Below are positions 1 through 64,000 of a stretch of DNA of 64,000 bases, one piece after another. The stretch is from Escherichia phage vB_EcoS_HZ_ZJUN2. The notes beneath the pieces were generated by a model, which saw nothing but the letters and a program-made list of their open reading frames with translations, made no database searches and was not told the DNA's origin. A program made the position numbers and the translations under genes. The DNA lies in the sequence record PP216084; one strand, 5' to 3'. The first letter of the stretch is position 1. The number at the start of each line of letters is the position of its first letter.

Positions 1-692
1 TGCTACGTATTTCTAGTGGAGTAGTTATTGGAACTCCTAATGGCGACGTAGATATTGGTACTGGGATGCAGGGTAAACAAACAGTATTTGTTTATAAGTT
101 AGCAACATCTCTACCCGCTAAACCACTAGAACAAGATTACCCACCTCCTGGTTGGTCTAAAACCCCACCTAACCGCACAGATATGACTCAAAATATTTAT
201 GCGACTACAGGTACACTTGACCCAGTAACTAATAAGCTACTTACGGGTACTAGCTGGTCTGACGTAGTTCAATGGAGTGGTACTGAAGGTACTATAGGTG
301 CAGATGGGCAAAGAGGTCCTGGCATGTATTCTTTAGGTATTCCAGGTCTTGGAGGCTGGGATGATGGACAAGCTAACGCCTTCTTCCAGAATAACTTTGG
401 TAGTCCACCAGTTAGATATGATGTATTGACTGAGTTTAATAGTAATGCTCCGCAATCTGCATTTACTCGTCAATGGAATGGTTCCAGTTGGATTAACCCT
501 GCAATGGTTCTTCATGGCAACATGATTGTTAATGGAACTGTGACTGCTGATAAGATTGTGGCAGGAAATGCCTTCTTATCACAAATCGGTGTTAATATAA
601 TCTATGATAGAAATGCCGCGTTATCAGGGAACCCTGAAGCATACTACAAGATGAAGATAGACCTAAATAGTGGGTATATCCATATAAGGTAA
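1..692 (+). CDS. tail structural protein, C-terminal part (5' end lies outside the window)
   Basis: Reading frame of the ATG at 66 stays open back to nt 3, so the gene starts upstream; Gly/Thr/Asn-rich fibre-like sequence; directly precedes the fibre genes. Confidence 0.5.
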
Positions 693-697
693 TTATA

Positions 698-1120
698 ATG
701 AGTACAGAAAACCGAGTTATTGATATTATTATTGATGAAAAAGTACCTTATGGTCTTATCATGCAATTTATGGATGTTGATGATAGTGTATATCCCCCAA
801 CAGAAGTTCCTGTTAACTTAACCGGATATTCACTCCGAGGAACTATTAAGTCTAGCTTAGACGAGAACGCCGAAGTTCTAGCTAACTTTAAAACTCGTGT
901 TATTGATGCTGCTCAAGGTGCTGCTGCAATTAGTCTTTCCGTTGCAGACGTTACTAATATTGGTGAAAAAGCATCTAAAGAACGTGATAAGTATAACCCA
1001 AGACAACGTTTTGCTGGTTATTATGATATCCTAATGACTCGTGATGTAATTGGCTCTGAAGTCAGTTCTTTCCGTATTATGGAAGGTAAAGTATACATCA
1101 GCGATGGAGTAACTCAATAA
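698..1120 (+). CDS. hypothetical protein; possible tail collar/fibre-associated protein (inferred from size and position only)
   Basis: 140-aa ORF with ATG and upstream AAGG; its stop overlaps the start of the next gene (TAATG). Confidence 0.45.
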
Positions 1121-4100
1121 TGGCACTTAAAACTAAAATTATTGTACAGCAGATCCTGAACATAGATGACACTACAACTACTGCTAGTAAGTATCCTAAA
1201 TATACAGTAGTTTTAGGTAATTCTACTAGTTCTATTACTGCTGGTGAATTAACTGCTGCTGTAGAGGCCGCTGCAGGATCCGCTGCTGCTGCTAAAAATT
1301 CTGAAATAGCAGCTAAAGACTCTGAAAATAAAGCTAAAGATTCAGAAATTCAGGCAGGTATTCATGCTGATGCTTCTGAGGCTTCAGCAACCCAGTCTGC
1401 TGCTTCTGCTGCTGAATCTGAAAAACAAGCTAACTTATCTCAAAGTAGTGCTGAAAACTCTGCTGCTTCTGCCTTAGAATCTAAAAATTTTAGAGACGCT
1501 GCCGCACTTGCTGCTCAAAATGCAGAGCAGAGTAAGATTTTAGCAGATCAAGCTCAAAGAGCGGCAGAAGCTGCCCAGACAGCGGCTGAAACAGCTAGGA
1601 CTGGCGCTGAAACAGCAAAAGCTGGAGCAGATGCTGCTGCTACAACTGCTGGAGAACACGCTGCTGCTGCGAAACAATCAGAATTAAATGCTAAAACTTC
1701 TGAGACTAATGCTGCTAGCTCTGCTACAGAAGCGGGTGACAAAGCTATTGATGCTACTACTGAAGCAGATCGTGCTAAAGCTGAAGCAGATCGTGCAACT
1801 CAGATTGTTGATAGTAAACTTGATAAGGTAGATATTTCTGGCTTCATCAAAGTTTATAAGACTAAAGCAGAAGCCGATGCTGATGTTGGAAGTCGTGTAC
1901 TAGGGGAGAAGATCCTAGTATGGAACCAAACTGATTCAAAGTACGGATGGTATAAAGTAGCTGGAACTGCTGAAGCTCCTGTTTTAGAGCTAGTAGAGAC
2001 AGAGCAAAAGCTAGTTTCTATTAACAACGTTCGTGCAGATGACGCAGGTAACGTACAGATTACTCTTCCTGGTGGTAACCCCTCTCTATGGCTGGGTGAA
2101 GTTACTTGGTTCCCTTATGATAAGGATTCAGGTGTTGGCTACCCTGGTGTTCTTCCTGCTGATGGTCGTGAAGTTCTTCGAGTAGACTATCCAGATACTT
2201 GGGAAGCTATTGAGGCTGGCTTAATCCCTTCTGTTACCGAAGAACAATGGCAAGCAGGTGCAACTCTCTACTTCTCCACTGGTAATGGTACTACTACTTT
2301 CCGTCTACCTGATATGATGCAGGGGCAGGCTTTCCGTGCACCTACTAAGGGGGAAGAAGATGGTGGTGCTATCAAGGAACAAATCCCTTATATCACTACT
2401 GTGAATGGAATTAGTCCTGCTGACGATACTGGAGCTATTAAGCTCCCTTACGTGGCGATGGTTAATGGAACTATTATACCAGATGAGAATGGAAACCTAG
2501 CACTAGGTAACGTTGTTACTAAGAATGTTTGGAATGGCACTAATGGAGAAGTTCTGCTTCGCGGTGCTTTTGGTTTAGGTGGTGTTGGTATTACATTAAA
2601 TGAACCAGATCTAGTATCCTTCTTTAAAGCTATGAGGGCCTTTGGTTCTGGGTATTATCGCAACGATACTGGAGTTGAAGGCTTGCCCGCGTATTCTGCA
2701 GGTTTCTACTCTAGAACAGCAGATACTAACTCATTTATCTGTTCTGGGTATGGTAGTGCCGTAGTATTTGCAGCTGCAATCAATGATGCTATTTTAGATA
2801 GTGAAAACCCTATTGTTCATACTAATATTCTTTATGGTACTGTTAATAAGCCGGATCTAAATGGTGATACTAATGGAGTTCTTAGTGTTGGTAAAGGTGG
2901 TACTGGAGCTACCACAGTTAGTGCTGCTAAGAAAGCTTTAGAAGTTGGTGGAGTTTTCTGTAATGATAGCCCAGCTGATGCTGCTTTCAACTCTCTCCAG
3001 AGCCCTGCTGGTATTCATGAGTTTAGACTAACTAATGAGGGGTTATGGGGTGTATGGAAGAAGGAGGAAGAAACGGTAGCTGCGTTGCCTATAGGCTCTG
3101 GAGGTACGGGAGCTACTGATAAAGTTGCTGCACGTGATAACTTTGGATTGGGGTATCATAATACTCCTAGATTTACTGGGGTAGATCTATCTAACCCCGA
3201 AAGTATACCCTATAGTGGTATCCTTAACCTAAACAGGCTAAAGGAATCTGATCAAAATGTTATTACTCAGGGTAGAATCTATCATGAGATGCAATCAGGC
3301 TTGGCTAAAATTACCCTTCATATTAACAATACTTTAAATAGTGCAAACCGTTATATACAGTTTGTAGAAAATGGTGATTTAACTGGGCTACAGAATGTAC
3401 ATGCAGTTAACTACCTTGCAAGTGGTTATGTTACAGCCCAGGGATGGATCAAAGGCGGGGAAAAAATCTATATACAGCAAACAGGTGGTGGCAACAGGGA
3501 AATTAGTATGGCTGTACCTACTCCTAATAATGACCCTGGTGCTGGTTCTTGGGTTAACTTACTACAGGGTAACTGGTATAACGGTTACTGGCAAGTAGGT
3601 GGTATCCGTGGTAGTGGACAAGATTTAACCTGTCTTCGCATTGGTGTTAATAACGCTGGTACTGATTGGAAGGAATTCAATTTCTACAACACCTATGGTG
3701 GCCATATAACTGCTCCAAAAGGTTTTCGTGGTCAGTGTACTCAAGGATATTGGGGCTTAGAGTGGGATTACATGGGCGCTCCATTTCATGCAGAGTCTGT
3801 AACAAATAATGATGGTGGTTGGTCTCCTATAGTATCGGGAGGTTCTTTATCCGCTGGTGGATATCATTTAAGAATAGGCCTTGGCTGTATCTCTAATGGT
3901 AACACTGCATGGCCTGACGCTGCTCTTAAGTTAAATGGGGATGGCCAGTTCCACCGTTCATTCAACTTTAGAACAAACGGTAGCGTGTATACTTGGGGTA
4001 ATGATCCTTGGGGAGGTAACTATGACTTTGCTATGAACCCTTCTTCAGATAGAGATATCAAAAGAGATATTAATTATGATGATGGGTTAGCCTCCTATGA

Positions 4101-4470
4101 GAATATAAAGCAATTTAAACCTACCACATTTATCTATAAACTAGATAAGTATAATCGTGTACGCCGTGGTGTTATTGCTCAAGATCTTTATAAAATTGAC
4201 CCTGAGTACGTAAAACTGGTTCCTGGTTCCCCTATCATAGAAACTCCAGAACATCATTGCTGTGACGAAAAAACTGAGAACGTAGAAAGTAAGATCATTG
4301 ACTATGAGGATGATACTTTAGCTCTGGATATTAACCCAATTGCTATTGATACAGCTTTAGCAGTTCGTTACTTATCTCTAAAGTTCGAAGAGTCCCAGGA
4401 AGAACTGAAGTCCGTTAAGGCAGAACTGGCAGAGTTAAAAGCTCTAGTAGCCACTCTGGTAAATAAGTAA
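1120..4470 (+). CDS. ltfA: L-shaped tail fibre protein (LtfA-like) with C-terminal intramolecular chaperone domain
   Basis: 1116 aa; Ala/Glu/Ser-rich repetitive N-terminal shaft; beta-rich Gly/Asn-rich body; C-terminal ~100 aa (…DDTLALDINPIAIDTALAVRYLSLKFEESQEELKS…) typical of self-cleaving fibre chaperone domains. Confidence 0.75.
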   Translation: MALKTKIIVQQILNIDDTTTTASKYPKYTVVLGNSTSSITAGELTAAVEAAAGSAAAAKNSEIAAKDSENKAKDSEIQAGIHADASEASATQSAASAAESEKQANLSQSSAENSAASALESKNFRDAAALAAQNAEQSKILADQAQRAAEAAQTAAETARTGAETAKAGADAAATTAGEHAAAAKQSELNAKTSETNAASSATEAGDKAIDATTEADRAKAEADRATQIVDSKLDKVDISGFIKVYKTKAEADADVGSRVLGEKILVWNQTDSKYGWYKVAGTAEAPVLELVETEQKLVSINNVRADDAGNVQITLPGGNPSLWLGEVTWFPYDKDSGVGYPGVLPADGREVLRVDYPDTWEAIEAGLIPSVTEEQWQAGATLYFSTGNGTTTFRLPDMMQGQAFRAPTKGEEDGGAIKEQIPYITTVNGISPADDTGAIKLPYVAMVNGTIIPDENGNLALGNVVTKNVWNGTNGEVLLRGAFGLGGVGITLNEPDLVSFFKAMRAFGSGYYRNDTGVEGLPAYSAGFYSRTADTNSFICSGYGSAVVFAAAINDAILDSENPIVHTNILYGTVNKPDLNGDTNGVLSVGKGGTGATTVSAAKKALEVGGVFCNDSPADAAFNSLQSPAGIHEFRLTNEGLWGVWKKEEETVAALPIGSGGTGATDKVAARDNFGLGYHNTPRFTGVDLSNPESIPYSGILNLNRLKESDQNVITQGRIYHEMQSGLAKITLHINNTLNSANRYIQFVENGDLTGLQNVHAVNYLASGYVTAQGWIKGGEKIYIQQTGGGNREISMAVPTPNNDPGAGSWVNLLQGNWYNGYWQVGGIRGSGQDLTCLRIGVNNAGTDWKEFNFYNTYGGHITAPKGFRGQCTQGYWGLEWDYMGAPFHAESVTNNDGGWSPIVSGGSLSAGGYHLRIGLGCISNGNTAWPDAALKLNGDGQFHRSFNFRTNGSVYTWGNDPWGGNYDFAMNPSSDRDIKRDINYDDGLASYENIKQFKPTTFIYKLDKYNRVRRGVIAQDLYKIDPEYVKLVPGSPIIETPEHHCCDEKTENVESKIIDYEDDTLALDINPIAIDTALAVRYLSLKFEESQEELKSVKAELAELKALVATLVNK

Positions 4471-4474
4471 GAGT

Positions 4475-4500
4475 ATAGGGGAGTAATTCTCCCCTATTTA
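4475..4500 (+). terminator. hairpin between the two fibre genes (weak intrinsic terminator or attenuator)
   Basis: 9-bp stem ATAGGGGAG/CTCCCCTAT with 5-nt loop, followed by a short T-containing tract. Confidence 0.45.
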
Positions 4501-4513
4501 CTAAGGAAATACT

Positions 4514-6757
4514 ATGTCACGTAATTTAATGCCTAAATCTGGCGCAATGGCGCCTTACGTAGTAGTTAACAGAGACGCTGCAGTTGCAGGAGTATTCTCT
4601 GTTGATGGAGAGGCTGGTGCTGTTGTACTAACCTCCAAGTATCTTCAAATATCTAACTATACTATAGATAAAGAAGAATTAAATACTCGTTTAACTGGTA
4701 TTGATAGTTCCATTCAGAACAATGTAGAGGCTATTGGCAATATTAATACTGCAATTGGTAGTATTAATAGTACTCTCAATACTAAAGCTGCTAAAGGTGC
4801 TAATAATGATATTACAGAATTAAATGCGCTTACTAAGGCTATTACTATAGCTCAGGGTGGGACAGGTGCTAGCACTGCGGAAAATGCTAGAGTTAACTTA
4901 GAGCTTAATAGGTTTAAGCAGTTCCCCGGTGAAACTCTAGTATATAGTCCTTCTGCGACAAACTATCTTACTGTTGGTGAAGGTACTACATGGGGAGTTT
5001 ATAGCACAGCTTCTGGTACATTTATACCTTTACCTATTCAATCTGGTGGGACAGGTGCTAGTACTCCTGCGGAGGCCTTAACTAAGCTGCTAGATGGTAA
5101 ACCTCTAGCATTAGCCGCCGATGGTCAAGCACCTTATGATGCTGTTACTGTTCGTCAGCTAGCTAATATCTCAGGAGGAGGTGGTGCTAGCATGAGTGGA
5201 GTTATGAATAATCGTATCGGTGCTGTTGAATGGTTCAATGGTAACCGTACTAAACTGCCAGCCGGCTATATACCAGCAGATGGTCAGTTAGTTAGCCGTA
5301 CTGATGCTAAAACAGCAGATCTATGGTCTGCGGTATCTAGTGGTCTATTTTACTCTGTTTCCGACGCTTTATGGATTAATAGTGGGGATCCTGTTAGACC
5401 CTGCGCTTGGAGAGCTTCCTACTCTACTGGTGATGGTTCTACTACTTTCCGAGTTCCAGATCTTAACGGTACTCAGTTAAATAGTATTAAGCATTTATTT
5501 TTATCTGGTAGTTCAGGTGCTACTAATGAACCTTCGGCTAATCAGGTGTGGAATCAGGTTGCCCCTAATATTACTGGTAATTTCTACACTCATGGTAGTA
5601 ACGCAGATGCTGCAGATGCCATGGGGGCTTTTTATTTAAATGCTCAAGATACAGGTAGTTCATTTAATATAGGAGGTACAGATAAGGGAGACCACTTAGG
5701 ATTTTCGGCCTCTAGAAGTAGCAAGACATACGGTCGTGGTGTGGCTTACCAACCAGACCCTGGTGGTACCAGCCCTATTGGTGATCTATACCCTAACCAT
5801 GCAGCCGGTATTTGGATTATCCGTGCTAACGGTTCTTTTAACGCTGCTAGTACAGACTTTTCTTCTATTAATGCTGATGCCTCGGCTCCTGCAGTTAGTA
5901 CAACTGTATTAGGTGGTAAACTAACCTCTCAATACAGAGTGGGTGCAACAGATGCGTATAGGATGCGTATGTATGCTCAAGGTGCCTATGCGCGAAACTT
6001 AGTGGGTGTTATAGCTGTAGAAAACCAATTAGCAAGTGAGATAGATGTGGCCCACTTTAATTTCGGGTTAGATGGTGCAATTAGGTTGGGAAAAGCTATA
6101 GGAGGTTCTTCAACTTCTTTAGCTTATGGGTACACTCCTTTTAGAGCACAAGATTGGTGGAATACTTCCCCCTATGGAGCTTTTGTCCCTATTGTTGGTG
6201 GAGGTACAGGAGGGCCTGGAGGCGCTTGGAGAAGCTATACGGCTCTAGGTACACTTACTATGGGTAGTGATATTAACACTCACCCAAATGCAATGCTTAC
6301 ACAATGCTGGGATTACAATCTTAGTACTGGGGAATCCCCTAGTGGTAACACTGTTAGAAATACTATCTTTAATGGTACTAGTTATGATATTACTTTTGGT
6401 GATAATGCAGGTACTGTTAACTATATATTTAGTAAGTCTCCAATTTCAGATCGTAATAAGAAAAAGGATATTGAATCCTTAAGCACTTCCATTGCTCTGG
6501 AGAATATTAAGCAGATGGAGTATATCTCATTTAAGTACATATATGATAAAGGGAATCAGGTACGTAGAGGTTTTATCGCGCAACAACTAGAGGAGATTGA
6601 TAGTCAATATGTAAGAAAATACGAATCTTCCGACGGTTCTACTTCTCTGGCCCTAGATGAGAATGTGCTTCTATTAGATGCTTTGGCGGCAATTCAAAAT
6701 CTAAGTAATCAGATAGAGGAGCTAAAACTTCAGATAGCTGAGTTAAAGGCTAAGTAA
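4514..6757 (+). CDS. ltfB: second tail fibre protein (LtfB-like) with C-terminal intramolecular chaperone domain
   Basis: 747 aa; AAGGAAA RBS; Gly/Thr/Ser-rich; C-terminus (…STSLALDENVLLLDALAAIQNLSNQIEELKLQ…) is paralogous to the LtfA C-terminus. Confidence 0.7.
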   Translation: MSRNLMPKSGAMAPYVVVNRDAAVAGVFSVDGEAGAVVLTSKYLQISNYTIDKEELNTRLTGIDSSIQNNVEAIGNINTAIGSINSTLNTKAAKGANNDITELNALTKAITIAQGGTGASTAENARVNLELNRFKQFPGETLVYSPSATNYLTVGEGTTWGVYSTASGTFIPLPIQSGGTGASTPAEALTKLLDGKPLALAADGQAPYDAVTVRQLANISGGGGASMSGVMNNRIGAVEWFNGNRTKLPAGYIPADGQLVSRTDAKTADLWSAVSSGLFYSVSDALWINSGDPVRPCAWRASYSTGDGSTTFRVPDLNGTQLNSIKHLFLSGSSGATNEPSANQVWNQVAPNITGNFYTHGSNADAADAMGAFYLNAQDTGSSFNIGGTDKGDHLGFSASRSSKTYGRGVAYQPDPGGTSPIGDLYPNHAAGIWIIRANGSFNAASTDFSSINADASAPAVSTTVLGGKLTSQYRVGATDAYRMRMYAQGAYARNLVGVIAVENQLASEIDVAHFNFGLDGAIRLGKAIGGSSTSLAYGYTPFRAQDWWNTSPYGAFVPIVGGGTGGPGGAWRSYTALGTLTMGSDINTHPNAMLTQCWDYNLSTGESPSGNTVRNTIFNGTSYDITFGDNAGTVNYIFSKSPISDRNKKKDIESLSTSIALENIKQMEYISFKYIYDKGNQVRRGFIAQQLEEIDSQYVRKYESSDGSTSLALDENVLLLDALAAIQNLSNQIEELKLQIAELKAK

Positions 6758-6794
6758 AAGAAAACCCCAGTGGATTGTCCACTGGGGTTTTTTA
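6758..6794. terminator. bidirectional intrinsic terminator between the late (+) and early (-) blocks
   Basis: 11-bp stem AACCCCAGTGG/CCACTGGGGTT, A-run on the 5' side and T-run on the 3' side. Confidence 0.8.
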
Positions 6795-7067
6795 TTAATC
6801 TTTACTTCCTTTGATAATACCTAAGTTATACACGGCTAACATGGCTTTGAGAGTTGGATCTTGAGACTCATTACATAGGTTCAAGAATCCTTCTTCATCC
6901 CAATGTTCCACATTACCAAACATATCGACTTTAAGTACAATTTTGTTAAGATCAGGCTGAGCAACAGCCACATGATAGAAATTAGTAGGTTCAACTAAGT
7001 CTAAGCCTACCCCATTAGGGTCAACAAAATTATTTACTTCCTGAACTTCCAAATCCACCTTCTCCAC
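6795..7067 (-). CDS. hypothetical protein
   Basis: 90-aa ORF downstream of dUTPase; its 5' end overlaps the dut 3' end, so the true start is uncertain. Confidence 0.35.
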   Translation of the reverse strand: MEKVDLEVQEVNNFVDPNGVGLDLVEPTNFYHVAVAQPDLNKIVLKVDMFGNVEHWDEEGFLNLCNESQDPTLKAMLAVYNLGIIKGSKD

Positions 7068-7476
7068 GATCAGTCTCCTCTAGTTCGTCAACGATTTCAA
7101 AATTATGAGTTGAGTAGTGTGGCACTACTACTAGCTGACAAAGTCTTTCAAAATTCTCCAGAGTTTGAATTTCAGAACCATAGTTATAAAGGTTCATCTT
7201 AATAGTTCCACGATAGTCTGAGTCGATCACTCCTGCGGTATTTGCAATCATCAAATGACGTTTACCTAAAGAACTACGAGGAACTACCAAACCGAACCAA
7301 CCTCGCGGAATTTCCACCGCGACACCGGTGTCAATCATCAAGGATTTGCCTGGTGCAATAGCACGTAAATCTGCAGCAGGATTAGTACCAAAGAATGCTC
7401 GCAGGTCCATACCTGCGGCATCTTTGGAACCAATCTTAGGCATACAATCTGGATGAGTTAATTTAATTTTAATCAT
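7030..7476 (-). CDS. dut: dUTP diphosphatase (dUTPase)
   Basis: 148 aa; trimeric dUTPase motifs AGMDLRA, RSSLG and C-terminal RGEGGFGSSG. Confidence 0.8.
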   Translation of the reverse strand: MIKIKLTHPDCMPKIGSKDAAGMDLRAFFGTNPAADLRAIAPGKSLMIDTGVAVEIPRGWFGLVVPRSSLGKRHLMIANTAGVIDSDYRGTIKMNLYNYGSEIQTLENFERLCQLVVVPHYSTHNFEIVDELEETDRGEGGFGSSGSK

Positions 7477-8348
7477 TGTTCTGCAATCTCCAAAATATCT
7501 TTTGTAAACTTATCTAATACATCTTGACCTACAGCAGCAATAGCATCCACACAGTAGGTAGGTAAATCAACCAGAATTAGGTTTCGATAAAGCAATTCTT
7601 CCGAAGCATTTAAATTCTGTATATATTTCTGTTTTCCAGGCAATGGAAGCTGATCAATAATATCCAGAACGTTACCAAATTCACGAATAATATTATACCC
7701 GCGTTTTGCCCCAATACCTTCAACACCTCGGATATTATCCCCTAAATCACCCATAATTGCTTTCAAAGAGATAAACTGCTCTACATCGTCAACACTATGA
7801 TGCTCATACATATCACGAAGATGATATTCACGGCGTGTTGTGAAAGAGAAGCGAGAAACTTTATCTGTTAATAAAGTATCCCAGTCACCGTCTGTAGAAA
7901 TCAACCAAATGTGGTCATATAGATGCCCGATTAGCTTAACAATATAGGCTGCCATGTCATCTGCCTCTACACCACGAATAGTGAATGTTGGGAATGTAGT
8001 TTCACATAGTTCGAAAGCATCTTTCAAATACTCGAAGAACTGCTCATCTAACGCTTTCTCCTCTTCCGTACGCTGAGAGTATTTCTCATCTCGATTCCCT
8101 TTATACTCGGGGAGATGCTCCAGGCGGAATGCAGACTTCCCTTTATCTCCTAAAACTATTGTAGTTCTAGCAGAATAAGATTTTGCAAGAGACTGAATAG
8201 TGGAAACATAACTTGAGGCAAATGGTTTTTTACTATTGTTATGCTTGAAGCGAAAGCCTAAGTTAGTTCCATCGACAATCATTAGATTACGACGGGAAGC
8301 CATTTCAGCTTCCTCTTCTTCAATAAATTTTCCCCAGGATTTACTCAT
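7473..8348 (-). CDS. flap endonuclease / 5'-3' exonuclease (T5 D15-like)
   Basis: 291 aa; N-terminal MIVDGTNLGFRF motif of the 5' nuclease family; position next to dut as in T5. Confidence 0.85.
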   Translation of the reverse strand: MSKSWGKFIEEEEAEMASRRNLMIVDGTNLGFRFKHNNSKKPFASSYVSTIQSLAKSYSARTTIVLGDKGKSAFRLEHLPEYKGNRDEKYSQRTEEEKALDEQFFEYLKDAFELCETTFPTFTIRGVEADDMAAYIVKLIGHLYDHIWLISTDGDWDTLLTDKVSRFSFTTRREYHLRDMYEHHSVDDVEQFISLKAIMGDLGDNIRGVEGIGAKRGYNIIREFGNVLDIIDQLPLPGKQKYIQNLNASEELLYRNLILVDLPTYCVDAIAAVGQDVLDKFTKDILEIAEQ

Positions 8349-8830
8349 TATTTAATTAAGTCCTCAACAGATGCATGATGTAGCCACGGCTCAAATAAAC
8401 CAATTACGATTTCCATGTCTTTCTTATTTAACACCATATGGGTACGACTCATTAAGTTGTCAACCATCGGGTCTGAGCTATCCAAAGCTATTAACCACTG
8501 TCCTCTGTCTTTTTTGAATATTAATGCAGGTTTGGAGTTCATCTGCTCACCTTCACGTGAGCACTGCTGCCACCATTTCTCTAGGGTGGATTCGCCAACA
8601 TTAAATAAATTACTTGATATATTATCATCTTTATACCACTTAACTTCGAAGCAGTATTTACTAATGTGTCCGCTTTGTGGTGGAAGGTAGATGTCACCTT
8701 TCAGTCCGTGGCTCTGGCCAAAAGCACCAGAGCCAGGAACACGTTCCCACTCAAGACCTGTACGTTCACGTAAAATATCTCTTACCTGATATTCACCACG
8801 TTTACCCTTCTCTCTACTATCTACAGCCAT
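8348..8830 (-). CDS. putative PD-(D/E)xK nuclease (Holliday-junction-resolvase-like; D14-like by position)
   Basis: 160 aa; GKRGE…GDIYL…FEVKW pattern consistent with a D…E-x-K nuclease core. Confidence 0.5.
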   Translation of the reverse strand: MAVDSREKGKRGEYQVRDILRERTGLEWERVPGSGAFGQSHGLKGDIYLPPQSGHISKYCFEVKWYKDDNISSNLFNVGESTLEKWWQQCSREGEQMNSKPALIFKKDRGQWLIALDSSDPMVDNLMSRTHMVLNKKDMEIVIGLFEPWLHHASVEDLIK

Positions 8831-9339
8831 TATTCCTCTGGGAAATTTAATACTGCGAAATCACCGAAGTATTCTTTTGCTTTAATATCATATGCTTTGG
8901 CGGCCTCCTCTAGAGTATTAAAAGATCCTAAGTTCTCTCTAATACCAGTATTAGGGTTCTTAATTCTAGCCCTGGGTTTACCATCTCTACCGTTGGGGAA
9001 ATCTAAACCTTTATACTTAGTAGTCTTAGATCTAGAAGCTCTATTTTGGGCTTGCTGGGACTTAGAAGCATTACGTAAGTTATCTGGAGTATCATTTTGT
9101 CTATTTCTATCTTTATGATCCACTGAGTCTGCCCAGGTACCGTTTGTCATAAAGTAAATTAAATCGTATACTCTATATTCCGTCCCCTTAATACTTGTTC
9201 TATAATATCCATCTTTCGATAGGGATCCAACTCGAGACCCTCTTTTAGCTGATCCTACCGATTTTCTATAGAATAGAGTACCATCCCTAATTTCATACCT
9301 ATCCTGTAGGAACTCTATAGTTATATCTTGCTTTTTCAT
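8830..9339 (-). CDS. HNH homing endonuclease with AP2-like DNA-binding domain
   Basis: VDHKDRNRQNDTPDNLR HNH motif; C-terminal AP2-like segment (…LGSFNTLEEAAKAYD…FAVLNF). Confidence 0.75.
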   Translation of the reverse strand: MKKQDITIEFLQDRYEIRDGTLFYRKSVGSAKRGSRVGSLSKDGYYRTSIKGTEYRVYDLIYFMTNGTWADSVDHKDRNRQNDTPDNLRNASKSQQAQNRASRSKTTKYKGLDFPNGRDGKPRARIKNPNTGIRENLGSFNTLEEAAKAYDIKAKEYFGDFAVLNFPEE

Positions 9340-11174
9340 TCTAAGTAGGAGAATCCTTCTGCATCTTTTTTGACAGTAATCTTATGAGCCAGTGGGTGAG
9401 AATGCCCATGAGAAACAATGATAGAATTTAGACTTTCTTCCTCATTTAATAGTTCAACAAGGGTGTCAAGTCCTTTAGTATCAATAAAGCTAATTACTTC
9501 ATCGAGGAATAGAAGATTAATATTAACTTTACTAATAGATGTTAGTAGCATTCGAATAGCTAACAGTGTTGCTAGGTTGATTCTACTTTGCTGACCAGTA
9601 GAGCAGTTCTCCATACTGGTACGATTTCCATCATTGAAGATTACTACTTGTAATTTTGTTTCATCAAGTTCAAATCCAAGTGCGAACTTACCCCCAGTCA
9701 TAATGGAAAGGTATTTATTAATTAGTTCTTCAAATACTTTCACACTATGCTCTAGCTTATATCCTACCAGATTTTTCAATGCGGCGATTAGAATATCGAG
9801 ATCAGCAACAGCCTCTGATACCTCATCCAGTTTGGAAGTAATCTCAGACATTTCTGCCTCAGCTTTCTCAATCTGTTCTAGTTTCGCCCTATATTTTGCA
9901 TTGGCTAACTCGACATTTGCATTATGCTCTTTGGCAATTGCAACCTTAGAACGGCCATCAGCGATTTCCTGTTCTAATTGTCGGATTTGCACCTGTAGGT
10001 TTTGCACATTGAGTTCTTCAAAAGAAGCATCACTCATTGAATTTTTGAACTCGTCTCTAGCTACCACTGCTTTATCCAAAGCATCCTTTGCTCTAGTATA
10101 CGCAACGTACTCAAGTTGTTCTTTCTTCAACTGTTCTAACTTAGCTTCAAGAGATTGCTTCTCTTTGAACAGAGGATCATATTCTGTTCTAGCCATATTC
10201 ATTGCTTTTTGAGCAGCAGTTGTATCCAGATGAGTACCACAAGTAGGACATTCAGTATTTGCAGCCTCTTGCTTGAACTTCTGATAACGTTTCTTAACTT
10301 CGCTCGCACGTGAGGTCACAATCGTTAGGTCACGCGTAACACTCGAGATCTCTTCATTTTGGTCGGTGGGCGCAGGCAAATTTTTGAAAGGCTCGAAAGA
10401 TTGTTCGGCAACTTGTACAGCTTTGTCCAAATTACGCAATTTAGTAATATTAGCCTCTTGAGACTTGGCTAATGCCGCCTTAATTTTCGATTCAGTAAGT
10501 TCTTGTGCTAATGGCTCTTCATCAAACTCCGGTACTTCTACAGGTTCCTGCAAAGTTCCCAGATTATTCTTTCCATTAAGGATTTTCGTAATTACAGCCA
10601 TTTGGCCCTGCAAATTATTTAAGGTATTTGCTATTTCTTTACGGTCAGCCTTAATAGTTTCTGACATTTCTTTATACTGTTCTTGATTGAACAAGTTAAC
10701 AAGAAAAGCCTTACGTGTTGCATCTGTTGCTTTTAGAAAGTCTAGATTGGAACCCACTGATTGATAAATCAGTTTGGTGAATGTTTGGAAGTCACCACCC
10801 ATAATCTCTTCAATCATCTTGTATGTTTGAGTTGCCGTGTGGCCACTAATATCTTCTCCATTCTTAATAAGAGTTACTTTAGCAGTTGATTTAACTACTT
10901 TATGCAATTCATACTCATCTTCATCTTTTGAGAAGTAAGCGTGCATATCATACTCTTTTTTCGGAGAAGACCAGGAGAACAGAGCGTCCTTCTTAATACC
11001 GCGTGAGTTCTTATTATAAAATAGTTCTTCAATAACAGTGGCGATGGTGGATTTTCCTAATCCATTGCCACCAATTAGCTGAGTAACTGGATTCTTATCG
11101 AAATGAATTACGATGTCCTTACCGTAAGACATAACGTTACTAAATTTTAGTGTCTTAATTGTAATCTTTGACAT
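9336..11174 (-). CDS. SbcC/Rad50-like recombination ATPase (D13-like)
   Basis: Walker A GGNGLGKST, long central coiled coil with CPTCG zinc hook, C-terminal LLFLDEVISFID; start placed at the MSKITIK ATG (11174); the longer track ORF overlaps the upstream gene by about 100 nt. Confidence 0.8.
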   Translation of the reverse strand: MSKITIKTLKFSNVMSYGKDIVIHFDKNPVTQLIGGNGLGKSTIATVIEELFYNKNSRGIKKDALFSWSSPKKEYDMHAYFSKDEDEYELHKVVKSTAKVTLIKNGEDISGHTATQTYKMIEEIMGGDFQTFTKLIYQSVGSNLDFLKATDATRKAFLVNLFNQEQYKEMSETIKADRKEIANTLNNLQGQMAVITKILNGKNNLGTLQEPVEVPEFDEEPLAQELTESKIKAALAKSQEANITKLRNLDKAVQVAEQSFEPFKNLPAPTDQNEEISSVTRDLTIVTSRASEVKKRYQKFKQEAANTECPTCGTHLDTTAAQKAMNMARTEYDPLFKEKQSLEAKLEQLKKEQLEYVAYTRAKDALDKAVVARDEFKNSMSDASFEELNVQNLQVQIRQLEQEIADGRSKVAIAKEHNANVELANAKYRAKLEQIEKAEAEMSEITSKLDEVSEAVADLDILIAALKNLVGYKLEHSVKVFEELINKYLSIMTGGKFALGFELDETKLQVVIFNDGNRTSMENCSTGQQSRINLATLLAIRMLLTSISKVNINLLFLDEVISFIDTKGLDTLVELLNEEESLNSIIVSHGHSHPLAHKITVKKDAEGFSYLE

Positions 11175-12132
11175 ATTTCGCAGCTCTAGCCAAGATTCTA
11201 TCAATGTCGCCTTGAGATAGCTTCTCGACTTCACGGAAGTAAAGTTCAAGTTCACCTAACATATCAAGATCAACAAGATTTAACTTAGCGTCTTTAGTAA
11301 CTCGATGGTTAATCTTCTTATCTAATAAATCAGAGTCTTTGATAGACTTTAGTTGAACAACGTCGCCAGTAACTTCATAGACTACACGATCATAATCACT
11401 AGGTTCCATCTCTTCACCAGCTCCGATTGTTTTACGAATCAGTTGTGGTAAATCCCCTAGTTCAATCCATTCTACTTTTAATGTGTCGGTATCAACGATA
11501 AAGCAACCATTTGTACCTTTTGTGCGTTCTCTATGGAACGTTGTAGTTAATGGAGAACCTGGGTAGAGAAGTCTAGTAGATCCGATAGTCTGGCTATTAG
11601 TATAAGAATGTAAATCGCCAGCAATTACAGTATCATAACAGTTGTACTTAGTTAGATCAATTTCTGGTTTTACATGTGGAGGGATTTCACCACGAACATG
11701 CGTGAAACATAGTTTTGATTCAGCAGGTTTCCATTTGGATTTATGGATCTCATCATACGGAACAATATCAAATTCAGGGGAACGATATGGTTTGGTAATT
11801 ACTTCCCACTTACCACTCGTTACCTTATTAATAACCCCCGCGTAATGATACAGACACGAAATGGTTTTAGTTATTAATTCATGATTACCTGTAAATACCA
11901 TTCCTATATGATCTAGTCTAGACATAAATTTTTCTAGAAGTTCTACTTCTTCCGACGACGGGTCGGAATGATCAAATAAATCACCGCCAATAATATGCAA
12001 ATCACAGTTATGATTATGGAATATATCATTTAACCGTTCTCCTAGCATCAGGAAGCGACGCTTCTGCCATTCTTTGGGTATCTTATCTTGGCCCAGCTTA
12101 ATATGATGATCAGCACTAAATAATATTCTCAT
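11155..12132 (-). CDS. SbcD/Mre11-like nuclease (D12-like)
   Basis: Calcineurin-like phosphoesterase motifs ADHH, GGDLFD, GNHE. Confidence 0.8.
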   Translation of the reverse strand: MRILFSADHHIKLGQDKIPKEWQKRRFLMLGERLNDIFHNHNCDLHIIGGDLFDHSDPSSEEVELLEKFMSRLDHIGMVFTGNHELITKTISCLYHYAGVINKVTSGKWEVITKPYRSPEFDIVPYDEIHKSKWKPAESKLCFTHVRGEIPPHVKPEIDLTKYNCYDTVIAGDLHSYTNSQTIGSTRLLYPGSPLTTTFHRERTKGTNGCFIVDTDTLKVEWIELGDLPQLIRKTIGAGEEMEPSDYDRVVYEVTGDVVQLKSIKDSDLLDKKINHRVTKDAKLNLVDLDMLGELELYFREVEKLSQGDIDRILARAAKYVKDYN

Positions 12133-12135
12133 AAG

Positions 12136-12162
12136 TTAAAAAGAAAGGGGCCGAAGCCCCTC
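12136..12162 (-). terminator. intrinsic terminator
   Basis: Stem AGGGGC/GCCCCT with CGAA loop, T-run on the minus strand. Confidence 0.6.
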
Positions 12163-12168
12163 TATTCA

Positions 12169-12942
12169 TTAGTCATCCAGATCGCTTGCAGCTTCTTGGT
12201 CAATACCTTTCTGGGAACCAGCATTGCTGTTACCAGATTTGGCATCATCATCTTTATTCTCACGACCTTCCATGAAGGCTTGAATTGCTTCTTTCTGCTC
12301 TTCATAGGTAGGAACCGGATAGGTTTGTTCCAGAGAAGGAACTTTCTCGAACTTAATGATGTCGCCATCTTCGTCACACATAGCTTCACCAATCAGATCT
12401 ACATCCGCAGCATATTGCTTAGATTCTGCACTGTTAGGATCTTGCAGCTTAATCTGGAACTGCATAGCAGCAATCTGCTGTACATCATACTCAGTATCGA
12501 AACCTTTGCCTTTTTTCTCGATAGAAATATCAATATCAAACGGAGTTGCCAGGTTCAACTGCTTCATGATAGACTGGATGCCTTTCAGAATAGTAGCCTT
12601 GACTTCCATTACTTTCAGTTTGTTATCAGAACGGTCAATAACAAAGGCGATATAGTTTTTCTTCGGTTTCAGCGGAACACGATTACCATCTTTATCCAGC
12701 TCTTTCTCGAAGAAGCCCATCTCATGAACCGGATCAGCTTTACCACGAACAAAGCTCTCTTTGTCACGGTTAAAACGGAGACATTCGAAAGGAGCTACGT
12801 TACCCTCTTTATTAGTCAGCCAATAGACATAACGTGGAAGAACACCAGAAACGATACGAACACGAGTGATGCCGTTGTTGAACTTCAGGAATTCGATTTT
12901 ATCGTTAGAACCGCCAGTAGTTTCGCCCCAAGACTTAGCCAT
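12169..12942 (-). CDS. hypothetical replication/recombination-region protein (D11-like by position), acidic C-terminal tail
   Basis: 257-aa ORF; acidic tail …EAASDLDD; no decisive motif recognised. Confidence 0.5.
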   Translation of the reverse strand: MAKSWGETTGGSNDKIEFLKFNNGITRVRIVSGVLPRYVYWLTNKEGNVAPFECLRFNRDKESFVRGKADPVHEMGFFEKELDKDGNRVPLKPKKNYIAFVIDRSDNKLKVMEVKATILKGIQSIMKQLNLATPFDIDISIEKKGKGFDTEYDVQQIAAMQFQIKLQDPNSAESKQYAADVDLIGEAMCDEDGDIIKFEKVPSLEQTYPVPTYEEQKEAIQAFMEGRENKDDDAKSGNSNAGSQKGIDQEAASDLDD

Positions 12943-13219
12943 ATTTTATTTCCTCTTTAAAGATTAATTTCGATTTGTTAATTGCGATTAGTGGGTTAGT
13001 GTCGATTACTAAACGTGGTATCCATACTGGAACATATTGCATGTCCAAGCTAGGATCGTTTGTAAACTTGTATTCGGCATAATTTCGTAGACTTAAAATT
13101 CCTAGATATTCTGCCAGTTGTCTATTAGACAATTTATTTGGATTATCAACTATTGTTGATTCATTCAAAATGAATGAGGAACCGACCAATAATTGGTGAG
13201 CATCAGGCTCTGTAAGCAT
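12935..13219 (-). CDS. hypothetical protein
   Basis: 94-aa ORF downstream of two tandem promoters. Confidence 0.45.
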   Translation of the reverse strand: MLTEPDAHQLLVGSSFILNESTIVDNPNKLSNRQLAEYLGILSLRNYAEYKFTNDPSLDMQYVPVWIPRLVIDTNPLIAINKSKLIFKEEIKYG

Positions 13220-13326
13220 TCTTTTGAATAGCTTAATAATTAGGTCGGAATTTCCTCTAGCTAGTAAGTATAGCTTTTCATAATCGAAGAATTTAATTTT
13301 TGTTTTCTCCTCGAATTTATGTATAT

Positions 13327-13356
13327 ATTATACTAGATTTCGAGAGAATTTAGCAA
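13327..13356 (-). promoter_or_regulatory. T5-type sigma70 promoter (minus strand), copy 2 of a tandem pair
   Basis: Reverse complement reads TTGCTA - 18 bp - TATAAT followed by ATATACATAAATT. Confidence 0.6.
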
Positions 13357-13427
13357 CTAAAATTTTTATTTTTCTGCTTCGGACTTTCTTATCAATCCGA
13401 AACTTTCTCTCTCAAATTTATGTATAT

Positions 13428-13456
13428 ATTATACATCATTTATGAGCTGTTGCCAA
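13428..13456 (-). promoter_or_regulatory. T5-type sigma70 promoter (minus strand), copy 1 of a tandem pair
   Basis: Reverse complement reads TTGGCA - 17 bp - TATAAT followed by ATATACATAAATTTGAGAGAG; overlaps the stop region of the helicase gene. Confidence 0.6.
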
Positions 13457-14792
13457 ATGCAATTTTAGCTAATTGAACTGCTTTCTCCGGAGTCATAGTA
13501 ATAGTTTTCCACCCGTTGTTACGATATACTGCCATACGTCCAGAAGCCTGTCTTAGTCCAGTGCCACCTTTCATAATTAGATCTACAACAATAGGGTCTA
13601 GTTTACCCTCGACAATACGTTGAACACGTCCTGCAAGCTGTTCAATGAGAGATTCATTATTAATGAGACTTCCCATTATTAAACAAGATAACTCATTAAG
13701 AGAAATACCTTCAGAGAAGATACTTTGAGCTGCTGCAAGTACACAAGGTCCACCTTTTGCTATATCTTCCTGAATTTTTAATCGGTCATCTAAGTGGGTT
13801 GCCCCTATAATTTCATATGTTGTAACACCACGCTGTGCAAGAGCTTCTAGTACTGTTTGGATTAACTCTGTTCTGTCACTTACAATGAGTACTTTATGCC
13901 CCATATTCACATATAAATGTGCTAGATTTATAATAGTCTCTCGATATTCAGGATGGTTGTACACATCATTAGCACGTAATGCCCAGGGTACGTTTTGGTT
14001 TCCTGATAACTCAACAGGTACGGAGTACCTATGGATTGTAGGTGCAACAGTATTATTAACCGGTGGGCTAAAGATCTTATATCCAAAGAAATCTTTGAAC
14101 ATAACTTGTAGACCATCTTTACGTTTTAATGTTCCAGATAGTCCAATCTTATAGCGAGCACATGATATTTCTAGGAAGTTAGTGAAAGTTGTGGCCACAC
14201 AATGGTGAACTTCATCAACTATAACAGTACCGAATACTTTAGACAGATTATTCGCATGTTTATTCACTGTTTGAATATTACTGACCACAATTGGTGGATC
14301 AATATTGTATTTCCCAGAACCTATGATACCCGGTTCAAACCCAAACCATTTACGAACTTCTGCCGCCCACATTTCACGAATAGATGTGTTGGTACAAATT
14401 ACCAAAGTTTTCTGGCCAAATTTATACGCAAGTGCAAGGGCTAGGATAGTTTTACCAAATCCAGGCTTACCATTAATAATACAGGTATCATCGCATTCTT
14501 CGTATATTGGAAGCTGATCTTCTTCACGCAGCTTGAACTTAGGTTTTGGTATATCTACCGGAGCTAATGTGCGTTTATCAACTAATTCATATTTTACTCC
14601 TTTAACATCTAGTAAATCCAGACGCGTGATAGGAATCCACTTAATCTCTTTAGCAACAACACCACTATTCTTATACATAATAGGGTATTTACTAGTCATT
14701 GTCTCTATGTGATAAGTGGTTTGCTTACTACAATAATCCCAAAGTTCATCATCGGGCTTGAAATATGCTTTATTAGATATAACAACCTTCAT
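13440..14792 (-). CDS. SF2 (DExH-box) DNA helicase (D10-like)
   Basis: Walker A GKPGFGKT, DExH box VIVDEVHH. Confidence 0.8.
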   Translation of the reverse strand: MKVVISNKAYFKPDDELWDYCSKQTTYHIETMTSKYPIMYKNSGVVAKEIKWIPITRLDLLDVKGVKYELVDKRTLAPVDIPKPKFKLREEDQLPIYEECDDTCIINGKPGFGKTILALALAYKFGQKTLVICTNTSIREMWAAEVRKWFGFEPGIIGSGKYNIDPPIVVSNIQTVNKHANNLSKVFGTVIVDEVHHCVATTFTNFLEISCARYKIGLSGTLKRKDGLQVMFKDFFGYKIFSPPVNNTVAPTIHRYSVPVELSGNQNVPWALRANDVYNHPEYRETIINLAHLYVNMGHKVLIVSDRTELIQTVLEALAQRGVTTYEIIGATHLDDRLKIQEDIAKGGPCVLAAAQSIFSEGISLNELSCLIMGSLINNESLIEQLAGRVQRIVEGKLDPIVVDLIMKGGTGLRQASGRMAVYRNNGWKTITMTPEKAVQLAKIAFGNSS

Positions 14793-15286
14793 AATTTTAT
14801 TCTAAGTCTAGGAATTTCAGGCTCCTCTTGATGGACTTGATAAATAACAGGGCTATTATTTACCAGAATATAGCTTATATAAGCTGGAACATAGGATAAT
14901 ACAAATGGATATGGAACTTTAGCTACATAGCATTGGTATTTTCCGTTATAAATTCTAGCTGAATGCAAAACTTTAGAGGTGACAACATCATAGAACGTAG
15001 TTTTCTTCCAGTTAATAAGATTTCCATCAGAATCTATAAATTGGCTACGCTTTGACCCAACTAATTGAGACAACATTGATATTCTACCCCTAATAGGATA
15101 GAGCTTGTATGGTAATTCTTTCCGTTTCTCAAATAGAATAAGTCTACGTTGAGAAAAAGTGCCAGGCAACTTCCTGTTATCTAGCACATATTTATTATAC
15201 CTTGTTGTAATTACGGAATAATCACCTTCTTGCTCAATTGATACAAACGCCCGTAAAGCATATACGGGCAATTTGAAATCAAGCAC
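14789..15286 (-). CDS. hypothetical protein
   Basis: 165-aa ORF, translationally coupled between polymerase and helicase. Confidence 0.5.
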   Translation of the reverse strand: MLDFKLPVYALRAFVSIEQEGDYSVITTRYNKYVLDNRKLPGTFSQRRLILFEKRKELPYKLYPIRGRISMLSQLVGSKRSQFIDSDGNLINWKKTTFYDVVTSKVLHSARIYNGKYQCYVAKVPYPFVLSYVPAYISYILVNNSPVIYQVHQEEPEIPRLRIKL

Positions 15287-17846
15287 CGAGAATCCTTCTC
15301 ACGTTATCCAAATCTTTACATACAGCAATAAACTTATCATCCTTGTATTTGCTATGATCTGGATGCTCTTTATCCATTGCAGCTAGTTTCTTATACTCGA
15401 ACTCTGCATCAAGTAATACACCCTTGACATAACGAGTATATTCATCATCATCAATACAAGCGATTGATGGATGCTGCTTCTTCATCTTACCACAAGAGTA
15501 GTCACGAGAACCTCCAGCTTCAGAATCAGAATCAATACCAATCGGACAACCAGGAATACTGATACCACGATCTTTCTGAATATTACGAATCAGGATTTCA
15601 TTGTATTGATCGATCAAATCCTCACGAACAATAGCAACTACGGAGTCATGAACCAGCATAACAATCTTCATCTCTTGTTCTAGACCAAGAGAAATGATCT
15701 CATTATCTGCATCTACAGCACCTAAAAGGAGACTATCAGAAGAAGCAGACTGAATGATTGCGTTAAATCCAGAACGGATTTCTTCACCCTGAACACCACG
15801 GTCTTCGGAGTGGATATTATGCAGACGACGTTTACGACCAAAGTGACTATAGATAAATCCATGATTCTTGATCTGATCGTGGCACTTATCAATCCAACGC
15901 TTAAGCTGTGGGAACTGACCGAAGTAAGTTTCAATGTACTCTTTAGCATCTGCAACAGTACATTCTACAAACGGTTCGCCTGTCTTAGCAGCTTGTTCCA
16001 AAAGAGCCTCATTAACAGAATGAGCTACTTTAGCCGGGCCAGAACCATACAAAATACCAAAGGTGATTGCTTTAGCTGCTTGACGCAGGGCTGGGAATAA
16101 CTTTTTAACATCACGAGGTTCGCATTGGAGCTTAAATACCATGTGTGCGATGTTAGAGTGGAAGTCAGGGTATTTATCTGGTTCATTTCTCATGTTGATA
16201 AATACTTGTTGCATATTTCTATCACCAGATAGAACAGCAGCATAATAAACTTCCGCAGTTGTTAAGTCCCATGCAATTACACGATACCCAGGAGGAGCTA
16301 CTACACAACCCTTGATAATAGATTCATCACGAGGTAACTGTTGCAGGTTCAGTTTACCAGAAGAACTCAGGCGACCAGAAGTAGTCATATGCTCATGGAA
16401 GCCAGTACGAATGCAACCATCAGCATCAATGCTCAGAAGAATCTTCTCAACGTAAGTAGAGATCAGCTTAGTCAGCTTACGAATCTCTAGTAGGGTCTTA
16501 GCAATTGGATGTTGCGTAGACAATTCGTTCAGAGCTTCTGCATCTGTAGAGTCTGCTCCAGTATCAGTCAATTTACCTGTTGGAGTTAAGCCAACATAAT
16601 CAAACAGAAGAACACGGAGTTGTTTAACAGAGTTTGGGTTAAACGCTTCGTTCTGATCTTTCTCTAGCTGAACGACTTCTGGATAAGTATACAGCTTTTC
16701 ACGAGCTTTATTCAGATTATGAGTTAACTGGTACTGTGCTTCTTTCAAGCGATCAATAGAAATTGGTACACCACGATCCTCAACACGCTGGAGAAATACA
16801 CAACCAGGCATTAGAACATCGTAATATAGACTGCAAAGTTTTTCATTCTTCTCAATTTTTGGTAAGAAGAAATTGTGCAAACGTAGGGTGGCATCAGTAT
16901 CTTTCGCAGCGTAAGGCCACATAATATCAAACGGAATTAAATCATAGGTGAAATCTTCTTTCTTGATTTTATGTGCTTTGCAGTAATCCTCCTTGAACTT
17001 ATCTAGTTCAAAGTCATAGTCACCCATATCGGTATACTTCATTGCTAGAGATTTCAAGCCATGAGTACCACGACGCTCATCTAGAGCATAATGCTGCAAC
17101 ATTGTATCATGGAGCCTGCGTTCTTTATGTGCTTTATCAAAAGCAAGTCCCAGATGGTACTTATAAAAGTGCATATCAAACTTCAAGTTGTGAAAAACAA
17201 TAGTGTGGTTTTCACTATCCAGAATTTTCTGGAGATAATATACTGCAACCTCTGTGAGACAATCAGAATCGATATACACACCCTGATACTCTTGGTGAGA
17301 CATAGAAACACCAAGCAGATAACCATCTCGACAGTATAGTGCTGAGGTTTCGGAGTCGAATGCGACAGGTCCGATAACCATATTATACACCATCTTGATA
17401 TATTCTTCCGCCTCGTCAGGGTCAGTAATAGGACGGTAATCACCAGCTTTTGCAATCTTCTCACGACCATTGATAATATCGTGGATATTTTCTACTGTTG
17501 CATCGAAAACTGGTTTCATTTCAGGCTTAAAGTGTAACTGGGCTGGGCTGATACTCGCAATCCAGTTAGCATATCCATTATACTCTACACGTTTACCAGT
17601 ATAGTCACCAATGCCTTTCTTACCTGCGAAATACAGGAAAGGTTCAGCACCTACTAGTATAACAAAATCGTAATCATTCGGATCAAATGGGTTTTCTGGT
17701 GTTCCAATAGTAATGTGCTTTTTAAGCAAACGACCGGATAACCTCTCGTTACACATATGGAATACATCAACTTCCTCGCCGTATAGCTGGAAATGTTTAT
17801 CGTAACGAGTGTTATTTAGAGCTTTATCAACTACTGCGATTTTCAA
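15279..17846 (-). CDS. family A DNA polymerase with 3'-5' proofreading exonuclease
   Basis: 855 aa; exonuclease motif VAFDSETSALY; polymerase motif B KAITFGILYGSG; motif C LVHDSVV. Confidence 0.9.
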   Translation of the reverse strand: MKIAVVDKALNNTRYDKHFQLYGEEVDVFHMCNERLSGRLLKKHITIGTPENPFDPNDYDFVILVGAEPFLYFAGKKGIGDYTGKRVEYNGYANWIASISPAQLHFKPEMKPVFDATVENIHDIINGREKIAKAGDYRPITDPDEAEEYIKMVYNMVIGPVAFDSETSALYCRDGYLLGVSMSHQEYQGVYIDSDCLTEVAVYYLQKILDSENHTIVFHNLKFDMHFYKYHLGLAFDKAHKERRLHDTMLQHYALDERRGTHGLKSLAMKYTDMGDYDFELDKFKEDYCKAHKIKKEDFTYDLIPFDIMWPYAAKDTDATLRLHNFFLPKIEKNEKLCSLYYDVLMPGCVFLQRVEDRGVPISIDRLKEAQYQLTHNLNKAREKLYTYPEVVQLEKDQNEAFNPNSVKQLRVLLFDYVGLTPTGKLTDTGADSTDAEALNELSTQHPIAKTLLEIRKLTKLISTYVEKILLSIDADGCIRTGFHEHMTTSGRLSSSGKLNLQQLPRDESIIKGCVVAPPGYRVIAWDLTTAEVYYAAVLSGDRNMQQVFINMRNEPDKYPDFHSNIAHMVFKLQCEPRDVKKLFPALRQAAKAITFGILYGSGPAKVAHSVNEALLEQAAKTGEPFVECTVADAKEYIETYFGQFPQLKRWIDKCHDQIKNHGFIYSHFGRKRRLHNIHSEDRGVQGEEIRSGFNAIIQSASSDSLLLGAVDADNEIISLGLEQEMKIVMLVHDSVVAIVREDLIDQYNEILIRNIQKDRGISIPGCPIGIDSDSEAGGSRDYSCGKMKKQHPSIACIDDDEYTRYVKGVLLDAEFEYKKLAAMDKEHPDHSKYKDDKFIAVCKDLDNVRRILGA

Positions 17847-17907
17847 ATTTAATCTCCTCTTGGTAAGTAAGTATAACTTCAGTGTTTCTTCTCTAACTTA
17901 CCAATAT

Positions 17908-17937
17908 ATTATACCAAATCTTTAAGCGATTCAGCAA
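17908..17937 (-). promoter_or_regulatory. sigma70-like promoter upstream of the polymerase gene (minus strand)
   Basis: Reverse complement TTGCTG - 18 bp - TATAAT. Confidence 0.45.
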
Positions 17938-18799
17938 CTAAAATTTCAATACGTTTTGCTAACATATCAATTTCATCTTTGTTTAAATCACCAGGATCTT
18001 TGCCTTCGGGCAGAAGAAAGTTAGCAACTACAGGTGTTAAACGCGTTTTTGTACGAATTAGCTTGGCCAACGCTTGTGCAGCTTTATTACCCGAAGCATC
18101 ATTATCTAGTAAGATAACAACAACTTTTACACCAGCAATAATATAAGGACTGAACTTATCTGCAATGTTATCTGAAGTGAACTGATGTGTACCAAAGCAG
18201 CAAGAAGCATAGTCTATACCGTTATCCTCTAGGTTCAGCATATCAAAGATACCTTCAACTAGAATAAGAACTGGAGTATTATATCGTACAGGGAAAATCG
18301 GTGGTGAAACTTGTTTTGGTTTTACTAAGTATTTAGGAGGGGCAGAACTGTTTATAGAACGACCCAAAAATAGGATATTGCGTCCAACAGCATCTGTGAT
18401 TGGGAATACAATTCTGCCTTCCCAGTCTGCTTGATGTTGGAAAGCAAAATATTTCTTCAAGGTCTTAGAACTTATACCTCGGAAATCACCTTCGAAAAGG
18501 TAAGCAGATTCAGGAATTGCAAGATTCGTTGATCCATTCCTAATCTCTGAAATCTTTTTACGTACCTGTGATAGTCTTGGAGACTGTCGGTACTGAGTCT
18601 CATTAAAATAATGGTAAATGCTCGGTATACCTTTACCGAAGCCACAACTCAAGCAGTGCATAATACCTGTTTCAGGATCAATACGCAAACTTGGGTGTTT
18701 ATCGTCATGATCTGGATTGAGACAACATATAAGAATATCACCACCTGTATCTTTATACTCAATGCCTTTCAGATCAAGTAGTTCTGTTATTCTACTCAT
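17909..18799 (-). CDS. DnaG-like DNA primase (zinc-binding domain + Toprim)
   Basis: CCLNPDHDDKHPS…HCLSCG zinc motif; Toprim LVEGIFDMLNLEDNG and LLDNDASGNKAA. Confidence 0.75.
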   Translation of the reverse strand: MSRITELLDLKGIEYKDTGGDILICCLNPDHDDKHPSLRIDPETGIMHCLSCGFGKGIPSIYHYFNETQYRQSPRLSQVRKKISEIRNGSTNLAIPESAYLFEGDFRGISSKTLKKYFAFQHQADWEGRIVFPITDAVGRNILFLGRSINSSAPPKYLVKPKQVSPPIFPVRYNTPVLILVEGIFDMLNLEDNGIDYASCCFGTHQFTSDNIADKFSPYIIAGVKVVVILLDNDASGNKAAQALAKLIRTKTRLTPVVANFLLPEGKDPGDLNKDEIDMLAKRIEILVAESLKDLV

Positions 18800-19329
18800 G
18801 AGTTTAGCTCCTCTAGTGCAGGATAATTAGATATATCAAAAATCTCTATAACAGCACGTTCTCCATGTAGATTAGTTCTCAGTATATTTGCTGAGTTTAC
18901 AGCTAATTCTAACTCTTCATACTTAAATCTGCCACCATTTTTAAGGTTGCCATTAGAGTCTCTTACCTGTACCCTCCATTTTTGTTTTTCAATATCCCAA
19001 GCAACTCCTAAGTACCCAGATTTACTACATGCTGTTTTATTTCTACTATTTTCCTGGGCTGTAGCATCTCTTAGATTACACCACCTATTATCAAAGGGTA
19101 TTCTGTTTACATGGTCTACTTTTTCAGGCAGTGTATTCTCCATAAATAGAAAAGCCATACGATGAGCTTTGTAATCCTTTCCATCTATGCCAATAATTAT
19201 ATAGTCATTAGAGTCTTTTCTAGTTACTATACTCCCAGCTTTCTGATTGCCTCTAGATACTTTTCTAGTAAACTCCCCAGTTTCTGGGGAGTAATCAAAT
19301 AACTCTTTTAGCCTTTCCTGTGTTATCAT
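18796..19329 (-). CDS. HNH homing endonuclease with AP2-like domain
   Basis: VDHVNRIPFDNRWCNLR HNH motif; GYLGVAW…GRF…ELA AP2-like segment. Confidence 0.7.
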   Translation of the reverse strand: MITQERLKELFDYSPETGEFTRKVSRGNQKAGSIVTRKDSNDYIIIGIDGKDYKAHRMAFLFMENTLPEKVDHVNRIPFDNRWCNLRDATAQENSRNKTACSKSGYLGVAWDIEKQKWRVQVRDSNGNLKNGGRFKYEELELAVNSANILRTNLHGERAVIEIFDISNYPALEELNS

Positions 19330-20849
19330 ATATCGCTGGCCTGTTCACCTGTTGAATTTTCAGCTTTGTCTTTCTTAGCACGTTTAGGTTGAGCCGGCTT
19401 ATCCTTCTCAATAGGGATAACGAACTCAGCTTCCATTTGAGATATATCTTCCATTGCTAGGTTGGTAGTGTTATCCATTCGCAGAGTTTCCCAGTTCATT
19501 TTAGGCATAAACTTCACGCTATCAGAAGAACGAGTCTTAACGAAGTCAAACATAATAGCACCTTGACCATTATCAGCTTTTGCAGCATTAAGATTAGCAG
19601 CCATGTCTGCGGAATCAAGAATCCCCTTTGACATACGTGTTCTACCATCTTGATCGATCTGGTAAGGAGCTACACCAGCCACGTTATGTTTCTGGCAGAT
19701 AGATTTGAAAGACGAGCTAACAACCATCTGTTCTTTCCAGTCATACATATCAATGGTTTTAGAGTCTGGAAGTCGGGTTTGGTTAATATAGTCCAGTAAG
19801 GCTACTGTAACTTTATCTCCATATCTAGCAACTAATTTATTTAGTTCTACGTCAACTGTTGTAATAGACAGCTCAGGGTCATAAACAATAATCATAGGAG
19901 TATGTAGTTCATACCCTTCTATTAGCTTACTCTCCATATCGTAGAAATCACTCATCTTAGCCATTGTGTATTGTTTAACGAAGTTATCAAAAAGCTCTTC
20001 ACCACCATTAAACATTCTAGCTCTAGTTCTGGCTAATCTCAACAGAGCTGCACCTTCTAGAGTATTATTACGCATTGCTAGTGCTGATACACCTGCTAAC
20101 ATGGCTAGATTACGTCTAAATACTTCATGTTCTTTCATCTCAATTGAGAAGTATGGAGCAATATCTCCATTCAAATATTGCTGAACCTGTATGTTTGAAC
20201 AGATAATGGATTTACCAGTACCACGCCAACCACCAAGCAGTAACGTTTCTGTGCGAGCTAAACCAATTTGAGCGTCGAACTCATTACAAATACCAAGAGC
20301 GATTAAGTTCAGTTTGGTATCTTCTTCTCTCTGGAAAATACGCATGTTATCTGCGTTGAATACTTTTCCAGTATTCGTTACTTTCTCTTCTAATTTTAAG
20401 TGAAGGGAGGCAACTCGGTTGAGAATTTCTCCCTGATCCAGCATTGTTAAATCTTGAAGCACGTCTGTTTCTAGAAGCTTCAGGAATAGATCCTGCGTAT
20501 ATTCGGCTTCTAGGACTTCAAGTGCCTGTTCCATGCTCACTTCTGGAATTTGAGTGTTAGCTAAGACGACTAGAGCTTGAGAAAGGCGGGCGTTCCTATT
20601 AGCTTCAAGCATAAGTGCGTCAATGGACGGCATTGTGTTATATTTTTTATAATAATTCTGGACGGCTTGGTAAATTGAGGAGAAAGCGTCATTAAAATGA
20701 TCTTTATGCAGTTTTGAGAATGTTTCCAATGCTATTTGCTTCTGTTCTGAAGCAAGAAGCATCTTCAACACTACAGCTTGCACGTTAAACAAGGTCATTC
20801 TCCTTTGCACGCTTTCGTGCCTTCTAAATGCAAAAAGGGGAAGGAGCAT
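19326..20849 (-). CDS. RecA-fold replicative helicase (DnaB-like)
   Basis: 507 aa; Walker A LLGGWRGTGKS. Confidence 0.65.
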   Translation of the reverse strand: MLLPLFAFRRHESVQRRMTLFNVQAVVLKMLLASEQKQIALETFSKLHKDHFNDAFSSIYQAVQNYYKKYNTMPSIDALMLEANRNARLSQALVVLANTQIPEVSMEQALEVLEAEYTQDLFLKLLETDVLQDLTMLDQGEILNRVASLHLKLEEKVTNTGKVFNADNMRIFQREEDTKLNLIALGICNEFDAQIGLARTETLLLGGWRGTGKSIICSNIQVQQYLNGDIAPYFSIEMKEHEVFRRNLAMLAGVSALAMRNNTLEGAALLRLARTRARMFNGGEELFDNFVKQYTMAKMSDFYDMESKLIEGYELHTPMIIVYDPELSITTVDVELNKLVARYGDKVTVALLDYINQTRLPDSKTIDMYDWKEQMVVSSSFKSICQKHNVAGVAPYQIDQDGRTRMSKGILDSADMAANLNAAKADNGQGAIMFDFVKTRSSDSVKFMPKMNWETLRMDNTTNLAMEDISQMEAEFVIPIEKDKPAQPKRAKKDKAENSTGEQASDI

Positions 20850-20863
20850 AGCCCCCTCCCCTT
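20831..20863 (-). terminator. putative intrinsic terminator
   Basis: 7-bp stem AAGGGGA/TCCCCTT with 15-nt loop and a T-run on the minus strand. Confidence 0.4.
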
Positions 20864-20880
20864 AGGTTTAATTTACCAGA

Positions 20881-21648
20881 TTATTCAGCAGCCGCAGCTT
20901 TTGCATCCAGTTTAGCACGCTTAGCGGCACCATCATAGTCCTTAGCAACCAGACCACGACGAGACAGCATAGATTTAACACCACGCTCAGACTTACCAGT
21001 TTTCTCAGCGATCTCAGCAACAGTCATGTTAACCAGATCCAGACCTTCTAACAGATCTTCACGAGTTTTAGCACTTGAAGTTTCCTGTACCGGCATAGCA
21101 GCGATACGACCTTCACGAAGCAGGCTCAGAGCTTTACCACGGATCTGCTTAATATTGCGACCGAAGTGAGCAGCGATAGCTTCAATAGTAGCACCAGCAA
21201 CAACCTGATTAACAAAATCAGTTTCTTCATCCGGAGTGAAGGAACGAACAGCGGCAGCTTTTTCGGTTGGTTTAACAGAAGCGGTCATTTCCAGACTCAG
21301 GATCTTACCCTGTACCTGTTTAGCACCGAACTGACCACCAGCTACAGCAGCAGCGATTTCAGCATAGGTATACTGACCAGCATGAGCGTTCAGGAAATCA
21401 ACCAGCTCAGCTTCCTGCTCAGGAGTCCACGGGGATTTCTGTACTTCGTTAGCTTTCTGTACTTCAAAACCTTCTTTACGCAGTTTAGAGCCAACAGAGC
21501 GAGCAGTAACATCTTTGCCAGTTTCAGCAGCTAGTTCAGCAGCAATAGCAGCTACTTGTTCTTGAGAGATTACAGCAACACCCAGAGCAGTGGCTTTTGC
21601 TTTCAGAGACTCGGTTACACCTTCTACGTTCCAGTTCAGTTTAGACAT
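20881..21648 (-). CDS. DNA-binding protein with three helix-turn-helix-like repeats (D5-like by position)
   Basis: 255 aa, Ala-rich; three repeats of an …EIA…G…KQ.RGK.LS… module. Confidence 0.5.
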   Translation of the reverse strand: MSKLNWNVEGVTESLKAKATALGVAVISQEQVAAIAAELAAETGKDVTARSVGSKLRKEGFEVQKANEVQKSPWTPEQEAELVDFLNAHAGQYTYAEIAAAVAGGQFGAKQVQGKILSLEMTASVKPTEKAAAVRSFTPDEETDFVNQVVAGATIEAIAAHFGRNIKQIRGKALSLLREGRIAAMPVQETSSAKTREDLLEGLDLVNMTVAEIAEKTGKSERGVKSMLSRRGLVAKDYDGAAKRAKLDAKAAAAE

Positions 21649-22423
21649 TATTATTTTTCTCCAATAGTTCTTTAATCGACAGGATTTCTATCCCATTCGT
21701 TTCGGCTTTCTTATAAGATGAGGAAGAACGTTTTGATTCATCCTCACAGATTAGGTATTTGACGTCTTTGGTAACGGATTTCTTAACCGTATACCCTAGA
21801 CCTTCTAAATAGTTTGTTGCATCCGTTCTATTTGCAAAATCTTGCAAAGATCCGGTAATACATACCGCGATTCCATTTGGCTTGGCAACTAATTCATCCG
21901 TAGTGATAATATTAGCTTTAGTGCCCTTAATACCAGTTGAGAATTTCCACGGTAGTTCGATAACATCCTTGCCTTGTGGGGAATTTAGCCAGGCTTTGTA
22001 ATTTTCTCCAGCCTTGCCGTCAGCCTTCACATCATGGAAGCTAGTGCAATTTTGGGATAATTTCTTTGCTGCAACCTCTCCAATTAGAGGGATTCCTAAA
22101 GAACCGAGAACTGAACCAAAGTCAATGTCTCCGCGAACTTTAGTATTTAATTCGCTAATTAACTTAGCGGCAACCTTGCTACCCACGGCTCTAACCAAAT
22201 CTTCTTCGGTTAGGTAAAATAGTTCTGAAATCTTCGTCAGCTCCAGCTTCTCAATAGTTTTTGGGCCAAAGCCCTTTAACTTCATTTTTGAACAGAAGTT
22301 CTCAATTAACTTGCTTGATTGCGCTGGACAGTTGGACTTATTACGACAGAATAATTGTCCGTTGACAAGATCTAGCTTAGAACCACAAGAGGGACATTGT
22401 GTTGGAATTTCGATTTTCATCAA
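21641..22423 (-). CDS. ligB: NAD-dependent DNA ligase, C-terminal subunit (zinc finger/HhH/BRCT part)
   Basis: N-terminal Cys4 pattern CPSCGSKL…CRNKSNC; follows the adenylation-domain ORF. Confidence 0.7.
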   Translation of the reverse strand: MMKIEIPTQCPSCGSKLDLVNGQLFCRNKSNCPAQSSKLIENFCSKMKLKGFGPKTIEKLELTKISELFYLTEEDLVRAVGSKVAAKLISELNTKVRGDIDFGSVLGSLGIPLIGEVAAKKLSQNCTSFHDVKADGKAGENYKAWLNSPQGKDVIELPWKFSTGIKGTKANIITTDELVAKPNGIAVCITGSLQDFANRTDATNYLEGLGYTVKKSVTKDVKYLICEDESKRSSSSYKKAETNGIEILSIKELLEKNNNV

Positions 22424-22450
22424 ATTTCTTCCTTATCAATTTATATAAAT

Positions 22451-22479
22451 ATTATAGCAAGTATTTAAGCATTTAGCAA
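22451..22479 (-). promoter_or_regulatory. T5-type promoter inside the ligase intergenic region (minus strand)
   Basis: Reverse complement TTGCTA - 17 bp - TATAAT followed by ATTTATATAAATT. Confidence 0.6.
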
Positions 22480-22543
22480 CTACAATTTTAATTAACTTTG
22501 CTTACCCTCGCCATAACTTTCTATCCCTCAACTGAATGATAAT

Positions 22544-22572
22544 AGTATATACCTAAGCGGCGAAAATGTCAA
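22544..22572 (-). promoter_or_regulatory. second sigma70 promoter inside the ligase intergenic region (minus strand)
   Basis: Reverse complement TTGACA - 17 bp - TATACT. Confidence 0.5.
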
Positions 22573-22622
22573 TAACCACTTTATAATTCCGATATGGTAG
22601 ATGGGTAGCAAAGGGTTATGTA

Positions 22623-23597
22623 TTAATCGTATACTCGCTCTACTATGCACGGGATTACACCACCAGCACGAATCACTCGAATCTGGCAACCGATCTCTAG
22701 ATCGAGAGAGTTAATATAATCAACGTTATTAAGAGTTGCTTTAACAATTGTAGCATCATCAATAATTACCGGTTCGAAATAACCAACTGGAGTTACTTTA
22801 CCAGAAGCCCCTACCTGCCATTCAACTTTAGTAAGAGTTGTAATCTCGCCTTCTTCATCCTCTTTAATGGCGAAGGCTCCACGAGGGAATTTATTAGTCC
22901 AGCCTTCACGGAAGAATTTGTTGTTGTCATTAATACGAACAACTTTACCGTCCGTCGGAATCCATTTAAAGAAGGAACGCACATTAACAACTGTTAAGAA
23001 GTTCTCATTCTCTAGCCAAAGCATATCTTTTAAGTATGCTTCTGTAATACCTACAGATTCAGCAGAACATTGGATACCATAAGCAACAAAGATTAAACCG
23101 CCTTCTCCAATGCGTTGTACGAAAGCATCACTATCTTTGAGGTTAATAGCACCAGAGGCAAAGTTACGTTTATTTTCTACTTCTTTTGTAATTAGAACTT
23201 CACCAGTGATTTGAGTAGGTACTTTTTGGGAAATCTTTTTAGGAATATTCAGCAATCTTACGTTGCTTGTGACATCATTCCCCAGAATACCATTACCACG
23301 AGTTAATGCTTGAACAAATTCACCGTTAATATATAATAGAGAAATTGCACAACCATCTAACTTATCAGTTTCTACCTGACCTAAAGGATTAAATGGTGGT
23401 TTATCCCCACGATTATAATAAACTTTCTGTAAAGAATACATACGGTACAGATGTGGAATATCTCCCTTAGGCCCGATCTCTTCTTCTAGTGGGAAGCGTT
23501 TTACCAGGCAATCATACTCCTCATCAGAGATTAAAGACATGCCTTGATAATATGCTTCTTGACAACGCTTAATAAAGCCTCTTACATTATTCATCAT
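22623..23597 (-). CDS. ligA: NAD-dependent DNA ligase, N-terminal adenylation subunit
   Basis: 324 aa; adenylation lysine motif KLDG (…ETDKLDGCAISLLY…). Confidence 0.8.
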   Translation of the reverse strand: MMNNVRGFIKRCQEAYYQGMSLISDEEYDCLVKRFPLEEEIGPKGDIPHLYRMYSLQKVYYNRGDKPPFNPLGQVETDKLDGCAISLLYINGEFVQALTRGNGILGNDVTSNVRLLNIPKKISQKVPTQITGEVLITKEVENKRNFASGAINLKDSDAFVQRIGEGGLIFVAYGIQCSAESVGITEAYLKDMLWLENENFLTVVNVRSFFKWIPTDGKVVRINDNNKFFREGWTNKFPRGAFAIKEDEEGEITTLTKVEWQVGASGKVTPVGYFEPVIIDDATIVKATLNNVDYINSLDLEIGCQIRVIRAGGVIPCIVERVYD

Positions 23598-23787
23598 CGG
23601 CGATTTCCATCTTGAGTTCTTTATTATATTGTGTAACCATGTCCATCAAATCAGCAGATTCTTTCAGAAACGCATCTTTGTACACCTTTTGATTTACTGT
23701 GCCTATGCTATCTTGATAATTAATACGTGCTGTGGAAAGTAGATTAAGTTTTGCTTGAATCTTGGGAAGTGTTACTGTCATTGCCAT
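23587..23787 (-). CDS. hypothetical protein
   Basis: 66-aa ORF. Confidence 0.4.
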   Translation of the reverse strand: MAMTVTLPKIQAKLNLLSTARINYQDSIGTVNQKVYKDAFLKESADLMDMVTQYNKELKMEIADDE

Positions 23788-24060
23788 TCACCGTACCTCA
23801 TATGCTTTAGGCTGTCTAGTGGATCCGTGCCATGTATAATTTTTGCAAAGATGCAAATATGTAGTTTTTACTAGCCTATCCGATAATGGAGAGTATATTT
23901 CAGCTATTAATACTTCTTTTTCGTAATAAAGTGAAATCAGTTTATACCCAGTTCTAGTTTTAGTATACTTTTCCCCATTAATCTTTTCCTCCCACATGAG
24001 TATGAGAGGCTGTCCGATATATGGAAAAGGTTTAAGTGTACTTATATTTATCTTTTTCAC
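23788..24060 (-). CDS. hypothetical protein
   Basis: 90-aa ORF downstream of the promoter at 24091-24119. Confidence 0.45.
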   Translation of the reverse strand: MKKINISTLKPFPYIGQPLILMWEEKINGEKYTKTRTGYKLISLYYEKEVLIAEIYSPLSDRLVKTTYLHLCKNYTWHGSTRQPKAYEVR

Positions 24061-24090
24061 TTTGCAACCCTCTCATTAATTTATATAAAT

Positions 24091-24119
24091 ATTATATAAC
24101 AAAACTGAGTTGAAAGCAA
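24091..24119 (-). promoter_or_regulatory. T5-type promoter (minus strand)
   Basis: Reverse complement TTGCTT - 17 bp - TATAAT followed by ATTTATATAAATTAATGAGAG. Confidence 0.6.
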
Positions 24120-24125
24120 ATACAT

Positions 24126-24437
24126 TTATTCTTTTTCCGCCAGGCGTTTAGCTTCTTTTTCTACTTCTAATAAAACCTCACTATTAGATAATATTTTAGT
24201 AAATGCCTTAAATAAATGAGATGTTGTTTCTAGAGTGTATGGCATACTGAATCCACTTTTTGTTGGAAACCATTCACCTTCTATATCTTGGAGCCAGTAC
24301 CTAATTCCTAAGTATAGATTCCCCCTAAACTCAGATACAGTTAGCCTAACCTGTTGGCCATCTTCTCTCTCCCAGATAACTATGGACTGATCATCTACAT
24401 GTCCAACATAATCCTGATTTACATTATCTCCTGACAT
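24126..24437 (-). CDS. hypothetical protein
   Basis: 103-aa ORF. Confidence 0.45.
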   Translation of the reverse strand: MSGDNVNQDYVGHVDDQSIVIWEREDGQQVRLTVSEFRGNLYLGIRYWLQDIEGEWFPTKSGFSMPYTLETTSHLFKAFTKILSNSEVLLEVEKEAKRLAEKE

Positions 24438-25084
24438 TTTATTGCTCCCTGACTTAGGAGATATTCCTCTGCCTCCTCTGGTTGAATACTGAAAAACTCA
24501 GTAGAACCGTCAAATATTGACTCTGTAAATATCTGCATACTAGAAAAGAATTGATGGGCTTTATTTTCTAGGGTATATGCAGAGCCTTCATAAGAGTATA
24601 CCCCATATATACTCAGATCCACCAAATTAGAATCTTTTTTAATCTCTTGAAGTCTTCTATCTGGGTTTTTAGATGTTCCTATTTTTGTTCCTAGCTGCGG
24701 GCTATAAAATAGATACAAATAGCTTGTAGCCGCACAGATAGGGCAAGATCTTCTAGCATTTTTAATCTTATCCACGCTGCTAACCCATCTATGTCCTTCT
24801 ACACACTCGAACTCTGCTTGACTACGGGAATTAATATAGGGAGATATAAGTTTTATACCCCTACTGGCTAGCTGTTGGTTTATTTGCTCTACAGTAAGCT
24901 TAGCTTTATTACTACAATGTGGGCAACCACTACCCTTTCTTATATTATTTAGGTAAGCTTTCCATTGGTGGCCCTTTAAGCATTTAAACATGGCTGGTGT
25001 TCTTATGTTAACCCATTCACTTACTATACTAAAGCCTCGTGACTCTAATTCTTTATTTATTTGTTTTGCTGTTAACTTTTTCAC
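24419..25084 (-). CDS. homing-endonuclease-like protein: two zinc-ribbon repeats plus GIY-YIG-superfamily (T5orf172-type) domain
   Basis: Repeats C..GH.W…G.GCP.C; YLYLFYSPQLGTKIGTSKNPDRRLQEI nuclease-like motif; paralogue of 35561-36424. Confidence 0.6.
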   Translation of the reverse strand: MKKLTAKQINKELESRGFSIVSEWVNIRTPAMFKCLKGHQWKAYLNNIRKGSGCPHCSNKAKLTVEQINQQLASRGIKLISPYINSRSQAEFECVEGHRWVSSVDKIKNARRSCPICAATSYLYLFYSPQLGTKIGTSKNPDRRLQEIKKDSNLVDLSIYGVYSYEGSAYTLENKAHQFFSSMQIFTESIFDGSTEFFSIQPEEAEEYLLSQGAIKCQEIM

Positions 25085-25102
25085 TATACTTTATATACAA
25101 CA

Positions 25103-25130
25103 AAGGAGAGCCGAAGCTCTCCTTTTCTTT
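25103..25130. terminator. hairpin terminator (usable on either strand)
   Basis: 9-bp stem AAGGAGAGC/GCTCTCCTT with CGAA loop, T-rich both sides. Confidence 0.6.
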
Positions 25131-25131
25131 A

Positions 25132-25422
25132 CTATTTTTTACCTACTGGCGTAGCTCTATCAAGTTCACTAGACAATGAAGTGATACGTTTTACCTTATT
25201 TACCGGGATGAATCGGAAGCTATCATTAGTACGGCTAAATACTAGAATCTCGTCGTCTTTTGGTTGGCGAATACGCTCCTGGGCGAATCGTTTACTGAGA
25301 TACTTATCAGAAAAGTCCATAGTACCTTGAAGATACGTAGTACCTTTTTGACGTAATTTCTCATAATGAAGGTAGAACTCGTTATGAGCTTCACATGCGG
25401 AGATGATTTCTTGTTTATTCAT
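25132..25422 (-). CDS. hypothetical protein
   Basis: 96-aa ORF. Confidence 0.45.
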   Translation of the reverse strand: MNKQEIISACEAHNEFYLHYEKLRQKGTTYLQGTMDFSDKYLSKRFAQERIRQPKDDEILVFSRTNDSFRFIPVNKVKRITSLSSELDRATPVGKK

Positions 25423-25437
25423 GCAAAAATCCCCTTA

Positions 25438-25848
25438 TTACTTAGTGATAGCTCGGATTGCTTCTGCCAGATGAGCAGCCGCTTTACCGGTCAGTTTGTC
25501 GATAATTGCATCATCCAGAAAATCTGGTGCTAGGCCAGCATCAGAGAATGCTGAACGCAGGTCGGCATGAGCTTGGGCTTTGGAAGTACGAGAACCGCCA
25601 GAAGCTTTTTCTCCAGTAGATGCGCTAGATTTAGAAGCAGAGCCAGCAGCTTTCTTGATATACAAACCTGCTTTAGTCAGCTTCATACGAAAACCGTTCG
25701 GAGTTACACCATTTTCCTGGGCAATTTCGCTAACAATTTCCATGCTAACACCCGGACGTTCATCCTCTGGGAATTGCTCCATACGAGCAACGTATTCGGA
25801 AGACATTTTTTCGAACAGTTCATCAGTCCACTGAGTTGGAGTAGTCAT
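25438..25848 (-). CDS. hypothetical protein (Ser/Ala-rich linker)
   Basis: 136-aa ORF with promoter at 25906-25934. Confidence 0.5.
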   Translation of the reverse strand: MTTPTQWTDELFEKMSSEYVARMEQFPEDERPGVSMEIVSEIAQENGVTPNGFRMKLTKAGLYIKKAAGSASKSSASTGEKASGGSRTSKAQAHADLRSAFSDAGLAPDFLDDAIIDKLTGKAAAHLAEAIRAITK

Positions 25849-25905
25849 ATTTTATATTTCCTTAATTAAGAATTAAACAGAATAGTTCTTTCAAACTATG
25901 AGAAT

Positions 25906-25934
25906 ATTATATCAAGAATTATAGGATTAAGCAA
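25906..25934 (-). promoter_or_regulatory. T5-type promoter (minus strand)
   Basis: Reverse complement TTGCTT - 17 bp - TATAAT. Confidence 0.6.
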
Positions 25935-25951
25935 CTGAAATTTTTCTGTAG

Positions 25952-26227
25952 TTACTCCACCAGGCCAACAGCGAGCATATCATCAATGCTGGCAATCTCC
26001 CAATCGTCGGCAATAGCTTCGCATACTGTTAACGTAACAACCTCACTATAGGGATAATTACCAGCTACCCAGGTATGCTGGGTAACTACATCCAAATCAG
26101 TATCCAAAGTTAATAATACTAAACCGTTATTATCGTTATTCCAACTTTTACGATATAAGGTTTTTGTTTCACCATCTTTCAGTAAATCTGTTAGTTTACT
26201 CACGGCGTTTTCCTTTTTCTTTATCAA
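25952..26227 (-). CDS. hypothetical protein
   Basis: 91-aa ORF; its 5' end overlaps the upstream gene. Confidence 0.4.
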   Translation of the reverse strand: MIKKKENAVSKLTDLLKDGETKTLYRKSWNNDNNGLVLLTLDTDLDVVTQHTWVAGNYPYSEVVTLTVCEAIADDWEIASIDDMLAVGLVE

Positions 26228-26900
26228 GTTTCAGGGCAGCCTTAACAGCTTCGTTAATCAACGTAATAATTTCTTCACGAGTCCATTTATATCCCAGAGA
26301 CTTTACGTCAACCCCTAACTTTTCCAGATGTTTAACAGAAGCCAGCTCGTAATTCATATAATGGACGTTCTGTTGTTTGCCCTCTGATAGAAGCCATACA
26401 CGGTAGCAACCAACAGGATTATCCATTGCTTTTTTGATTTCACCGATACACTGGTATCCAGGAACCCAAACAAGCTCACCAACTGCAAATTCTTCTGCTA
26501 CAGCATCATCAGGAATAATTGGAGGATTCAATGGATCTACAATATCGTTCAAACGAAGTAGAGCACCGTATCGTTCCAGAACAGATTTAACCATTGCTAC
26601 AGAGCGATAATTACGATCGGCAATTTCTTCAAAAGAATCACCAGACAAATACTGCTCAATAACGTTAGCTAACTCAATGCCTTCAATGAGAGTGCCGCGT
26701 TTCTTTTTCTTCATTTCGGCAACTTGAATCTGGCGGTCTTGCCATTCTTCAATCATCCTTTCCATAGTTGGGTTGGACGATACGCCGAGCATTTCACATG
26801 CTGCTTTCTTAGTACCACCGTTCTCCAGATGCTCTATAACCTTTTTAAAGACTTCATCTGGGATTTCATGGATATGTTTCTTTCTACGAGAAACAGCCAT
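26196..26900 (-). CDS. hypothetical protein with N-terminal helix-turn-helix-like segment
   Basis: 234 aa; first gene behind the N25-like promoter. Confidence 0.5.
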   Translation of the reverse strand: MAVSRRKKHIHEIPDEVFKKVIEHLENGGTKKAACEMLGVSSNPTMERMIEEWQDRQIQVAEMKKKKRGTLIEGIELANVIEQYLSGDSFEEIADRNYRSVAMVKSVLERYGALLRLNDIVDPLNPPIIPDDAVAEEFAVGELVWVPGYQCIGEIKKAMDNPVGCYRVWLLSEGKQQNVHYMNYELASVKHLEKLGVDVKSLGYKWTREEIITLINEAVKAALKLDKEKGKRRE

Positions 26901-26931
26901 ATTTAAACTCCTCTCTCAAATTTATGAATCT

Positions 26932-26960
26932 ATTATACAGAAATTTTTTGCACTATGCAA
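26932..26960 (-). promoter_or_regulatory. strong early promoter closely resembling the classical T5 N25 promoter
   Basis: Reverse complement AAAAATTTATTTGCAT - 17 bp - TATAAT then AGATTCATAAATTTGAGAGAGGAG, near-identical to the published N25 -10/downstream region as I recall it. Confidence 0.7.
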
Positions 26961-26968
26961 ATAAATTT

Positions 26969-27211
26969 TTACGATTCCTTGAGCAAAGAAGCAAGTTCAG
27001 CATAGACTTTATCTAACTCAAAGCCGATGCGAAGAGACACGTTTGTTTTCCGTTGTTTAAGTAACCACTCGGATATGTTAGGGATGCCAGCTAGTCTAGC
27101 AGGAACCACCCTACATAGCTTTTCCGAAGTATCATAAACAGGAACTTTACGTTCTTTTACTGGAAACTTCCTTGTTTCCCATTTTTTATTATTCACTGTC
27201 ATTTCTAGCAC
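26969..27211 (-). CDS. hypothetical protein
   Basis: 80-aa ORF. Confidence 0.4.
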   Translation of the reverse strand: MLEMTVNNKKWETRKFPVKERKVPVYDTSEKLCRVVPARLAGIPNISEWLLKQRKTNVSLRIGFELDKVYAELASLLKES

Positions 27212-29975
27212 CTAGCTCTGACATTGCTTCTTCTGCCATAGCCTTCTCTTCCTCTGTCATGAATTTGAAAGGAATTGGCATACACTCGATTTTACAATAG
27301 GTTCTGTACCAGTCTACGATATTCTCCGTGTTCATATCTTTACCAATACCCATCATACCAAGATACATTCTAGCATATTTTGGGTTAGCACTCTGGCCTG
27401 TTTTAAGGAAGAAATCCTTTTTCTTACCTTTTAGAGCTTCTATGAATGGTTTAATGGTTACATTTGAACACTTCTTAATGTCTTCCCAGAACATCTCGTG
27501 CATCTTATGAAAGAATGCAGCTCGATCATTTGGTTTATCTTTGATATATTGTTCAACATGCTCAACTGTTACATCTTTAATAGACTCAAGATGATAATAG
27601 CGAACAATAAGTAGTTTAGCTTCATACGCATCAGCATGACGTGGAGCACAATAATCCGGAGTTGAATGTAGAATAGCTTTGATTCGCTCTTCCGTATACT
27701 CTTTTCCTGCACCTTCGATAGTTCCCCAGCTTTCACTGAAAATATCAATAGTTGCACCCTGATCAAGCAAGTAATAGCGTAGAGTACTAGTATAGTTTCT
27801 AGATTCCAGCTCCCTGCGACGTGCATATAGTTGCTGTGCTAACTCCAGCCAACCCTCATCAATGTTATATTGCTCAGAACCTGCGGAGAATCCACTCGTA
27901 GATTTATCAATAAAATAATAAATGTTCTGAGCGCCACGGTCGCGCCTGATTGCTTGGAAACGCATGTTTGGCGCTTGGTTTGAGGTTCTAGTGATAACGA
28001 ATACGTTATCAAAATAGTTGAAGTCAACACCACTAGTTACGGATGGACTACATAATAAGCAATCAATTTGTTGGTCAATTAGCTCATTAGTTGTGTAATC
28101 CAGGATACGTCGAATATCTACATCAGACGTAGAGTTTGAATGGATTTCCTTAACTAACGCACCCGTATTACGACGCAATGCCATGCCCTTCTCATTCAGT
28201 TCATCAGGGCCACAATCAGATACCAGAATAGATTTCTCCCCCATCTCTAGAGAAGTCTGAAGTGCAACCCAAATACTGGATTCGTCAGGGAATTCATAAG
28301 CATGAGCTTTTGATAGCATCTTACGGTGATGATTATAAAATGCTACTGGTTTATCAAAATCAATTAGAGAACCATATGCTTCAATAGTTTCGGCACTAAT
28401 ATCACCATCTGATAGAATCACAGTTTTAGCTGTCATGAGGATGTCACGTAGAACTTGAATACATTCGCGACGTTGTTTAACAACTGGGGCGAATAATAGA
28501 TCATTCATTACAGCGTCACATTCATCAATAAAGATGGTGTCTATTTGACCAATAAAACTTTTGAACTTATGCAAAGAGTGAATAGTTGTGGACATACGAT
28601 CAATAGCCCCACGTTTAAAGTTGAGCATATCTACAGACTTATCATATTGTCCTGCGCTAAATTTCTTAGCGTTTGAAGATACCAGCGCTCTAGTATTTGT
28701 AACTGCTAAAAAGTTGCCAGGAAGAACACCTGCGTCCAGCCATTTAGTTACTGCCGTAGTTTTACCAGTACCAAGACTTGCCTTAACAAAGGTTATGTGG
28801 CCTTTTGGAGGCACAATGTTAATCTTCAGGTATGGAACTTCTGGTGGAGAATCCACTTCTAATTTCTTGAGTGGAACACCCTTCAGATTTAATGGAATCT
28901 CACGTTTAGAATTATTAACAAACGCTTTGAGAGCCTGCTTACGACCGTTATTAAAGTAATCTTGAATATTACGACTGTTATCTTTAGTTGCAATATATTC
29001 AGATAAAGCGGGTTTAATCTCACGTTCTAGCCATGCGAAATCAACACCATCCTCTAATGCTCTATGGTATAGTTTAGGGATAATACGCAAGTACACCCCA
29101 TCCTCAGCTTCTTCCAATTCGCTGATAGTTTCTTCTACTTTATCAGACGCGATCTTTTTGCCTTTAATTTGGTCAAGTAAGGAATAGAATTCCTCTTTGA
29201 ACTCCCCTCTAGTTGTTTCATAGTCAACCAGATTATTAGGCAAATTTACCTTCGAACCTTTAACATACACCAGACGTGGCTTACTCTCCGCTTTAAACGG
29301 ATCAACAATACCATCACTAAATAAAGGATCGGCAAAATAATGGAGCTGGACAGATGAATAATAAGCTAAGTCGGCAATGTCAAAACCGAATTTTTGCTTA
29401 CTACTATCATTGATAGACGTAAATAAGAACTTTAACTGACCTTGAGTTACCTTGACGTTAGATTCTAGCATTAAGTGCATTCGGATACCTGGTTTTAGGC
29501 CAGCCGAAGACGATGCATGAGCAATAAATCCTGCATCAAGAGGAAACATGTCCTCACTAATACTATTCAACATCTTAATAATGTGGCGGGCCATACCTAC
29601 AAGATTAAACTTGTCGTATCCACCGGTATCTAGGATACCATCCACGTCCATAGCAATAATATTGCTATGGTTGGATACATTAAAGTTACCTTTCTTACGC
29701 CGCACGTTATTTTTAGGTGCAAGACATCGACCTCGTACCGCAACGATATGAGGGTCTGACGTTAAACGTCTCATAAGAGGTAACATTTCGGCAAGGCTTT
29801 GCGGGTCATGCTCTTCTATTACATCAAATTTGAATGGCATAGAGGCTGGTTTACCTTCTGGATGCTCTTTCGAGAATCGCTTGGCAAAGGTATAATCTTC
29901 CGCTTTGATTTCTCGCCAAATACCTGTTGCTAAATCGCGAGAAAATCCGGCGTGACCTTGAAGAATAGAAAACAC
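27189..29975 (-). CDS. large P-loop NTPase, putative replication-initiation/origin-binding helicase
   Basis: 928 aa; Walker A SLGTGKTTAV, Walker B TIFIDECDAV. Confidence 0.6.
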   Translation of the reverse strand: MFSILQGHAGFSRDLATGIWREIKAEDYTFAKRFSKEHPEGKPASMPFKFDVIEEHDPQSLAEMLPLMRRLTSDPHIVAVRGRCLAPKNNVRRKKGNFNVSNHSNIIAMDVDGILDTGGYDKFNLVGMARHIIKMLNSISEDMFPLDAGFIAHASSSAGLKPGIRMHLMLESNVKVTQGQLKFLFTSINDSSKQKFGFDIADLAYYSSVQLHYFADPLFSDGIVDPFKAESKPRLVYVKGSKVNLPNNLVDYETTRGEFKEEFYSLLDQIKGKKIASDKVEETISELEEAEDGVYLRIIPKLYHRALEDGVDFAWLEREIKPALSEYIATKDNSRNIQDYFNNGRKQALKAFVNNSKREIPLNLKGVPLKKLEVDSPPEVPYLKINIVPPKGHITFVKASLGTGKTTAVTKWLDAGVLPGNFLAVTNTRALVSSNAKKFSAGQYDKSVDMLNFKRGAIDRMSTTIHSLHKFKSFIGQIDTIFIDECDAVMNDLLFAPVVKQRRECIQVLRDILMTAKTVILSDGDISAETIEAYGSLIDFDKPVAFYNHHRKMLSKAHAYEFPDESSIWVALQTSLEMGEKSILVSDCGPDELNEKGMALRRNTGALVKEIHSNSTSDVDIRRILDYTTNELIDQQIDCLLCSPSVTSGVDFNYFDNVFVITRTSNQAPNMRFQAIRRDRGAQNIYYFIDKSTSGFSAGSEQYNIDEGWLELAQQLYARRRELESRNYTSTLRYYLLDQGATIDIFSESWGTIEGAGKEYTEERIKAILHSTPDYCAPRHADAYEAKLLIVRYYHLESIKDVTVEHVEQYIKDKPNDRAAFFHKMHEMFWEDIKKCSNVTIKPFIEALKGKKKDFFLKTGQSANPKYARMYLGMMGIGKDMNTENIVDWYRTYCKIECMPIPFKFMTEEEKAMAEEAMSELGARNDSE

Positions 29976-30473
29976 AACAATACTCCTGTGTTGGTTAATC
30001 GAAAATCTTTTCTTTAGGACTATTCAGAAAGAATAGAACAACTATTACTACTATTTACGTAAACATCAATTATCATCAAGCAATATGAATAAGTTATCAT
30101 ATCTCAGTGCTGTGCTCTCTTCGCTCATATACAGAATAGAACCTAGGTCATTGGCCGCTAAGCCGATTCTATTTGTCCTCACTATCCTATTGGTAGGTGA
30201 CTACTGTACGTGCCGCCATTCGCTGCTCTTTTCGTTCGCACCCCCATATAAAGCTCTGCCTATATAACGAGCTAAATATGCACGGTTTGGATTTACCTTT
30301 CCGAATTCAGGGTACACAGATCACTTAATTGAAGATTAACTAATGCAATATAAACACTAGTAATAGTTAAAACAACCCTTAATGGGGCAGCCTAACTGTT
30401 CCGTATCGCGGATTGTAAACAAGAAAAATTAGCAAAATCAATTTTTACTAATGTCTCTCAATTCAATATAAAT

Positions 30474-30502
30474 ATTATATCAAGATTTTGGGCATCATGC
30501 AA
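30474..30502 (-). promoter_or_regulatory. T5-type promoter (minus strand), about 490 nt upstream of the NTPase gene
   Basis: Reverse complement TTGCAT - 17 bp - TATAAT followed by ATTTATATTGAATTGAGAG. Confidence 0.55.
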
Positions 30503-30593
30503 GTAAATTTTTCCCAAAGGTGCTATCAGTGTCTTTGAGCATAGAGAAAACCGAGCCAAAATGACTCGGTAATCAGAGTTCAGCTAATAAAAA

Positions 30594-30986
30594 TCATTTG
30601 TCATTTAGGCCTGGAACATAGATCCCAACACGGTTTAATTGTTCTTTAGCTTCTTTGAGAATATCTGGAGTGTATTCCCAAATATCATCTTCCACCTGTA
30701 AAAGATGGGGCGAACAACCGTCATCCGGCACACGACATATGGCCAAACCACGTGGATGGAATATAGAGAAGTTTAGGGCAACAATCAAGCCCATAGCAGA
30801 CAATTCATTCCAATCCAATTCCCATTCCCCGGCGTATCCAGACAGGAAAACACCAACACAGGGATCATCTGTTTGCTGCTCAGGAAAAGTGAAGGAGGCT
30901 TGTCTTACCCCCAACCAACGTTGTAGCAGCTTTTCCGCACGCTTCACCAAACTAGGGTCAATCTGACGCCAAAATACTTGTTCCAT
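30594..30986 (-). CDS. hypothetical protein, paralogue A of a tandem pair
   Basis: 130 aa; shares PC(V/I)G…W.EL..MGL..ALN…PGL pattern with 30996-31424. Confidence 0.5.
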   Translation of the reverse strand: MEQVFWRQIDPSLVKRAEKLLQRWLGVRQASFTFPEQQTDDPCVGVFLSGYAGEWELDWNELSAMGLIVALNFSIFHPRGLAICRVPDDGCSPHLLQVEDDIWEYTPDILKEAKEQLNRVGIYVPGLNDK

Positions 30987-30995
30987 TCTGCCTCC

Positions 30996-31424
30996 TTAAG
31001 CAGTTAAACCTGGGATCATATACCCGAAACGTCGAAGTTTCTGAATCCCCTCATTTACTTCTTCCGGTGAGTAAGACCAACCATAACGTTCATTAACTTG
31101 AAAACCAGGAGATTCACTAGTTTTATAGTTAACAACGAGGCGATGCTTAGCAGGCATAAACAGCTTATAGTTTAACGCAAAAACTAAGCCCATTTCATCT
31201 AACTCTTTCCAGCCGACAATCTCTTCAAGACCATCCTCTACCTGAACAATTAAACCAATACAGGGAGCCTCATCAATATCATCTTTAAAGGCAAAGGAGA
31301 TTTCGTTATTCTCACACCATATTTTCAAAGAGTTAATAGCCTCATTATACAGGCTAGCCGGGAGAGTACGCCAAAAGTTAACCAAAATTGGGTTAGCTTC
31401 TTTAGAGAATACATTATTGAACAT
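30996..31424 (-). CDS. hypothetical protein, paralogue B of a tandem pair
   Basis: 142 aa; see paralogue A. Confidence 0.5.
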   Translation of the reverse strand: MFNNVFSKEANPILVNFWRTLPASLYNEAINSLKIWCENNEISFAFKDDIDEAPCIGLIVQVEDGLEEIVGWKELDEMGLVFALNYKLFMPAKHRLVVNYKTSESPGFQVNERYGWSYSPEEVNEGIQKLRRFGYMIPGLTA

Positions 31425-31426
31425 AT

Positions 31427-31933
31427 TTACACCTTAAATTGCTGTAAGGATTTACACATTTCAAGATCTGGGCTAAATTCTAGCATATAGCTAACAGCTT
31501 TTAAATCTTGAAGATTTATCCCAGTCCTACCGTTGACTATAACCGTTGGATACTGATACATCATAGCACCCGCATCATCAAGCACACACCAATGTTTGAG
31601 CTTATGCTTTTCAACGAAGCGAAGAACAGAATTACCCCTAGATAATCCACCCCCAGTAAAATCCGTTGTACCAAGAAAACGATCGATAAGACCTAATCCG
31701 GTCATAATCCGAACGTTCTCCATCTCATTTCTAACAGAGAACCAAGATGATACTCCAACAATCATTATCGGAGAAAGACGAATAAAGTCCTGAAAAGCCT
31801 TGAGAAGCGGTTTGAAAACCCAGTCACTTCCAAAGAAAATCTTTTCATCATCAGGTGCATGATGGTGGGAGATGCTCGAATTGAGCACTCCATCAATGTC
31901 CAGAAAAATAATTGGAGTATTACTTATTTCCAT
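31427..31933 (-). CDS. HAD-superfamily hydrolase-like protein (possible nucleotidase/phosphatase)
   Basis: N-terminal FLDIDGVLN (HAD motif I, DxDG). Confidence 0.5.
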   Translation of the reverse strand: MEISNTPIIFLDIDGVLNSSISHHHAPDDEKIFFGSDWVFKPLLKAFQDFIRLSPIMIVGVSSWFSVRNEMENVRIMTGLGLIDRFLGTTDFTGGGLSRGNSVLRFVEKHKLKHWCVLDDAGAMMYQYPTVIVNGRTGINLQDLKAVSYMLEFSPDLEMCKSLQQFKV

Positions 31934-32102
31934 TTTTGTTCCTTTCTAAGAACGTATCATACTCAACCGTATCAACATATATAACACCATAGTCATCGGA
32001 TTTATAGTCCATTTCCCACAGCTCACAGCGATAGCACCAACTACCATCCGCCCATACAAATATATCATCGGGATGTGTATAAACAGATTTAACTATGGAC
32101 AT
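31920..32102 (-). CDS. small hypothetical protein (WCYR-motif family, copy 1)
   Basis: 60 aa; DDIFVWADGSWCYRCEL. Confidence 0.4.
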   Translation of the reverse strand: MSIVKSVYTHPDDIFVWADGSWCYRCELWEMDYKSDDYGVIYVDTVEYDTFLERNKNGNK

Positions 32103-32278
32103 ATCTGTTTCTCCTCATCTCCAGAGGATAACCATATATTATCCGTAGTATAGATAATTTTATATGTGTTGCCTAATCTTTCTTTTACATTAGGAAATCT
32201 ATAGGCAAACCTATAACACCAAGTGCCAGACTCAGTTATAAAAATATCCCATTCATTATTTCTTGCTTCTCGACACAT
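32093..32278 (-). CDS. small hypothetical protein (WCYR-motif family, copy 2)
   Basis: 61 aa; WDIFITESGTWCYRFAY. Confidence 0.4.
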   Translation of the reverse strand: MCREARNNEWDIFITESGTWCYRFAYRFPNVKERLGNTYKIIYTTDNIWLSSGDEEKQICP

Positions 32279-33074
32279 AAGGTCTACCCTCTAAATGAGC
32301 TTCTACACGAGCAATAAAATCAGGGTCACTGAAAGCATCCACCGCACCTTTACTCCAGTAAGGGACACCACGTTCTTCTAGCTGGTACATCTCACTACGA
32401 GTCATACCTTGATAGCCCGGTTCCGCCGCTAGGGCACTATCGTAGTAGTTAACAACCATAAGTTTCGCAGCAGTCAAATTAAGAACAGGAAATAATTCCC
32501 AGTAGAAGTTAATTACTTGGTTAGAGCAACCAACCACAATGATCATATCTTGACTGGTAATACCATCAAAAACATTATACATTTCTGTGTATGCAGGAGC
32601 ATGCTCCCCAAAGAATATTACATTAGGTTTAACCCATTTATAATCATCTGGATCAATAGACTTGTACCCTACATCAATAATCCGTTTATTGCTACTATTA
32701 TAGCTATCAGCTACAACAACCTCTTTTAAATATCCATGAATGTGTAGAATATCACTATGTGGAACGCCAGCACGCTCAATAAGGTCATCAACGTTGGTAG
32801 TCAAGTTTACTACTTGACCTGGATATTGTTTATACCATTCACCAATACGCAAATGCGCAAGATTGGGTTCAACAGTTTTTAGCTCTTCACGACGCTTGTT
32901 GTAAAACATATGGGTTTTATGATAAAAATTACCACGAAAGGCGTGAATATTACATACTTCTTCTAGATCATAATCATCCCACAGTGCTTTACCACTAGCA
33001 GTATCAGTACGAAAAGCTCGTACACCACTTTCAACACTCAAACCTGCACCGCTAATAACAATTAATCTACGCAC
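32256..33074 (-). CDS. Sir2-like (sirtuin-fold) NAD-binding protein
   Basis: GAGLSVESGVRAFR, TTNVDDL and HIHG motifs match the sirtuin NAD-binding/catalytic signature; no zinc-ribbon cysteines. Confidence 0.6.
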   Translation of the reverse strand: MRRLIVISGAGLSVESGVRAFRTDTASGKALWDDYDLEEVCNIHAFRGNFYHKTHMFYNKRREELKTVEPNLAHLRIGEWYKQYPGQVVNLTTNVDDLIERAGVPHSDILHIHGYLKEVVVADSYNSSNKRIIDVGYKSIDPDDYKWVKPNVIFFGEHAPAYTEMYNVFDGITSQDMIIVVGCSNQVINFYWELFPVLNLTAAKLMVVNYYDSALAAEPGYQGMTRSEMYQLEERGVPYWSKGAVDAFSDPDFIARVEAHLEGRPYVSRSKK

Positions 33075-33268
33075 TATACGATTCCTCGCTTAAGTCCTTC
33101 GATAATATCTCGGAGTAAAATTGCTTCCTCCTGGCGTACCTTTTCTTGCTTAATAAGCATATCCAATCCAGCAATACAACTAGTTACACCAGCATTATAA
33201 CCAGAGTTCCATTGCTCAATGAGCATGTTTTCTATATTACTTTTTAGATTCGGCTTCGAGAATGCCAT
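33074..33268 (-). CDS. hypothetical protein
   Basis: 64-aa ORF. Confidence 0.4.
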   Translation of the reverse strand: MAFSKPNLKSNIENMLIEQWNSGYNAGVTSCIAGLDMLIKQEKVRQEEAILLRDIIEGLKRGIV

Positions 33269-33440
33269 AAAGTTTCTCCTCTAGTTCCATAACACGATTT
33301 TCATAAGAGGCACGCAACTTTTCAATTGCCAGCGCACGCACTGTAACCTCATTAGAATTAATAGCTAATTGGGCCAGGTCTTCTGTTTCCATACGTCCGT
33401 TGTAAATTAAGCGATATTTAAGATGTTTTACGTTTTTCAT
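33237..33440 (-). CDS. hypothetical protein
   Basis: 67-aa ORF. Confidence 0.4.
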   Translation of the reverse strand: MKNVKHLKYRLIYNGRMETEDLAQLAINSNEVTVRALAIEKLRASYENRVMELEEKLYGILEAESKK

Positions 33441-33649
33441 TCTTGTTCCTCAAACATTTCAATTTCTGCATTAGCAATAGAAAGGGCGGGCTCAGATAAG
33501 CACAATCCCGCCCTAGGATCAATCTTCACTTCGTCCATCCAAGTATTTACTAAACATAATTTAGTTATGTCCTCACGGAGAATGGAACCATATGCCCCAG
33601 AATCCATAATAAAATAGATACGTTCTTTATCTACCTTGTGAACTCTCAT
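33437..33649 (-). CDS. hypothetical protein
   Basis: 70-aa ORF behind the promoter at 33678-33706. Confidence 0.45.
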   Translation of the reverse strand: MRVHKVDKERIYFIMDSGAYGSILREDITKLCLVNTWMDEVKIDPRAGLCLSEPALSIANAEIEMFEEQE

Positions 33650-33677
33650 ATCTTTCTCCCATCAAATTTATAAATCT

Positions 33678-33706
33678 ATTATATATAAATTTTTGGCTGA
33701 AAGCAA
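33678..33706 (-). promoter_or_regulatory. T5-type promoter (minus strand)
   Basis: Reverse complement TTGCTT - 17 bp - TATAAT followed by AGATTTATAAATTTGATGGGAG. Confidence 0.6.
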
Positions 33707-33747
33707 ATAAAATAAAAGCCAGGTCGACTAGCAACCCGGCTTTTATT

Positions 33748-35574
33748 TTATTTAAGATTTAAGTGCTTTACTCTACCAAGTACTTCTTTTTGTTTCCCAG
33801 AATTGAATGGTCTACTGCCAGGAGACCCAAGATACCCACAAACCCTACGTGTAACTTCTATATCTTCAGATCCACAACTAGGGCATACAAAACCACGTTC
33901 AGAGGCAATAGACTCACCCATATATCCACAGTTAAAGCACTCATCAATAGGTATGTTAACACCAATATAGTGGCTGCATTCCAATCCCTTATCTACTACA
34001 TATTCAAGAGCTTTAGGGAATTTTTTCATCTGCGGCAACTCTACAAAAGAAATATTACCACCATTAGCTATTTTAGTAAAATGAGCCTCGTACTCAAATT
34101 TAATATCTGGGGCTACTTTTTCCCTTACGTCTAAATGATGACTATTAGTAAGATACCCTTTATCAGTTAGCCAGGAGTATTCTGGGAATCTATGTTCTAG
34201 TAACTTATTAAAGCGATTACATAGAGACTCACTAGGAGTAGCATACAGACTAAACCCAAGATTAGTCTCATTAGCCTTAATTTCACAACGATTTTTTAAG
34301 TGAGTAAGAACTTCTTCCGTAAATTCAATACAATCCCTATGAGTTTGTGGTAATCCAAACATTATTTGGCACATCTCATATACCCCAATATATCCGAGAG
34401 ATACAGAAGATCTACCCTCAAAAATAGGCCAGACGTATTCCTCCGCACCCAAACGTACACCAAAACCTCCGTGCATATATAGAATAGGGGCTTGTTTAGC
34501 TTTTACTTTCTTCAGCCTACCCAAGAAAAAATCATGTGCTTCAAAAGCCTCATCTACATACTTATCCAGAATATCCCAGAAATCTTCAAAAACTCCATCC
34601 GCTTCTGCAGCAACCATAGGTAGATTAATAGATACTACACCAAGATTATTACGTCCTGCAACTTCGCCAGAAGGGATAGCGGATAAAAAACTACGACAAC
34701 CCATAGGGGCTTTAAAATCGCCAGTAACAGCTACAACCTTCTCATAGCTTAAATAATCTGGATACATACGTGTAGCGGAACATTCAAGTGCTAGCTGTTT
34801 TATATCATAGTTAGGATCCCCTGGATTTTTGTTTAATCCTTCTTTAACTGAGAATACTAATTTGGGGAAGATAGGGGTTGACTCAGCAGCTCCCAAACCT
34901 TTAATACGATTTTGAAGAATGGCTTTTTGAATCATTCTTTCCTCCCACTCTTGTCCCAGACCAAAGCCCAGAGTAACAAAGGGAGTCTGCCCATTAGAGT
35001 TAAATAACGAATTGGTTTCATACTCTAGAGCCTGGAATGCATCATAACATTCTTTTTCAGTAAGTTCAGTAGCATATACAGCAGCTTTTCTTTCATCCTT
35101 AAGCCAACGTAGGCCACGCCCCAGATGTTTATTGTAGGACTTCCTAACATACGGAGCTAGAACTTCATCAATACGATCAATGGAAGTACCACCATACTGA
35201 GCACCTGATACTTGAGCAATAATCTGAGCAGTAATCGCACATGCAGTAGTTATGGATTTAGGAGTTTCAATATTCGCATTACCAATTTTAGTGCCATTTT
35301 TCAACATACCGCCTAGGTCTACTAAACAACAGTTAGTGTACCCCTGCGCCCTATAATCCATATCATGGATATGTATTTTACCTAGATTATGGGCGTCTAA
35401 TAAATGTTTAGGTAATTCTTGTGATACTAAATACTTGTTGATTTCTCCAGCTAGTAAGTCCCTCTGCGTATGAAACATCTCGCTAGGTTTATTAGCATTA
35501 TTATGCTGCAAGTCTTTGTCAGCAGTTAGAGTAAGTAAACCTTTGCAATTTTCAATTAGTTCATTTTCTGTCAT
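33748..35574 (-). CDS. nrdD: anaerobic ribonucleoside-triphosphate reductase (class III)
   Basis: 608 aa; C-terminal zinc ribbon C..C…CPSCG and glycyl-radical motif RVCGYLG. Confidence 0.85.
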   Translation of the reverse strand: MTENELIENCKGLLTLTADKDLQHNNANKPSEMFHTQRDLLAGEINKYLVSQELPKHLLDAHNLGKIHIHDMDYRAQGYTNCCLVDLGGMLKNGTKIGNANIETPKSITTACAITAQIIAQVSGAQYGGTSIDRIDEVLAPYVRKSYNKHLGRGLRWLKDERKAAVYATELTEKECYDAFQALEYETNSLFNSNGQTPFVTLGFGLGQEWEERMIQKAILQNRIKGLGAAESTPIFPKLVFSVKEGLNKNPGDPNYDIKQLALECSATRMYPDYLSYEKVVAVTGDFKAPMGCRSFLSAIPSGEVAGRNNLGVVSINLPMVAAEADGVFEDFWDILDKYVDEAFEAHDFFLGRLKKVKAKQAPILYMHGGFGVRLGAEEYVWPIFEGRSSVSLGYIGVYEMCQIMFGLPQTHRDCIEFTEEVLTHLKNRCEIKANETNLGFSLYATPSESLCNRFNKLLEHRFPEYSWLTDKGYLTNSHHLDVREKVAPDIKFEYEAHFTKIANGGNISFVELPQMKKFPKALEYVVDKGLECSHYIGVNIPIDECFNCGYMGESIASERGFVCPSCGSEDIEVTRRVCGYLGSPGSRPFNSGKQKEVLGRVKHLNLK

Positions 35575-36424
35575 TGATTATTTCCTCGATAAATTTTATA
35601 GCTACTTCTGGCTCAATATTGAAGAATTCCGTAGCACCATCAAAATCTTTGTATTGGCAATTCTGTTCTTTAAAGTAATTATGGGCTAATTTTTCGATTT
35701 GAACTGCATCACTATATTCTCCAATTTCAAATACTTTAATTACTTCCAGATCAGTAAGGTGACTACTAGATTTAATATGTAAAAGTCTACGCTCTGGATT
35801 GTTAGACCTACCTATTTTAACACCATGTGAAGGGCTATGCATAATATATACCTTAGTATTTTCTAAATCCCTATATTTACAGTAAGGACAACCATTTCCT
35901 CCTAACACGGATCCTGGAGTAGCTTCCCACTGGTGCCCTGCACCACAGAGAAAGGTGGTCTTAGTATTTGCATTACTATATTCACCTACTATTCTAATAT
36001 TCCTAGCAGTAAGACGATCGTTTATATTATTAATACTAAGTTTTTGTTTACTAATAGCACAAGATGGGCAGCCACTACCTCTATTGATTATACTATTAAG
36101 TGTAGTAGACCACTCATGACCACAAACACACCTAAATTTAGTATTTATATCGGCACTATTTTTATAGCCCTCCAACAATGTAATACCACGGCCCTGTAAT
36201 ACAGTATTAATTTTATCAATATCTAGTTTACGGCTATTAATAGAACAAGTAGGACAATTGGTCTTTCCATTCCTAATAGCATCAAATTTAGATGTCCATT
36301 GATGACCATATTCACACTGATACGTATGCCTATACCTAGAATTTTGATAAGGCTTATCCACCATAGTAAAACCACGTTCGGCTAGGCATTTATCCACTTC
36401 TTCTTGAGTTAATTTTTTCGGCAT
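35561..36424 (-). CDS. homing-endonuclease-like protein: three zinc-ribbon repeats plus GIY-YIG-superfamily (T5orf172-type) domain
   Basis: Start set at the MPKK ATG (36424) with GGAGAAGAGG RBS; three C..GH.W…G.GCP.C repeats; VYIMHSPSHGVKIGRSNNPERRLLHI. Confidence 0.6.
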   Translation of the reverse strand: MPKKLTQEEVDKCLAERGFTMVDKPYQNSRYRHTYQCEYGHQWTSKFDAIRNGKTNCPTCSINSRKLDIDKINTVLQGRGITLLEGYKNSADINTKFRCVCGHEWSTTLNSIINRGSGCPSCAISKQKLSINNINDRLTARNIRIVGEYSNANTKTTFLCGAGHQWEATPGSVLGGNGCPYCKYRDLENTKVYIMHSPSHGVKIGRSNNPERRLLHIKSSSHLTDLEVIKVFEIGEYSDAVQIEKLAHNYFKEQNCQYKDFDGATEFFNIEPEVAIKFIEEIINDRK

Positions 36425-36452
36425 TCCTCTTCTCCACAGAATTTTTACACCT

Positions 36453-36481
36453 ATTATACTAAACATTATCCACTATGTCAA
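36453..36481 (-). promoter_or_regulatory. consensus sigma70 promoter (minus strand)
   Basis: Reverse complement TTGACA - 17 bp - TATAAT. Confidence 0.65.
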
Positions 36482-36618
36482 TTAAAATTTTCTTTCGTCA
36501 TCTAATACTGTAATATTTCGCGTATAAATAAATGATTATCTAGTATCATACTTCTACCTTTATAAGCAAGCAAATTTTTTATTTAAATGCAATATCATAG
36601 GCTTATTTAAAATTGTAG

Positions 36619-36647
36619 TTGCTTTTTACTGCATATACTGGTATAAT
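36619..36647 (+). promoter_or_regulatory. T5-type promoter for the phoH-nrdA operon
   Basis: TTGCTT - 17 bp - TATAAT followed by ATATTTGTAAGTTGATAAAC. Confidence 0.65.
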
Positions 36648-36714
36648 ATATTTGTAAGTTGATAAACAAGATCTCTTTGTTGATCCTCTGTTAGAAGCGA
36701 AGTACACTATAGGA

Positions 36715-37476
36715 GTGTTATTTATGGGAAAAGCACGTCAAAAAAGAGAGAACCGCAATGGTTCAAGAAAGCGTGGCAACAAATATGAGAATAACGTAAT
36801 TCAGGCTGATTTTTCTAATGATTACGCTAACCCAGTTGCTAAATCCCTAGTAGGTAAAAACCGCGAGCAAAAATCATATATCAATATGATCAAGAACAAC
36901 ACAGTGACTGTGGGTATCGGTGAGCCAGGTACAGGTAAAACCTTTATCCCGTCTGTTCTTGCAGCTCAGGAACTCGTAGACATTCACTCAGATATTGAGC
37001 AAGTGATCCTCGTACGTCCTAATGAACCTCTAGGTAAGTCTCTTGGTATGCTTCCTGGTGATCTAGCAGAAAAGCTAGAGCCTTGGTTGGAGCCAATAGC
37101 TGATGGTATGAAATGGGCCATCGGTGATCATGCCTATAAGGGATACGTCGAACGTCAGAAAATTAAATTTTTGGCTATAGAACATGCTCGTGGCAGAACT
37201 TTCAACAACTCCTATGTAATTGTCGATGAAGCTCAGAATATTTCCGTTGAGGCAATGGTTTGTCTCCTAACTCGTGTAGGACAAGACTGCCGCTTAATTA
37301 TCTGCGGGGATATAGCTCAGAAAGACATTAAAGGTGACTCAGGTCTAGCACTTCTTATGGAAGTTTATGAGAAATATGAAAATGCTCCATTCTCAATGAT
37401 TGAATTGATTGATAACGTTCGTTCTGTTGAGTCTAAAGCATTCTATGATATTTTTAAAGACATGGGGAAGGTGTAA
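36715..37476 (+). CDS. phoH: PhoH-like ATPase
   Basis: Walker A GEPGTGKTF, Walker B VIVDEAQN. Confidence 0.8.
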   Translation: MLFMGKARQKRENRNGSRKRGNKYENNVIQADFSNDYANPVAKSLVGKNREQKSYINMIKNNTVTVGIGEPGTGKTFIPSVLAAQELVDIHSDIEQVILVRPNEPLGKSLGMLPGDLAEKLEPWLEPIADGMKWAIGDHAYKGYVERQKIKFLAIEHARGRTFNNSYVIVDEAQNISVEAMVCLLTRVGQDCRLIICGDIAQKDIKGDSGLALLMEVYEKYENAPFSMIELIDNVRSVESKAFYDIFKDMGKV

Positions 37477-37477
37477 T

Positions 37478-37675
37478 ATGGGAGACGTTGTACATCTACA
37501 CCGAAAAACTAAAATACATCGTACTTCACTGAGTGCTGCTAATATGATTACACGTAAGGAAGGGGAAGAAAGTCCTAAGACTACCCTAGCGTGGAAAATT
37601 GTAACCTCAAATCCAAATCGGCCCTTCAGCTATAATGAACTAAGTACCTCGATAGATATTCTGCTGAGAACTTAA
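37478..37675 (+). CDS. hypothetical small protein
   Basis: ATG at 37478 immediately after the phoH stop, GGGGAAGG RBS. Confidence 0.35.
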   Translation: MGDVVHLHRKTKIHRTSLSAANMITRKEGEESPKTTLAWKIVTSNPNRPFSYNELSTSIDILLRT

Positions 37676-37819
37676 GTGGCCAAAAACTAGACTGACAACA
37701 CAGAAGGCCTGGGTATGAAAATACTCGGGCCTTTTCTATCAGAAAATTTTATTTGCCAAATGACCGAGAATAAAGTAAACTATTTCCTAAATCCTGATAA
37801 CTATAAAAAGGAAAACCAA

Positions 37820-40150
37820 ATGAGCCATCGCATTGAAAAAGTAATTAAACGTGACGGTACTGTAGAAGACTTTGCTCCTGAAAAACTCAATGGTTGGGCA
37901 GAGTATGGTTGTAAAACAGTTGATGTAAGTTGGTCAGCCATTACTATGGCTGCCCAAAAAACTCTGCCTAAAGGGGTTGTAGATTCCGACACTCTGATGG
38001 ATGCTTTAATTAAGGCCGCTGAAAGTCTTATCAAAGATAATCCAGCATACGACGTGCCAGCAAAGGAATTACGTCTTGCACAGATGCGTAAACGCCTTTA
38101 TGATTCCTTTGAACCACCTTCTCTACGCTTCTTCCATGATCATATGGTTAGTGTAGGTGCATGGGAAGACATGAGTGCATGGATTACCGATGAGCAGTTT
38201 GAGGCTTTGAATCAGGTTATTGACCATGATCGTGACCGTCTTTTCACTAGTGGAGGACTGAAACAATTCTTTGATAAGTATTCTCGCCGTAATATAGCAA
38301 CTGGCGAAATTTACGAAACCCCGCAGTTTGCCTACATGGGTATGGCAATGGCGATGTTATCTCAACCTAACTGGACAATTCTAGATGCAATCGACCTCTA
38401 CAATGCAATGTCACTCCACAAAATCAACGTTCCTACGCCGCCATTGGTTGGCTTGCGCTCTAGTGATCGTGGATTTGCTAGTTGTTGCCTCGTTGATTCC
38501 ACTGACACATTGGATTCAATCGACACAGCCGAGCACATCGTTTTTAAAATGGTCGCAGCCAGAGCGGGAATCGGGTATCATCTTGAAAGCCGATCAATTG
38601 CTGATCCGGTGCGAAATGGGGCATTCCCGCATTCCGGAAAACTGCCATATTATCGACACATTGACCGCTCAGTAAAGGCCAACACTCAGCAAACTCGTGG
38701 TGGTTCTGCTACAGTGTCTTATCCATACTTTGATCCTGAAATCATCCAGTTGATGCAGGTTAAGCAACAACGTGCTACAGACGAGAATAAAATCGATAAG
38801 ATGGATTATTCTCTGAGCTTTAACAATCTTTTGTTAAAACGTTATCTTAAAAATGAAGATATTACGCTAATGTCATATTTCTATGCTCCAGAAGTTCATG
38901 AAGCGTTTTATAGTGATGACGAGGCTAAATTTGAAGAAATCTATGTGGCAGCGGAGAAACGTGTGGCATCTCTTACAAAGATCGACCACGAAGGAAAAAC
39001 AGTTCCAGCAGCTCCTAAAGTCTCTGCAAAAGAAATCCTAGATACTTGGCTGCGTATCCGAATGGAAACAGGACGTATGTATGCCCACCACATTGGGGAA
39101 TCTAATCGTCACGGTAACTTCCTTGATCCGATCCGTATGACAAACCTTTGTGTTGAAATTACCCAGCCTACACACCCGTTCCATCACATTACAGAGCTGT
39201 ATAAGACAAAAGAGCAGCTTGACCAAATGAAGCCGGAGGATATTGGGGAAGTATCTCTATGTAACTTAGGTGGTGTTGTACTAGGACGCATGGAATCTCT
39301 GGCTGAGTGGGAAAAGACTTGCTATATTCTTCTGAAATTCGTTGATACCATCATTGAAATTCAGGATTATCCGTTCCCAACTATGGAATATACGGCTAAG
39401 AAACGTCGTAATGTTGGTATTGGCCTGATGAACGCAGCAGGTGCAATGGCGGCAGAAGGTCTGGCTTATGAAGGTATTGAAGCCCGTAACTGGATTCACC
39501 GTGAGGCTGAAAAACTGTCTTACTTCCTGCATAAAGCCTCTGTACGCCTAGCTAAAGAACAGGGTGCATGTGAGTGGTTTGATCGTACTAAACCATCTAA
39601 AGGAATTCTGGTAATCGACACGTACAAGAAAACTGTTGATGAACTGGTATCCGTAGGTCTAGAAATGGATTGGGAGTCTCTGCGCGCAGATATTCTGAAA
39701 TATGGTATGCGTAACTCTGTTCTGACTGCTCAGATGCCAGGAGAAAGTTCTTCTGTTCTGTTAGGTGTTACTAACTCTATTGAACCGCCTCGTAAGATTG
39801 TATCTATCAAGGGTAGTGCAGTAAATAAAGTAATTGCAATTGCTCCGGGTGCAACCGATTGGGAAACGTTAATGAGCTATAAACTAGCTTATGATGTAGA
39901 TCGTATCGAGTGGATCAAGTGGGTAGCAACTATGCAGAAATTCTTCAGTCAGTCTATCAGTACGAATATGTACTATGACTACACCAAGTTTGAGAATGAA
40001 ATCATTCCTGGCCCAGTAGTAGTTCGTGATTTCATGACTGCTGTTAAGTATGGGTGGAAAACTTGGTATTATGCTAACTTCAATACCGCAAATGGTGGAG
40101 GTGCTGGAGAAGAAGCAGCCGGTTGTGCATCCGGTGGTTGTACTATTTAA
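37820..40150 (+). CDS. nrdA: ribonucleoside-diphosphate reductase large subunit (class Ia)
   Basis: ATP-cone N-terminus; active-site TNLCVEI; C-terminal CASGGC; start placed at the MSHRIEK ATG (37820) behind AAAAGGAAAA. Confidence 0.85.
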   Translation: MSHRIEKVIKRDGTVEDFAPEKLNGWAEYGCKTVDVSWSAITMAAQKTLPKGVVDSDTLMDALIKAAESLIKDNPAYDVPAKELRLAQMRKRLYDSFEPPSLRFFHDHMVSVGAWEDMSAWITDEQFEALNQVIDHDRDRLFTSGGLKQFFDKYSRRNIATGEIYETPQFAYMGMAMAMLSQPNWTILDAIDLYNAMSLHKINVPTPPLVGLRSSDRGFASCCLVDSTDTLDSIDTAEHIVFKMVAARAGIGYHLESRSIADPVRNGAFPHSGKLPYYRHIDRSVKANTQQTRGGSATVSYPYFDPEIIQLMQVKQQRATDENKIDKMDYSLSFNNLLLKRYLKNEDITLMSYFYAPEVHEAFYSDDEAKFEEIYVAAEKRVASLTKIDHEGKTVPAAPKVSAKEILDTWLRIRMETGRMYAHHIGESNRHGNFLDPIRMTNLCVEITQPTHPFHHITELYKTKEQLDQMKPEDIGEVSLCNLGGVVLGRMESLAEWEKTCYILLKFVDTIIEIQDYPFPTMEYTAKKRRNVGIGLMNAAGAMAAEGLAYEGIEARNWIHREAEKLSYFLHKASVRLAKEQGACEWFDRTKPSKGILVIDTYKKTVDELVSVGLEMDWESLRADILKYGMRNSVLTAQMPGESSSVLLGVTNSIEPPRKIVSIKGSAVNKVIAIAPGATDWETLMSYKLAYDVDRIEWIKWVATMQKFFSQSISTNMYYDYTKFENEIIPGPVVVRDFMTAVKYGWKTWYYANFNTANGGGAGEEAAGCASGGCTI

Positions 40151-40158
40151 TAAAAACA

Positions 40159-40185
40159 AGGAGATCTTCGGGTCTCCTTTTTCTT
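40159..40185 (+). terminator. intrinsic terminator after nrdA
   Basis: Stem AGGAGA/TCTCCT, 8-nt loop, T5 run. Confidence 0.7.
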
Positions 40186-40196
40186 TGAAATTTTAC

Positions 40197-40225
40197 TTGC
40201 TAATCGCTACCAGATTTGCTATAAT
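40197..40225 (+). promoter_or_regulatory. T5-type promoter for the HNH gene inserted between nrdA and nrdB
   Basis: TTGCTA - 17 bp - TATAAT. Confidence 0.65.
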
Positions 40226-40249
40226 ATCTCTATATTAAGGAGATATACT

Positions 40250-40768
40250 GTGAAACCTAAACTAACAAAAGAATTTCTAGAGAAATATCTAGAACTTAGA
40301 GAAGATACTCTCTATTGGAAGCCAAGAGAGACTAATAAAGGTGGATTTAACACTAGATTTGCGGGAAAACCTGTAGGGGCCGTCAATGGAAATGGCTACC
40401 TATGCTTCCGACTTAATGTGGAAGGTTATAGATGGGAATTAAGAAATCATGTAGTAATCTACTGTCTCTATTATGGGTATTACCCAACTAAGACAGTAGA
40501 CCACAAAGATACAAATAAACTTAATAACCATCCTTTAAATCTACGAGAATCAACCGATGCTGGTAATGCTCAAAATAGGGGAGCCGGTAAGAATAATACC
40601 CATGGACATAAAAACCTAGAGCCTCTTAGTTCAGGAAACTGGAGGGTTAGGATAACACACAACGGTACTGTTTACAGATCTTCCGCAATGCCTCTAGAAA
40701 AAGCTCTAGAACATAGAGATATTAAACTTAAAGAATTTCATGGCGAATATGCTAACAATGGAGAATAA
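40250..40768 (+). CDS. HNH homing endonuclease with AP2-like domain
   Basis: GTG start; VDHKDTNKLNNHPLNLR HNH motif; C-terminal AP2-like WRVRI…ALEHRD segment. Confidence 0.7.
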   Translation: MKPKLTKEFLEKYLELREDTLYWKPRETNKGGFNTRFAGKPVGAVNGNGYLCFRLNVEGYRWELRNHVVIYCLYYGYYPTKTVDHKDTNKLNNHPLNLRESTDAGNAQNRGAGKNNTHGHKNLEPLSSGNWRVRITHNGTVYRSSAMPLEKALEHRDIKLKEFHGEYANNGE

Positions 40769-40771
40769 TTA

Positions 40772-41917
40772 ATGACTACTTTACTAAACCTGAACTGGGA
40801 TCCTGCTACTAAAGATTTATTTTTAGGTGATTCTCTAGGAATCGCGGACTATGTTCGTGTAGCTCATCCAGAACTAGAACGACTAGCTCTATTAGCTCGT
40901 TCTCAGTTTTGGACTGAGACTGAGATCAGTCTAGAAAGTGACAAAAAGCAATGGCCTAATCTTCCAAGAGAAATACAAGAAATTACTCTGCTGAACTTAG
41001 CTTGGCAGACTCAGTGTGATTCCTTTATCAGTCGTGCTCCTGAAGCAGCTATTATGCCGCTTGTAAGTCGTCCAGAATTGGAAGGTATGCTCAAACAGTG
41101 GAGCTACTTCGAAGATCTGCATAGTCGTGCTTATAGCAATATTATTCGTAATGTGCTAACTGATCCAGCAGAATTTATTGATTCTGTAACCAAAAACCAA
41201 GAAGCATTCGCACGCATCGCTGATTCTGTTGAACTATTCGATGAACTGTACCAGTTAGGTCAGTATTTCATCGCAGTACGCGATCATCGTGGCGACAATA
41301 CATATCCAGAAACTGAGTTCCCTGAAGTTAAACGTGAAACTCAGGCTAAACTATTAGACGCTTACTTTGCGATCTATGGTCTGGAAGCAATGCAGTTTTA
41401 CGCATCCTTTGCATGTACCTTTGCATTAGCAGAGAACGATATTCTGCAAGGTATTGCTAAAAACCTACAATTAATCGCTAAAGATGAAGCTCTACACACT
41501 CAGATGTCTAAAGCAATCATCCAGATTATGTTCCAGCAGTTTGACAAAGACCTGGTAGATGAAGCATTGGCTAAAGCACCAGCACAGCTTCTGAAAACTC
41601 TGAAAACTGAAATTGAATGGGGTCACTTCATTTTCAAAGGTCGTAGTCTGATTGGCTTGAATGCAGAACTTCTAGAAGAATATCTGTACTTTGTGGGGCG
41701 TAATGCATTTATGCACATCGGTGTAGAATGGCCTAGTCATTTACCAGTAATCACTAAGAACCCCATTCCGTGGATCATGAACTGGTTGGATACTACTTCT
41801 CTACAGCCTGCTCCGCAAGAAATCCAGATTGGTGCAGCCTACCGTGTAGGTCAGGTCACAGAAACGTCTACTGATACTCTGAAAGATCTGGGCAATGAAT
41901 TTGGAGATTTCCTATGA
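40772..41917 (+). CDS. nrdB: ribonucleoside-diphosphate reductase small subunit (class Ia)
   Basis: 381 aa; ferritin-like di-iron fold with EALH motif; adjacent to nrdA. Confidence 0.85.
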   Translation: MTTLLNLNWDPATKDLFLGDSLGIADYVRVAHPELERLALLARSQFWTETEISLESDKKQWPNLPREIQEITLLNLAWQTQCDSFISRAPEAAIMPLVSRPELEGMLKQWSYFEDLHSRAYSNIIRNVLTDPAEFIDSVTKNQEAFARIADSVELFDELYQLGQYFIAVRDHRGDNTYPETEFPEVKRETQAKLLDAYFAIYGLEAMQFYASFACTFALAENDILQGIAKNLQLIAKDEALHTQMSKAIIQIMFQQFDKDLVDEALAKAPAQLLKTLKTEIEWGHFIFKGRSLIGLNAELLEEYLYFVGRNAFMHIGVEWPSHLPVITKNPIPWIMNWLDTTSLQPAPQEIQIGAAYRVGQVTETSTDTLKDLGNEFGDFL

Positions 41918-42444
41918 TTACAGCAATGTATGCAGTTGGGCCGAATGGAGAGTTCGGCCTCCGAGGTAAACTTCCCTGGGGTTCCTTCAAAGAAGAGTTA
42001 GATGCTTTCTATTCTCAACTGGACGTGTTGAATCCAGATAACATCATCATTGGTGCGGGTACTTATTTAGCACTTCCAGAAGTTGTTAGGCAACGTATGA
42101 TTGGAGAGGCTGATCTATTTATTCGTGCTGACCGACCTCTGGCTGATAGCATCAAAGAAACTTACACTGCCATATCAAGGATAGGTGATACACTACCTAC
42201 TTTCCTAAAAGATCAGCAAACAGTAGTTCTAGGCGGAGCTAATCTTCTCCTAGAAATGTATCAGCATGGGCATATAGAAAGTGCTTTTGTATCTACAATC
42301 TTTAGTGAGCAGAAGCTAGAGGCAGATACATACCTAGATAGTATGATACTGGATTATAACTATGAATCCACTCGATTAGTCTATGCAGTTGGCGCAAACA
42401 GTGATAACAGCCTGCGATTTGTACAGGAATTGGTTACTTATTAA
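41914..42444 (+). CDS. frd: dihydrofolate reductase
   Basis: N-terminal MITAMYAVGPNGEFGLRGKLPW DHFR signature; immediately precedes thymidylate synthase. Confidence 0.8.
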   Translation: MITAMYAVGPNGEFGLRGKLPWGSFKEELDAFYSQLDVLNPDNIIIGAGTYLALPEVVRQRMIGEADLFIRADRPLADSIKETYTAISRIGDTLPTFLKDQQTVVLGGANLLLEMYQHGHIESAFVSTIFSEQKLEADTYLDSMILDYNYESTRLVYAVGANSDNSLRFVQELVTY

Positions 42445-43283
42445 TGCAACAATATTTAAAAATTTTGACAGATGTAATTTTACTAGGTGAACCCCGTAAT
42501 GACCGTACAGGAACAGGCACAGTTTCAATTTTTAATTCCTATGCTAAGTTCGATCTACGTGAGGGATTCCCTGCCGTAACCACTAAACGTCTAGCTTGGA
42601 AATCGGTAGTTGGAGAACTCTTATGGTTCTTGTCTGGTTCCACAAATCTCCATGATCTACGTGTATTCACATTTGGGCGTGACGAAGGACAGTGGACTAT
42701 CTGGACCCCAAATTATGAAGACCAAGCTATAAGCATGGGTTATGACAATGGTAATCTAGGACCAGTATATGGTAAACAGTGGCGCAACTTTGGCGGACGA
42801 GATCAGATTCTAGAGCTTATTGAAGGACTCAAGAATAATCCTCATGGCCGCAGACATCTAGTTTCTGCATGGAACGTAGCTGAACTTGATAAAATGGCAT
42901 TACCACCCTGTCACTACGGCTTCCAGTGTTATGTAAGTAACGATGGATACCTAGATCTTAAATGGACACAACGCTCTGTGGATTGTTTCCTCGGTTTACC
43001 TTTCAATATTGCTAGTTATGCTTTATTAACGCATATATTAGCAAAACTGACAGGATTAAAACCTCGTTATCTTATCTTTAGTGGCGGTGATACTCATATC
43101 TATAATGACCACATGGAGCAGGTAGAAGAACAGGTAAAACGCAAGCCACGCCCTCTGCCAACTCTAGTAATGCCAGAGTTTGTAGATCTTTACGATTTAT
43201 TAGAAAATAATACGGCAGCTTGGTCCTTCCAGCTTGAAGGATATGATCCGCATCCGGCTCTTAAAGCTAAAATGTCCTCTTAA
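42444..43283 (+). CDS. thyA: thymidylate synthase
   Basis: 279 aa; active-site PPCHYGFQCYV; uninterrupted (no intron). Confidence 0.85.
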   Translation: MQQYLKILTDVILLGEPRNDRTGTGTVSIFNSYAKFDLREGFPAVTTKRLAWKSVVGELLWFLSGSTNLHDLRVFTFGRDEGQWTIWTPNYEDQAISMGYDNGNLGPVYGKQWRNFGGRDQILELIEGLKNNPHGRRHLVSAWNVAELDKMALPPCHYGFQCYVSNDGYLDLKWTQRSVDCFLGLPFNIASYALLTHILAKLTGLKPRYLIFSGGDTHIYNDHMEQVEEQVKRKPRPLPTLVMPEFVDLYDLLENNTAAWSFQLEGYDPHPALKAKMSS

Positions 43284-43287
43284 CTTA

Positions 43288-43315
43288 AATAGCCCTTCGG
43301 GGCTATTATATTTAA
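43288..43315 (+). terminator. intrinsic terminator after thyA
   Basis: Stem AATAGCCC/GGGCTATT with TTCG loop, T-rich tail. Confidence 0.65.
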
Positions 43316-43322
43316 ATTTCAT

Positions 43323-43351
43323 TTGCTTACTGAGTGAAATTTAGATATAAT
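43323..43351 (+). promoter_or_regulatory. T5-type promoter
   Basis: TTGCTT - 17 bp - TATAAT followed by ATATTTTATAAATCGGAGA. Confidence 0.65.
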
Positions 43352-43375
43352 ATATTTTATAAATCGGAGACAACT

Positions 43376-43630
43376 ATGGGACTCTTTAAAAAGAAAGTTT
43401 ATTTAACACAAAGTCAAGAACGTAGGTTCTTAGCTCTGTCTCAGTATTATCACTTACCTTTCGATCATTTCGTAGAACGGGCGTTAGAACAATTCCTAGA
43501 AAAGGAATTAAAGGCAATTAGACCTGAACCGCCAAGAGTACCAAATGATGCACAGAGAGGTCATCCATGTATTCCTCCTATGCCGCCAATTCCTCCAGCG
43601 ACTAGGGTAATTATAGAAGGCGAAAACTAA
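43376..43630 (+). CDS. hypothetical protein (Pro-rich C-terminus)
   Basis: ATG at 43376 with GGAGA RBS. Confidence 0.45.
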   Translation: MGLFKKKVYLTQSQERRFLALSQYYHLPFDHFVERALEQFLEKELKAIRPEPPRVPNDAQRGHPCIPPMPPIPPATRVIIEGEN

Positions 43631-43899
43631 TGTCTATTCTTTTATCTGCTTTAGAAGCAAAACAAAATACTATTGCTGTTATTAGACAGGAAGTAATTAA
43701 TCTAGAGTCACTTATTGCCGCAGAGATTGATAAAGCAATCAAAGAAAAAGAATTTAACTGCCATATTCAGGGATTAACTGAATATTCAGAAAACGCCAGA
43801 AACAGCGTTATGCAACGACTCACTAAACTAGGCTATGTCGTAGAAGCTAAGTATGAGCAGCGTGAAGGCTATTGGGTAACTATTGATTGGAGCAAATAA
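43630..43899 (+). CDS. hypothetical protein
   Basis: 89-aa ORF, stop overlaps the rnh start. Confidence 0.45.
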   Translation: MSILLSALEAKQNTIAVIRQEVINLESLIAAEIDKAIKEKEFNCHIQGLTEYSENARNSVMQRLTKLGYVVEAKYEQREGYWVTIDWSK

Positions 43900-44375
43900 T
43901 GTCGGTTTTCCACATTTACACAGATGGTGCTTGTAAGTCTAATCCAGGTCCCGGTGCTTGGGGTTTTATTGTCTATGATGATAACGACGATCGTTTAGGT
44001 TCTAAATCTGGTTATAATCCTAAAACTACAAATAATGAGATGGAACTCACGGCTATTGTAGAGGCTCTACGTTGGTCAGTTAAAAAAGATAATAGACCAA
44101 TTGTTATCTATACTGATTCTGCTTATTGCAAAAATGGTATGGAAAGCTGGATGTTCTCTTGGCAAAGGAAAGGCTGGAAGAAAGCAGATGGTGAAGTTCC
44201 TCTTAATTTAGAACTTTGGCAGGAAGCATTTAAATTAACACAGCAGTATATCAACTTCCACAATACTAATCCTACCTTTATTAAGGTAAAAGGGCACTCA
44301 GGAATTAGTGGTAATGAAGCTGTAGATGCATTATGTAACACAGTTATTACTGAGCAAGAACTTGCCGAGATGTGA
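43899..44375 (+). CDS. rnh: ribonuclease H (RNase HI-like)
   Basis: YTDGACKSNPGPGAWG, NNEMELTAI, IYTDSAY, KGHSGISGNEAVDALC; start placed at the ATG overlapping the upstream stop. Confidence 0.8.
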   Translation: MSVFHIYTDGACKSNPGPGAWGFIVYDDNDDRLGSKSGYNPKTTNNEMELTAIVEALRWSVKKDNRPIVIYTDSAYCKNGMESWMFSWQRKGWKKADGEVPLNLELWQEAFKLTQQYINFHNTNPTFIKVKGHSGISGNEAVDALCNTVITEQELAEM

Positions 44376-44396
44376 TAAATAAATTAAAAAATTTTC

Positions 44397-44425
44397 TTGC
44401 TTAAAGCCCTCTAATTTAGTATAAT
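44397..44425 (+). promoter_or_regulatory. T5-type promoter bracketed by a 9-bp inverted repeat
   Basis: TTGCTT - 17 bp - TATAAT; AAAGCCCTC (44403-44411) and GAGGGCTTT (44444-44452) flank the -10 and RBS. Confidence 0.6.
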
Positions 44426-44452
44426 ATTCGTATTGAAAGTGAGGAGGGCTTT

Positions 44453-44731
44453 ATGCGGATTTATAACTCAAATTCACTAGGATTTAAACCATTGAGAAAA
44501 CGTGCACAATCACCTCGTCAAATAAGAAAGGCTAATATTGGTGAACCAGAAACACGTCTTCCACCCCCTCCAGAACAACGTTTAGTTTATCTGGATGAAG
44601 AATTAGCTGAACGCGAAAGAAAAGCTCAAGAAGAGATTGAGCGTAAGAAAATGTGTACTGCTCCAGCGTATAATAAAGGAGCGTATCAATATGTTTCCGA
44701 TGCAGAACAAGCCAAGATGGTTGGTAGATAA
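44453..44731 (+). CDS. hypothetical protein
   Basis: 92-aa ORF with GAGGAGGG RBS. Confidence 0.5.
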   Translation: MRIYNSNSLGFKPLRKRAQSPRQIRKANIGEPETRLPPPPEQRLVYLDEELAERERKAQEEIERKKMCTAPAYNKGAYQYVSDAEQAKMVGR

Positions 44732-44747
44732 TTTTTAAAAAATTCAG

Positions 44748-44776
44748 TTGCTAAACGCTTCAAATTCTCGTATAAT
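44748..44776 (+). promoter_or_regulatory. T5-type promoter
   Basis: TTGCTA - 17 bp - TATAAT followed by ATACTTCATAAATTGATAAAC. Confidence 0.65.
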
Positions 44777-44814
44777 ATACTTCATAAATTGATAAACAAA
44801 AAGGAAAACAAATA

Positions 44815-45330
44815 ATGGCTAAGCAAAAAAACGCAAAAACTCAAGCAGCTACTACAGTTAAAACTTTCCCGCAGACTGAGGCTAACCGCAAAGCTCGTCT
44901 GGAACGCCACCTGCGCAAGCATCCTACTGATGCTCAAGCTGCACAGGCACTGAATCGTCCGGCTCCGATTCGTCAAAAGCCGAAGGCTAAGAATGCTACT
45001 CGTTCTGTAACCCGCCTTGTGACCTATGTACAGGGTTATGGCCACAAATCTGTTCCAGTAACACTGAGTTTCAATGCTGGAGCTGAATTGTTCTCTCGTA
45101 ATGGCATGGCCATGAAAGATTATGAGAAAGCAGTTAACCAGAAACGCAAGCCAACGGCAGATCTGCTTCGTGACACTCGTGGACAGTTTGGCTCTGTTAA
45201 GCCAAATATCTTTGGCGTAGAGTATAGTAAAGATAGTGTTCGTGCTCTGTGTTACGGTGTAGGCATTAAGTTCACTGGTGATTCTGCTCGTAAATCTGCT
45301 AAACCAGCTCGTAAACGTAAAGCGAAGTAA
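44815..45330 (+). CDS. highly basic hypothetical protein (possible nucleic-acid-binding protein)
   Basis: 171 aa, Lys/Arg-rich termini. Confidence 0.5.
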   Translation: MAKQKNAKTQAATTVKTFPQTEANRKARLERHLRKHPTDAQAAQALNRPAPIRQKPKAKNATRSVTRLVTYVQGYGHKSVPVTLSFNAGAELFSRNGMAMKDYEKAVNQKRKPTADLLRDTRGQFGSVKPNIFGVEYSKDSVRALCYGVGIKFTGDSARKSAKPARKRKAK

Positions 45331-45371
45331 TAGATAGGAGGGGCTTTCGCCCCTCATAGTTTGGAGAAACT

Positions 45372-45608
45372 ATGCGTAATTTTGTAGTAAAGAATGATTT
45401 TAACCGTGCTAGCACCCATAAGTCCGCTAGAGATTATACAAGACTTTCTAGTCATGAGGTAATGGACACCTGTTATGAAGAGCTGGAAGGTAGCTGGAAT
45501 GAATGGCCCAACTTCTCTATGGAAGAAAACTGGGATGTCAGTGAGGATATGCTTCCTGGTTTTAAAGACCCCAAGAAGTGGGAGTCTATTAAAGAGACAG
45601 CTCTTTAA
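45372..45608 (+). CDS. hypothetical acidic protein
   Basis: 78-aa ORF. Confidence 0.45.
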   Translation: MRNFVVKNDFNRASTHKSARDYTRLSSHEVMDTCYEELEGSWNEWPNFSMEENWDVSEDMLPGFKDPKKWESIKETAL

Positions 45609-45636
45609 TAGTTTTCTACACAATAAAGGATAAGTT

Positions 45637-46338
45637 ATGAAAGTAAAACCATTTGGTATGCTAGATATTGAATCTCTAGGAACTCCAGGAGATTGTGGTA
45701 CTACTCATATCGTAATGCCTTCTTTCGCTTTTGTGGCTATGCATGGGATTGATAAAGACCCTGACTTAGTATTTGCTACTTTGGATGTGCAGGATCAGCT
45801 TAATTCTGGTGCCAAAGTTACAGCATCTACTCTAGCATTCTGGATGGATCAAGCTAAAAATAGCCCGTCTGCTATTCACATTATGGAAGCTATGAAGGAA
45901 CGTAATCCAAAACTGATTGCCTTCCAAAATGGTAAACATCATTGCACTAATAAATTAGGCTCAAACTATGCTGCCTTCTCTATGGCTCAAAATATTATGG
46001 AGTTGGCTCTAGGCGAAAATGCTTTGTATTATGGCAATGGCCCAGAGTTTGATATGACTATCTACTCTGCAAACACGTTCCATGCTGGAACCAATGAAGA
46101 GGTAGTTCCGTGGAAATTCTGGAATTTAGGCAATGTTCGATCTCTTCGTAATCTCTGGATGCAAGCTGGTTATAGTTACAAAGATCTAGAGGCTGAAGGT
46201 ATTAGCTGGGCAAAAGCTAAAATGGAGAAGATGGACACCATTCGTTATGGGATCTATCCGGTTAAGCACGACCCAGCATTCGATGCCCTAGTTGAGGGCT
46301 ATTGTGTTGCAGCTATGATCGAAAAAATGAAAATTTGA
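45637..46338 (+). CDS. putative DEDDh-family 3'-5' exonuclease (DexA-like)
   Basis: 233 aa; N-terminal LDIESLG (Exo I D-x-E) and C-terminal HDPAFDA (Exo III H…D) patterns. Confidence 0.5.
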   Translation: MKVKPFGMLDIESLGTPGDCGTTHIVMPSFAFVAMHGIDKDPDLVFATLDVQDQLNSGAKVTASTLAFWMDQAKNSPSAIHIMEAMKERNPKLIAFQNGKHHCTNKLGSNYAAFSMAQNIMELALGENALYYGNGPEFDMTIYSANTFHAGTNEEVVPWKFWNLGNVRSLRNLWMQAGYSYKDLEAEGISWAKAKMEKMDTIRYGIYPVKHDPAFDALVEGYCVAAMIEKMKI

Positions 46339-46339
46339 T

Positions 46340-46368
46340 TTGCTTCCGGCTCCAAAATTCTGTATAAT
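46340..46368 (+). promoter_or_regulatory. T5-type promoter
   Basis: TTGCTT - 17 bp - TATAAT followed by ATATTCATAAATTTGAGAAAAC. Confidence 0.65.
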
Positions 46369-46409
46369 ATATTCATAAATTTGAGAAAACAATAAAAGGA
46401 AAAACAAAT

Positions 46410-46592
46410 ATGCCAGTATCTAAAAATGTTCGTAAAAATGGTAAGAAAGCTACTCGTAATCTGGGTATCCGTCGTATGGCTGAACGTCAATCAGGTGTCC
46501 AGAAAATCTTTGATCTGCTAAATCGTGCTAACCCTAAAATTGATAACAATAACGATACTGTTCTGCGCACTCTGCTGGCAATTGGTCTGTAA
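46410..46592 (+). CDS. small basic hypothetical protein
   Basis: 60-aa ORF with AAAGGAAAAAC RBS. Confidence 0.5.
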   Translation: MPVSKNVRKNGKKATRNLGIRRMAERQSGVQKIFDLLNRANPKIDNNNDTVLRTLLAIGL

Positions 46593-46645
46593 TAGACCAA
46601 CTTTAAACAAATTCAAATCTCAAACTTCATATAAGGAAGCAAATA

Positions 46646-47284
46646 ATGACTACTCGTATCTCTAAAACTCGCGCTCTGGCAACTATCAAATCTCTGGAAG
46701 CTAAAATCCGTAAAGCTACTGAACAGCAGCTTCTGATCGCTGTTGGCGAAGGTAAGGATAAAAACCAGGTTGTAGTTGGCGCTGCAATCGAAGTAGCTGA
46801 TCTGTCTACTCGTATTAAGGCAGATTTCCAATCTCTCCTGGATATGATGTCCCAGCGTGATCGTATCAAAGCCGCTCTGATTAAGAGCAATGCGGAAACA
46901 GTAGTTGAGATTGGTTCTCGTAAGATGACTGTTGCGGAAGCAATTGAAGCTAAGCGTTCTATGGAACTTAAAGCCCAACTGCTGGCTAATATGCGTAAGC
47001 AGTTCCATGCCGCTACGGTTAAGTTTAATACGCAGAAAGCACAGTTTGATGCTAAATATGAGCGTTTGCAGGATAGCATGGCTACCCGCGATAAGAAAAC
47101 TTCCGAAGATGAAGTTAAAATGCAGCTCAACCTGCTGGAACTCAAGAATACTCCATTCTTGATTGATCCGCTGGAACTGGAAAAGCTGATTAAGCAGCAT
47201 GACGAGGAATATCAGGACTTTGCAACAAATGTTGACTTTGTTCTGTCCGAGTCTAACGCCTCTACCTTCATTGAAGTAGAGTAA
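46646..47284 (+). CDS. hypothetical coiled-coil protein
   Basis: 212 aa; AGGAAGCAAAT RBS; the longer antisense ORFs over the same region were rejected. Confidence 0.55.
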   Translation: MTTRISKTRALATIKSLEAKIRKATEQQLLIAVGEGKDKNQVVVGAAIEVADLSTRIKADFQSLLDMMSQRDRIKAALIKSNAETVVEIGSRKMTVAEAIEAKRSMELKAQLLANMRKQFHAATVKFNTQKAQFDAKYERLQDSMATRDKKTSEDEVKMQLNLLELKNTPFLIDPLELEKLIKQHDEEYQDFATNVDFVLSESNASTFIEVE

Positions 47285-47667
47285 TAATTTAAAAGCTAGT
47301 AAATCGGTAGACGAAAGCCCAAGCATCTTACCTCGCAGCAGCGGTTGAAATACGAGGTTAAATAGGACCGCTGACCATACTATAAAGTATAATCTATTGG
47401 AGATTATGTTTATTACACCAGCCTTTTAAGCTGACACGTAAGAACAAAGCGTCGTTGATATTACCGACACAACTTCAAAGATCAACATTTAAGTATGAAA
47501 GCTGAAAAGTTTAAAGAACTCAAACTTCTAAACTTCTAAATCTAAAAGATGCAAAGTATTCGTTGATGATTCAAACCCTAGATCAAAGGTACATGGCTCA
47601 TAAGATATGGCCTGTGGCGCCTCTAGGCTGTTTATCGGTTTACTAGTTTCACAATTTAAAAATGTAT

Positions 47668-47696
47668 TTGCTAATCTACTAAATTATATGTATAAT
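47668..47696 (+). promoter_or_regulatory. T5-type promoter
   Basis: TTGCTA - 17 bp - TATAAT followed by ATATTTTTAAATTGATGAAAC. Confidence 0.65.
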
Positions 47697-47726
47697 ATAT
47701 TTTTAAATTGATGAAACGAGGCTATT

Positions 47727-48550
47727 ATGGGTAAATTACAAAAACAAATACTACCATATATAGATTATATTCGAGAAATTATAGAGTATAATCCTTATAC
47801 CGGTAAATTATTTTATAAGCCTAATAAATACAAGAATAAAACTTGGCACACCCTATATGCTGGGAGAGAGAGATATGTAGTAAGAACTCTGATGGGTATA
47901 TCAGAGTTAGTTTGCTCTTAGATAACAAACCCACAATTATTTATGGACACCGAATAGCGTGGTTGCTACATTATGGTGAAGAGCCGCCTCATATGATCGA
48001 CCATATAAATACCATACCGTGGGATAACAGAATTATTAATTTAAGAGAGACAAATTTTAAGTTAAATAGAATTAATACTAATAAAACCATAGGTGTAGAA
48101 CTCCTCCCAGAGGGTTTTGTATATAGCATTACATTAGATGGAAAGTTCTTCGTATCTCCTGGCTTCACCACTTTCGAACAAGCTAAAGGGGAAAGAGAAA
48201 AACTAGTAAATGGCTTATGTAACGCAGAAATTGGGAAGCAGACCAATATCCTAATAGACGATGTTAGAAATCTACCTGAAATGTCTATTATTTGTCGTAC
48301 AGTTGTATGTGCGCTAGAATTATCAGACGCGTTTAGTTTCACAGGCTCATACCTATTTATGGACTCAGATCTAGGAGATCCAGAGGTACAAGGAAAAGAT
48401 TTATTAGATCATATACTATTTTTAGGTCAAAGACCTTTAAAAGTGGTTTTAGTAACATCTAACCCCGTTGACGCAGAGTACATGAGAGGTACTCTTACAT
48501 CTTATGGATACAGAGAAAATCCCAATAGATTAGAATATGATCTATTTTAA
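47727..48550 (+). pseudogene. HNH homing endonuclease gene split by a -1 frameshift at a (GA)n tract
   Basis: N-terminal part in frame 0 (47727-47921) and HNH-containing part (…DGYIRVSLLL…YGHRIAWLLHYGEEPPHMIDHINTIPWDNRIINLRE) in the -1 frame (47843-48550); overlap contains GGGAGAGAGAGA (47862-47873). Confidence 0.55.
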
Positions 48551-48562
48551 GGAGTAAAAAGA

Positions 48563-49012
48563 ATGAAGGCAGCTTTGCTTTTAGTAGCTGCCCTTACCGT
48601 CAGCTTTAGTAGTCAGGCATCGCACGATGCAAAAGAAATAGATTGCATTGCTAAAAATATCTATTTCGAAAGTCGTGGTGAGGGCATAAAGGGAATGACG
48701 GCGATTGCACATGTTACTAAAAACCGTGTAAACTCCGGTAAATTCCCAGATTCCTACTGTAAAGTAGTATATCAGTCTAACCAGTTCTCTTGGGTATCCA
48801 AGAGACCAAAAGTTGATAAAACCGATGAGGCTTGGAAAACCGCCAAGAATTTAGCTAGAGTGATATACTACGTTGATTTACCACAAGATCCTACACATGG
48901 GGCTTTATACTTCCATAGCGGTAAAGATAAACCTTACTGGACAAAGAAATTTAAGAAAACAACTAAGATTAAGGGGCATACATTCTATAAACCTGTTGTC
49001 ACTAAAACTTAA
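48563..49012 (+). CDS. secreted SleB-like cell-wall hydrolase (Hydrolase_2-type)
   Basis: Signal peptide MKAALLLVAALTVSFSSQA; NIYFESRGEGIKGMTAIAHVTKNR…YQSNQFSW. Confidence 0.6.
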   Translation: MKAALLLVAALTVSFSSQASHDAKEIDCIAKNIYFESRGEGIKGMTAIAHVTKNRVNSGKFPDSYCKVVYQSNQFSWVSKRPKVDKTDEAWKTAKNLARVIYYVDLPQDPTHGALYFHSGKDKPYWTKKFKKTTKIKGHTFYKPVVTKT

Positions 49013-49020
49013 AAATTTAC

Positions 49021-49049
49021 TTGCTTAAATACTTAAATTTCCGTATAAT
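49021..49049 (+). promoter_or_regulatory. T5-type promoter
   Basis: TTGCTT - 17 bp - TATAAT followed by ACTTCCATAAATTAATGAGAGG. Confidence 0.65.
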
Positions 49050-49080
49050 ACTTCCATAAATTAATGAGAGGAAGCGAAAT

Positions 49081-49251
49081 ATGAAATCAGTTGTAATTAT
49101 TGGTGTTAACACTCGCGGTATTCGTACTACGAAAACTGTTAAAACTTCTAACGTTGCTGAAATCACTATGAACCCTAAAAAGTTTGATTTCGCCAAAGTC
49201 TCAGCAGTTATGACAGAACAATCTTTTAACCAAGCATTAGGAATGAAGTAA
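49081..49251 (+). CDS. small hypothetical protein
   Basis: 56-aa ORF (below the 60-aa track cut-off) with GAGAGGAAG RBS; stop overlaps the next start. Confidence 0.45.
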   Translation: MKSVVIIGVNTRGIRTTKTVKTSNVAEITMNPKKFDFAKVSAVMTEQSFNQALGMK

Positions 49252-49694
49252 TGGAAGAGAATATTTTAGATGTTTTGCGTAGAGCTTTGCAGGATTCTAA
49301 GTTTAATGGTTCTGATAAAGAAGTCGCTAAAAGCTATCAGACCATAATCGGGGATCTTCAGCGTATTGATAAAGATTTCATCACTTCTGAACAATTTGTG
49401 TCTTATCTCAAAGCTCAACTAAAAAGCATTAACCAGATGAAAGCTAAACTTCATGGTCAAGATCTCGATAGTTATAGCTTACAGTCTGCTCAGTATGAGT
49501 ATATTCTAAATAAATGGTTGCAGGAGTATCTGCCTCCTCAGTTATCTGATACTGAGATTCGTAAATACTTTGCAGAATTAGTTAAGCTAAACCCTGGAAT
49601 TACAAAGGGTATGCTGATGAAAGCGATTAAGGAAGAATTTCCTGGGCGTTATGATGGTGGTACTGCTGCTCAGATTGCTGGCGAATTTAATTAA
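49251..49694 (+). CDS. hypothetical protein, GatB/YqeY-domain-like
   Basis: 147 aa; C-terminal …FPGRYDGGTAAQIAGEF resembles YqeY-type domain ends (weak). Confidence 0.45.
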   Translation: MEENILDVLRRALQDSKFNGSDKEVAKSYQTIIGDLQRIDKDFITSEQFVSYLKAQLKSINQMKAKLHGQDLDSYSLQSAQYEYILNKWLQEYLPPQLSDTEIRKYFAELVKLNPGITKGMLMKAIKEEFPGRYDGGTAAQIAGEFN

Positions 49695-49702
49695 AAATTT
49701 AT

Positions 49703-49731
49703 TTGCTAAATGCCTTTAAATTCTGTATAAT
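49703..49731 (+). promoter_or_regulatory. T5-type promoter driving an ORF-free ~0.8-kb region
   Basis: TTGCTA - 17 bp - TATAAT followed by ATATTCATAAATTAGGGAAC. Confidence 0.65.
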
Positions 49732-49954
49732 ATATTCATAAATTAGGGAACAGCGAGCCGATTACGCTGAATGCAGAATCCCAACCGGAGCGCATTGAAT
49801 AGAGTCGGTGGGTTAGTTGTAAAACTAGTACACAGGGGGCGGCAATCCCGGTTAGTGGCTAGAACGTGTAAAATGAGGCGTCTGAAACCTCTCCCCTAAA
49901 CTCTTCTCTAATTTATAAATAGTGGGGTGTGGAAATCACTTATGTAGTAACACT

Positions 49955-50026
49955 GCCGATCTAGTATAAACGGTATTATCAAGCCGTAACTGGTGGAAGA
50001 TGTAGGTTCGAATCCTACGATCGGTA
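49955..50026 (+). other. tRNA-like element with aberrant anticodon arm (possible pseudo-tRNA)
   Basis: 7-bp acceptor pairing GCCGATC/GATCGGT and perfect T-arm GTAGG-TTCGAAT-CCTAC, but no 5-bp anticodon stem with U33 and no encoded CCA. Confidence 0.3.
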
Positions 50027-50527
50027 AGAACTGGATAACTGGTGCTTTTAACGTAAAAGCTTCCGAGGTTAGTTGCGCACTGCCTAAACCACGCGGTAGT
50101 TGGTTCCAGACTAACCAACCAGTCTGCTGAATAGTTTTATTACGATTTAACTATGTCCAGGCTAAAGAAGAACTTTAGAAGGTATTCTAGGTAGTGAAGT
50201 TTTTCCTCCATATCGGAGTAGTTTTTCAAGCTACCAACAAAGTGGGAAATGCTGACATGAGAGATGTCACTAATGGTGCACAATAGCACAGGTAATTCGC
50301 GATAACTCCTGTTGAGTAGCAGCAAAAGGCGGGAAGTCATGACCCCAAGCCTAACCGAGTCCTCAATATACCGCAGGACATAACCACTAAGTCACCCTGA
50401 CTTAAACTGGAAAATAATAGACGTTACTGTATTTTGTCTTGAAATACTTAATGAGTGAGACTTATGACTCTCCCGGTATCGTCTGTATTTTTAAGAGTTT
50501 TTACGAGAGTTCTTAAAAATACTTAAA

Positions 50528-50602
50528 CGGGGTGTAGTCTAAGGGAGAGGCAGGAGTCTTCTAAATTCCTTTATGCAGGTTCGAATCCTGTCACCTCGGC
50601 CA
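50528..50602 (+). tRNA. tRNA-Arg (anticodon TCT)
   Basis: Hand-folded cloverleaf: acceptor CGGGGTG/CACCTCG, anticodon loop CTTCTAA, T-loop TTCGAAT, encoded CCA. Confidence 0.65.
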
Positions 50603-50636
50603 ATTTTATTAACTGTAACTAAAACAAAGGAAATAT

Positions 50637-51584
50637 ATGTTTGCTACTAAAAACACTAAAGAACTGACTTATGAGCAAAAATTGATGCGTAATATCAAAC
50701 GTTGGGGTATTGGTGTTGCAGTTGGTTTGGTAGGTTTAGTTCTGGCCCTTAACTCCTATACTGTGGTTCAAGACGGTACTGTTAAAACCCAGACTTTCCT
50801 GGGTAAAGTTGACCCTAGCCCAGTATTACCAGGCTTTCATATTGTAAATCCTTTTGCTTCTTTCGATACTTTTAGTACTAAAGATATTGCTGTAAAATTA
50901 GATAAACTTCAGGTTCCTAGCCAGGATAAGTTTAAATCCACTGTTGACCTGACTGTTATGTTGCAGTTTGATGGTTCTAAGGCACCGATCAACCGTATTA
51001 ATGCAGGTACTCAGGATCAGGCGTTAGACAAATATGTAACTGAAAAATTACTGTCTACCATCCGTGAGTTTGGTAAGTCTGTACCTAAAGCACAAGATTT
51101 GTTTGATGCTAAAATTCAAGCACAATTACAAACTGCAATTCAACAGGAAGTTGAAGAGTATGCACGCCCTTATGGTTACACAGTTAAGCAAGTGTTCCTT
51201 CAGGATATCACATTACCACCGGTAATTATGGAACAGGTACAGAATACCAAAGTTCGTGAAGAACAAGTTAATGCTGCGAAAGCTGAATTGGCTCGTGTTG
51301 AACAAGAAGCACAGCAGAAGGTTAAACAAGCAGAAGCAGATCGTGAAGCTCGTAACAACCAAGCTATTGCAAACGAACGTGATGCAGATGCTAAACTGTA
51401 TGCAGCTAAGAAAGAAGCCGAAGCTAACGCCGCTCTGCAACGTACTATTACTCCTGAGATGATTCGCTGGAAACAACTAGAAGTTGAAATGACTCGTGCT
51501 CAGAAGTATCAAGGTGGTGTGCCGCAAACAGTAGTTGGCACTGGGTACGATGGCCGGATGATTATGGATATGCGTAACAAGTAA
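50637..51584 (+). CDS. SPFH/band-7 (prohibitin-like) membrane protein
   Basis: 315 aa; N-terminal TM helix WGIGVAVGLVGLVLAL; Ala/Glu/Gln-rich coiled coil. Confidence 0.6.
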   Translation: MFATKNTKELTYEQKLMRNIKRWGIGVAVGLVGLVLALNSYTVVQDGTVKTQTFLGKVDPSPVLPGFHIVNPFASFDTFSTKDIAVKLDKLQVPSQDKFKSTVDLTVMLQFDGSKAPINRINAGTQDQALDKYVTEKLLSTIREFGKSVPKAQDLFDAKIQAQLQTAIQQEVEEYARPYGYTVKQVFLQDITLPPVIMEQVQNTKVREEQVNAAKAELARVEQEAQQKVKQAEADREARNNQAIANERDADAKLYAAKKEAEANAALQRTITPEMIRWKQLEVEMTRAQKYQGGVPQTVVGTGYDGRMIMDMRNK

Positions 51585-51608
51585 TTCCCACACGTAATAT
51601 TCGAAGTA

Positions 51609-51648
51609 AGCCCTGTGTTCCCTGGAGAGCGCAGGGCTTTTCTGTTTT
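51609..51648 (+). terminator. intrinsic terminator
   Basis: Stem AAGCCCTG/CAGGGCTT followed by TTTTCTGTTTT. Confidence 0.7.
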
Positions 51649-51810
51649 AAGGTAGAGGATAAGTGTGTCTCTTTGGTCACTCAGCTATGACAAATACTTT
51701 ACACTATATCACATTGAAAATCAAGTGGGGATAACAATTTTGGGGTCTATCCACTTACCTGCTACCATTAAGCATCCTGTTATTTTCCTCTAAAAAGTTA
51801 AAAAATTCAA

Positions 51811-51839
51811 TTGCTTGAATGCTAAATTCTCTGTATAAT
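51811..51839 (+). promoter_or_regulatory. T5-type promoter
   Basis: TTGCTT - 17 bp - TATAAT followed by ATATTTATAAATTTGAGAGAGG. Confidence 0.65.
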
Positions 51840-51869
51840 ATATTTATAAATTTGAGAGAGGAATCTAGT

Positions 51870-52388
51870 ATGACTGTTGATGAACTAACAGAACATCTCT
51901 TATCTAGAGGGTTTGATACAGATAAGTATCATTGCTGGTTAAGCCAGGAAGGATGGCTAACAGTCCCGTTGTATGACTTCTCTGGGATGTTGAGAGGCTA
52001 TCAAACTTATAATCCTTCTGCTCCAAAAGGTCATGGTAAGTGTCCCTTTGAAGCTAAATATTTTACTTATTCTACTACCCAGTGTGTATGGGGATTAGAA
52101 ACTCTCAATGGAGATGAAAAAGTAGTATTGATTGCTGAATCTGTATTTAAGGCAGTTGCGTTACATAACGCTGGTTATCCAGCCCTGGCAATGTTGGGTT
52201 CTTCCCCCGGAAAAGCATTATTAAAGCAATTGAAATTATTACCTTTTAAATTGGTAGCTGTAGGAGATAATGATCCTGCGGGTGAAAAATTTGCTAGAAA
52301 ATTAAACGGCTTTGTTTCTCCTGTAGATGTAGATGAGATGTCTACCGAAAACTTGAAAAATTTTCTTGCTATGAAGCTAAATTTCTAA
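51870..52388 (+). CDS. small Toprim-domain protein
   Basis: Start at the ATG behind GAGAGAGGAATC; VVLIAESVFKAVAL…VAVGDNDPAGEK Toprim acidic motifs. Confidence 0.55.
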   Translation: MTVDELTEHLLSRGFDTDKYHCWLSQEGWLTVPLYDFSGMLRGYQTYNPSAPKGHGKCPFEAKYFTYSTTQCVWGLETLNGDEKVVLIAESVFKAVALHNAGYPALAMLGSSPGKALLKQLKLLPFKLVAVGDNDPAGEKFARKLNGFVSPVDVDEMSTENLKNFLAMKLNF

Positions 52389-52394
52389 TATAAT
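52366..52394 (+). promoter_or_regulatory. T5-type promoter overlapping the 3' end of the Toprim gene
   Basis: TTGCTA - 17 bp - TATAAT followed by ATATTTATAAATTCGGAAG. Confidence 0.6.
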
Positions 52395-52408
52395 ATATTT
52401 ATAAATTC

Positions 52409-52497
52409 GGAAGAATAGCATAACGGTATTGCAGCAGATTGCTAATCTGTCGGTTTGAAATATAGCCTTGTGGGTTCGATTCCCACTTCTTCCGCCA
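52409..52497 (+). tRNA. tRNA-Ser (anticodon GCT), long variable arm
   Basis: Acceptor GGAAGAA/TTCTTCC, anticodon loop TTGCTAA, 19-nt variable arm, T-loop TTCGATT, discriminator G, CCA. Confidence 0.7.
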
Positions 52498-52503
52498 AAT
52501 TCT

Positions 52504-52581
52504 GGTTCTCAAGCTCATATGGTATGAGCACCCAGCTCATAACTGGAAGGTACGTAGGTTCGAATCCTCGGGGAGCCACCA
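52504..52581 (+). tRNA. tRNA-Met-like (anticodon CAT)
   Basis: Acceptor GGTTCTC/GGGAGCC, D-stem GCTC/GAGC, anticodon loop CTCATAA, CCA; T-stem has only 3 clean pairs. Confidence 0.55.
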
Positions 52582-52604
52582 ACTTAATTAGAAAGTAGTA
52601 AACT

Positions 52605-53288
52605 ATGAGAACTGATATACTCGATAGAAAGGAAGAAATAACTCAGTGGATAGCTCAGGGAAAATCTAAAGCAGAGATAGCAAGAATGCTATCTTGTGCC
52701 TCGAATACTCTAGAAGCATATTTAGGAAAACTAGGGATAATAATTACTCCTACTAATAGGCAGCAGGATAATAAATATAAGTCTGCAACAGAGTATTTAT
52801 ATAATGGCAGTCCTATCTCTTCCTATAGACTAAAGAATAAAATTCTTAACGAGGGACTAAAACCACATAAATGTGAGGGTTGCGGACTAGAAAGCTGGTT
52901 AAATAAACCAATTCCCTTAGAACTCGAGCATAAAGATGGAGACCACTATAATAATGAGTGGGACAACTTAGCCCTCCTATGCCCAAATTGTCATGCACTA
53001 ACACCTACTCATGCAGGCAAAAATATTGGCAGGTATACAGAAAGGGTGGTAAATACATGTGCTATTTGTCATTGCGAAATTAGCCCAAAGGCAACGCACT
53101 GTAAATCATGTACCCCGAAAGAACTAACTATAAATCCAGATATTACTGCGGAGCAAATAGAGTATTGGGTATCTAAGTATTCCTGGGTTCGTGCCTCCAA
53201 AGAATTAGGATTATCTGACACGGGGTTAAGAAAAAGATATACGTCCTTAACAGGAAAAGATCCTAAAAGTATTAAGAAAAGTAGGTAG
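52605..53288 (+). CDS. HNH homing endonuclease with N-terminal HTH and shared C-terminal module
   Basis: CEGCG…ELEHKDGDHYNNEWDNLALLCPNCHA; C-terminal ELGLSDTGLRKRYTSL also present in 55476-56057. Confidence 0.7.
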   Translation: MRTDILDRKEEITQWIAQGKSKAEIARMLSCASNTLEAYLGKLGIIITPTNRQQDNKYKSATEYLYNGSPISSYRLKNKILNEGLKPHKCEGCGLESWLNKPIPLELEHKDGDHYNNEWDNLALLCPNCHALTPTHAGKNIGRYTERVVNTCAICHCEISPKATHCKSCTPKELTINPDITAEQIEYWVSKYSWVRASKELGLSDTGLRKRYTSLTGKDPKSIKKSR

Positions 53289-53317
53289 TATAATTAACAC
53301 CAAATTAAGGAAATAAG

Positions 53318-53488
53318 ATGTATAGACATCCACCTCCGCCAACACGTCGTTCTAGAGAAGTTATTCTCATGGAATTGACTAAAAACTTCAAGGCAACTCT
53401 TGAAGATAGAGATCTAGGCACGGATGAAGATATTGATTTTATTTGTAGACTATTAAAGATGAAACTGGAGAAACAACATGGCTAATCC
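53318..53488 (+). CDS. small hypothetical protein
   Basis: 56-aa ORF with AAGGAAATAAG RBS. Confidence 0.35.
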
Positions 53489-53684
53489 TGAAATTACCGC
53501 ACAACGTTTCATGCTTAAAGGCATGATTGCTGAGGCAGGTATAACTCAAGAGGTTGCAGATTTTCATAAGCAATTTCTTGACATTATAACTCTAGCTAAA
53601 GAGACTGGAGAAAAAGAACACGGTGCAGCAATTATGGCTATAACTCTTATTAGTCTAGACTTGGCAGAAGAATCTGGAGTTTAG
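53478..53684 (+). CDS. hypothetical protein
   Basis: 68-aa ORF. Confidence 0.45.
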   Translation: MANPEITAQRFMLKGMIAEAGITQEVADFHKQFLDIITLAKETGEKEHGAAIMAITLISLDLAEESGV

Positions 53685-53714
53685 CTCCTCCGAACAGAAT
53701 TTTTAAAAATGTAC

Positions 53715-53744
53715 TTGCCTTTTGCTTTAAATTTCTGGTATAAT
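53715..53744 (+). promoter_or_regulatory. T5-type promoter
   Basis: TTGCCT - 18 bp - TATAAT followed by AGTTATATAAATTGATGAAGG. Confidence 0.6.
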
Positions 53745-53774
53745 AGTTATATAAATTGATGAAGGAGTTAACGA

Positions 53775-54050
53775 ATGCAAAATCGTGTTATAGCAACTGG
53801 TATTGAAAGTGCAATCTGTAAATCCTGGGAAGGCTGGGAAGGTGAGATTGAATGGCTTTATTTCTACGATGTAGAACTTCTGCCGGAAATTAAAGCTAAA
53901 TGTGTTGAAGCTGGCATGGCTCCAGATGCAAAAGCTGATATTGATATTTCAATGTCTGAACTTAAAGGTCGTGTAATTACTGTTAGTGATGGGGGCGAAG
54001 AAGTTTTCGAACTTCCATTCTCCTTAACTGTCGCTCCTAAGTTCGACTAA
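53775..54050 (+). CDS. hypothetical protein
   Basis: 91-aa ORF with GAAGGAG RBS. Confidence 0.5.
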   Translation: MQNRVIATGIESAICKSWEGWEGEIEWLYFYDVELLPEIKAKCVEAGMAPDAKADIDISMSELKGRVITVSDGGEEVFELPFSLTVAPKFD

Positions 54051-54086
54051 CTAATACAGCACTGAGCAAGTTCTTTAAAATTTGAC

Positions 54087-54115
54087 TTGCTCAGTGCCTT
54101 AAAACTTGGTATAAT
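54087..54115 (+). promoter_or_regulatory. T5-type promoter whose -35 lies in the 3' arm of a 12-bp hairpin (54059-54097)
   Basis: TTGCTC - 17 bp - TATAAT; inverted repeat AGCACTGAGCAAG…CTTGCTCAGTGC. Confidence 0.55.
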
Positions 54116-54249
54116 AGTTATCTAATTTGGAAAGTTCTTTTTAAGGTAGTTCTTACTTTAGCAGAGTAAACTTTCGGCAGATGGCGGCAGCCACTTTACC
54201 GATATTCCATAGTCAGTGCCGCAAACACTGGCTACCTTAAAGAGAATTT

Positions 54250-54337
54250 GGGCGTTTATTCCGTAAGTGGTAGCGGAGGGGAATGTAAATCCCTGGTCAT
54301 TGCGACTCGAGTGGTTCGACTCCATTAACGCCCACCA
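54250..54337 (+). tRNA. tRNA-Tyr (anticodon GTA), long variable arm
   Basis: Acceptor GGGCGTT/AACGCCC, anticodon stem GGGGA/TCCCT, loop ATGTAAA, CCA. Confidence 0.65.
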
Positions 54338-54345
54338 AATTTAAT

Positions 54346-54420
54346 GCACCTATCGTCTAATGGTTAGGACATCAGGATTTCAATCTGAGAATCGGAGTTC
54401 AATTCTCCGTGGGTGTACCA
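54346..54420 (+). tRNA. tRNA-Glu (anticodon TTC)
   Basis: Acceptor GCACCTA/TGGGTGT, anticodon loop ATTTCAA, T-arm CGGAG-TTCAATT-CTCCG, CCA. Confidence 0.65.
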
Positions 54421-54428
54421 ATTTCTGC

Positions 54429-54505
54429 ATTCCTAGAGTGTTACTGGACAGCATGTCGGTCTCCAAAACCGTACGGTCTAGGTTCGAGTCCTAGTAGGTT
54501 TGCCA
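54429..54505 (+). tRNA. tRNA-Trp (anticodon CCA), two U-U mismatches in the acceptor stem
   Basis: Anticodon loop CTCCAAA, T-arm CTAGG-TTCGAGT-CCTAG, CCA; acceptor ATTCCTA/TAGGTTT pairs at 5 of 7 positions. Confidence 0.5.
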
Positions 54506-54511
54506 AAATTT

Positions 54512-54586
54512 GCACCTTTAGCTGAGATGGATTAGCGCTTGCCTGAAGAGCTTGAAAGGTTGGATCGTTACCAACGGGGTGCACCA
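54512..54586 (+). tRNA. tRNA-Phe (anticodon GAA)
   Basis: Acceptor GCACCTT/GGGGTGC, D-stem GCTG/TAGC, anticodon loop CTGAAGA, CCA; anticodon stem has two U-U pairs, T-loop ATCGTTA is atypical. Confidence 0.55.
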
Positions 54587-54603
54587 AATTGAAGGAGCTG
54601 CTG

Positions 54604-54876
54604 ATGCATCCTGAAAACTTCTTTATTTACTGCGCGGATAAGTCGCTGAAACGTAGAATTAACAAAGTCTATCATTATCGTGCTAGTCAACAGCCTTATG
54701 TATACGCTTTTGACGGTGATCACATTCCACTAGAACAATTATCTTGTGATTACATGATATTGAAGAACTTTGACGAGACGAAGATCTCAAGCGTTTATAA
54801 TCGACAGAATCCATTAACGTGGAAATATAAGAAGAAAAAGAAAGGCATCAAATTCTTAAAAAATATAGTTGCTTAG
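54604..54876 (+). CDS. hypothetical protein
   Basis: ATG at 54604 behind GAAGGAG, directly after tRNA-Phe. Confidence 0.45.
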   Translation: MHPENFFIYCADKSLKRRINKVYHYRASQQPYVYAFDGDHIPLEQLSCDYMILKNFDETKISSVYNRQNPLTWKYKKKKKGIKFLKNIVA

Positions 54877-54897
54877 TTTCCAAAAGTTCTGTATAAT
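54869..54897 (+). promoter_or_regulatory. T5-type promoter
   Basis: TTGCTT - 17 bp - TATAAT followed by AATTACATAAATTGAACTGGAG. Confidence 0.6.
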
Positions 54898-54945
54898 AAT
54901 TACATAAATTGAACTGGAGAAGCAACATGATAGAACAAGATAAAT

Positions 54946-55021
54946 CGACCGTTGGCTGAATGGCTTAGGCGAAGGATTGCAAATCCTTTTTATGTGAGTT
55001 CAAATCTCATGCGGTCGTCCA
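54946..55021 (+). tRNA. tRNA-Cys (anticodon GCA)
   Basis: Acceptor CGACCGT/GCGGTCG, anticodon stem AAGGA/TCCTT, loop TTGCAAA, T-arm GTGAG-TTCAAAT-CTCAT, CCA. Confidence 0.65.
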
Positions 55022-55023
55022 AT

Positions 55024-55170
55024 TTGCTGAAAGAATTGTTAAATCAATTCAGGCACGCGTAGGAACACTGTCTCCGTAATTGAAAGATGAGGCACGGTTT
55101 GGAGAGGTATGCCGCTACACGCTACGGTGCTAACTCCGTCTAGGTGAAAATCCTAGTCAGCAATGTAAAT
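55024..55170 (+). other. ~147-nt tRNA-like/structured RNA candidate closed by an acceptor-like helix
   Basis: 5' TTGCTGA pairs perfectly with 3' TCAGCAA; internal hairpins GAATTG…CAATTC and CTAGG-TGAAAAT-CCTAG; no ORF. Confidence 0.3.
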
Positions 55171-55173
55171 TTA

Positions 55174-55259
55174 GGGTCGTTGGCTGAACGGTTTAAGCGC
55201 CGGACTGTTAATCCGTATCCGCAAGGATAAAGTAGGTTCAACTCCTACACGGCCCGCCA
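55174..55259 (+). tRNA. tRNA-Asn (anticodon GTT) with an unusually long variable arm
   Basis: Acceptor GGGTCGT/ACGGCCC, anticodon arm CGGA-CTGTTAA-TCCG, 15-nt variable stem-loop ATCC-GCAA-GGAT, T-arm GTAGG-TTCAACT-CCTAC, discriminator G, CCA. Confidence 0.6.
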
Positions 55260-55286
55260 AATTCACTAACAACTGAGGAAATAGAT

Positions 55287-55472
55287 ATGACAACTCGTGC
55301 AATTGCTCGACTAGAAGCTGATCGTGATAATATGATTAATAATATTAAGGTTCGTGGTAATATTATTAAGGCTCTGAAAGCTGAACTTCTTGAGGAACTT
55401 CAAGGTCAAGTAGAGCGTCGTGAAGCTCTAAAAGAGGTTGAGGAAGCTATCGAAAAACTCAAGGCTGAATAA
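55287..55472 (+). CDS. hypothetical coiled-coil protein
   Basis: 61-aa ORF with GAGGAAATAG RBS. Confidence 0.5.
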   Translation: MTTRAIARLEADRDNMINNIKVRGNIIKALKAELLEELQGQVERREALKEVEEAIEKLKAE

Positions 55473-55475
55473 ATT

Positions 55476-56057
55476 ATGCACGGAATATCCTTACCCATTC
55501 CAGGGTTTGAGGAGTACTTAGTAAGTTTGGATGGGTTAGTATTTAGTATCAAATCAAACAAAATACTAACCCCAATAACCAGTAATTACGGATACTTATC
55601 TATACGTCTCCATAAAAATGGTCAACAGAGAAATACCGGTGTACATAGGATTTTAGCATGTGCATTTAAGAAATTACCAAGTCTAGACTCTGAACTAGAA
55701 GTTGACCATATTAACACAGACATTACTTATTGGGGTCTTAATAACTTACAAGTGCTCACAAAAGAGCAGCATCTAGAAAAGACTTTAAAAGATAAAGGAT
55801 TTAGTAAACTAAACCATGATAATTGTTGTAAGGATTGTGGTAAAGCTATTTCTTTAAAAGCTGAAAAATGTCAGGAGTGCTCTTCACATAAACCAAAAGA
55901 TATCTCTATAACTAAAGAAATAATCGAGGTTACAGTAAGAGAGCTAGGCTGGTCAGGTGCAGGGAGAAAGTTAAGTTATTCAGATAATGGGTTGCGTAAA
56001 AGATACACTTCTTTAGGAGGCAATCCTAAAGAACTTAAAAAGTTAAAGGTACTATAG
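55476..56057 (+). CDS. HNH homing endonuclease
   Basis: …YGYLSIRL…HRILACAF…EVDHINTDITYWGLNNLQVLTKEQH; C-terminal ELGWSGAGRKLSYSDNGLRKRYTSL module. Confidence 0.7.
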   Translation: MHGISLPIPGFEEYLVSLDGLVFSIKSNKILTPITSNYGYLSIRLHKNGQQRNTGVHRILACAFKKLPSLDSELEVDHINTDITYWGLNNLQVLTKEQHLEKTLKDKGFSKLNHDNCCKDCGKAISLKAEKCQECSSHKPKDISITKEIIEVTVRELGWSGAGRKLSYSDNGLRKRYTSLGGNPKELKKLKVL

Positions 56058-56122
56058 TCTAACGGTTAGGATACTCCCCTGTCACGGGAGAGGTAGGGTT
56101 TCGATTACCCTTAGTACCGCCA
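56048..56122 (+). tRNA. tRNA-Asp (anticodon GTC)
   Basis: Acceptor GGTACTA/TAGTACC, anticodon stem CTCCC/GGGAG, loop CTGTCAC, T-arm AGGGT-TTCGATT-ACCCT, CCA; 5' end overlaps the last codons of the HNH gene. Confidence 0.7.
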
Positions 56123-56139
56123 AATAAGGTAGGTTAGCT

Positions 56140-56298
56140 ATGGAACGTAGGGAGTTTACTCCAGAAGAGATAGAGCAGATAAAAGAATCTGCTATGAAAA
56201 ATGCTAGAATATCTCTGTCACTGGAAGGTATCATTATTAGTGATGTAAACTTTGAAAAAATCAAAGCCATAGCTGATGAACTGGAAAAAGTAATTTAA
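56140..56298 (+). CDS. small hypothetical protein
   Basis: 52-aa ORF with AAGGTAGG RBS, between tRNA-Asp and tRNA-Lys. Confidence 0.4.
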   Translation: MERREFTPEEIEQIKESAMKNARISLSLEGIIISDVNFEKIKAIADELEKVI

Positions 56299-56299
56299 T

Positions 56300-56375
56300 A
56301 CATCCATAGCTCAATGGTTAGAGCTACCGCCTCTTAAGCGGAGGGTTCTAGGTTCAAGTCCTAGTGGGTGTACCA
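56300..56375 (+). tRNA. tRNA-Lys (anticodon CTT)
   Basis: Acceptor ACATCCA/TGGGTGT, D-stem GCTC/GAGC, anticodon loop CTCTTAA, T-arm CTAGG-TTCAAGT-CCTAG, CCA. Confidence 0.6.
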
Positions 56376-56401
56376 AATTAAACTAGCACGAGAAATATGC
56401 T

Positions 56402-56749
56402 ATGATTAATGCTAAAGAAGAATTGTTACTTGCCCTAAAGAATACTAATTCTGAAGTTAAGTGTATTAAGATAGAATTCGGTTATTATGGGGATAAAGAA
56501 GTTTGGGTATTACCCGTAGGTTATACAGAAAAAGATATTGAAGATTTTCTAAATAATCTAGACTTTAAATATGATTCTGGTTATGGTGGGCAATTGCTTT
56601 ATGGTAACGTGTGGTTTACTGATGGAACTTGGTTAGAACGCGGTGAATACGACGGTTCTGAATGGTGGGAATATAAGGCTACGCCAGCAATCCCAGAAGA
56701 ATGCCGAACAATTAATGGTGAAGTAGATCATACATTACTACTAAATTAA
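56402..56749 (+). CDS. hypothetical protein
   Basis: 115-aa ORF between tRNA-Lys and tRNA-Pro. Confidence 0.5.
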   Translation: MINAKEELLLALKNTNSEVKCIKIEFGYYGDKEVWVLPVGYTEKDIEDFLNNLDFKYDSGYGGQLLYGNVWFTDGTWLERGEYDGSEWWEYKATPAIPEECRTINGEVDHTLLLN

Positions 56750-56759
56750 TAAAAATTAA

Positions 56760-56836
56760 CAGTGCGTAGCTCAGCTTGGTAGAGCGTCTGCTTTGGGAGC
56801 AGAATGTCGCAGGTTCGAGTCCTGCCGCACTGACCA
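56760..56836 (+). tRNA. tRNA-Pro (anticodon TGG)
   Basis: Acceptor CAGTGCG/CGCACTG, D-stem GCTC/GAGC, anticodon stem TCTGC/GCAGA, loop TTTGGGA, CCA. Confidence 0.7.
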
Positions 56837-56936
56837 AACAATTGCGGGTGGGAGGCATAGAGTTCTTCTTAGTCTCATAAGCTAAGTAAGTCCAGGGCAG
56901 TACTGGAACCCGCTACCAATTTCAAGAAAAACTCAT

Positions 56937-56965
56937 TTGCTTAATGCTTAATTTCTTGTTATAAT
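56937..56965 (+). promoter_or_regulatory. T5-type promoter driving an ORF-free ~0.3-kb leader and the Ala/Leu tRNAs
   Basis: TTGCTT - 17 bp - TATAAT followed by ATTTATATAAATTGATGCG. Confidence 0.65.
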
Positions 56966-56971
56966 ATTTAT

Positions 56972-57297
56972 ATAAATTGATGCGAAAATAGCTGCCTAGA
57001 TACCAGGTGTATGACGTCTACACTAGCAGAGCTACCGAAAAAGAGATCCTCAGGATAAACGTCGTAGCAAAATTAGTCTGGTATCCATCAATTTAGTTCA
57101 CTAAGGTATTAGCTCGACCTAGGACTGGCTGCCAAAAAGCACGATCCCTACGACTTGGGAGAAGTTCTAGATTAGTCCACTAGATTCAGCGGCAACTGAA
57201 TAGTGTATTGGGTTTGCGAGATGACGCGGTTCCTTCCGCTCGAAGCGAAGGTGCTGTAGTTACGCCGAGCTAATAGCCTTAGTAAACTAAAGAATTT
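56972..57297 (+). ncRNA. candidate non-coding RNA / structured precursor leader
   Basis: ~325 nt between promoter and tRNA-Ala with no plus-strand ORF longer than 15 codons; local hairpins such as CCTTCCGC-TCGAA-GCGAAGG. Confidence 0.3.
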
Positions 57298-57371
57298 GGG
57301 GATATAGTTTAATGGTAGAACATCTGCTTTGCACGCAGAAGACGAGGGTTCAACTCCCTCTTTCTCCACCA
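57298..57371 (+). tRNA. tRNA-Ala (anticodon TGC) with G3-U70
   Basis: Acceptor GGGGATA/TTTCTCC with the G3-U70 wobble typical of alanine tRNAs; anticodon stem TCTGC/GCAGA, loop TTTGCAC, CCA. Confidence 0.65.
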
Positions 57372-57376
57372 AATTC

Positions 57377-57461
57377 GGGGCTATGCTGGAACTGGTAGAC
57401 AATACGGCCTTAGATTCCGTAGCTTAAATGCGTGGGAGTTCGAGTCTCCCTAGCCCCACCA
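57377..57461 (+). tRNA. tRNA-Leu (anticodon TAG), long variable arm
   Basis: Acceptor GGGGCTA/TAGCCCC, D-loop AACTGGTAGA, anticodon loop CTTAGAT, 13-nt variable arm, discriminator A, CCA. Confidence 0.65.
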
Positions 57462-57585
57462 AATTTGATGGTCAGAGTAAATTAAACCTACTATCTCGGT
57501 TGAGCTGTTTTAATGGGTTCGAATCCCAGCGAGGCGTAACTGCCTGGTGTGATAGAGGCATCATTCCACTAATATTGGAAAACTA

Positions 57586-57816
57586 ATGAAACGAGAATTA
57601 AAAAAATCTTATATAATTAAGATAAATAAGCTAAGAAGTAGGGCAAAAGGATGGCCACTTCGGATATTAATTGCGGATAACCATATTAGATACCATGCGG
57701 AACAACGTCATTATAAACAGTGGGAGTCATACTGCCGCTCAAAAGCAGGTCGTTTAGATGGATCTTATGAGTTTCTATTTGGTAAGAAGCCTACTAGAGT
57801 AGCTTTAGGTAATTAA
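57586..57816 (+). CDS. hypothetical basic protein
   Basis: 76-aa ORF. Confidence 0.45.
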   Translation: MKRELKKSYIIKINKLRSRAKGWPLRILIADNHIRYHAEQRHYKQWESYCRSKAGRLDGSYEFLFGKKPTRVALGN

Positions 57817-57821
57817 TACTT

Positions 57822-57912
57822 GGAAGAGCAAATCGAATTGGCGACGAAAACCGCTTGGAAAGTGGCTGACTGGTAAAACGGCTTGAGAGTTCAAATCTCT
57901 CCTCTTCCGCCA
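57822..57912 (+). tRNA. tRNA-Ser (anticodon GGA, tentative), long variable arm
   Basis: Perfect acceptor GGAAGAG/CTCTTCC, T-arm GAGAG-TTCAAAT-CTCTC, discriminator G, CCA; anticodon loop TTGGAAA closed by 4 pairs. Confidence 0.55.
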
Positions 57913-57919
57913 AACAAAT

Positions 57920-58009
57920 AGAAGGTAGGGCGTAGTGGTACGCAACTAGTCTTGAAAACTAGCCCGCTGTAGTGATACGGTGATGGTTCGACTCCATTAC
58001 CTTCTGCCA
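57920..58009 (+). tRNA. tRNA-Ser (anticodon TGA), long variable arm
   Basis: Acceptor AGAAGGT/ACCTTCT, anticodon stem CTAGT/ACTAG, loop CTTGAAA, discriminator G, CCA. Confidence 0.65.
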
Positions 58010-58025
58010 ACTTATAAGGTAATAT

Positions 58026-58208
58026 ATGTCTTTAACGAAAACTGTGAAGGTTACACTAACTGATGGCACAGAGTTTAGTGCACAAGTAACCTTACTAGAA
58101 GACGGTTATTGGGAAGTATATCTTCCACACGTTAATTCTACTGGTAGAGGATGGACTCAACAACAGGCTATTGTTGATGCTTTAAATGAGGCTTCTGCTG
58201 GTTTATAA
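58026..58208 (+). CDS. hypothetical protein
   Basis: 60-aa ORF. Confidence 0.45.
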   Translation: MSLTKTVKVTLTDGTEFSAQVTLLEDGYWEVYLPHVNSTGRGWTQQQAIVDALNEASAGL

Positions 58209-58215
58209 AAATTCT

Positions 58216-58346
58216 TGGAATATGCCGGAATTGGTAGACGGGACTGCCGAATAGGTTTACTAGGAACATCCACTCCTAGAAATATACCTTAAAAGCGGTT
58301 GAGTTAAATGGTCTAACTCATGAAGGTTCAAGTCCTTCTATTCCTT
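58216..58346 (+). other. ~130-nt tRNA-like element (class-II-like with large insertion, no encoded CCA)
   Basis: 5' TGGAATA pairs at 6 of 7 positions with 3' TATTCCT; D-loop-like ATTGGTAGAC; variable-arm-like hairpin TGAGTT…AACTCA; canonical T-arm GAAGG-TTCAAGT-CCTTC. Confidence 0.3.
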
Positions 58347-58575
58347 GATACATCAATGGCTCAAAGTGTAACGGTGCTATTTGATGCTCTTGGCAAGACT
58401 TCCCCGACATGCGTTCGGGAGTAAGCTGCTAAGACTAGAATAGAAGAGTTTCTGAGAGCCGCCACAATTGAAAATTCGTACTCGTCTTGAGCTGCGTGCA
58501 ATAGGAGATAACTTGATTAGTATTCTAGAACATGCTAATTGAGGAAGGTTTCGCTAACCCTGCGAGTTTTCAATT

Positions 58576-58652
58576 GTGGCTATATCATAATTGGTTAATG
58601 ATCCTGATTGTGAATCAGGCCTATGTGGATTCGAATTCCACTAGCCACCCCA
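58576..58652 (+). tRNA. tRNA-His (anticodon GTG)
   Basis: Acceptor GTGGCTA/TAGCCAC, D-stem TCAT/ATGA, anticodon stem CCTGA/TCAGG, loop TTGTGAA, discriminator C, CCA. Confidence 0.65.
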
Positions 58653-58677
58653 AATTAACTTAAATAGGAAATAAAAT

Positions 58678-58872
58678 ATGGCTGATTTCTGCAAACAATG
58701 CTCCATTGATATGTGGGGTAAAGATACTGGTGACTTAGCTGGTCTGATTACAGAAGCCGAAGTCAAAGAAGGTTATGGTGCAGTTGTGGTTTGCGAAGGA
58801 TGCGGAGTCATTCGAGTAGATCATGAAGGCAAACGTTTGGAAGAATCTGAGCCAACAACAATTTTTCCGTAG
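58678..58872 (+). CDS. hypothetical protein
   Basis: 64-aa ORF with AGGAAATAAA RBS. Confidence 0.5.
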   Translation: MADFCKQCSIDMWGKDTGDLAGLITEAEVKEGYGAVVVCEGCGVIRVDHEGKRLEESEPTTIFP

Positions 58873-58885
58873 AGTAAAGAATTAT

Positions 58886-58961
58886 TGGGATGTAGATCAA
58901 TTGGCAGATCGTCGGCCTCTGACTCCGAAGGTTCCACGTTCGATCCGTGGCATCCCAGCCA
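58886..58961 (+). tRNA. tRNA-Gln (anticodon CTG)
   Basis: Acceptor TGGGATG/CATCCCA with U1-A72, D-stem GATC/GATC, anticodon loop CTCTGAC, CCA. Confidence 0.6.
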
Positions 58962-58967
58962 AATTAT

Positions 58968-59043
58968 TGGAGAGTAGTGTAACGGTTAGCACAACGGCCT
59001 TTGACTCCGTTAATGGTAGGTTCGATTCCTCCTTCTCCAGCCA
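58968..59043 (+). tRNA. tRNA-Gln (anticodon TTG)
   Basis: Acceptor TGGAGAG/TTCTCCA with U1-A72, anticodon loop CTTTGAC, CCA. Confidence 0.6.
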
Positions 59044-59050
59044 AATTAAT

Positions 59051-59125
59051 GCGTGATTAGTTCAGTGGCTAGAATAACTGGCTTCCAACCAGTAGACACG
59101 AGTTCGACTCTCGTATCCCGCACCA
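59051..59125 (+). tRNA. tRNA-Gly (anticodon TCC)
   Basis: Anticodon stem ACTGG/CCAGT, loop CTTCCAA, T-arm ACGAG-TTCGACT-CTCGT, CCA; one U-C mismatch in the acceptor stem. Confidence 0.6.
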
Positions 59126-59139
59126 AATAAGGAATCTCT

Positions 59140-59361
59140 ATGCACGTTTTTGAGTTTCGTAATAAAAGTACCAATAAACGAGTTATTGTTATTGGGGAAA
59201 CATATCGAGCATATGAACAAACTGACGGCTCTGTTATCTTGAATGATGAGAAAGGGGGTTTTAGCTTTTATCCAGAAGAAACATATGAAGAGTTTCGTAC
59301 CAAGTTTCTTTTACCAGACTGGCTAGCAGTAGCCGAGCAACGAGAATCCGAAGATGGCTGA
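59140..59361 (+). CDS. hypothetical protein
   Basis: 73-aa ORF with AAGGAATC RBS. Confidence 0.5.
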   Translation: MHVFEFRNKSTNKRVIVIGETYRAYEQTDGSVILNDEKGGFSFYPEETYEEFRTKFLLPDWLAVAEQRESEDG

Positions 59362-59419
59362 TAACCTAAAATTAAGGGTTGACAAACAAAAGAAATCCCA
59401 TTGAAATAATGGGATTATC

Positions 59420-59494
59420 GCTCCTAAAGCATTGTTGGCGATGCAGTTGCCTTGTAAGCATCTGAGCTGGGTTCGATTCCTAGTGGGAGCACCA
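59420..59494 (+). tRNA. tRNA-Thr (anticodon TGT)
   Basis: Acceptor GCTCCTA/TGGGAGC, D-stem GCAT/ATGC, anticodon loop CTTGTAA, T-arm CTGGG-TTCGATT-CCTAG, CCA. Confidence 0.6.
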
Positions 59495-59509
59495 AATTTA
59501 AAAATTCAT

Positions 59510-59538
59510 TTGCTTTCTCTCTTATTTATTGTTATAAT
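59510..59538 (+). promoter_or_regulatory. T5-type promoter
   Basis: TTGCTT - 17 bp - TATAAT followed by ATTTACATAAATTAATGAGAGGG. Confidence 0.65.
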
Positions 59539-59568
59539 ATTTACATAAATTAATGAGAGGGAAACCAA

Positions 59569-59859
59569 ATGAAACGTTATCTTTCTGTTATGTTCCAAAC
59601 CGGCGGCCAAAGATACACCTATGAATTTCCACCTTCCTGGAAAATCAGGGAAGGTGATCAAGTAGTTGTGTTAACACCGCGTGAAGAATATAAAGTAGTG
59701 ACGGTTAAACAAGTATTTCCAAAAGATCATGAACCAGCTATAGGCATCCGATATAAGATGATTCATGGCGTGGTTCGTCAAGTACCACGAACTGAGGTAG
59801 AAGTAGATAATACTGGAGAAACTAAATTCCATTATACTTCTCACTTAGACAGTGTGTGA
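59569..59859 (+). CDS. hypothetical protein
   Basis: 96-aa ORF with GAGGGAAACC RBS. Confidence 0.5.
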   Translation: MKRYLSVMFQTGGQRYTYEFPPSWKIREGDQVVVLTPREEYKVVTVKQVFPKDHEPAIGIRYKMIHGVVRQVPRTEVEVDNTGETKFHYTSHLDSV

Positions 59860-59874
59860 TGTAAATATTTTAAT

Positions 59875-59951
59875 GCTTCGGTAGCTTAGCGATCTAAAGC
59901 ACTCGGCTGATAACCGAGAGATCGGGGGTTTAAATCCCTCCCGAAGTACCA
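59875..59951 (+). tRNA. tRNA-Ile (anticodon GAT)
   Basis: Acceptor GCTTCGG/CCGAAGT, D-stem GCTT/AAGC, anticodon stem CTCGG/CCGAG, loop CTGATAA, CCA. Confidence 0.65.
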
Positions 59952-60047
59952 AATCTAGGAATTAAGACTATGCGTCCAGGAAAGTTTAAAAAAGCTAGTT
60001 GGTCCAAAGAGTACAAAGAATACTTACTTAGCCTAGTAAAACGTAAT

Positions 60048-60123
60048 AGTTAGTTGGCAGAGTGGTTATGCACCTCCTTCATACGGAGCGACTACAGTGG
60101 TTCAAATCCACTACTAACTACCA
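60048..60123 (+). tRNA. tRNA-Met-like (anticodon CAT), second copy
   Basis: Perfect acceptor AGTTAGT/ACTAACT, anticodon loop TTCATAC, T-arm AGTGG-TTCAAAT-CCACT, CCA. Confidence 0.6.
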
Positions 60124-60136
60124 AACAGGAGATCTA

Positions 60137-60505
60137 ATGAAAGCGTATCAAAATCTTAAATCTGGCGTAATTAATATTGTTCATAATAACCAGATTATTC
60201 AACTGTACTCTAAAGATGGTGAACTTAAACAAAAAGTTCTAGTTGAAGATCTAGAGAGTATCACACCTCATTTTGACCCCGAATCCTTTCGTGAAGTCAA
60301 AGTGGAAGTCGCCCCTCAAATTGAAGGTGGTCAACACCTAAATGTCAATGTGTTAAGTCGTGATCAGCTTTTGGATGCGCAGAAACATCCTGAAAAATAC
60401 CCTCAATTAACTATCCGTGTTTCAGGGTATGCTGTGCGTTTTAACGCACTGACGCGTGAACAGCAGAACGACGTTATTAGTCGTACATTTACTCAGGTGA
60501 TGTAA
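60137..60505 (+). CDS. GrcA/YfiD-like autonomous glycyl-radical cofactor protein
   Basis: ATG at 60137 behind CAGGAG; C-terminus …[10 protein letters not shown]…[40 protein letters not shown] carries the glycyl-radical signature [10 protein letters not shown] found at the C-terminus of pyruvate formate-lyase and GrcA. Confidence 0.7.
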
Positions 60506-60586
60506 TGGGGCTTGGATACGGCTTCTACGAACTACGTAGGGTAGTCGAGCAAACTCCATTTATCTCCCAAGTTTTAGGAGAAATGT

Positions 60587-60901
60587 GTGGATCGAGCATT
60601 AAGACGTCACCATCGGCAACGTGTGAAAAACAATCGCAAGAAATATTGGACAGTCTTCCCACATGAAGAAAGCCCTAAACGGTTAGGTATTATCACTACT
60701 ACTCCTTGCATCTGTTCTTGTTGGATGTGCGGGAATCCTCGCAAACACTTTAAGAATAGTAAAGCAGGGATGAAAACCTCGGAGATTAGGAAAATGGAAG
60801 CAATGATTACGGATATTTCAAATGATGAATTTGATGGCTTTGTAGGATTCGGAGAAGGAATTAGCTCAGACTGTTTCGAAGATGAACGCCCCGATCTGTG
60901 A
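60587..60901 (+). CDS. hypothetical protein (Cys-containing)
   Basis: 104-aa ORF, GTG start, followed by a terminator. Confidence 0.4.
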   Translation: MDRALRRHHRQRVKNNRKKYWTVFPHEESPKRLGIITTTPCICSCWMCGNPRKHFKNSKAGMKTSEIRKMEAMITDISNDEFDGFVGFGEGISSDCFEDERPDL

Positions 60902-60910
60902 TTAATAACA

Positions 60911-60946
60911 AACCCCAGCTATTGAATAAGTAGTCTGGGGTTTTTC
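60911..60946 (+). terminator. intrinsic terminator
   Basis: Stem AACCCCAG/CTGGGGTT followed by TTTTT. Confidence 0.75.
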
Positions 60947-60975
60947 TGTATATAGGTAAATAATTTATGTATAAT
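60947..60975 (+). promoter_or_regulatory. extended -10 (TGn) promoter candidate
   Basis: TGTATAAT with weak -35. Confidence 0.4.
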
Positions 60976-61022
60976 AAAATTCACCCACATTAGGTTAATT
61001 TAAAAGACTTAATGGAGGTAAT

Positions 61023-61370
61023 ATGAGCCGTACTTATCGTAAACAATCTGGTGATCAGTGGTGGAAGTCTAAAGCTAATTACACCCAGGGATATGCTTTC
61101 CTCAAAGCAAGTGGCTACTACATTCGTGTTACTTATGCTAAATCCTGGGATGAGGTAGAACAGGAAATGGAAGAAGCAACCATTCGTAATGAGAAAAAGG
61201 ATGGTTATAGCTGGAATTCTGTTAGTAAGAATGTTAAGTGGCATTCTAATAAAATGGTTCGTCAAGGAAATCGTCAGGAACTCCACCGCGTGATGAAAGA
61301 CCCAGAAAATTACGACTATAATCGCGATCATGACATGCGTAAGCGTGGATTATGGTGGTGCTACGACTAA
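61023..61370 (+). CDS. hypothetical protein
   Basis: 115-aa ORF with GGAGGTAA RBS. Confidence 0.5.
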   Translation: MSRTYRKQSGDQWWKSKANYTQGYAFLKASGYYIRVTYAKSWDEVEQEMEEATIRNEKKDGYSWNSVSKNVKWHSNKMVRQGNRQELHRVMKDPENYDYNRDHDMRKRGLWWCYD

Positions 61371-61387
61371 TTTCTGAAATAATTCAT

Positions 61388-61416
61388 TTGCTAAACCTCT
61401 CTTTTCTTGTTATAAT
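61388..61416 (+). promoter_or_regulatory. T5-type promoter
   Basis: TTGCTA - 17 bp - TATAAT followed by ATATTTATAAATTGATGAGAGAGG. Confidence 0.65.
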
Positions 61417-61446
61417 ATATTTATAAATTGATGAGAGAGGTTTGAA

Positions 61447-61728
61447 ATGAAAACTCGTCTAGACTGTGCTATTCACGTTGTCGAGCATAGTGTTGTTGGA
61501 ACCTATATGTCTTATCATGAGGCAGGTCGCTTAATTAAAGAACGTGTGGCAGATGTGTGTGGATTGAAGATTACTGCTGAGGAAGCTGATGATCTTTTAG
61601 GCCAAGCACTTGAGAAAACCGAAATATTCCTCTGTGATTCTTGTTCTTGGTGGTGTGAAGCTCACGAACATTCCTTCAATGATTATGATGTATGTCGTGA
61701 TTGTAGTGGGGAGGATGAAGATGAATAA
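61447..61728 (+). CDS. hypothetical Cys-rich protein with acidic tail
   Basis: 93 aa; CDSCSWWCEAHEH…CRDC; ends EDEDE. Confidence 0.5.
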   Translation: MKTRLDCAIHVVEHSVVGTYMSYHEAGRLIKERVADVCGLKITAEEADDLLGQALEKTEIFLCDSCSWWCEAHEHSFNDYDVCRDCSGEDEDE

Positions 61729-62020
61729 GTTTATTATTGCACTGATGATCTCCGCAGTTAGTTTCGGTTCTCTAGCATCTACCAAAGTTTTTATGAAAAA
61801 TGGCAATGTTAAAGTCCAACAGAACGGTATTATTACCGAGTATGGTAAAGTTCGTGATGTTAAGGAACGTAACGGCAGAGTAGAAATATATACTAATAAA
61901 AACTTCTCTACTCCGGCTGTTACTGTTAGCAAACGTGGTGAGATAACTACTCAACGTACTAATAGCTCTAGTTCTTTTACTTGTCGTTATGATTGCGACT
62001 TTGAAGGTGAAGATGAATAA
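61721..62020 (+). CDS. hypothetical secreted protein (signal peptide)
   Basis: Start at the MNKFIIALMISAVSFGSLA ATG; ends GEDE. Confidence 0.5.
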   Translation: MNKFIIALMISAVSFGSLASTKVFMKNGNVKVQQNGIITEYGKVRDVKERNGRVEIYTNKNFSTPAVTVSKRGEITTQRTNSSSSFTCRYDCDFEGEDE

Positions 62021-62408
62021 TTTAGATCCTAGAATTAAATTTGCAATTACAGAAATCCAAGATCAAATTGATGAGGATTTCACTGTTTGGTCAAGGTCTG
62101 GTAATGGAGAATATTGCCAGCTTTATAGTATGAAAATGGGTATCTCAATTGAGCTTAATATCAACTCTGAAGGTAGAGTAGAAGCCCAACCCATGTTCAG
62201 TGTTCCAGGCTTCTCTGGATTTGTTGCAGGTATAAAATTGTGTCTACCAAATAACCATCTTCATCGAGTTATTTGTCAGTTAGAGACTATTAAGCATTTC
62301 TTGCCAGAAGGTAACATTAATGACTACTACCATGAAGTTGTAGCAGCTCATATGATGAAAGAAAGTAAACGTCGGAGAGAAGAACGTGAAAAGACTAAAC
62401 ATCAATAG
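62013..62408 (+). CDS. hypothetical protein
   Basis: 131-aa ORF, start overlaps the upstream stop. Confidence 0.45.
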   Translation: MNNLDPRIKFAITEIQDQIDEDFTVWSRSGNGEYCQLYSMKMGISIELNINSEGRVEAQPMFSVPGFSGFVAGIKLCLPNNHLHRVICQLETIKHFLPEGNINDYYHEVVAAHMMKESKRRREEREKTKHQ

Positions 62409-62682
62409 CACAGTGCAGATTCCAGCAACTAAGGATGTTTTAACATTCCTACGGAGTGAAAACGCCCAGTTTTGGCATGATCATGTTGTAAAGAACGGTA
62501 GTACTCCAGATGTAGTTGCCTTTGCTAAAAAACGTATCGAAGAATATAAAGATCCAGAGATTAAAGATGGGATGATCACTATGCAATTGTGGGTAGCCAT
62601 GAATACGTTTGGACCTACTATGAGTCTAGGAGTTACTCCACTGTTTACTAATATTCTAATTAATGAAAAGGATCTGAAATGA
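62386..62682 (+). CDS. hypothetical protein
   Basis: 98-aa ORF, GTG start. Confidence 0.4.
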   Translation: MKRLNINSTVQIPATKDVLTFLRSENAQFWHDHVVKNGSTPDVVAFAKKRIEEYKDPEIKDGMITMQLWVAMNTFGPTMSLGVTPLFTNILINEKDLK

Positions 62683-62963
62683 TTATCTCTCCTTTTGCTC
62701 TTTGGTTCGTCATCGGGTCTGTGGTTGCTATTTACAGCTTGATTGATGATCTATATATTTCTAAGAATAAAGATGTAATATTATACGTTATACATAAAAC
62801 CCGACCATTAGACCTACCACCTCTTGATGATAAAACATTACTCAGGTGTGCTAGATCTGTGATACTTATTATGGATATTCTGCTAGGCCCAGCATCTGTA
62901 TTCTTCTTTTATAGAAAAACTCGTAATATGAAAAAATTTAAAGCTGAAATGCAGAATATCTAA
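62679..62963 (+). CDS. hypothetical membrane protein
   Basis: 94 aa; two predicted TM segments. Confidence 0.45.
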   Translation: MIISPFALWFVIGSVVAIYSLIDDLYISKNKDVILYVIHKTRPLDLPPLDDKTLLRCARSVILIMDILLGPASVFFFYRKTRNMKKFKAEMQNI

Positions 62964-63073
62964 AGAACTCGCGTAGGACCGAGTTGCGTCACCTGCAACT
63001 GTTACGGATAAGGGAGTCGTGCCCCTTAGTGTGGTAAGTGGTGAGGTGGCTGCTAGCCCTAACTGGAGATAAT

Positions 63074-63418
63074 ATGACTATATTACTAATTCTTGTTACA
63101 ACTTGGTTTTTAATCGGTGCTGTATATGCGATAGCTATTATTAGACATTTGGATGAACATTCTGCTGAATGGTTTGTTAAGTATCTACGTATTGATGATC
63201 AAGAACAGAAGTTTAAAGATGAAAAGCATAAAAAAGCAGTAAATAATATGACAGCCAAAGAATGCTTGTTCTACATGCGTATTGTAGGGTTCTTTGGACT
63301 ATTAGTTGCTGGCCCAATTGGTTCTACCATTGCTCCATATAAAGAAACAGTTGCTGACATCAAATTGTGGAGAAATGCAGGGGTACTACGCAAAGCTAGA
63401 GAAACTAATATTACATAA
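63074..63418 (+). CDS. hypothetical membrane protein
   Basis: Start at the MTILLILVTTWFLIGAVYAIAII ATG behind GGAGATAAT; second TM near the C-terminus. Confidence 0.5.
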   Translation: MTILLILVTTWFLIGAVYAIAIIRHLDEHSAEWFVKYLRIDDQEQKFKDEKHKKAVNNMTAKECLFYMRIVGFFGLLVAGPIGSTIAPYKETVADIKLWRNAGVLRKARETNIT

Positions 63419-63462
63419 GATTGATACTAAATCAACTTACTAGCAAAAGCAAATAATGACAA

Positions 63463-63497
63463 AGCCCAGCCTGCACTTTTGCGACTGGGCTATTTTT
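63463..63497 (+). terminator. intrinsic terminator
   Basis: Stem AGCCCAG/CTGGGCT followed by ATTTTTAT. Confidence 0.65.
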
Positions 63498-63512
63498 ATA
63501 ATAAAATTTTAG

Positions 63513-63541
63513 TTGCTTAGATGCCCAAACTTTTGTATAAT
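63513..63541 (+). promoter_or_regulatory. T5-type promoter
   Basis: TTGCTT - 17 bp - TATAAT followed by ATGTTTATAGATTGAGGCAAGAGG. Confidence 0.65.
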
Positions 63542-63572
63542 ATGTTTATAGATTGAGGCAAGAGGATTAAAT

Positions 63573-64000
63573 ATGAGGATTATTTCTAAGTTCGCCGATG
63601 TGTATGATTTGCAGAACAGTTTGTTCGACCCAGATCGCGTTTGGGAGCGTAAAACTGAAGAGTTGCTGGTTAAAGTAACCGATGATGCAGAAAAGAACAT
63701 TGTGCATACTCGCCAGGTATTTCGTGATGGCTCGCTATCTTTTCGTGGTGATTTCGAATATTTTGTAAACCCACTATTTGTTGCAGGTGAAGTTTACTGG
63801 TTGCACGAGCTGTACTGCTGGCATCCAGCATTTAGCTTCAAAACGTTTAATCTCGACACTATGTTCGATAAAATGGAAGAGATGGGATTGCATGCTCGCT
63901 CTTACTTAATGGATAAGAGTCGCGGAGATGTTCGTGAAACAATGCGTGATTTGCTCGCTGAAGCAAAACCTAAAGCAGAACGTATCTTATCCGAACTGCG
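63573..64000 (+). CDS. hypothetical protein (3' end lies outside the window)
   Basis: ATG at 63573 behind AGAGGATTAAAT; frame stays open to the window end. Confidence 0.5.
   Translation, partial: MRIISKFADVYDLQNSLFDPDRVWERKTEELLVKVTDDAEKNIVHTRQVFRDGSLSFRGDFEYFVNPLFVAGEVYWLHELYCWHPAFSFKTFNLDTMFDKMEEMGLHARSYLMDKSRGDVRETMRDLLAEAKPKAERILSEL

Follow-up and report, generated by a model that had tools for sequence, protein, structure and literature searches.

A conserved stem-loop overlapping the early promoter P14a in the tRNA region of a T5-like phage, and its possible role as a 3' boundary of the T5.072 message

Analysis of a 64,000-nt stretch of the genome of Escherichia phage vB_EcoS_HZ_ZJUN2 (record PP216084; this whole stretch is referred to as the window, and positions are counted from its first letter) revealed a 12-bp hairpin located between a small open reading frame and a group of four tRNA genes, the 3' arm of which contains the -35 hexamer of an early promoter, P14a. 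The structure is real and non-random, it overlaps the promoter, it is conserved among related phages and it has undergone compensated changes in both arms. The reading that is favoured here, to which we attach a probability of roughly 0.45, is that the segment functions as the P14a promoter when present as DNA and as a 3' boundary hairpin of the upstream T5.072 message when present as RNA, in which capacity it would form a barrier to exonucleases and possibly a weak attenuator. The promoter overlap and the conservation of the structure are directly observed, whereas we infer the action at the level of RNA, and with it the barrier or attenuator role.

The window derives from a T5-like phage of the Demerecviridae, nearest to Tequintavirus, and the 1.6 kb surrounding the hairpin match 478 phage records, T5 included, at 80-98% identity. 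The hairpin is situated within a tRNA cluster, comprising 21 tRNAs detected with ARAGORN and two more with Rfam, in which gene and tRNA content is mosaic among relatives; the ORFs to either side fall into PHROGs of unknown function, and a gene for an HNH homing endonuclease is nearby. Upstream, on the + strand, is a 91-aa ORF (53775-54050) that is homologous to T5.072 (phrog_4551, function unknown) and is driven by an early promoter at 53715-53744 (+), with TTGCCT and TATAAT separated by 18 bp and a TG element at the -10, which corresponds to the promoter annotated in T5 as P15c or T5P20. Downstream is the tRNA-Tyr, -Glu, -Trp and -Phe group (54250-54587, +), which is driven by P14a; the identities of the first three were assigned by ARAGORN, and the tRNA at 54512-54583 was detected with Rfam and is designated Phe according to the T5 annotation.

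Read along the + strand, the locus proceeds from the TAA stop codon through ctaataca, GCACTGAGCAAG, ttctttaaaatttga, CTTGCTCAGTGC, cttaaaacttgg and TATAAT to agttatc, with the hairpin starting 8 nt past the stop codon of the T5.072 homologue. The 5' arm (54059-54070) and the 3' arm (54086-54097), which are separated by a spacer of 15 nt (54071-54085), form an inverted repeat of 39 nt in total that is perfect over 12 bp. The hairpin was therefore correctly located in a preliminary description of this DNA, the 5' arm of which held good over its 12 bp; the leading A included there (54058) is unpaired. In RNA, a U-A and a U.G pair lengthen the 5' arm to 54072, giving a stem of 14 bp and a loop of 11 nt, and six of the pairs in the 12-14 bp stem are G-C. 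Five more pairs, all weak, can be drawn outside the stem, only across two internal-loop strands of 8 nt. The free energy of the RNA hairpin is about -22 to -25 kcal/mol, with a value of -24.9 kcal/mol for positions 54040-54115, and the fold of this segment is well separated from those of shuffled sequences (z = -5.69; none of 200 shuffles was equally stable). The hairpin is also kept in both the minimum free energy and the centroid folds of the full P15c transcript. Perfect inverted repeats of at least 12 bp with loops of 3-20 nt are present at six loci in the window, as opposed to a mean of 0.1 in dinucleotide shuffles, and the stem sequence itself is single-copy in the window. Searches of 48-64 kb and of 54040-54260 against Rfam yielded no above-threshold match for the hairpin or for the leader that follows it; for 54040-54260, only sub-threshold matches attributable to chance were obtained.

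At the level of DNA, the 3' arm coincides with promoter elements, and the placement of the next promoter's -35 hexamer inside this arm in the preliminary description was accurate. The hexamer TTGCTC is at 54087-54092 (+), and 17 bp further on is TATAAT (54110-54115), which is part of the extended -10 element TGG-TATAAT (54107-54115, +) with TG at -15/-14. A -43 A/T tract of the T5 early promoter type (TTTAAAATTT, 54074-54083, +) is accommodated within the hairpin loop. Judging from the spacing to the -10 element, transcription would start at about 54122. In T5, the homologous site, likewise flanked by T5.072 and tRNA-Tyr, carries the name promoter P14a in record NC_005859 and that of "putative early promoter T5P19" in AY587007. 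The counterpart of the hairpin at this site (NC_005859, complement 35570-35608) has identical arms, -35, spacer and -10, and only a single loop base differs, whereas the leader sequence downstream of the T5 promoter differs from the 118-nt RNA of the window. No stem-loop or terminator is annotated at the site in either T5 record. The early promoters of T5 count among the classic examples of very strong promoters and are widely employed in expression vectors. P14a itself was already known, and recognition of a hairpin upon it represents a modest gain in annotation.

The consensus for T5-like early promoters comprises TTGCTw, a spacer of 17-18 bp, TATAATA and an A-rich -43 region (AAAAATT) (PMC3326045). 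P14a fits this consensus with TTGCTC, in which the last base is C rather than A or T, a 17-bp spacer and TATAATA, and it is one of 27 promoters of T5 layout in the window, all of which have the A-tract in the same register. A discriminator of ATATT has been reported for T5 early promoters (PMC7472727); either this sequence or ATATA is found at most of the other promoters in the window, and P14a and P15c both have AGTTA. A generic promoter scan of the window did not list P14a, since TTGCTC matches TTGACA at three of six positions only; its identification as a promoter is based on the T5 family consensus, the presence of 27 such promoters in the window and the T5 annotation of the homologous site. 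An alternative -35, TTGACT (54082-54087, in the loop), was considered and rejected, since it is separated from the -10 by 22 bp and lacks conservation, TCTGAC and TCTTAC being found as variants. The promoter had initially been described as heading the Tyr-Glu-Trp-Phe tRNAs, which needs qualification: it does drive the group, but not directly, as a structured RNA of 118 nt (54132-54249) intervenes.

Next, the variation within the stem among related phages was examined. A 53-nt query spanning the hairpin matched 422 phage records, 414 of which cover at least 80% of the query, and all of the records inspected are of Tequintavirus or Epseptimavirus. About 30 distinct haplotypes were collected, and pair statistics were compiled for 25 of these, in which standard pairs occupy 97.4% of pair cells, compared with 23-46% in slid-register controls. 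Compensated substitutions are present in KPP2018 and related sequences (GCATTGGGCAAG...CTTGCCCAATAC) and in a metagenome contig (GCATTGGGTAAG...CTTGCCCAATGC), and two pairs are changed on both sides, from C-G to U-A and from A-U to G-C. Shigella phage SSP1 has the changed 5' arm together with the standard 3' arm, which results in G.U and U.G pairs at the two positions on the + strand, and the 5' arm of Yersinia phage phiR2-01 (GCACTGGGCGAG) carries two A-to-G changes, both of which keep a G.U pair. In atrejo and S133 an extra A in the 3' arm creates a bulge and an 18-bp spacer; in vB_SenS-3 and falkor an additional T in the 5' arm pairs with the extra A of the 3' arm, which gives a perfect 13-bp stem (-23.7 kcal/mol). 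Mismatches are found at pair 2, near the base of the stem (C.A or C.C), and at pair 12, at the loop end (C.A or A.C), and in the loop-proximal extension G38-to-T variants break pair 14 (U.U). Since pairs have been compensated, G.U intermediates occur and an insertion has been matched in both arms, stem pairing is probably maintained. These sequence comparisons also hint at the strand or molecule in which the pairing matters. Left-arm transitions favour + strand wobbles by 5 to 1, where about 7:5 would be expected, a departure that is not statistically significant; as a guide to the strand, the interior variants, all G.U on the + strand, are thus no more than suggestive.

The same observations have to be weighed against the possibility that the hairpin lacks a selected function. 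In that case its 5' arm could represent a quasipalindrome that has been made and kept symmetric by template switching against the constrained -35 region, with the hairpin persisting by hitch-hiking in a promoter cassette that is homogenised by recombination among T5-like phages. Intramolecular template switching yields exactly such events as the compensated indel and the simultaneous double substitution, and mutation of this type can generate apparently compensated changes without selection. Compensatory events are moreover few, the substitution pair stems from one lineage, and the observed number of covarying pairs was reached in 20 of 500 trials of a shuffle control. The cassette is unusually uniform from the 5' arm to about +14, homology among relatives ending immediately downstream, and its low divergence as a whole could be due to frequent recombination instead of selection on the stem. 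Three upstream types and two or three leader types occur in all combinations, pair 2 of the stem is often mismatched, and the hairpin is missing beside the T5.072 homologues of Sugarlandvirus, in which the next ORF follows directly with no intergenic spacer, and of Vibrio Thalassavirus, in which a promoter follows without the hairpin. The element is therefore confined to the Markadamsvirinae, and deep covariation is not available. Scans of IMG/VR (28 stretches with the hairpin pattern) and of metagenomes (6 contigs) added little diversity beyond that of the GenBank phages. Set against an absence of function, however, is the integrity of the 10-bp core stem in all of the approximately 30 haplotypes, representing 422 records and two genera between which identity of the T5.072 proteins is only about 75%. 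Furthermore, only changes that preserve pairing occur in the 5' arm interior, and this GC-rich arm, which is not needed for the promoter consensus, is half as variable as its surroundings (diversity per site of 0.056 versus 0.121 in the adjacent noncoding flank). An element devoid of selected function is on balance considered unlikely.

If the stem is maintained as RNA, its position defines the transcript in which it can act. Since the hairpin lies upstream of the P14a start, it is transcribed only by polymerases that have started further upstream, the nearest such start being P15c. A pattern scan identified a classic terminator at 51608 and listed no convincing canonical + strand terminator between there and about 62100, the + strand matches in this interval (56077, 58322 and 58550) having weak stems of 5-7 bp and the first being inside tRNA-Asp. 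Therefore, long read-through transcripts that originate from multiple promoters are to be expected between approximately 51.6 and 62.1 kb, and the 3' ends of messages in the tRNA region must come largely from processing. As is established for transcripts that contain tRNAs, mRNA ends would be created here by RNase P or RNase E excision of the leader and tRNAs. A literature search found no 3'-end mapping or stability data for T5 transcripts and no mention of the hairpin.

These circumstances are consistent with the favoured reading, according to which the segment would serve in duplex DNA as the upstream half of P14a, a T5-type early sigma-70 promoter that launches the structured leader RNA followed by tRNA-Tyr, -Glu, -Trp and -Phe. 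Polymerases from P15c would read through T5.072, and the hairpin would fold shortly past the stop codon. Efficient release of polymerase is not expected because there is no U-tract and the loop is large; rather, the hairpin would delimit the T5.072 message at its 3' end and shield it there, with RNase P or RNase E excising the downstream leader and tRNAs and 3' exonucleases halting at the hairpin. Pausing or partial attenuation of read-through into P14a may occur in addition, and an effect of read-through transcription on P14a, as suggested earlier, is possible. A stable hairpin without a U-tract directly past a stop codon is the expected form of an exonuclease barrier. In being a stable, U-tract-less hairpin that closes one cistron of a longer transcript, the structure resembles REP/BIME-type or phage intercistronic 3' stabilisers. 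Hairpins of this kind are expected to block PNPase and RNase II after endonucleolytic cleavage downstream. It differs from these in that it belongs to no repeated family and in that its protective effect is putative. Against the barrier reading, no similar hairpin is present at other small ORFs of the same tRNA region. A role as an RNase III site was discounted, the stem being at most 14 bp compared with the requirement for about two helical turns (20 bp or more).

The hairpin had also been proposed to end the upstream transcript, which proved to be an assumption that its features do not favour. Intrinsic terminators typically consist of a GC-containing stem of 5-14 bp, a loop of 3-8 nt and a U-rich tract directly after the stem. 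The hairpin is like these in its stable stem of suitable length, with several G-C pairs, and in its location just past a stop codon, but its loop of 11-15 nt is outside the usual range and no U-tract follows; the tail after the stem (CTTAAAAC) includes only 2 T in its first 8 nt, as the preliminary description had recognised in noting the lack of a T-run. A U-poor tail is found in all relatives examined (CTTAAAAC, CATAAAAC, TATAAAAC and TTCAAAAC), the tail score of the hairpin in the window is 1.11 compared with 2.2-4.6 for terminator-like hairpins there, and the terminator scan of the window does not list the site. Where the genome does seem to need termination, canonical sites with a hairpin and T-run are used, as at 51608. 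A genuine terminator or insulator at this position, halting most of the P15c read-through just inside P14a, would shield a strong tRNA promoter from occlusion and keep two transcription units apart. Besides the stability of the stem, such a function has precedent in the promoter-early stem-loops (PeSLs) of the T4-like phages RB49 and phi1, which are embedded in early promoters, overlap the -35 box in one subclass and in one tested case lowered lacZ expression to about the same degree as rrnB T1 (PMC2839356). In the window, too, terminator-like hairpins are found directly before other promoters, at 40197, 63513, 30502(-) and 33706(-). With the tail and loop as they are, termination on this scale at P14a seems doubtful. 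Termination on the minus strand was likewise rejected, since the tail in that direction (TGTATTAGTT), while somewhat T-richer, is not conserved, and no convergent transcription is evident from the strands of the promoters.

Control at the level of DNA, either by extrusion of a cruciform or by binding of a dimeric protein to two half-sites of 12 bp, would modulate P14a by making the -35 and the A-tract inaccessible. On either strand the repeat is perfect and symmetric, with a DNA hairpin energy of -14.6 kcal/mol on each, and it covers exactly the -35 and the UP-like region. Short arms and a large unpaired centre disfavour cruciform extrusion, however, and with arms of 12-14 bp around 11-15 nt unpaired the process would be both energetically and kinetically unfavourable. 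In addition, the variants that form G.U pairs on the + strand would have A.C in the complementary strand and so lack the symmetry of a cruciform or a palindromic operator, so that cruciform formation as advanced in the preliminary description is unlikely. With regard to a bound protein, the half-sites are 27 bp apart centre to centre, or about 2.5 helical turns, and would thus be presented on opposite faces of the helix; the half-site insertions in falkor and vB_SenS-3 would disrupt a protein site but not the stem, and no known operator motif (LexA, CRP, TyrR) was recognisable by eye. Regulation of P14a by either DNA-level route is consequently regarded as highly improbable. The single-stranded DNA promoters of the F plasmid Frpo/ssi type likewise have promoter elements inside hairpin-forming sequence, but there both the -35 and the -10 are in the folded single-stranded stem and the hairpin itself constitutes the promoter, whereas here only the -35 is, the -10 of P14a (54110-54115) being 12 nt outside the stem. 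P14a therefore needs ordinary duplex DNA.

The closest known analogue of the arrangement is the PeSL, described in the T4-like phages RB49, phi1, PST and nt-1 (Arbiol et al. 2010, PMC2839356; Comeau et al. 2014, PMC4122927), and a cassette of hairpin and promoter is as such not a new regulatory principle. In PeSLs, a stem-loop accompanies a strong early promoter of the sigma-70-like type with an AT-rich tract upstream. Five subclasses are distinguished by position of the stem, one of them over the -35 box, and in hyperplastic regions the cassettes follow small ORFans, past their stop codons; upstream termination and modular shuffling have been proposed as their roles, with crossovers mapped in the loop (PMC2839356; PMC4122927). 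The P14a locus shares the sigma-70-type early promoter, AT-rich tract and stable stem-loop, including the overlap with the -35 that is seen in one subclass. It is similarly a compact intergenic cassette in a plastic, ORFan-rich and tRNA-rich early region, is placed directly past the stop codon of a small ORF and coincides with module junctions between relatives. On the other hand, PeSLs belong to T4-type myoviruses, whereas the phage studied here is a siphovirus of the Demerecviridae, and there is no sequence homology; given that the families are unrelated, the element is to be viewed as a PeSL analogue and not as a member by descent. PeSL motifs are also repeated, polyG/polyC-rich and present in many copies per genome, with sequence conserved over about 100 bp including the stem-loop, as opposed to the single-copy hairpin described here, for which terminator activity appears improbable from the sequence and any mini-circle or recombination activity would be hypothetical. 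Within the window, stable hairpins with a folding energy of -10 kcal/mol or below accompany 7 of the 27 promoters, at varied positions in the interval from 70 nt upstream of the -35 to the -10 box. A possible second copy at the 44397 promoter was examined and rejected: CTGAGCAAG at 44350, set against ttCTTGCTT, gives 9 bp with a 33-nt loop and is in coding sequence, and recurrence of this 9-mer, with a shuffle frequency of about 1 in 100, is probably due to chance.

The likeness to PeSLs raises the possibility that the site is mainly a recombination junction, that is, a mobile regulatory cassette by which downstream tRNA and leader modules are shuffled between phages, the promoter and stem-loop supplying homology and perhaps a hairpin-prone crossover site. 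Such a role would be compatible with the other readings. Homology among T5-like phages ends 10-14 nt past the predicted P14a start, where the cassette is continued by one of three leaders, which occur in free combination with three types of upstream gene end. SSP1 resembles the product of a crossover inside the loop: the 308 nt upstream are nearest to the KPP2018/L001 type (98.1-98.7% identity, versus 95.5-97.1% to others) and the 3' arm is of the T5 type, so this phage, the source of the G.U intermediate, may simply be a recombinant, which also weakens its value as evidence of covariation. Crossovers in RB49 PeSLs have been mapped to the loop (PMC2839356). The promoter sequence alone nevertheless provides enough homology, a contribution from the stem is unsupported, and the stem is unique in the window, unlike the repeated PeSLs; a primary function in recombination is accordingly judged to be very improbable. 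A bolder proposal is that the hairpin has been selected for the coupling of two transcription units. In this case the hairpin in P15c read-through RNA, or a hairpin-prone non-template strand, would stall polymerase over the -35 and -10 of P14a, with the result that expression of the upstream gene tunes that of the tRNA cluster; or, equivalently, the T5-like phages would have independently evolved mobile cassettes in the PeSL style, the stems of which direct module exchange in the tRNA region. We consider this distinctly unlikely.

The locus is of interest in that promoters, small ORFs, homing endonucleases and tRNAs are arrayed in the T5 tRNA region as a mosaic with few terminators, where a conserved stem-loop on a promoter exemplifies the tight packing of RNA-level and DNA-level signals. 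The hairpin may provide a simple test case for the formation of mRNA 3' ends where tRNA processing, as opposed to termination, defines transcripts, and it would extend the idea of a promoter and stem-loop cassette from the T4-like phages to an unrelated phage family. Were the hairpin to affect promoter output or recombination, this would have a bearing on phage genome plasticity and on the design of insulated phage promoters.

Finally, the RNA that separates P14a from tRNA-Tyr (54132-54249, +) is itself an unannotated structured leader of 118 nt, composed of an 18-bp closing stem and three hairpins. The 131-nt stretch from 54122 to 54252 folds with -42.8 kcal/mol (z = -4.35). The leader has no Rfam match, and covariation is observed at two pairs among five sequences. 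It is present in only about 26 T5-like records, and homologues are found in the tRNA clusters of the unrelated Phapecoctavirus myoviruses, where they are located directly past tRNA-Ser.

The interval between P14a, the T5 early promoter whose -35 hexamer (TTGCTC) lies in the 3' arm of the 12-bp hairpin, and tRNA-Tyr contains an unannotated structured RNA of 118 nt (54132-54249, + strand). The predicted fold comprises a closing stem of 18 bp and three hairpins, with a free energy for the region of -42.8 kcal/mol (z = -4.35), and covariation was observed at two pairs among the five sequences compared. A search of Rfam with this RNA returned no match. Only ∼26 T5-like records carry the RNA, the remaining records having one of two different leaders, and homologues are located directly 3' of tRNA-Ser in the tRNA clusters of Phapecoctavirus.

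In the related phage DT571/2 (loci L024/L038), most of the T5.072 gene has been deleted from the interval between P14a and P15c, the upstream early promoter (53715-53744 in the window), such that P15c and the start codon are joined to the final ∼16 codons of T5.072. The hairpin and P14a are both retained in this phage, with A.C at the loop-closing pair of the hairpin. Within the tRNA cluster itself, the + strand encodes an HNH homing endonuclease homologous to T5 hegA (52605-53288), and endonuclease insertions adjoining tRNA-Tyr vary among relatives, including S133, S116 and GreteKellenberger. The hegA homologue and the variable insertions are consistent with mosaic, homing-driven turnover of the tRNA region.

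Two tRNAs, matched through the T5 annotation to tRNA-Phe(GAA) (54512-54583, +) and tRNA-Ile2/Met(CAU) (52504-52578, +), are absent from the ARAGORN calls and were recovered with the Rfam tRNA model, scoring 32.6 and 38.2 bits, respectively. A weaker tRNA-like match at 58278-58346 (23.9 bits) fell under the threshold. Additionally, a perfect, AT-rich 12-bp inverted repeat with a 14-nt loop (GTATTTTTAAGA...TCTTAAAAATAC, 50485-50522, +) ends 6 nt upstream of tRNA-Arg, and could be a processing or leader element.

P14a and P15c share the discriminator AGTTA (54116-54120 and 53745-53749, respectively), while ATATT or ATATA occupies this position in the majority of the window's early promoters; this is the motif that has been described in early promoters of T5 and tied to gpT5.026 sensitivity (PMC7472727). 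The two promoters may represent a kinetic subclass of early promoters.

Further composites of promoter and hairpin are present in the window. At 33706 (-), a 23-bp terminator overlaps the promoter, its 3' arm and U-tract extending into the -35 at its TTG; the composite at 43323 (+) is an AT-rich stem of 20 bp, with one strand in the A/T region upstream and the other in the spacer and -10 box; and at 13356 (-), a 10-bp hairpin lacking a T tail spans -47 to -20. The promoters at 40197 (+), 63513 (+) and 30502 (-) each have a terminator-like hairpin immediately upstream. The 9-mer CTGAGCAAG from the 5' arm of the P14a hairpin occurs a second time at 44350 (+), where a 9-bp stem with a 33-nt loop could form between it and ttCTTGCTT, which is the -35 region of the 44397 promoter. 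Since one of 100 shuffles contained equally many 9-mer matches, the recurrence and pairing at 44350-44403 are probably due to chance.

Follow-up and report, generated by a model that had tools for sequence, protein, structure and literature searches.

What kind of gene, if any, lies between tRNA-Cys and tRNA-Asn in the tRNA cluster of Escherichia phage vB_EcoS_HZ_ZJUN2? The window analysed here (64,000 nucleotides, record PP216084) contains at this place a stretch whose ends pair with each other. A first-pass annotation had offered two descriptions of it: an interrupted or degenerate tRNA, or a small, stable RNA matured by the tRNA machinery. To the extent that sequence alone can tell, the second is supported and the first is not; the stable-RNA option is based on cloverleaf connectivity, a 12-bp stack of acceptor helix and T arm, a T-loop motif and a site within a tRNA operon. 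We put the probability at roughly 0.6 that the element is a noncoding RNA gene of tRNA layout, whose product acts in trans as a tRNA mimic and is matured by tRNA-processing enzymes. Extra stable RNAs have been known in phage tRNA clusters since the 1970s-1980s (species 1 and 2 of T4; RNA I, III, 1 and 2 of T5), and their role is unknown (PMC3014915, PMC9697503).

The limits of the element are sharply defined (Table 1). The covariance model R1 covers it from end to end with 171 bits, and homology between clades starts and stops exactly at the ends of helix P1, which indicates that the element moves like a tRNA gene. The observation in the first-pass annotation is correct, except that the conserved unit has a length of 141 nt rather than 147 nt, the final 6 nt being spacer. 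When the sequence was re-read, the three helices reported earlier and both flanking tRNAs were found where they had been placed, and there is neither a TTCGA T-loop nor a CCA; discriminator T55164 behind the closing helix is followed by GTAAATTTA. The earlier description of the stretch as ORF-free is true of ORFs of at least 60 aa and fails below that size, where mechanical ORFs of 28-36 aa overlap the element and a 12-codon AUG ORF lies inside it. The gap between tRNA-Cys and the element is only 2 nt (AT), and 9 nt lie between the discriminator and tRNA-Asn. Upstream, positions 54783-54944 are 96.9% identical to a T5 stretch annotated as 'promoter P14b' (AY543070), and the candidate hexamers within it are likely to be the promoter of the transcription unit that includes the element. 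A consensus promoter scan did not flag this TTGCTT/TATAAT pair, of which the -35 hexamer has only 3 of 6 matches.

Table 1. Coordinates of the tRNA-shaped element, its parts and its surroundings in the window
Feature	Position	Strand	Description
Promoter candidate of the transcription unit	54869-54897	+	TTGCTT-17 nt-TATAAT; hexamers read in the sequence; within the T5 P14b-homologous stretch (54849-54923)
tRNA-Cys(GCA), upstream	54946-55021	+	CCA encoded at its end; Rfam tRNA 48.5 bits
tRNA-shaped RNA gene, whole	55024-55164	+	141 nt including discriminator U55164; limits from clade homology and covariance model R1
P1, 5' strand	55024-55030	+	TTGCTGA; acceptor-like, perfect 7 bp with 55157-55163
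P2, D-arm equivalent	55033-55050	+	GAATTG-TTAAAT-CAATTC; 6-bp stem, 6-nt loop UUAAAU
P3, 5' strand	55052-55062	+	GGCAC (anticodon-stem equivalent), bulged G55057, CGUAG
P4, variable peripheral hairpin	55069-55094	+	UGUCUC, 14-nt loop, GAGGCA
Conserved core	55095-55121	+	CGGUUUGGAGAGGUAUGCCGCUACACG; includes possible P6 (CGGU/GCCG) with purine-rich 12-nt loop
P3, 3' strand	55122-55131	+	CUACG and GUGCU
Variable-region equivalent	55132-55139	+	AACUCCGU, 8 nt
P5, T-arm equivalent	55140-55156	+	CUAGG/CCUAG, 5 bp, 7-nt loop UGAAAAU; abuts the P1 3' strand directly
P1, 3' strand	55157-55163	+	TCAGCAA, followed by invariant discriminator U55164
tRNA-Asn(GUU), downstream	55174-55259	+	Rfam tRNA 54.7 bits

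The arrangement of the arms follows that of a tRNA. From the 5' end, a 7-bp acceptor-like helix is followed by 2 nt (AA, between the P1 5' arm and P2), a D-like arm, 1 nt and a 5-bp equivalent of the anticodon stem; then come a 70-nt interior, an 8-nt variable region, a 5-bp T arm with a 7-nt loop, and the discriminator U. P1, P2 and P3 are paired in 100% of cases. Both sides have changed in four of the seven pairs of P1 (GC/AU, CG/UA, UA/CG, GC/UA), in five of the six pairs of P2 and in two pairs of the outer 5 bp of P3. P2 is reduced to 5 bp with a 5-nt loop in Mydovirus, and its loop lacks the G18 G19 typical of tRNA D-loops. The outer 5 bp of P3 align to the anticodon stems of real tRNAs in the covariance-model alignment; there is no anticodon loop, and P3 instead runs on past its bulged G and 5 more bp into a conserved 60-nt domain. 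This inner domain comprises P4, the invariant tract CGGUU...AUGCCGCUACACG and a possible pseudoknot to the variable region. P4 shows double changes in three pairs and has 6 bp and a 7-nt loop in Mydovirus, where both stem sequence and loop are wholly different. P6 is invariant in the alignment, which neither supports nor refutes its pairing. The candidate pseudoknot, between positions 55134-55138 and the P6 loop at 55100-55104, is suggestive only: it is 95.7% paired with one double change (A-U to G-C) and one single change (U-G to C-G), and one of its pairs is broken in Mydovirus. In P5, one double change (A-U to U-A) accompanies a loop that is 100% invariant and that keeps the equivalents of G53-C61, U54 and A58, without psi55/C56.

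Folding of the single sequence gives a weak signal (MFE -41.1 kcal/mol, z = -1.85; 11 of 200 shuffles fold equally well), and the case for a structured RNA is carried by the comparison of relatives. Pairs were counted in 14 distinct sequences from three clades, over 38 base pairs. In an alignment (A4) that was itself fitted to the model, 98.0% of the cells are paired as against 87.5% in shuffles, and when the 3' partner was slid by 1-3 columns as a control this fell to 25-44%. Both sides have changed in 15 of the 38 pairs, a count to be read with the reservation that only three sequence clades are available and that many of these double changes go back to one or two evolutionary events. The observed covariation score was reached by none of 500 shuffles. 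RNAalifold on a hand-made alignment recovered P1-P5, and an exhaustive scan for covarying helices ranked these five highest. Between the window and Mydovirus, the stems of P1, P2 and P4 are only 33-57% identical and yet still paired, while identity is 81% in P3, 85% in the core and 100% in the T-loop; the core is 100% identical to that of phiR2-01. Diverged stems that stay paired around a constant core form a pattern typical of a selected, folded functional RNA, and suggest that this is what the element encodes. The first-pass annotation had made its proposal hinge on a secondary structure conserved in relatives; the alignments show such a structure, maintained by compensatory changes across two phage families.

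The minus strand alone folds better (z = -3.55), and an RNA read from that strand was considered and rejected in spite of this, being opposed by the G-U pairs and by the fixed orientation of the element. Invariant G-U pairs are found at G29-U108 and U75-G88, and P2, P3 and P4 contain additional U-G pairs; read from the minus strand, all of these would become C-A mismatches, so that the plus strand is the RNA strand. The same observations bear on the proposal that the unit acts as DNA, as a homing-endonuclease target or an inverted-repeat recombination site, and makes no RNA. This slot is a hotspot for nuclease genes, with a T5orf172-domain ORF in T5, an annotated HNH endonuclease in Klebsiella phage K54_rec5 and an HNH/NUMOD4 ORF 300 nt downstream of the element in the window. 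However, the G-U pairs and strand-specific compensatory changes keep RNA pairing and not DNA palindromes, the limits of the unit coincide with an RNA helix, and no clade has it in a different orientation relative to the tRNAs, so that we consider a purely DNA-level element extremely improbable.

A short peptide is an equally poor candidate for the conserved product. An ORF from AUG 55109 to a UGA stop in the T-loop would encode 12 residues (MPLHATVLTPSR in the window, MPLHATGLTLSW in Mydovirus); the T5-like and Mydovirus versions agree in frame, length, AUG and UGA, and a Shine-Dalgarno-like GGAGAGG precedes the AUG. That motif is, however, only 1-4 nt away from the AUG, and Klebsiella phage Shiner has AAG where the others have AUG. 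Of the codon differences between clades, three out of four are non-synonymous and coincide with compensatory changes in stems, whereas the third positions of the first six codons are all invariant, a pattern that fits selection at the RNA level and not at the protein level. Moreover, the AUG and most of the 12 codons lie within helices P6, P3 and P5. It is thus hardly credible that a translated peptide accounts for the conservation.

How closely the folded RNA resembles a tRNA was examined with covariance models and tRNA finders. The element shares with canonical tRNA (RF00005) the connectivity of 7 bp, 2 nt, D arm, 1 nt, 5-bp stem, variable region, T stem and discriminator, together with the equivalents of G53-C61, U54 and A58. 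It differs in having no anticodon loop (U33, purine 37), no G18 G19, no psi55 C56 and no encoded CCA. With filters off, all other matches to R1 above 12 bits were tRNAs (Pro, Ile, Gln, Thr, His), all on the plus strand and all spanning model positions 1-141; in the alignment of tRNA-Pro, the 7-nt anticodon loop stands where the element has its 70-nt interior. In the opposite direction, RF00005 did not match the element even at E <= 10, and ARAGORN was silent at its default settings. The Infernal/Rfam check proposed in the first-pass annotation was run against Rfam 15 on positions 48-64 kb at E <= 1 and on the element alone at E <= 10, and no family fits; the sole match at the element of the window was a chance one to HIV-1_SL3 (15.9 bits, minus strand), and the Mydovirus copy gave nothing.

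One reading of this resemblance is a decaying tRNA pseudogene with an insertion in the anticodon loop, which would agree with the cloverleaf connectivity, with the weak alignment of real tRNAs to R1 and with the cloverleaf that ARAGORN draws when introns are allowed and the threshold is lowered to 80%. Against this, compensatory changes keep every helix, including P4 within the supposed insertion, so that the stems covary and do not decay, and the insert is itself structured and better conserved than the tRNA-like stems. Between Demerecviridae and Vequintavirinae the element has diverged about as much as genuine tRNAs (tRNA-Ser, 80-83% identical), and the Rfam tRNA model and default ARAGORN both fail to recognise it. 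We therefore regard a pseudogene as very unlikely. A functional tRNA restored by splicing is less credible still, with only the slightest chance of being correct. The suggestion comes from ARAGORN (-i, 80% threshold), whose output for the window and phiR2-01 is 'tRNA(cta), intron 63 nt at position 33/34', that is, a tRNA with a CUA (amber-reading) anticodon once a 63-nt intron is removed; for Mydovirus VIK251, however, the same option gives a different and poor solution. The spliced loop CGCUACG would have G33 and C37, in contrast to the U33 and purine 37 of functional tRNAs, and on reading the sequence no other placement of the intron cuts restores them. At 63-70 nt the insert is far smaller than a group I intron, which takes up at least about 200 nt and is built on a P1-P9 core. 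There is no match to Rfam Intron_gpI, and no bulge-helix-bulge motif was seen in the element; to our knowledge, bacteria have no bulge-helix-bulge splicing system.

The element was found in about 219 phage genomes, which belong to T5-like Demerecviridae and to Klebsiella myoviruses of the genus Mydovirus, the copies in the latter being 76% identical. Every copy sits in a tRNA cluster and begins 2-3 nt past the CCA of a tRNA; it is encoded on the tRNA strand throughout, in the window and phiR2-01 as well as in Sugarlandvirus and Mydovirus. The upstream tRNA is tRNA-Cys in the window and tRNA-Ser in Mydovirus; for phiR2-01 and Sugarlandvirus it is tRNA-Asn according to other Sugarlandvirus records, this gene being unannotated in phiR2-01. 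These genome comparisons show a fixed place in the tRNA operons of two unrelated phage families. Within the T5-like phages the distribution is patchy. The copy of HildyBeyeler is 100% identical to that of the window, T5 and about half of the T5-like genomes (429 versus 219 records) have no element, and it is truncated in phage NR01. The element is therefore dispensable, an accessory gene and not an essential one.

Sensitive ('distant') blastn with T5-like and Mydovirus queries recovered the same records only and no remoter relatives, and pattern scans of IMG/VR, JGI metagenomes and GTDB genomes added no clade to the three described and gave nothing from bacterial genomes. A loose pattern (CGCGTAGG..CGGTT..GCCG) gave 120 chance matches, and R1 matched none of the 80 loci listed. 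No match was found among 5,426 E. coli genomes at E <= 10, and the 64-kb window contains no site complementary to the invariant tract beyond chance. A weak R1 match at 56191-56274 in the window, which might have been a second copy, lies inside an ORF and was taken as chance. ORF-by-ORF blastp of Mydovirus loci against the window found no co-occurring partner protein nearby; apart from tRNA-overlap artefacts, it yielded a single protein, of 212 aa and classed by PHROG as 'tail fiber protein'. This was rejected as a partner, since T5 has no element and yet probably encodes an ortholog of the protein, T5.085, judged by its identical length and position. Full-text searches of the literature found no description of the 141-nt RNA.

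The constant position next to tRNAs could also mean that the element serves only in cis, its tRNA-like fold recruiting RNase P/RNase E to separate the neighbouring tRNAs and the excised piece being functionless and degraded. Such a module would suit an element that is always between or beside tRNAs with spacers of a few nt, and that many relatives manage without. On the other hand, other adjacent tRNAs of these clusters are spaced by 0-9 nt and have no module of this kind between them, and the flanking tRNAs vary by clade (Cys/Asn, Asn/other, Ser/Ser), which indicates that no particular tRNA depends on the element. In addition, the best-conserved parts are the 60-nt inner domain and the T-loop (85-100% identity), and a handle for RNase P would not need the inner domain. 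A processing or spacer module is accordingly unlikely, if better placed than a pseudogene.

The closest parallels to a trans-acting, tRNA-shaped RNA are found among other phages. RNA1 (144 nt) and RNA2 (125 nt) of T5 are annotated in GenBank AY543070 as 'tRNA-like stable RNA with unknown functions'. They share with the element the genome region, strand, placing among the tRNAs of the cluster and length class. The design is also the same, in that the closing helix is acceptor-like, there is a D-like arm, the central arm is over-long and the T arm abuts the 3' strand. Their T-loops are canonical (UUCAACU, UUCGAAU), in contrast to UGAAAAU in the element, and the family of the element differs from them in being found outside Demerecviridae as well. 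T5 has ORF T5.069 in the slot of the element, which is absent there. R1 matched neither the T5 tRNA region nor the T4 locus, and the stable RNAs of T5 and T4 matched the window by blastn in other places and never at 55024-55164. A homologue of T5 RNA1 lies elsewhere in the window, at 58214-58357.

Species 1 RNA (rnaC, 139 nt) and species 2 RNA (rnaD, 119 nt) of T4 are likewise small stable RNAs, located at the end of the tRNA cluster and on the tRNA strand. Like that of the element, the fold of rnaC has an acceptor-like helix at its ends and a T arm beside the 3' strand; rnaC differs in its canonical GGUUCGAAUCC T arm and its internal architecture. Expression of rnaC and rnaD is proven, whereas that of the element is inferred. 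The element agrees with this group in lying in a tRNA cluster, in having an acceptor helix with a stacked T arm, which is the shape of an RNase P substrate, and in being too long and aberrant for a tRNA. We would like to emphasize that the T4 RNAs, T5 RNA1 and RNA2, and the element form a functional class and not a homology family, to which the element appears to add a new family without detectable homology to the known members. The function of T4 species 1 and 2 has stayed unexplained for decades (PMC3014915, PMC9697503).

Some features also recall a cellular RNA. The element has in common with tmRNA (SsrA), which is processed by RNase P, a tRNA shape in which a long helix replaces the anticodon arm and leads into a structured, possibly pseudoknotted domain. 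It differs from tmRNA in having G3-C70 or A3-U70 instead of the G3-U70 alanine identity pair, in being much smaller, and in lacking a tag reading frame and resume codon. ARAGORN -m was negative and there was no match to Rfam tmRNA, and identity with tmRNA was therefore rejected.

For the preferred reading, a trans-acting tRNA mimic, the following course of maturation may be envisaged. The element would be co-transcribed with tRNA-Cys and tRNA-Asn from the P14b-type promoter. RNase P would recognise the 12-bp stack of acceptor helix and T arm and cut at the 5' end of the element, and its cut at the 5' end of tRNA-Asn would free the 3' trailer of the element, with RNase P/RNase E acting around the downstream tRNA. 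The 3' end could then be trimmed by 3' exonucleases, possibly followed by CCA addition. Because the D- and T-loops are without G18/G19 and psi55/C56, which form the tRNA elbow that RNase P touches, and because no CCA is encoded, efficient processing of the tRNA type is not guaranteed. By analogy with T4 species 1 RNA and with T5 RNA1 and RNA2, the product would accumulate as a stable RNA.

Its tRNA-shaped half might let this RNA dock on a tRNA-binding protein, with specificity coming from the domain that stands in for the anticodon loop. Our leading guess is that it serves as a decoy or inhibitor, directed against a host enzyme that acts on tRNAs or against a defence nuclease. A more specific version, which we put forward tentatively and consider rather doubtful, holds that the invariant domain in place of the anticodon loop is a dedicated binding module, and the RNA a tRNA-scaffolded inhibitor or decoy of one specific host tRNA-directed protein. 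The module would then consist of the inner helix of P3, CGGUU...AUGCCGCUACACG, the CGCUAC motif, which is duplicated, and the possible pseudoknot. Possible targets include a defence effector of the anticodon nuclease type and an enzyme that modifies or processes tRNAs. The tRNAs of the T5 family are reported to counter PARIS and retron Ec78 (PMC11464382; bioRxiv 10.1101/2023.03.15.532788). If the version with a dedicated binding module were true, the element would be a counter-defence gene that acts as RNA and is passed between unrelated enterobacterial phages, and would provide the first function for a 50-year-old class of phage tRNA-like stable RNAs.

Whichever role applies, the family occurs in siphoviruses of the Demerecviridae as well as in myoviruses of the genus Mydovirus, and its stems covary around an invariant core in textbook fashion. 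It is naturally present or absent among phages that are otherwise very similar and readily available (for example, HildyBeyeler versus T5), and this polymorphism makes the function of phage tRNA-like stable RNAs testable. The covariance model could also be used to correct genome annotations; the element is annotated in none of the approximately 219 GenBank records, and spurious CDS calls cover a few of its copies.

The 141-nt element between tRNA-Cys and tRNA-Asn is a real feature, a tRNA-shaped RNA gene that represents a new sequence family in a known class of phage RNAs that still awaits explanation, and we put the probability that it is an expressed, structured tRNA-like RNA gene at about 0.85. 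The first-pass annotation had described a 147-nt element with perfectly paired ends (TTGCTGA and TCAGCAA), a 6-bp hairpin immediately following the 5' arm, a CTAGG-TGAAAAT-CCTAG hairpin adjoining the 3' arm, and neither a TTCGA loop nor CCA. All of these traits were recovered at the same positions, the 6-bp hairpin beginning 2 nt past the 5' arm, while the span had to be shortened, the last 6 nt being spacer.

Features of the element, its surroundings and its relatives (window coordinates; identities within the element compare the window with Mydovirus)
Feature	Coordinates	Strand	Description and source	Identity
Element	55024-55164	+	conserved unit, 141 nt	
P1, acceptor-like helix	55024-55030 x 55157-55163	+	7 bp (RNAalifold)	33-57% (P1, P2 and P4 stems; all still paired)
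P2, D-arm equivalent	55033-55050	+	hairpin, 5-6 bp (RNAalifold)	as P1
P3, anticodon-stem equivalent and inner helix		+	GGCAC, bulged G, CGUAG x CUACG-GUGCU (RNAalifold)	81%
P4, peripheral hairpin		+	variable hairpin within P3 (RNAalifold)	stem as P1; loop 21%
P5, T-arm equivalent	55140-55156	+	T-like hairpin (RNAalifold)	T-loop 100%
27-nt core		+	CGGUUUGGAGAGGUAUGCCGCUACACG	85%
tRNA-Cys	54946-55021	+	upstream neighbour (ARAGORN)	
tRNA-Asn(GUU)	55174-55259	+	downstream neighbour (ARAGORN)	
T5 rnaX homologue	49899-50527		AY543070	92-99% (range of the five T5 homologues)
T5 rna2H homologue	57107-57278		AY543070	as rnaX
T5 rna1 (tRNA-like) homologue	58214-58357		AY543070	as rnaX
T5 rnaI homologue	58358-58464		AY543070	as rnaX
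T5 rnaIII homologue	58469-58574		AY543070	as rnaX
Element in Escherichia, Salmonella and Shigella T5-like phages			blastn	at least 95%
Element in Yersinia phiR2-01 and Klebsiella Sugarlandvirus			blastn	88-90%
Element in Klebsiella Mydovirus (Vequintavirinae; VIK251, BIS47, P8734, others)			blastn	76%

The single-sequence fold is unremarkable (MFE -41.1 kcal/mol, z = -1.85, against z = -3.55 for the minus strand), so the case for the element rests on comparison across genomes. RNAalifold, applied to a hand-made alignment of nine sequences, returned a consensus of five helices (P1-P5), and when every pair of columns was scanned, P2, P4 and P1 proved the most covarying helices. A covariance model built from this structure (R1) was used to align 17 copies (14 distinct sequences); it should be noted that this alignment is fitted to the model, with sequences aligning unambiguously outside P2 and P4. 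Paired cells amounted to 98.0% (87.5 +/- 0.9% in shuffles), 15 of 38 pairs had changed on both sides (9.5 +/- 1.8) and the covariation score was 0.275 (0.098), values reached by none of 500 shuffles; with the 3' partners shifted by 1-3 columns, pairing fell to 25-44%. As there are only three clades, few independent events lie behind these changes. Conservation of secondary structure across T5-like relatives, which the first-pass annotation had named as a check, is borne out, and the compensatory changes contradict the view that the element is a decaying tRNA pseudogene. The uneven conservation of its parts would be expected of a folded functional RNA.

The pairs G29-U108 and U75-G88 are invariant and further G-U pairs occur in P2, P3 and P4; several would be C-A mismatches if read on the opposite strand. 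These pairs, and an orientation relative to the tRNAs that never changes between clades, identify the plus strand as the RNA, and G-U pairing and strand specificity contradict a site acting at the DNA level. A 12-codon ORF (AUG at 55109 to UGA at 55145, behind GGAGAGG) keeps its frame among the relatives, but three of four codon differences alter the amino acid and fall where the stems show compensation, AAG replaces AUG in phage Shiner, and the ORF is buried in helices. A candidate pseudoknot would join the purine-rich loop 55100-55104 to the variable region 55134-55138; among its pairs, one has changed on both sides, one on a single side, and one is broken in Mydovirus. The candidate helix P6 (CGGU/GCCG) is invariant across copies and hence offers no covariation by which to judge it.

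The element has the connectivity of the tRNA cloverleaf: a 7-bp helix, 2 nt, an arm, 1 nt, a 5-bp stem, 8 nt, a 5-bp stem closing a 7-nt loop, the other strand of the 7-bp helix and a discriminator. Its T arm retains counterparts of the tRNA residues that make up the T-loop motif (G53-C61, U54 and A58); unlike in tRNA, psi55 and C56 are missing from the T-loop, and G18 and G19 from the D-like loop. When phage tRNA clusters were searched with R1, filters off, all other matches above 12 bits were genuine tRNAs (Pro at 18.5 bits, then Ile, Gln, Thr and His), all on the plus strand and covering model positions 1-141; in the tRNA-Pro alignment, a 7-nt anticodon loop takes the place of the 70-nt P3 interior. 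Weaker matches include non-tRNA positions, and one at 56191-56274, considered as a further copy, lies within an ORF and was attributed to chance. Neither the Rfam tRNA model nor default ARAGORN recognises the element, the proposed Rfam scan found no matching Rfam 15 family, and in membership tests it fitted neither a tRNA, a tmRNA nor a group I intron tRNA. With introns allowed and a lowered threshold, ARAGORN drew a "tRNA(cta) with 63-nt intron" in the window and phiR2-01 and another solution in Mydovirus; the loop that results, CGCUACG, lacks both U33 and a purine at 37, so this reading is not credible. A spliced, intron-containing tRNA is therefore contradicted by its loop anatomy and by the absence of any intron signature found. 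These two points, with the compensatory changes, argue against the "interrupted or degenerate tRNA" of the first-pass annotation, and the evidence favours its other suggestion, a small stable RNA presumably processed by the tRNA machinery.

The window covers the early/tRNA region of a T5-like phage, with 21 tRNA genes on the plus strand at 49.9-60.1 kb (ARAGORN) and two more by Rfam; over positions 54900-55264 it matches Escherichia phage HildyBeyeler (MZ501074) at 100% identity. By blastn, the element occurs in about 219 phage records, including Mydovirus, myoviruses unrelated to T5. None of the records listed annotates it as an RNA; a "DNA ligase" CDS in BIS47 (KY652726) and a "hypothetical protein" in Roth37 (PQ657803), drawn across it or the adjacent tRNA, are probably mis-annotations. 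In all clades the element is embedded in a tRNA cluster and shares the strand of the tRNAs, starting 2-3 nt past the CCA of a tRNA. The preceding tRNA is Cys in the window and Ser in Mydovirus; in the Sugarlandvirus clade it is Asn wherever it has been annotated (the phiR2-01 counterpart is unannotated). Between clades, homology begins and ends precisely at the terminal helix, so the element behaves like an independent tRNA-type gene. It is unlikely to be purely a processing module between tRNAs, since adjacent tRNAs in these clusters manage without such a spacer and it is the inner domain that is conserved. IMG/VR, JGI metagenomes and GTDB genomes, scanned for sequence patterns, yielded only more copies from the known clades and none from bacterial genomes, and the E. 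coli genomes searched had no match.

The element is dispensable. It is present in 219 of 429 records matching the Cys-Asn region; T5 lacks it, a T5orf172-domain ORF occupying the slot (T5.069, T5orf172/MUG113), and in Seunavirus SSE121 two tRNA-Ser genes are adjacent with no element between them. At the position of the Mydovirus element, Klebsiella phage K54_rec5 carries a gene annotated as an HNH endonuclease; nuclease genes seem to come and go particularly often in this slot. Salmonella phage NR01 (IMG/VR copy, L014 924-1055) is a natural knockout, keeping only the 3' half from the P4 loop on, fused to unrelated sequence at a deletion joint; tRNA-Cys was lost in the same deletion. Salmonella phage KKP_3822 (OQ674104, L022 1203-1332) has about ten scattered single-base deletions, and as nearby tRNAs seem similarly affected, assembly or sequencing errors seem likelier than true decay.

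The closest known systems are the T5 "tRNA-like stable RNAs with unknown functions" (RNA1, 144 nt; RNA2, 125 nt) and T4 species 1 RNA (rnaC, 139 nt), which have no known role (PMC3014915, PMC9697503). They too are encoded among clustered tRNA genes, and their folds combine an acceptor-like helix with long internal arms and a T arm next to the 3' strand. The likeness is one of anatomy, expression of the element being presumed; R1 and blastn comparisons found no homology to these RNAs, and the element differs in its non-canonical T-loop and its presence in a second phage family. Since the window holds homologues of five T5 stable RNAs annotated with unknown functions (Table), the element is additional to the T5 set; rnaIV, rna2, rna3 and ORF T5.069 have no counterpart there. 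A specialist would hardly be astonished, yet this is a clean, unannotated structured RNA spanning phage families, and its natural presence and absence among close T5-type phages makes the role of such RNAs experimentally tractable.

What is established is a conserved, strand-specific, tRNA-shaped structure seated in tRNA operons, downstream of a sequence 96.9% identical to the annotated T5 promoter P14b. Its maturation can be modelled on the established pathway for E. coli tRNAs, in which RNase P forms 5' ends, RNase E and RNase P split polycistronic precursors, and exonucleases trim 3' ends (for example PMC2190699). The element would be co-transcribed with tRNA-Cys and tRNA-Asn and cleaved by RNase P 5' of U55024 via the 12-bp acceptor/T stack; its 3' end would be freed by the cut at the tRNA-Asn 5' end and trimmed back, and the CCA-adding enzyme might then extend it. 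Covarying stems, an invariant core and presence in two phage families with common enterobacterial hosts argue for an RNA that acts in trans and has a specific partner, for which the tRNA-like half would be an obvious docking surface if that partner binds tRNA. We consider a tRNA-shaped RNA gene with both tRNA-type processing and a trans-acting tRNA-mimic role somewhat better than an even bet. Phage tRNAs of the same cluster neutralise tRNA-targeting defences, as described for PARIS (PMC11464382) and retron Ec78 (bioRxiv 10.1101/2023.03.15.532788), which makes interference with a tRNA-directed host factor, as its decoy or inhibitor, our leading guess, a speculative and individually rather improbable one.

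Several neighbouring features deserve mention. In the Yersinia/Klebsiella clade, an unannotated stretch of about 65 nt follows the element (phiR2-01, L003 ~1650-1715; same sequence in L024 and L025). It reads AGGGUAAG...AUCGG-UGGAACU-CCGGU-GCGCCCU, can accommodate a short terminal helix plus a T-arm-like hairpin (5 bp, 7-nt loop), and may be another small tRNA-like RNA (single-sequence z = 0.29, not significant). The tRNA-Asn(GUU) of the window is 86 nt long, against an ordinary 78 nt in T5, and its 15-nt variable arm folds into a hairpin (AUCC-GCAA-GGAU), which gives it a class II-like shape unusual for tRNA-Asn; lengths of 85-89 nt also occur in Vequintavirinae phages (Mydovirus, Seunavirus; L001 3555-3643, L153 3226-3310, L154 3515-3599). 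Just 3' of it lie a 61-aa DUF7337 protein (55287-55472) and a 193-aa NUMOD4/HNH_3 homing-endonuclease-like ORF (55476-56057). The Rfam tRNA model scores 38.2 bits at 52504-52578 and 32.6 at 54512-54583 (gathering threshold 29), where default ARAGORN is silent; by position these match T5 tRNA-Ile2(CAU) and tRNA-Phe. Finally, ARAGORN calls a tRNA-Ser with anticodon ACT at 49954-50027 (Rfam tRNA 39 bits), within the region homologous to the 719-nt RNAX of T5, which suggests that RNAX includes a tRNA-like unit.

Follow-up and report, generated by a model that had tools for sequence, protein, structure and literature searches.

Long-arm tRNAs are known whose anticodon belongs to a class-I amino acid and whose charging follows the tRNA body, namely the nev-tRNAs of nematodes and the allo-tRNAs. 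The latter occur in bacteria and phages, are able to insert Ser, and are built with 8/4 or 9/3 acceptor/T branches (PMC5389517). In both groups, the synthetase cognate to the anticodon does not read the determinants that go with it. Class II itself, according to reviews, comprises the Ser, Leu, bacterial Tyr and Sec tRNAs only; it is recognized by a stem-loop variable region of at least 10 nt (PMC7609411) and by three Watson-Crick pairs in the D stem. A class-I variable loop has 4–5 nt and is typical of tRNA-Asn, though not a known determinant. The determinants known for AsnRS are four, namely G34, U35, U36, and G73, and the anticodon plus G73 are sufficient to transplant Asn identity into tRNA-Lys (PMC9976931).

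The window analyzed here is a stretch of 64,000 nucleotides of Escherichia phage vB_EcoS_HZ_ZJUN2 (PP216084). It contains an 86-nt tRNA-Asn (GUU) gene with an encoded CCA, G73, and a variable region of 15 nt, which is, according to ARAGORN, the only tRNA-Asn gene of the phage. The gene, its parts, and its most relevant neighbors are the following:

54946..55021, + strand: neighboring tRNA-Cys(GCA), with a D arm of the same type as in the tRNA-Asn (ARAGORN, parse)
55174..55259, + strand: tRNA-Asn(GUU) of class-II-like architecture, CCA encoded (ARAGORN, RF00005, ~32 identical records)
55174..55180, + strand: acceptor 5′ strand GGGTCGT, with G1-C72, G2-C71, G3-C70, U4·G69, C5-G68, G6-C67, and U7-A66 (sequence parse)
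55183..55198, + strand: D arm GCT(G)-AACGGTTT-(A)AGC (parse)
55200..55216, + strand: anticodon arm, stem CCGGA/TCCGT and loop CTGTTAA (parse, ARAGORN, covariance model)
55217..55231, + strand: variable region ATCC-GCAA-GGAT-AAA, 15 nt (covariance-model insertion, covariation, MFE fold)
55232..55248, + strand: T arm GTAGG-TTCAACT-CCTAC (parse, covariance model, covariation)
55249..55255, + strand: acceptor 3′ strand ACGGCCC (parse)
55256, + strand: discriminator G73 (sequence; Asn identity rule, PMC9976931)
55257..55259, + strand: encoded 3′ CCA (sequence, ARAGORN)
55476..56057, + strand: ORF of an HNH homing endonuclease (NUMOD4 + HNH_3), 217 bp downstream of the tRNA-Asn gene

The observation of a long-arm tRNA-Asn is confirmed as real. 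ARAGORN calls a tRNA-Asn (gtt) with boundaries exactly at 55174..55259, and the Rfam model RF00005 matches with 54.7 bits and E=5e-9 over the window, the gathering score being 29. In the covariance model, 12 nt (uccgcaaggaua) of the variable region come out as an insertion and, therefore, the short loop named as a possible refutation in an earlier sequence-only reading is out as an alternative. The acceptor stem GGGTCGT/ACGGCCC contains one G-U pair and is followed by U8 and G9. The D arm comprises three Watson-Crick pairs, C11-G24 among them, plus a G13·A22 mismatch that leaves 13-22 unpaired, and is followed by G26; this is a class-II-type core. Among phage tRNAs, a 13-22 mismatch is found in 62% of long-arm Asn versus 13% of short-arm Asn. 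A C27·U43 mismatch reduces the anticodon stem to 4 bp, with the anticodon GTT at 55207–55209 and A37 at 55210. The variable region, far from the 4–5 nt of class I, is a structured one of class-II size: a 4-bp stem (ATCC, 55217–55220, with GGAT, 55225–55228) closed by a GNRA tetraloop (GCAA, 55221–55224) and followed by three unpaired nucleotides (AAA, 55229–55231). The MFE fold retains this hairpin, and a fifth pair is possible between U43 (55216) and A55229, which would give an arm of 5 bp plus 2 nt. The canonical elements of the D and T loops (G18G19, TTC) are present, and the acceptor/T architecture is the canonical 7/5.

Conservation of the hairpin was evaluated in a covariation alignment of 34 homologues, each with a 15-nt variable region. 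Compensatory (double) changes occur at all four hairpin pairs, and the inner three pairs, with three to five pair types each, are paired in 101 of 102 cells. When the 14 pairs of the anticodon stem, the hairpin, and the T stem are counted together, 96.6% of the cells are paired versus 73% in shuffles, none of 500 shuffles being as high, and just 31–42% are paired in slid registers. In this alignment, covariation backs the extra hairpin as strongly as the T stem, so that the hairpin is more than chance and is under purifying selection for pairing. The anatomy given in the sequence-only reading is therefore correct: an anticodon arm usual for Asn (loop and lower stem are those of E. coli tRNA-Asn) next to a hairpin-bearing variable region of 15 nt, as borne out by parse, covariance model, and covariation, where about 5 nt are normal (the E. 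coli tRNA-Asn has 76 nt and a 5-nt variable loop).

Full-length homologues are present in 593 GenBank phage records, spread over T5-like phages (Demerecviridae), several genera of Straboviridae, and Phapecoctavirus (Stephanstirmvirinae); about 32 phage records are 100% identical to the window gene and annotate it as tRNA-Asn. Class-I tRNA-Asn is found in 531 GenBank phage records, that is, at a similar frequency, and in an unbiased scan the long-arm form accounts for ~12% of viral tRNA-Asn. At least 120 viral contigs fit the long-arm pattern, and the long-arm tRNA-Asn collected from viral contigs comprise 91 distinct sequences. Among bacteria and archaea, 185,579 species genomes gave 37 candidate stretches, ~17 of which are real long-arm Asn genes (11 of these in dense tRNA arrays); the Saprospiraceae matches are tandem truncated pseudo-tRNA repeats and so not long-arm tRNAs. 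No blastn match to the window tRNA-Asn was found among 5,426 E. coli genomes. A cellular origin or a host copy is ruled out by these two genome counts. The asymmetry between phages and cells suggests a phage-specific advantage and not drift. The sequence-only reading had named, as what would refute it, a common and harmlessly enlarged tRNA-Asn charged only with Asn; the word common holds, with those 593 records, and as to charging, no direct aminoacylation data for the window tRNA or any homologue were found in the open-access literature.

Compared with the E. coli tRNA-Asn (asnT/U/V/W), the window tRNA has the same loop CUGUUAA, lower stem GGA/UCC, G73, A37, and 7/5 arrangement, and like bacterial class-I tRNA-Asn it is presumably an AsnRS substrate for AAC/AAU. 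It differs in the 15-nt structured arm instead of a 5-nt loop, in the class-II D core (G13·A22, G9), and in the start of the acceptor stem, G1-C72/G2-C71/G3-C70 versus U1-A72/C2-G71/C3-G70. The U1-A72 pair is typical of bacterial tRNA-Asn; in the indirect pathway GatCAB depends on it as a determinant, and it is dispensable where AsnRS exists, as in enterobacteria. It is present in 57 of 91 long-arm Asn (63%) versus 81% of short-arm Asn. All four published AsnRS determinants are carried by the window tRNA. G73 is found in 88/91 long-arm Asn, in 85/91 short-arm phage tRNA-Asn, and in the E. coli tRNA-Asn, while phage Tyr (64/64) and Leu of the same loci have 100% A73; published work moreover describes G73 as an antideterminant for both TyrRS and LeuRS. 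The sequence-only reading was right that this discriminator is shared with the Ser tRNAs of the cluster, since both canonical ones (52409, 57920) have G73, but G73 is no Ser-specific cue, being one of the four AsnRS determinants.

Class-II tRNA-Tyr of bacteria and phages resembles the window tRNA in the size and geometry of the arm (which likewise has 15 nt in the tRNA-Tyr of the window), G34, U35, G1-C72, and a GGG-type acceptor start; the two differ at position 36 (U36 versus A36) and at the discriminator (G73 versus an invariant A73), so that the Tyr identity set (A73 and GUA, with U35 critical) is replaced here by G73 and GUU. An arm of 3–4 bp followed by 3–4 unpaired 3′ nucleotides is seen in 74 of the 91 long-arm Asn and is also the geometry of phage tRNA-Tyr; a GNRA arm loop, on the other hand, occurs in 58% of long-arm Asn versus 7% of Tyr. 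With tRNA-Ser, the window tRNA shares the long arm, G73, G1-C72, G2-C71, C11-G24, and the GNRA cap, and differs in a shorter stem, three versus 0–1 unpaired 3′ nucleotides, the lack of A3-U70, and the Asn anticodon. Phage Ser arms have 4–7 bp (at least 5 bp in 75%) with 0–1 unpaired 3′ nucleotides in 91/113, and the Ser tRNAs encoded in the window combine A3-U70 with arms of 19 nt; the arm of the tRNA-Asn, 4 bp plus 3 nt, or 5 bp plus 2 nt if U43 pairs, is not of this size. From allo-tRNAs, which like it join a long arm to an anticodon for a class-I amino acid, the window tRNA differs in its 7/5 configuration, and from both nev- and allo-tRNAs in its complete and conserved AsnRS set.

Taken as a whole, the family does not bear the acceptor signature of Ser. 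The Ser triad G1-C72/G2-C71/A3-U70 is found in 3/91 long-arm Asn versus 88/113 phage tRNA-Ser; its third pair, present in 87% of sampled phage tRNA-Ser, is G3-C70 in the window. G1-C72 and G2-C71 are present in the window allele and not conserved across long-arm Asn, in which pair 2-71 is divided between G-C and C-G. In 34 of the 91 this pair is C2-G71, for which a role as antideterminant against the SerRS of E. coli has been published. Within the G1-C72 subgroup, pair 2-71 also varies (G-C 18, A-U 6, U-A 6, C-G 2) and, thus, G2-C71 is not under Ser-like constraint. A nearest-neighbor comparison at fixed positions places the acceptor stems of long-arm Asn nearest to those of short-arm Asn (47% size-matched best-hit share); the D core is like that of other long-arm tRNAs and the acceptor like that of Asn. 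The insertion of Ser at AAC/AAU that the sequence-only reading had raised is not favored by these Asn-like acceptor stems, the scarcity of the triad, and the Tyr-like arm. The structural half of that reading (a class-II-like long arm with an Asn anticodon) stands, whereas its functional half, which suggested Ser at AAC/AAU or else an element that is not a tRNA, finds no support here.

The tRNA-Asn of Salmonella phage 5 (AJ604531) and those of about 600 GenBank records of the T5 family are orthologous to the window gene. They lie at its locus, flanked by tRNA-Cys and a DUF7337 ORF, and agree with it in the acceptor and T stems, the anticodon loop, and G73-CCA. The common allele of the family has 83 nt, a 3-bp arm, a GAAA loop, and a 73-nt RNA3 downstream, while the window allele has 86 nt, a 4-bp arm, a GCAA loop, and no RNA3 downstream; the two are 79% identical within the tRNA and ~98% in the flanks. 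Relative to the phage-5 allele, the acceptor stem, G73-CCA, and anticodon loop are unchanged and the core differs at 16 of 59 positions, several of the changes being compensatory. This pattern in ~98% identical phages fits constraint on the parts read by the synthetase together with freedom in the core, although the divergence of the interior could simply come from recombination with another phage's allele. The HNH homing endonuclease ORF, also annotated as a homing/HNH endonuclease in close relatives, is a possible driver of cassette-like allele exchange at the locus. A recent duplication from the phage's own tRNA-Tyr or tRNA-Ser is not supported: the body similarity to the tRNA-Asn is highest in the window for Cys (0.70) and lower for Tyr (0.56) and Ser (0.52–0.58), and in 75 phage arrays the tRNA most like the Asn was a Tyr just once and a Ser twice. 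A scan for promoters and terminators around the gene gave counts close to the shuffled expectation, and a minus-strand "terminator" near it is merely the T arm.

The window gene is probably a functional phage elongator tRNA-Asn on a class-II (Tyr-type) core, belonging to a large phage-borne long-arm family. Its context suggests that transcription takes place within the cluster of T5-type tRNAs and that the mature molecule carries the CCA encoded in the gene. The tRNA folds, as shown above, into a cloverleaf whose variable region bears a short hairpin with a GNRA cap. By the published identity rules, the host AsnRS would charge it via G34-U35-U36 and G73, largely ignoring the body, and AAC/AAU would then be decoded as Asn. 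The extra arm would not act as an identity switch and may be kept by selection as an integral part of the class-II core. Class IIb synthetases reach the tRNA from the variable-region side, as in AspRS-tRNA complexes, and for this reason a long arm might interfere with AsnRS. Speculatively, the indifference of AsnRS leaves the core free, and a shape unlike that of the host tRNA-Asn may be useful against tRNA-binding factors such as defense nucleases; an adaptive role of the arm is something that we purely infer. The variable loop of the SP15 tRNA-Tyr (SP15 being a T5-like phage), which is needed to neutralize Retron-Eco7 (PMC12673091; PMC13096335), is a precedent for variable arms of T5-family tRNAs mattering in defense conflicts.

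The open-access literature yielded no prior description of a long-arm phage tRNA-Asn (the 1980s papers on T5 tRNAs and the compilations lay outside the search) and no report on the charging of T5 tRNA-Asn. Papers on PARIS, PrrC, Schlafen, and colicins contain nothing on the arm of tRNA-Asn, and Asn is not among the T5 tRNAs listed as cleaved by RorSlfn5.

Within the preferred explanation, a functional tRNA-Asn, there is the sub-question of what the arm is for. It is possible, if on the unlikely side, that this is a normal Asn tRNA that acquired a class-II core, whose arm is needed for folding alone and has no function of its own; this likelihood refers to the purpose of the arm and is not to be added to those of the other readings. 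The core could have been acquired, for example, through an anticodon shift in a tRNA-Tyr (GUA to GUU, together with a change of A73 to G) or through the exchange of modules. A single base separates the Tyr and Asn anticodons, AsnRS needs just the anticodon and G73 (PMC9976931), the arm has the geometry of phage Tyr, and the D core goes with long-arm tRNAs while the acceptor goes with Asn. Class architecture is in addition fluid in phage tRNAs, with 70 distinct short-arm tRNA-Leu and long arms in 2–17% of other class-I isotypes, and such class-I long arms accompany long Asn (5.7% vs. 2.4%, p=0.007). Nonetheless, no recent derivation is visible in the arrays, the window included, where Cys is closest, and the long-arm form persists in very distant phage families at a frequency similar to that of class I while nearly absent in cells. 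Somewhat less probable, and to be held only tentatively, is that the phage-specific class is kept for its non-host shape in a tRNA-centered conflict, or for a deliberate dual Asn/Ser identity. The tRNA could resist, or serve as a decoy for, a host nuclease or other tRNA-binding factor whose target is a Tyr-type arm or, in the host tRNA-Asn, the core or the variable region.

A dual or altered identity, in which SerRS would charge the class-II body with G73 to a meaningful extent and place some Ser at AAC/AAU, deliberately or as a tolerated error, is in itself improbable. It has in its favor the G1-C72, G2-C71, C11-G24, and G73 of the window allele with its arm of four, or with U43 five, base pairs, and the published finding, going by titles that PMC9976931 cites, that class-II bodies can turn into Ser acceptors by one-nucleotide changes, and Leu or Tyr bodies by small ones. 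Besides, the phage-5 orthologue actively suppresses amber when its anticodon is changed to CUA and, hence, some anticodon-independent enzyme, not AsnRS, can charge the body. Against it stand the Tyr-type geometry of most long-arm Asn, the missing A3-U70 and near-absent triad, the SerRS antideterminant in over a third of the family, the relaxed 2-71 pair in the G1-C72 subgroup, and the conservation of the full AsnRS set; furthermore, the SP15 tRNA-Asn, whichever its allele, was provided in trans in E. coli merely as a negative control against PrrC170, with no toxicity reported (PMC11555353). The same suppressor activity tells against a non-decoding element (a decoy or sponge for Tyr-arm nucleases such as PtuAB of Retron-Eco7/Septu, or another regulatory RNA), because it shows a derivative of the orthologue working on the ribosome. 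The element's anticodon loop, G73, and CCA are complete and conserved, its T and D loops are canonical, and it is the phage's only tRNA-Asn, which makes this reading very improbable even though the arm is Tyr-like, PtuAB systems cut tRNA-Tyr's variable loop and T5-like phages answer with tRNAs (PMC13096335; PMC12673091), and several stable RNAs that resemble tRNAs, their function unknown, also come from the T5-type tRNA region. The chance of a pseudogene or annotation artefact, that is, a decaying tRNA gene with an insertion, is close to nil. The C27·U43 and G13·A22 mismatches might suggest it, but 4-bp anticodon stems occur in 14.9% of bacterial tRNA-Asn (PMC13092985), a 13-22 mismatch is typical of class-II cores, and the covariance-model score, the covariation in arm and stems, and the conservation in hundreds of genomes all speak against decay.

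With this gene, Asn becomes the fifth isotype with class-II architecture, structurally conserved in hundreds of sequenced phages, those of the T5 family among them, and next to absent in cells. For annotation, this means that phage tRNA-Asn calls of 83–90 nt are to be accepted as real and not as errors. If partial charging with Ser were true, a model phage would carry a natural mistranslating tRNA. Under a conflict-related shape or a dual identity, class II would extend beyond Ser, Leu, Tyr, and Sec, with phages reshaping the cores of tRNAs around synthetase determinants that stay fixed. Finally, if the tRNA is charged with Asn only, AsnRS would tolerate a radically different core, and phages could freely rebuild the body of a tRNA as long as the identity elements stay in place, which would be relevant to tRNA engineering and to the escape of phage tRNAs from tRNA-targeting immunity.

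The window belongs to a T5-like phage: over the 601 bases around this tRNA-Asn, identity is 97-98% with Salmonella phages S113 and bobsandoy and with Escherichia phage JLBYU43, which are all Demerecviridae. The gene is located within the phage tRNA cluster, where ARAGORN finds 21 genes and places tRNA-Asn (gtt) at exactly 55174..55259. It scores 54.7 bits with the Rfam tRNA model (gathering score, 29), which aligns all arms and treats the 12 bases uccgcaaggaua as an insertion within the variable region. The features of the locus and the parts of the tRNA, as read from the sequence, are the following:

55174-55259 (+): tRNA-Asn (GUU), 86 nt
55287-55472 (+): 61-aa DUF7337 ORF, downstream of tRNA-Asn
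55476-56057 (+): HNH homing endonuclease ORF, 217 bp downstream of tRNA-Asn
Acceptor: GGGTCGT/ACGGCCC, then U8 and G9
D arm: GCT(G)-AACGGTTT-(A)AGC, with a G13.A22 mismatch, then G26
Anticodon arm: stem CCGGA/TCCGT, with a C27.U43 mismatch, loop CTGTTAA
Variable region: 15 nt, ATCC-GCAA-GGAT-AAA
T arm and 3' end: GTAGG-TTCAACT-CCTAC, discriminator G73, encoded CCA

Since the ARAGORN call, the Rfam alignment and the direct parse agree, the factual elements of the sequence-only reading (anticodon arm, hairpin, 15 nt, G discriminator) are all correct. The C27.U43 mismatch (window 55200/55216) leaves this allele with an anticodon stem of 4 bp; position 27-43 is G.U, A-U or C-G in other tRNA-Asn with a class-II-like structured variable region (long-arm), and 4-bp anticodon stems make up 14.9% of bacterial tRNA-Asn in a 2026 survey (PMC13092985). 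Elsewhere in the window, the gene called 'tRNA-Ser (act)' by ARAGORN (49954-50027, +; 74 nt, 3-nt variable region, A73, Rfam 39 bits) is not a class-II Ser tRNA, and its isotype call looks unreliable. The tRNA-like genes at 52504-52578 (+) and 54512-54583 (+), with Rfam scores of 38.2 and 32.6 bits, are absent from the ARAGORN calls; a CAU anticodon and a bulge in the T stem mark one, and the other has a GAA (Phe) anticodon, two anticodon-stem mismatches and a non-canonical T loop, AUCGUUA.

The hairpin was evaluated in an alignment (A2) of the window tRNA and 33 distinct homologues with a 15-nt variable region, in which no gaps occur between the anticodon arm and the 3' end. Changes on both sides are seen in all four hairpin pairs, and pairing holds in 101 of 102 cells for the three inner pairs, which use 3-5 pair types each (e.g., UA 12, AU 11, GC 11). 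Pairing over the 14 pairs counted (anticodon stem, hairpin and T stem) reaches 96.6% of the cells, versus 73% in column shuffles (0/500 reach the observed value) and 31-42% when the register is slid; covariation scores 0.616, versus 0.146 in shuffles. The support for the hairpin equals that of the T stem, and the structure is also kept in the thermodynamic fold of the single window sequence. These data show that the window tRNA is a real tRNA whose extra hairpin is under selection. The thermodynamic fold suggests that in the window allele the unpaired U43 could give the hairpin a fifth pair.

As a blastn query, the 86-nt tRNA matches 597 GenBank phage records, and in 593 the match spans 80% or more of the query; about 47 carry the window allele at ≥95% identity, and most T5-like phages carry an 83-nt allele with about 79-80% identity to it. 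Full-length 85-86-nt homologues, nearly all annotated as tRNA-Asn, occur in Priunavirus and Novosibvirus (Demerecviridae), Jiaodavirus and Moonvirus (Straboviridae), and Phapecoctavirus (Stephanstirmvirinae), and in alignment A1 the variable region of all of them is a 3-4 bp stem with a GNRA tetraloop as cap and three bases after it. A pattern scan of IMG/VR (Asn anticodon arm, then a variable region of 12-20 nt) recovered at least 120 contigs, from 5 kb fragments to phages of >400 kb, and ARAGORN together with a structural parse yielded at least 91 distinct sequences of long-arm tRNA-Asn, whose variable regions measure 11-20 nt (commonest, 15 nt). When any length was allowed, 14 of the 120 viral matches listed were long (12%), as were about 20% of those within tRNA arrays, again among the matches listed. 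In GenBank phages, long-arm tRNA-Asn (593 records) and host-like class-I tRNA-Asn (531) are about equally common. The long-arm tRNA-Asn is a widespread phage family that extends beyond T5-like phages.

In cells, the long-arm pattern was found in only 37 stretches (185,579 bacterial and archaeal species, one genome per species). About 17 of these are real long-arm Asn genes, 11 of them in dense arrays of 7-36 tRNAs per 8 kb, a density typical of mobile elements. Among 5,426 complete E. coli genomes nothing resembling the window tRNA was found, and 5,425 carry an ordinary 76-nt tRNA-Asn. Solitary long-arm genes of 83-87 nt outside arrays, in contigs L133 and L135 (archaeal MAGs), L163 (Azoarcus sp. 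L1K30), L150 and L151, could be cellular or mis-binned viral or prophage DNA; those of L133, L135 and L163 score 60-63 bits with Rfam. The Saprospiraceae matches were rejected as tandem repeats of truncated tRNA-Asn: in L139 (5469-5811, a MAG), and also in L129 and L149, 128-nt repeats, each comprising the 5' two-thirds of tRNA-Asn and then an unrelated hairpin, precede a normal 74-nt tRNA-Asn, and these repeats could represent stacked remnants of the attachment sites of integrative elements. The long-arm tRNA-Asn of a Bacilli MAG contig (L164, JBOFGC010000083.1) is 100% identical to the window tRNA over positions 8-43, that is, the D arm and the anticodon arm with its C27.U43 mismatch, and differs in the acceptor stem, the variable arm and the T-stem flanks, which points to possible module-level sharing across distant phage pools.

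Regarding identity, AsnRS reads G34, U35, U36 and G73, a set that can be transplanted into tRNA-Lys, while Ser identity resides mainly in the variable arm, does not depend on the anticodon, and gains further strength from G1-C72, G2-C71 and G73; C2-G71 acts as an antideterminant towards SerRS, and G73 towards LeuRS and TyrRS (PMC9976931). The G discriminator, which the sequence-only reading had taken as a Ser cue, does not discriminate Ser from Asn because G73 is itself an Asn determinant.

Table. Features of distinct tRNAs from the same viral loci (long-arm Asn, n=91; Asn with an ordinary class-I variable loop, short-arm, n=91; Ser, n=113).
N73: long-arm Asn, G 88/91; short-arm Asn, G 85/91; Ser, G 69, U 33, A 10 of 113; Tyr, A 64/64; Leu, A 92/92
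1-72: long-arm Asn, U-A 57/91, G-C 32/91; short-arm Asn, U-A 74/91; Ser, G-C 100/113; Tyr, G-C 56/64
2-71: long-arm Asn, G-C 39, C-G 34; short-arm Asn, C-G 44, G-C 40; Ser, G-C 108/113
Ser triad (G1-C72, G2-C71, A3-U70): long-arm Asn, 3/91; Ser, 88/113
Arm stem: long-arm Asn, 3-4 bp (71/91); Ser, 4-7 bp; Tyr, 3-4 bp; Leu, 3-5 bp
Unpaired 3' nt of arm: long-arm Asn, 3-4 (74/91); Ser, 0-1 (91/113); Tyr, 3 (37/55); Leu, 1-2
13-22 mismatch: long-arm Asn, 62%; short-arm Asn, 13%; Ser, 54%; Tyr, 39%; Leu, 99%

Across this large phage family, the complete set of AsnRS determinants is conserved. In a size-matched nearest-neighbour test, the long-arm Asn acceptor stems are closest to those of short-arm Asn (47% share) and the D core to that of other long-armed tRNAs, so the family combines Asn-type synthetase-facing parts with a class-II core and an arm of Tyr type. 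Most likely, the host AsnRS charges the window tRNA, AAC/AAU are decoded as Asn, and the arm is part of the class-II core rather than an identity switch.

The Ser charging raised by the sequence-only reading is kept as a rival because of the orthologous 83-nt allele of Salmonella phage 5 (AJ604531). According to the annotation of that record, by the laboratory that sequenced the T5-family tRNA region, a CUA anticodon gives this tRNA-Asn amber-suppressor activity, and no other observation speaks as strongly for a latent second identity (Ser or Gln). Since the derivative suppresses amber codons, the class-II-shaped body is processed and active on the ribosome, i.e., translationally competent, and an enzyme other than AsnRS is able to charge it once the Asn anticodon is removed. 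For E. coli tRNA-Asn, early attempts to obtain amber suppressors failed, and the active mutants selected later inserted Gln; titles cited in the same article report that Leu or Tyr bodies become Ser acceptors by one-nucleotide changes (PMC9976931). The window allele (G1-C72, G2-C71, G3-C70, C11-G24, G73) has several Ser-compatible elements, but lacks A3-U70 and a Ser-type arm: the canonical Ser tRNAs of this phage have arms of 19 nt, and its Tyr an arm of 15 nt with a geometry equal to that of Asn. Within the window, the Asn body is most similar to the neighbouring tRNA-Cys (0.70), as against 0.56 for Tyr and 0.52-0.58 for Ser. Mischarging of the window tRNA with Ser is considered quite improbable. 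Phage 5 also has an 87-nt long-arm tRNA-Thr(UGU) (L273 1936-2022, part of AJ604531), and its CUA derivative carries the annotation 'effective amber suppressor'; this long Thr is also present in viral contigs L017 and L084, and the window tRNA-Thr (59420-59494) is the ordinary 75-nt form.

The comparison with phage 5 also revealed how the locus varies. The two phages differ at 3 of 173 nt upstream, at none in the 5' acceptor strand, at 16 of 59 interior positions (D arm, top of the anticodon stem and variable arm; Fisher p = 3e-8), and at 2 more in the T loop. Several changes are compensatory, such as C28-G42 to U28-A42; the parts read by AsnRS are identical and the core differs. In phage 5, tRNA-Asn is followed 3' by the 73-nt 'RNA3, tRNA-like RNA with unknown functions' (L003 386-458 = AJ604531 6863-6935), for which the Rfam tRNA search gave no match at E<=0.1 and which is cleanly absent from the window (junction 55259/55260). 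Together with the HNH homing endonuclease downstream (NUMOD4, 4e-5; HNH_3, 0.0015, below the Pfam cutoff), the clustered differences and the absence of RNA3 show that the locus exists as two discrete cassettes in otherwise near-identical genomes. The endonuclease may drive this cassette-like exchange, and the pattern is compatible with recombination involving an allele from another phage as well as with diversifying selection acting on the core.

Annotators have long recorded this gene as tRNA-Asn. A class-II tRNA-Asn, its spread in phages and its near-absence from cells are undescribed in the open-access literature searched, and an earlier remark in older subscription papers on T5 tRNAs is possible; one review on non-canonical tRNAs lists just Ser, Leu and Tyr under class II, with tRNA-Sec also treated as such (PMC7609411). 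The class architecture of phage tRNAs is fluid. The same loci hold 70 distinct tRNA-Leu lacking the long arm (variable loops of 5-9 nt, A73 kept), and long arms have been gained by 2-17% of the tRNAs in other class-I isotypes (Ile-UAU, Thr, Cys, Trp), which co-occur modestly with long Asn (5.7% vs 2.4%, p = 0.007). Viral loci L008-L272 include a recurrent 91-96-nt tRNA-Ile(UAU), as well as Thr, Cys, Trp, Met and Gly tRNAs with long arms. A precedent for a non-synthetase role of variable arms comes from tRNA-Tyr: the longer variable loop in T5-like phage SP15's tRNA-Tyr is needed to neutralise Retron-Eco7, and the tRNA-Tyr variable loop is the cleavage target of PtuAB/Septu systems (PMC12673091, PMC13096335). 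No comparable role is reported for tRNA-Asn in the literature on tRNA-targeting defence, where the SP15 tRNA-Asn served only as a negative control against PrrC170 (PMC11555353). The short-arm Leu and the long-arm class-I isotypes support the idea that, with AsnRS ignoring it, the core may be free to differ from that of the host tRNA-Asn; a core of this kind might be useful against host factors that bind tRNA, and this could be why the design persists in phages.
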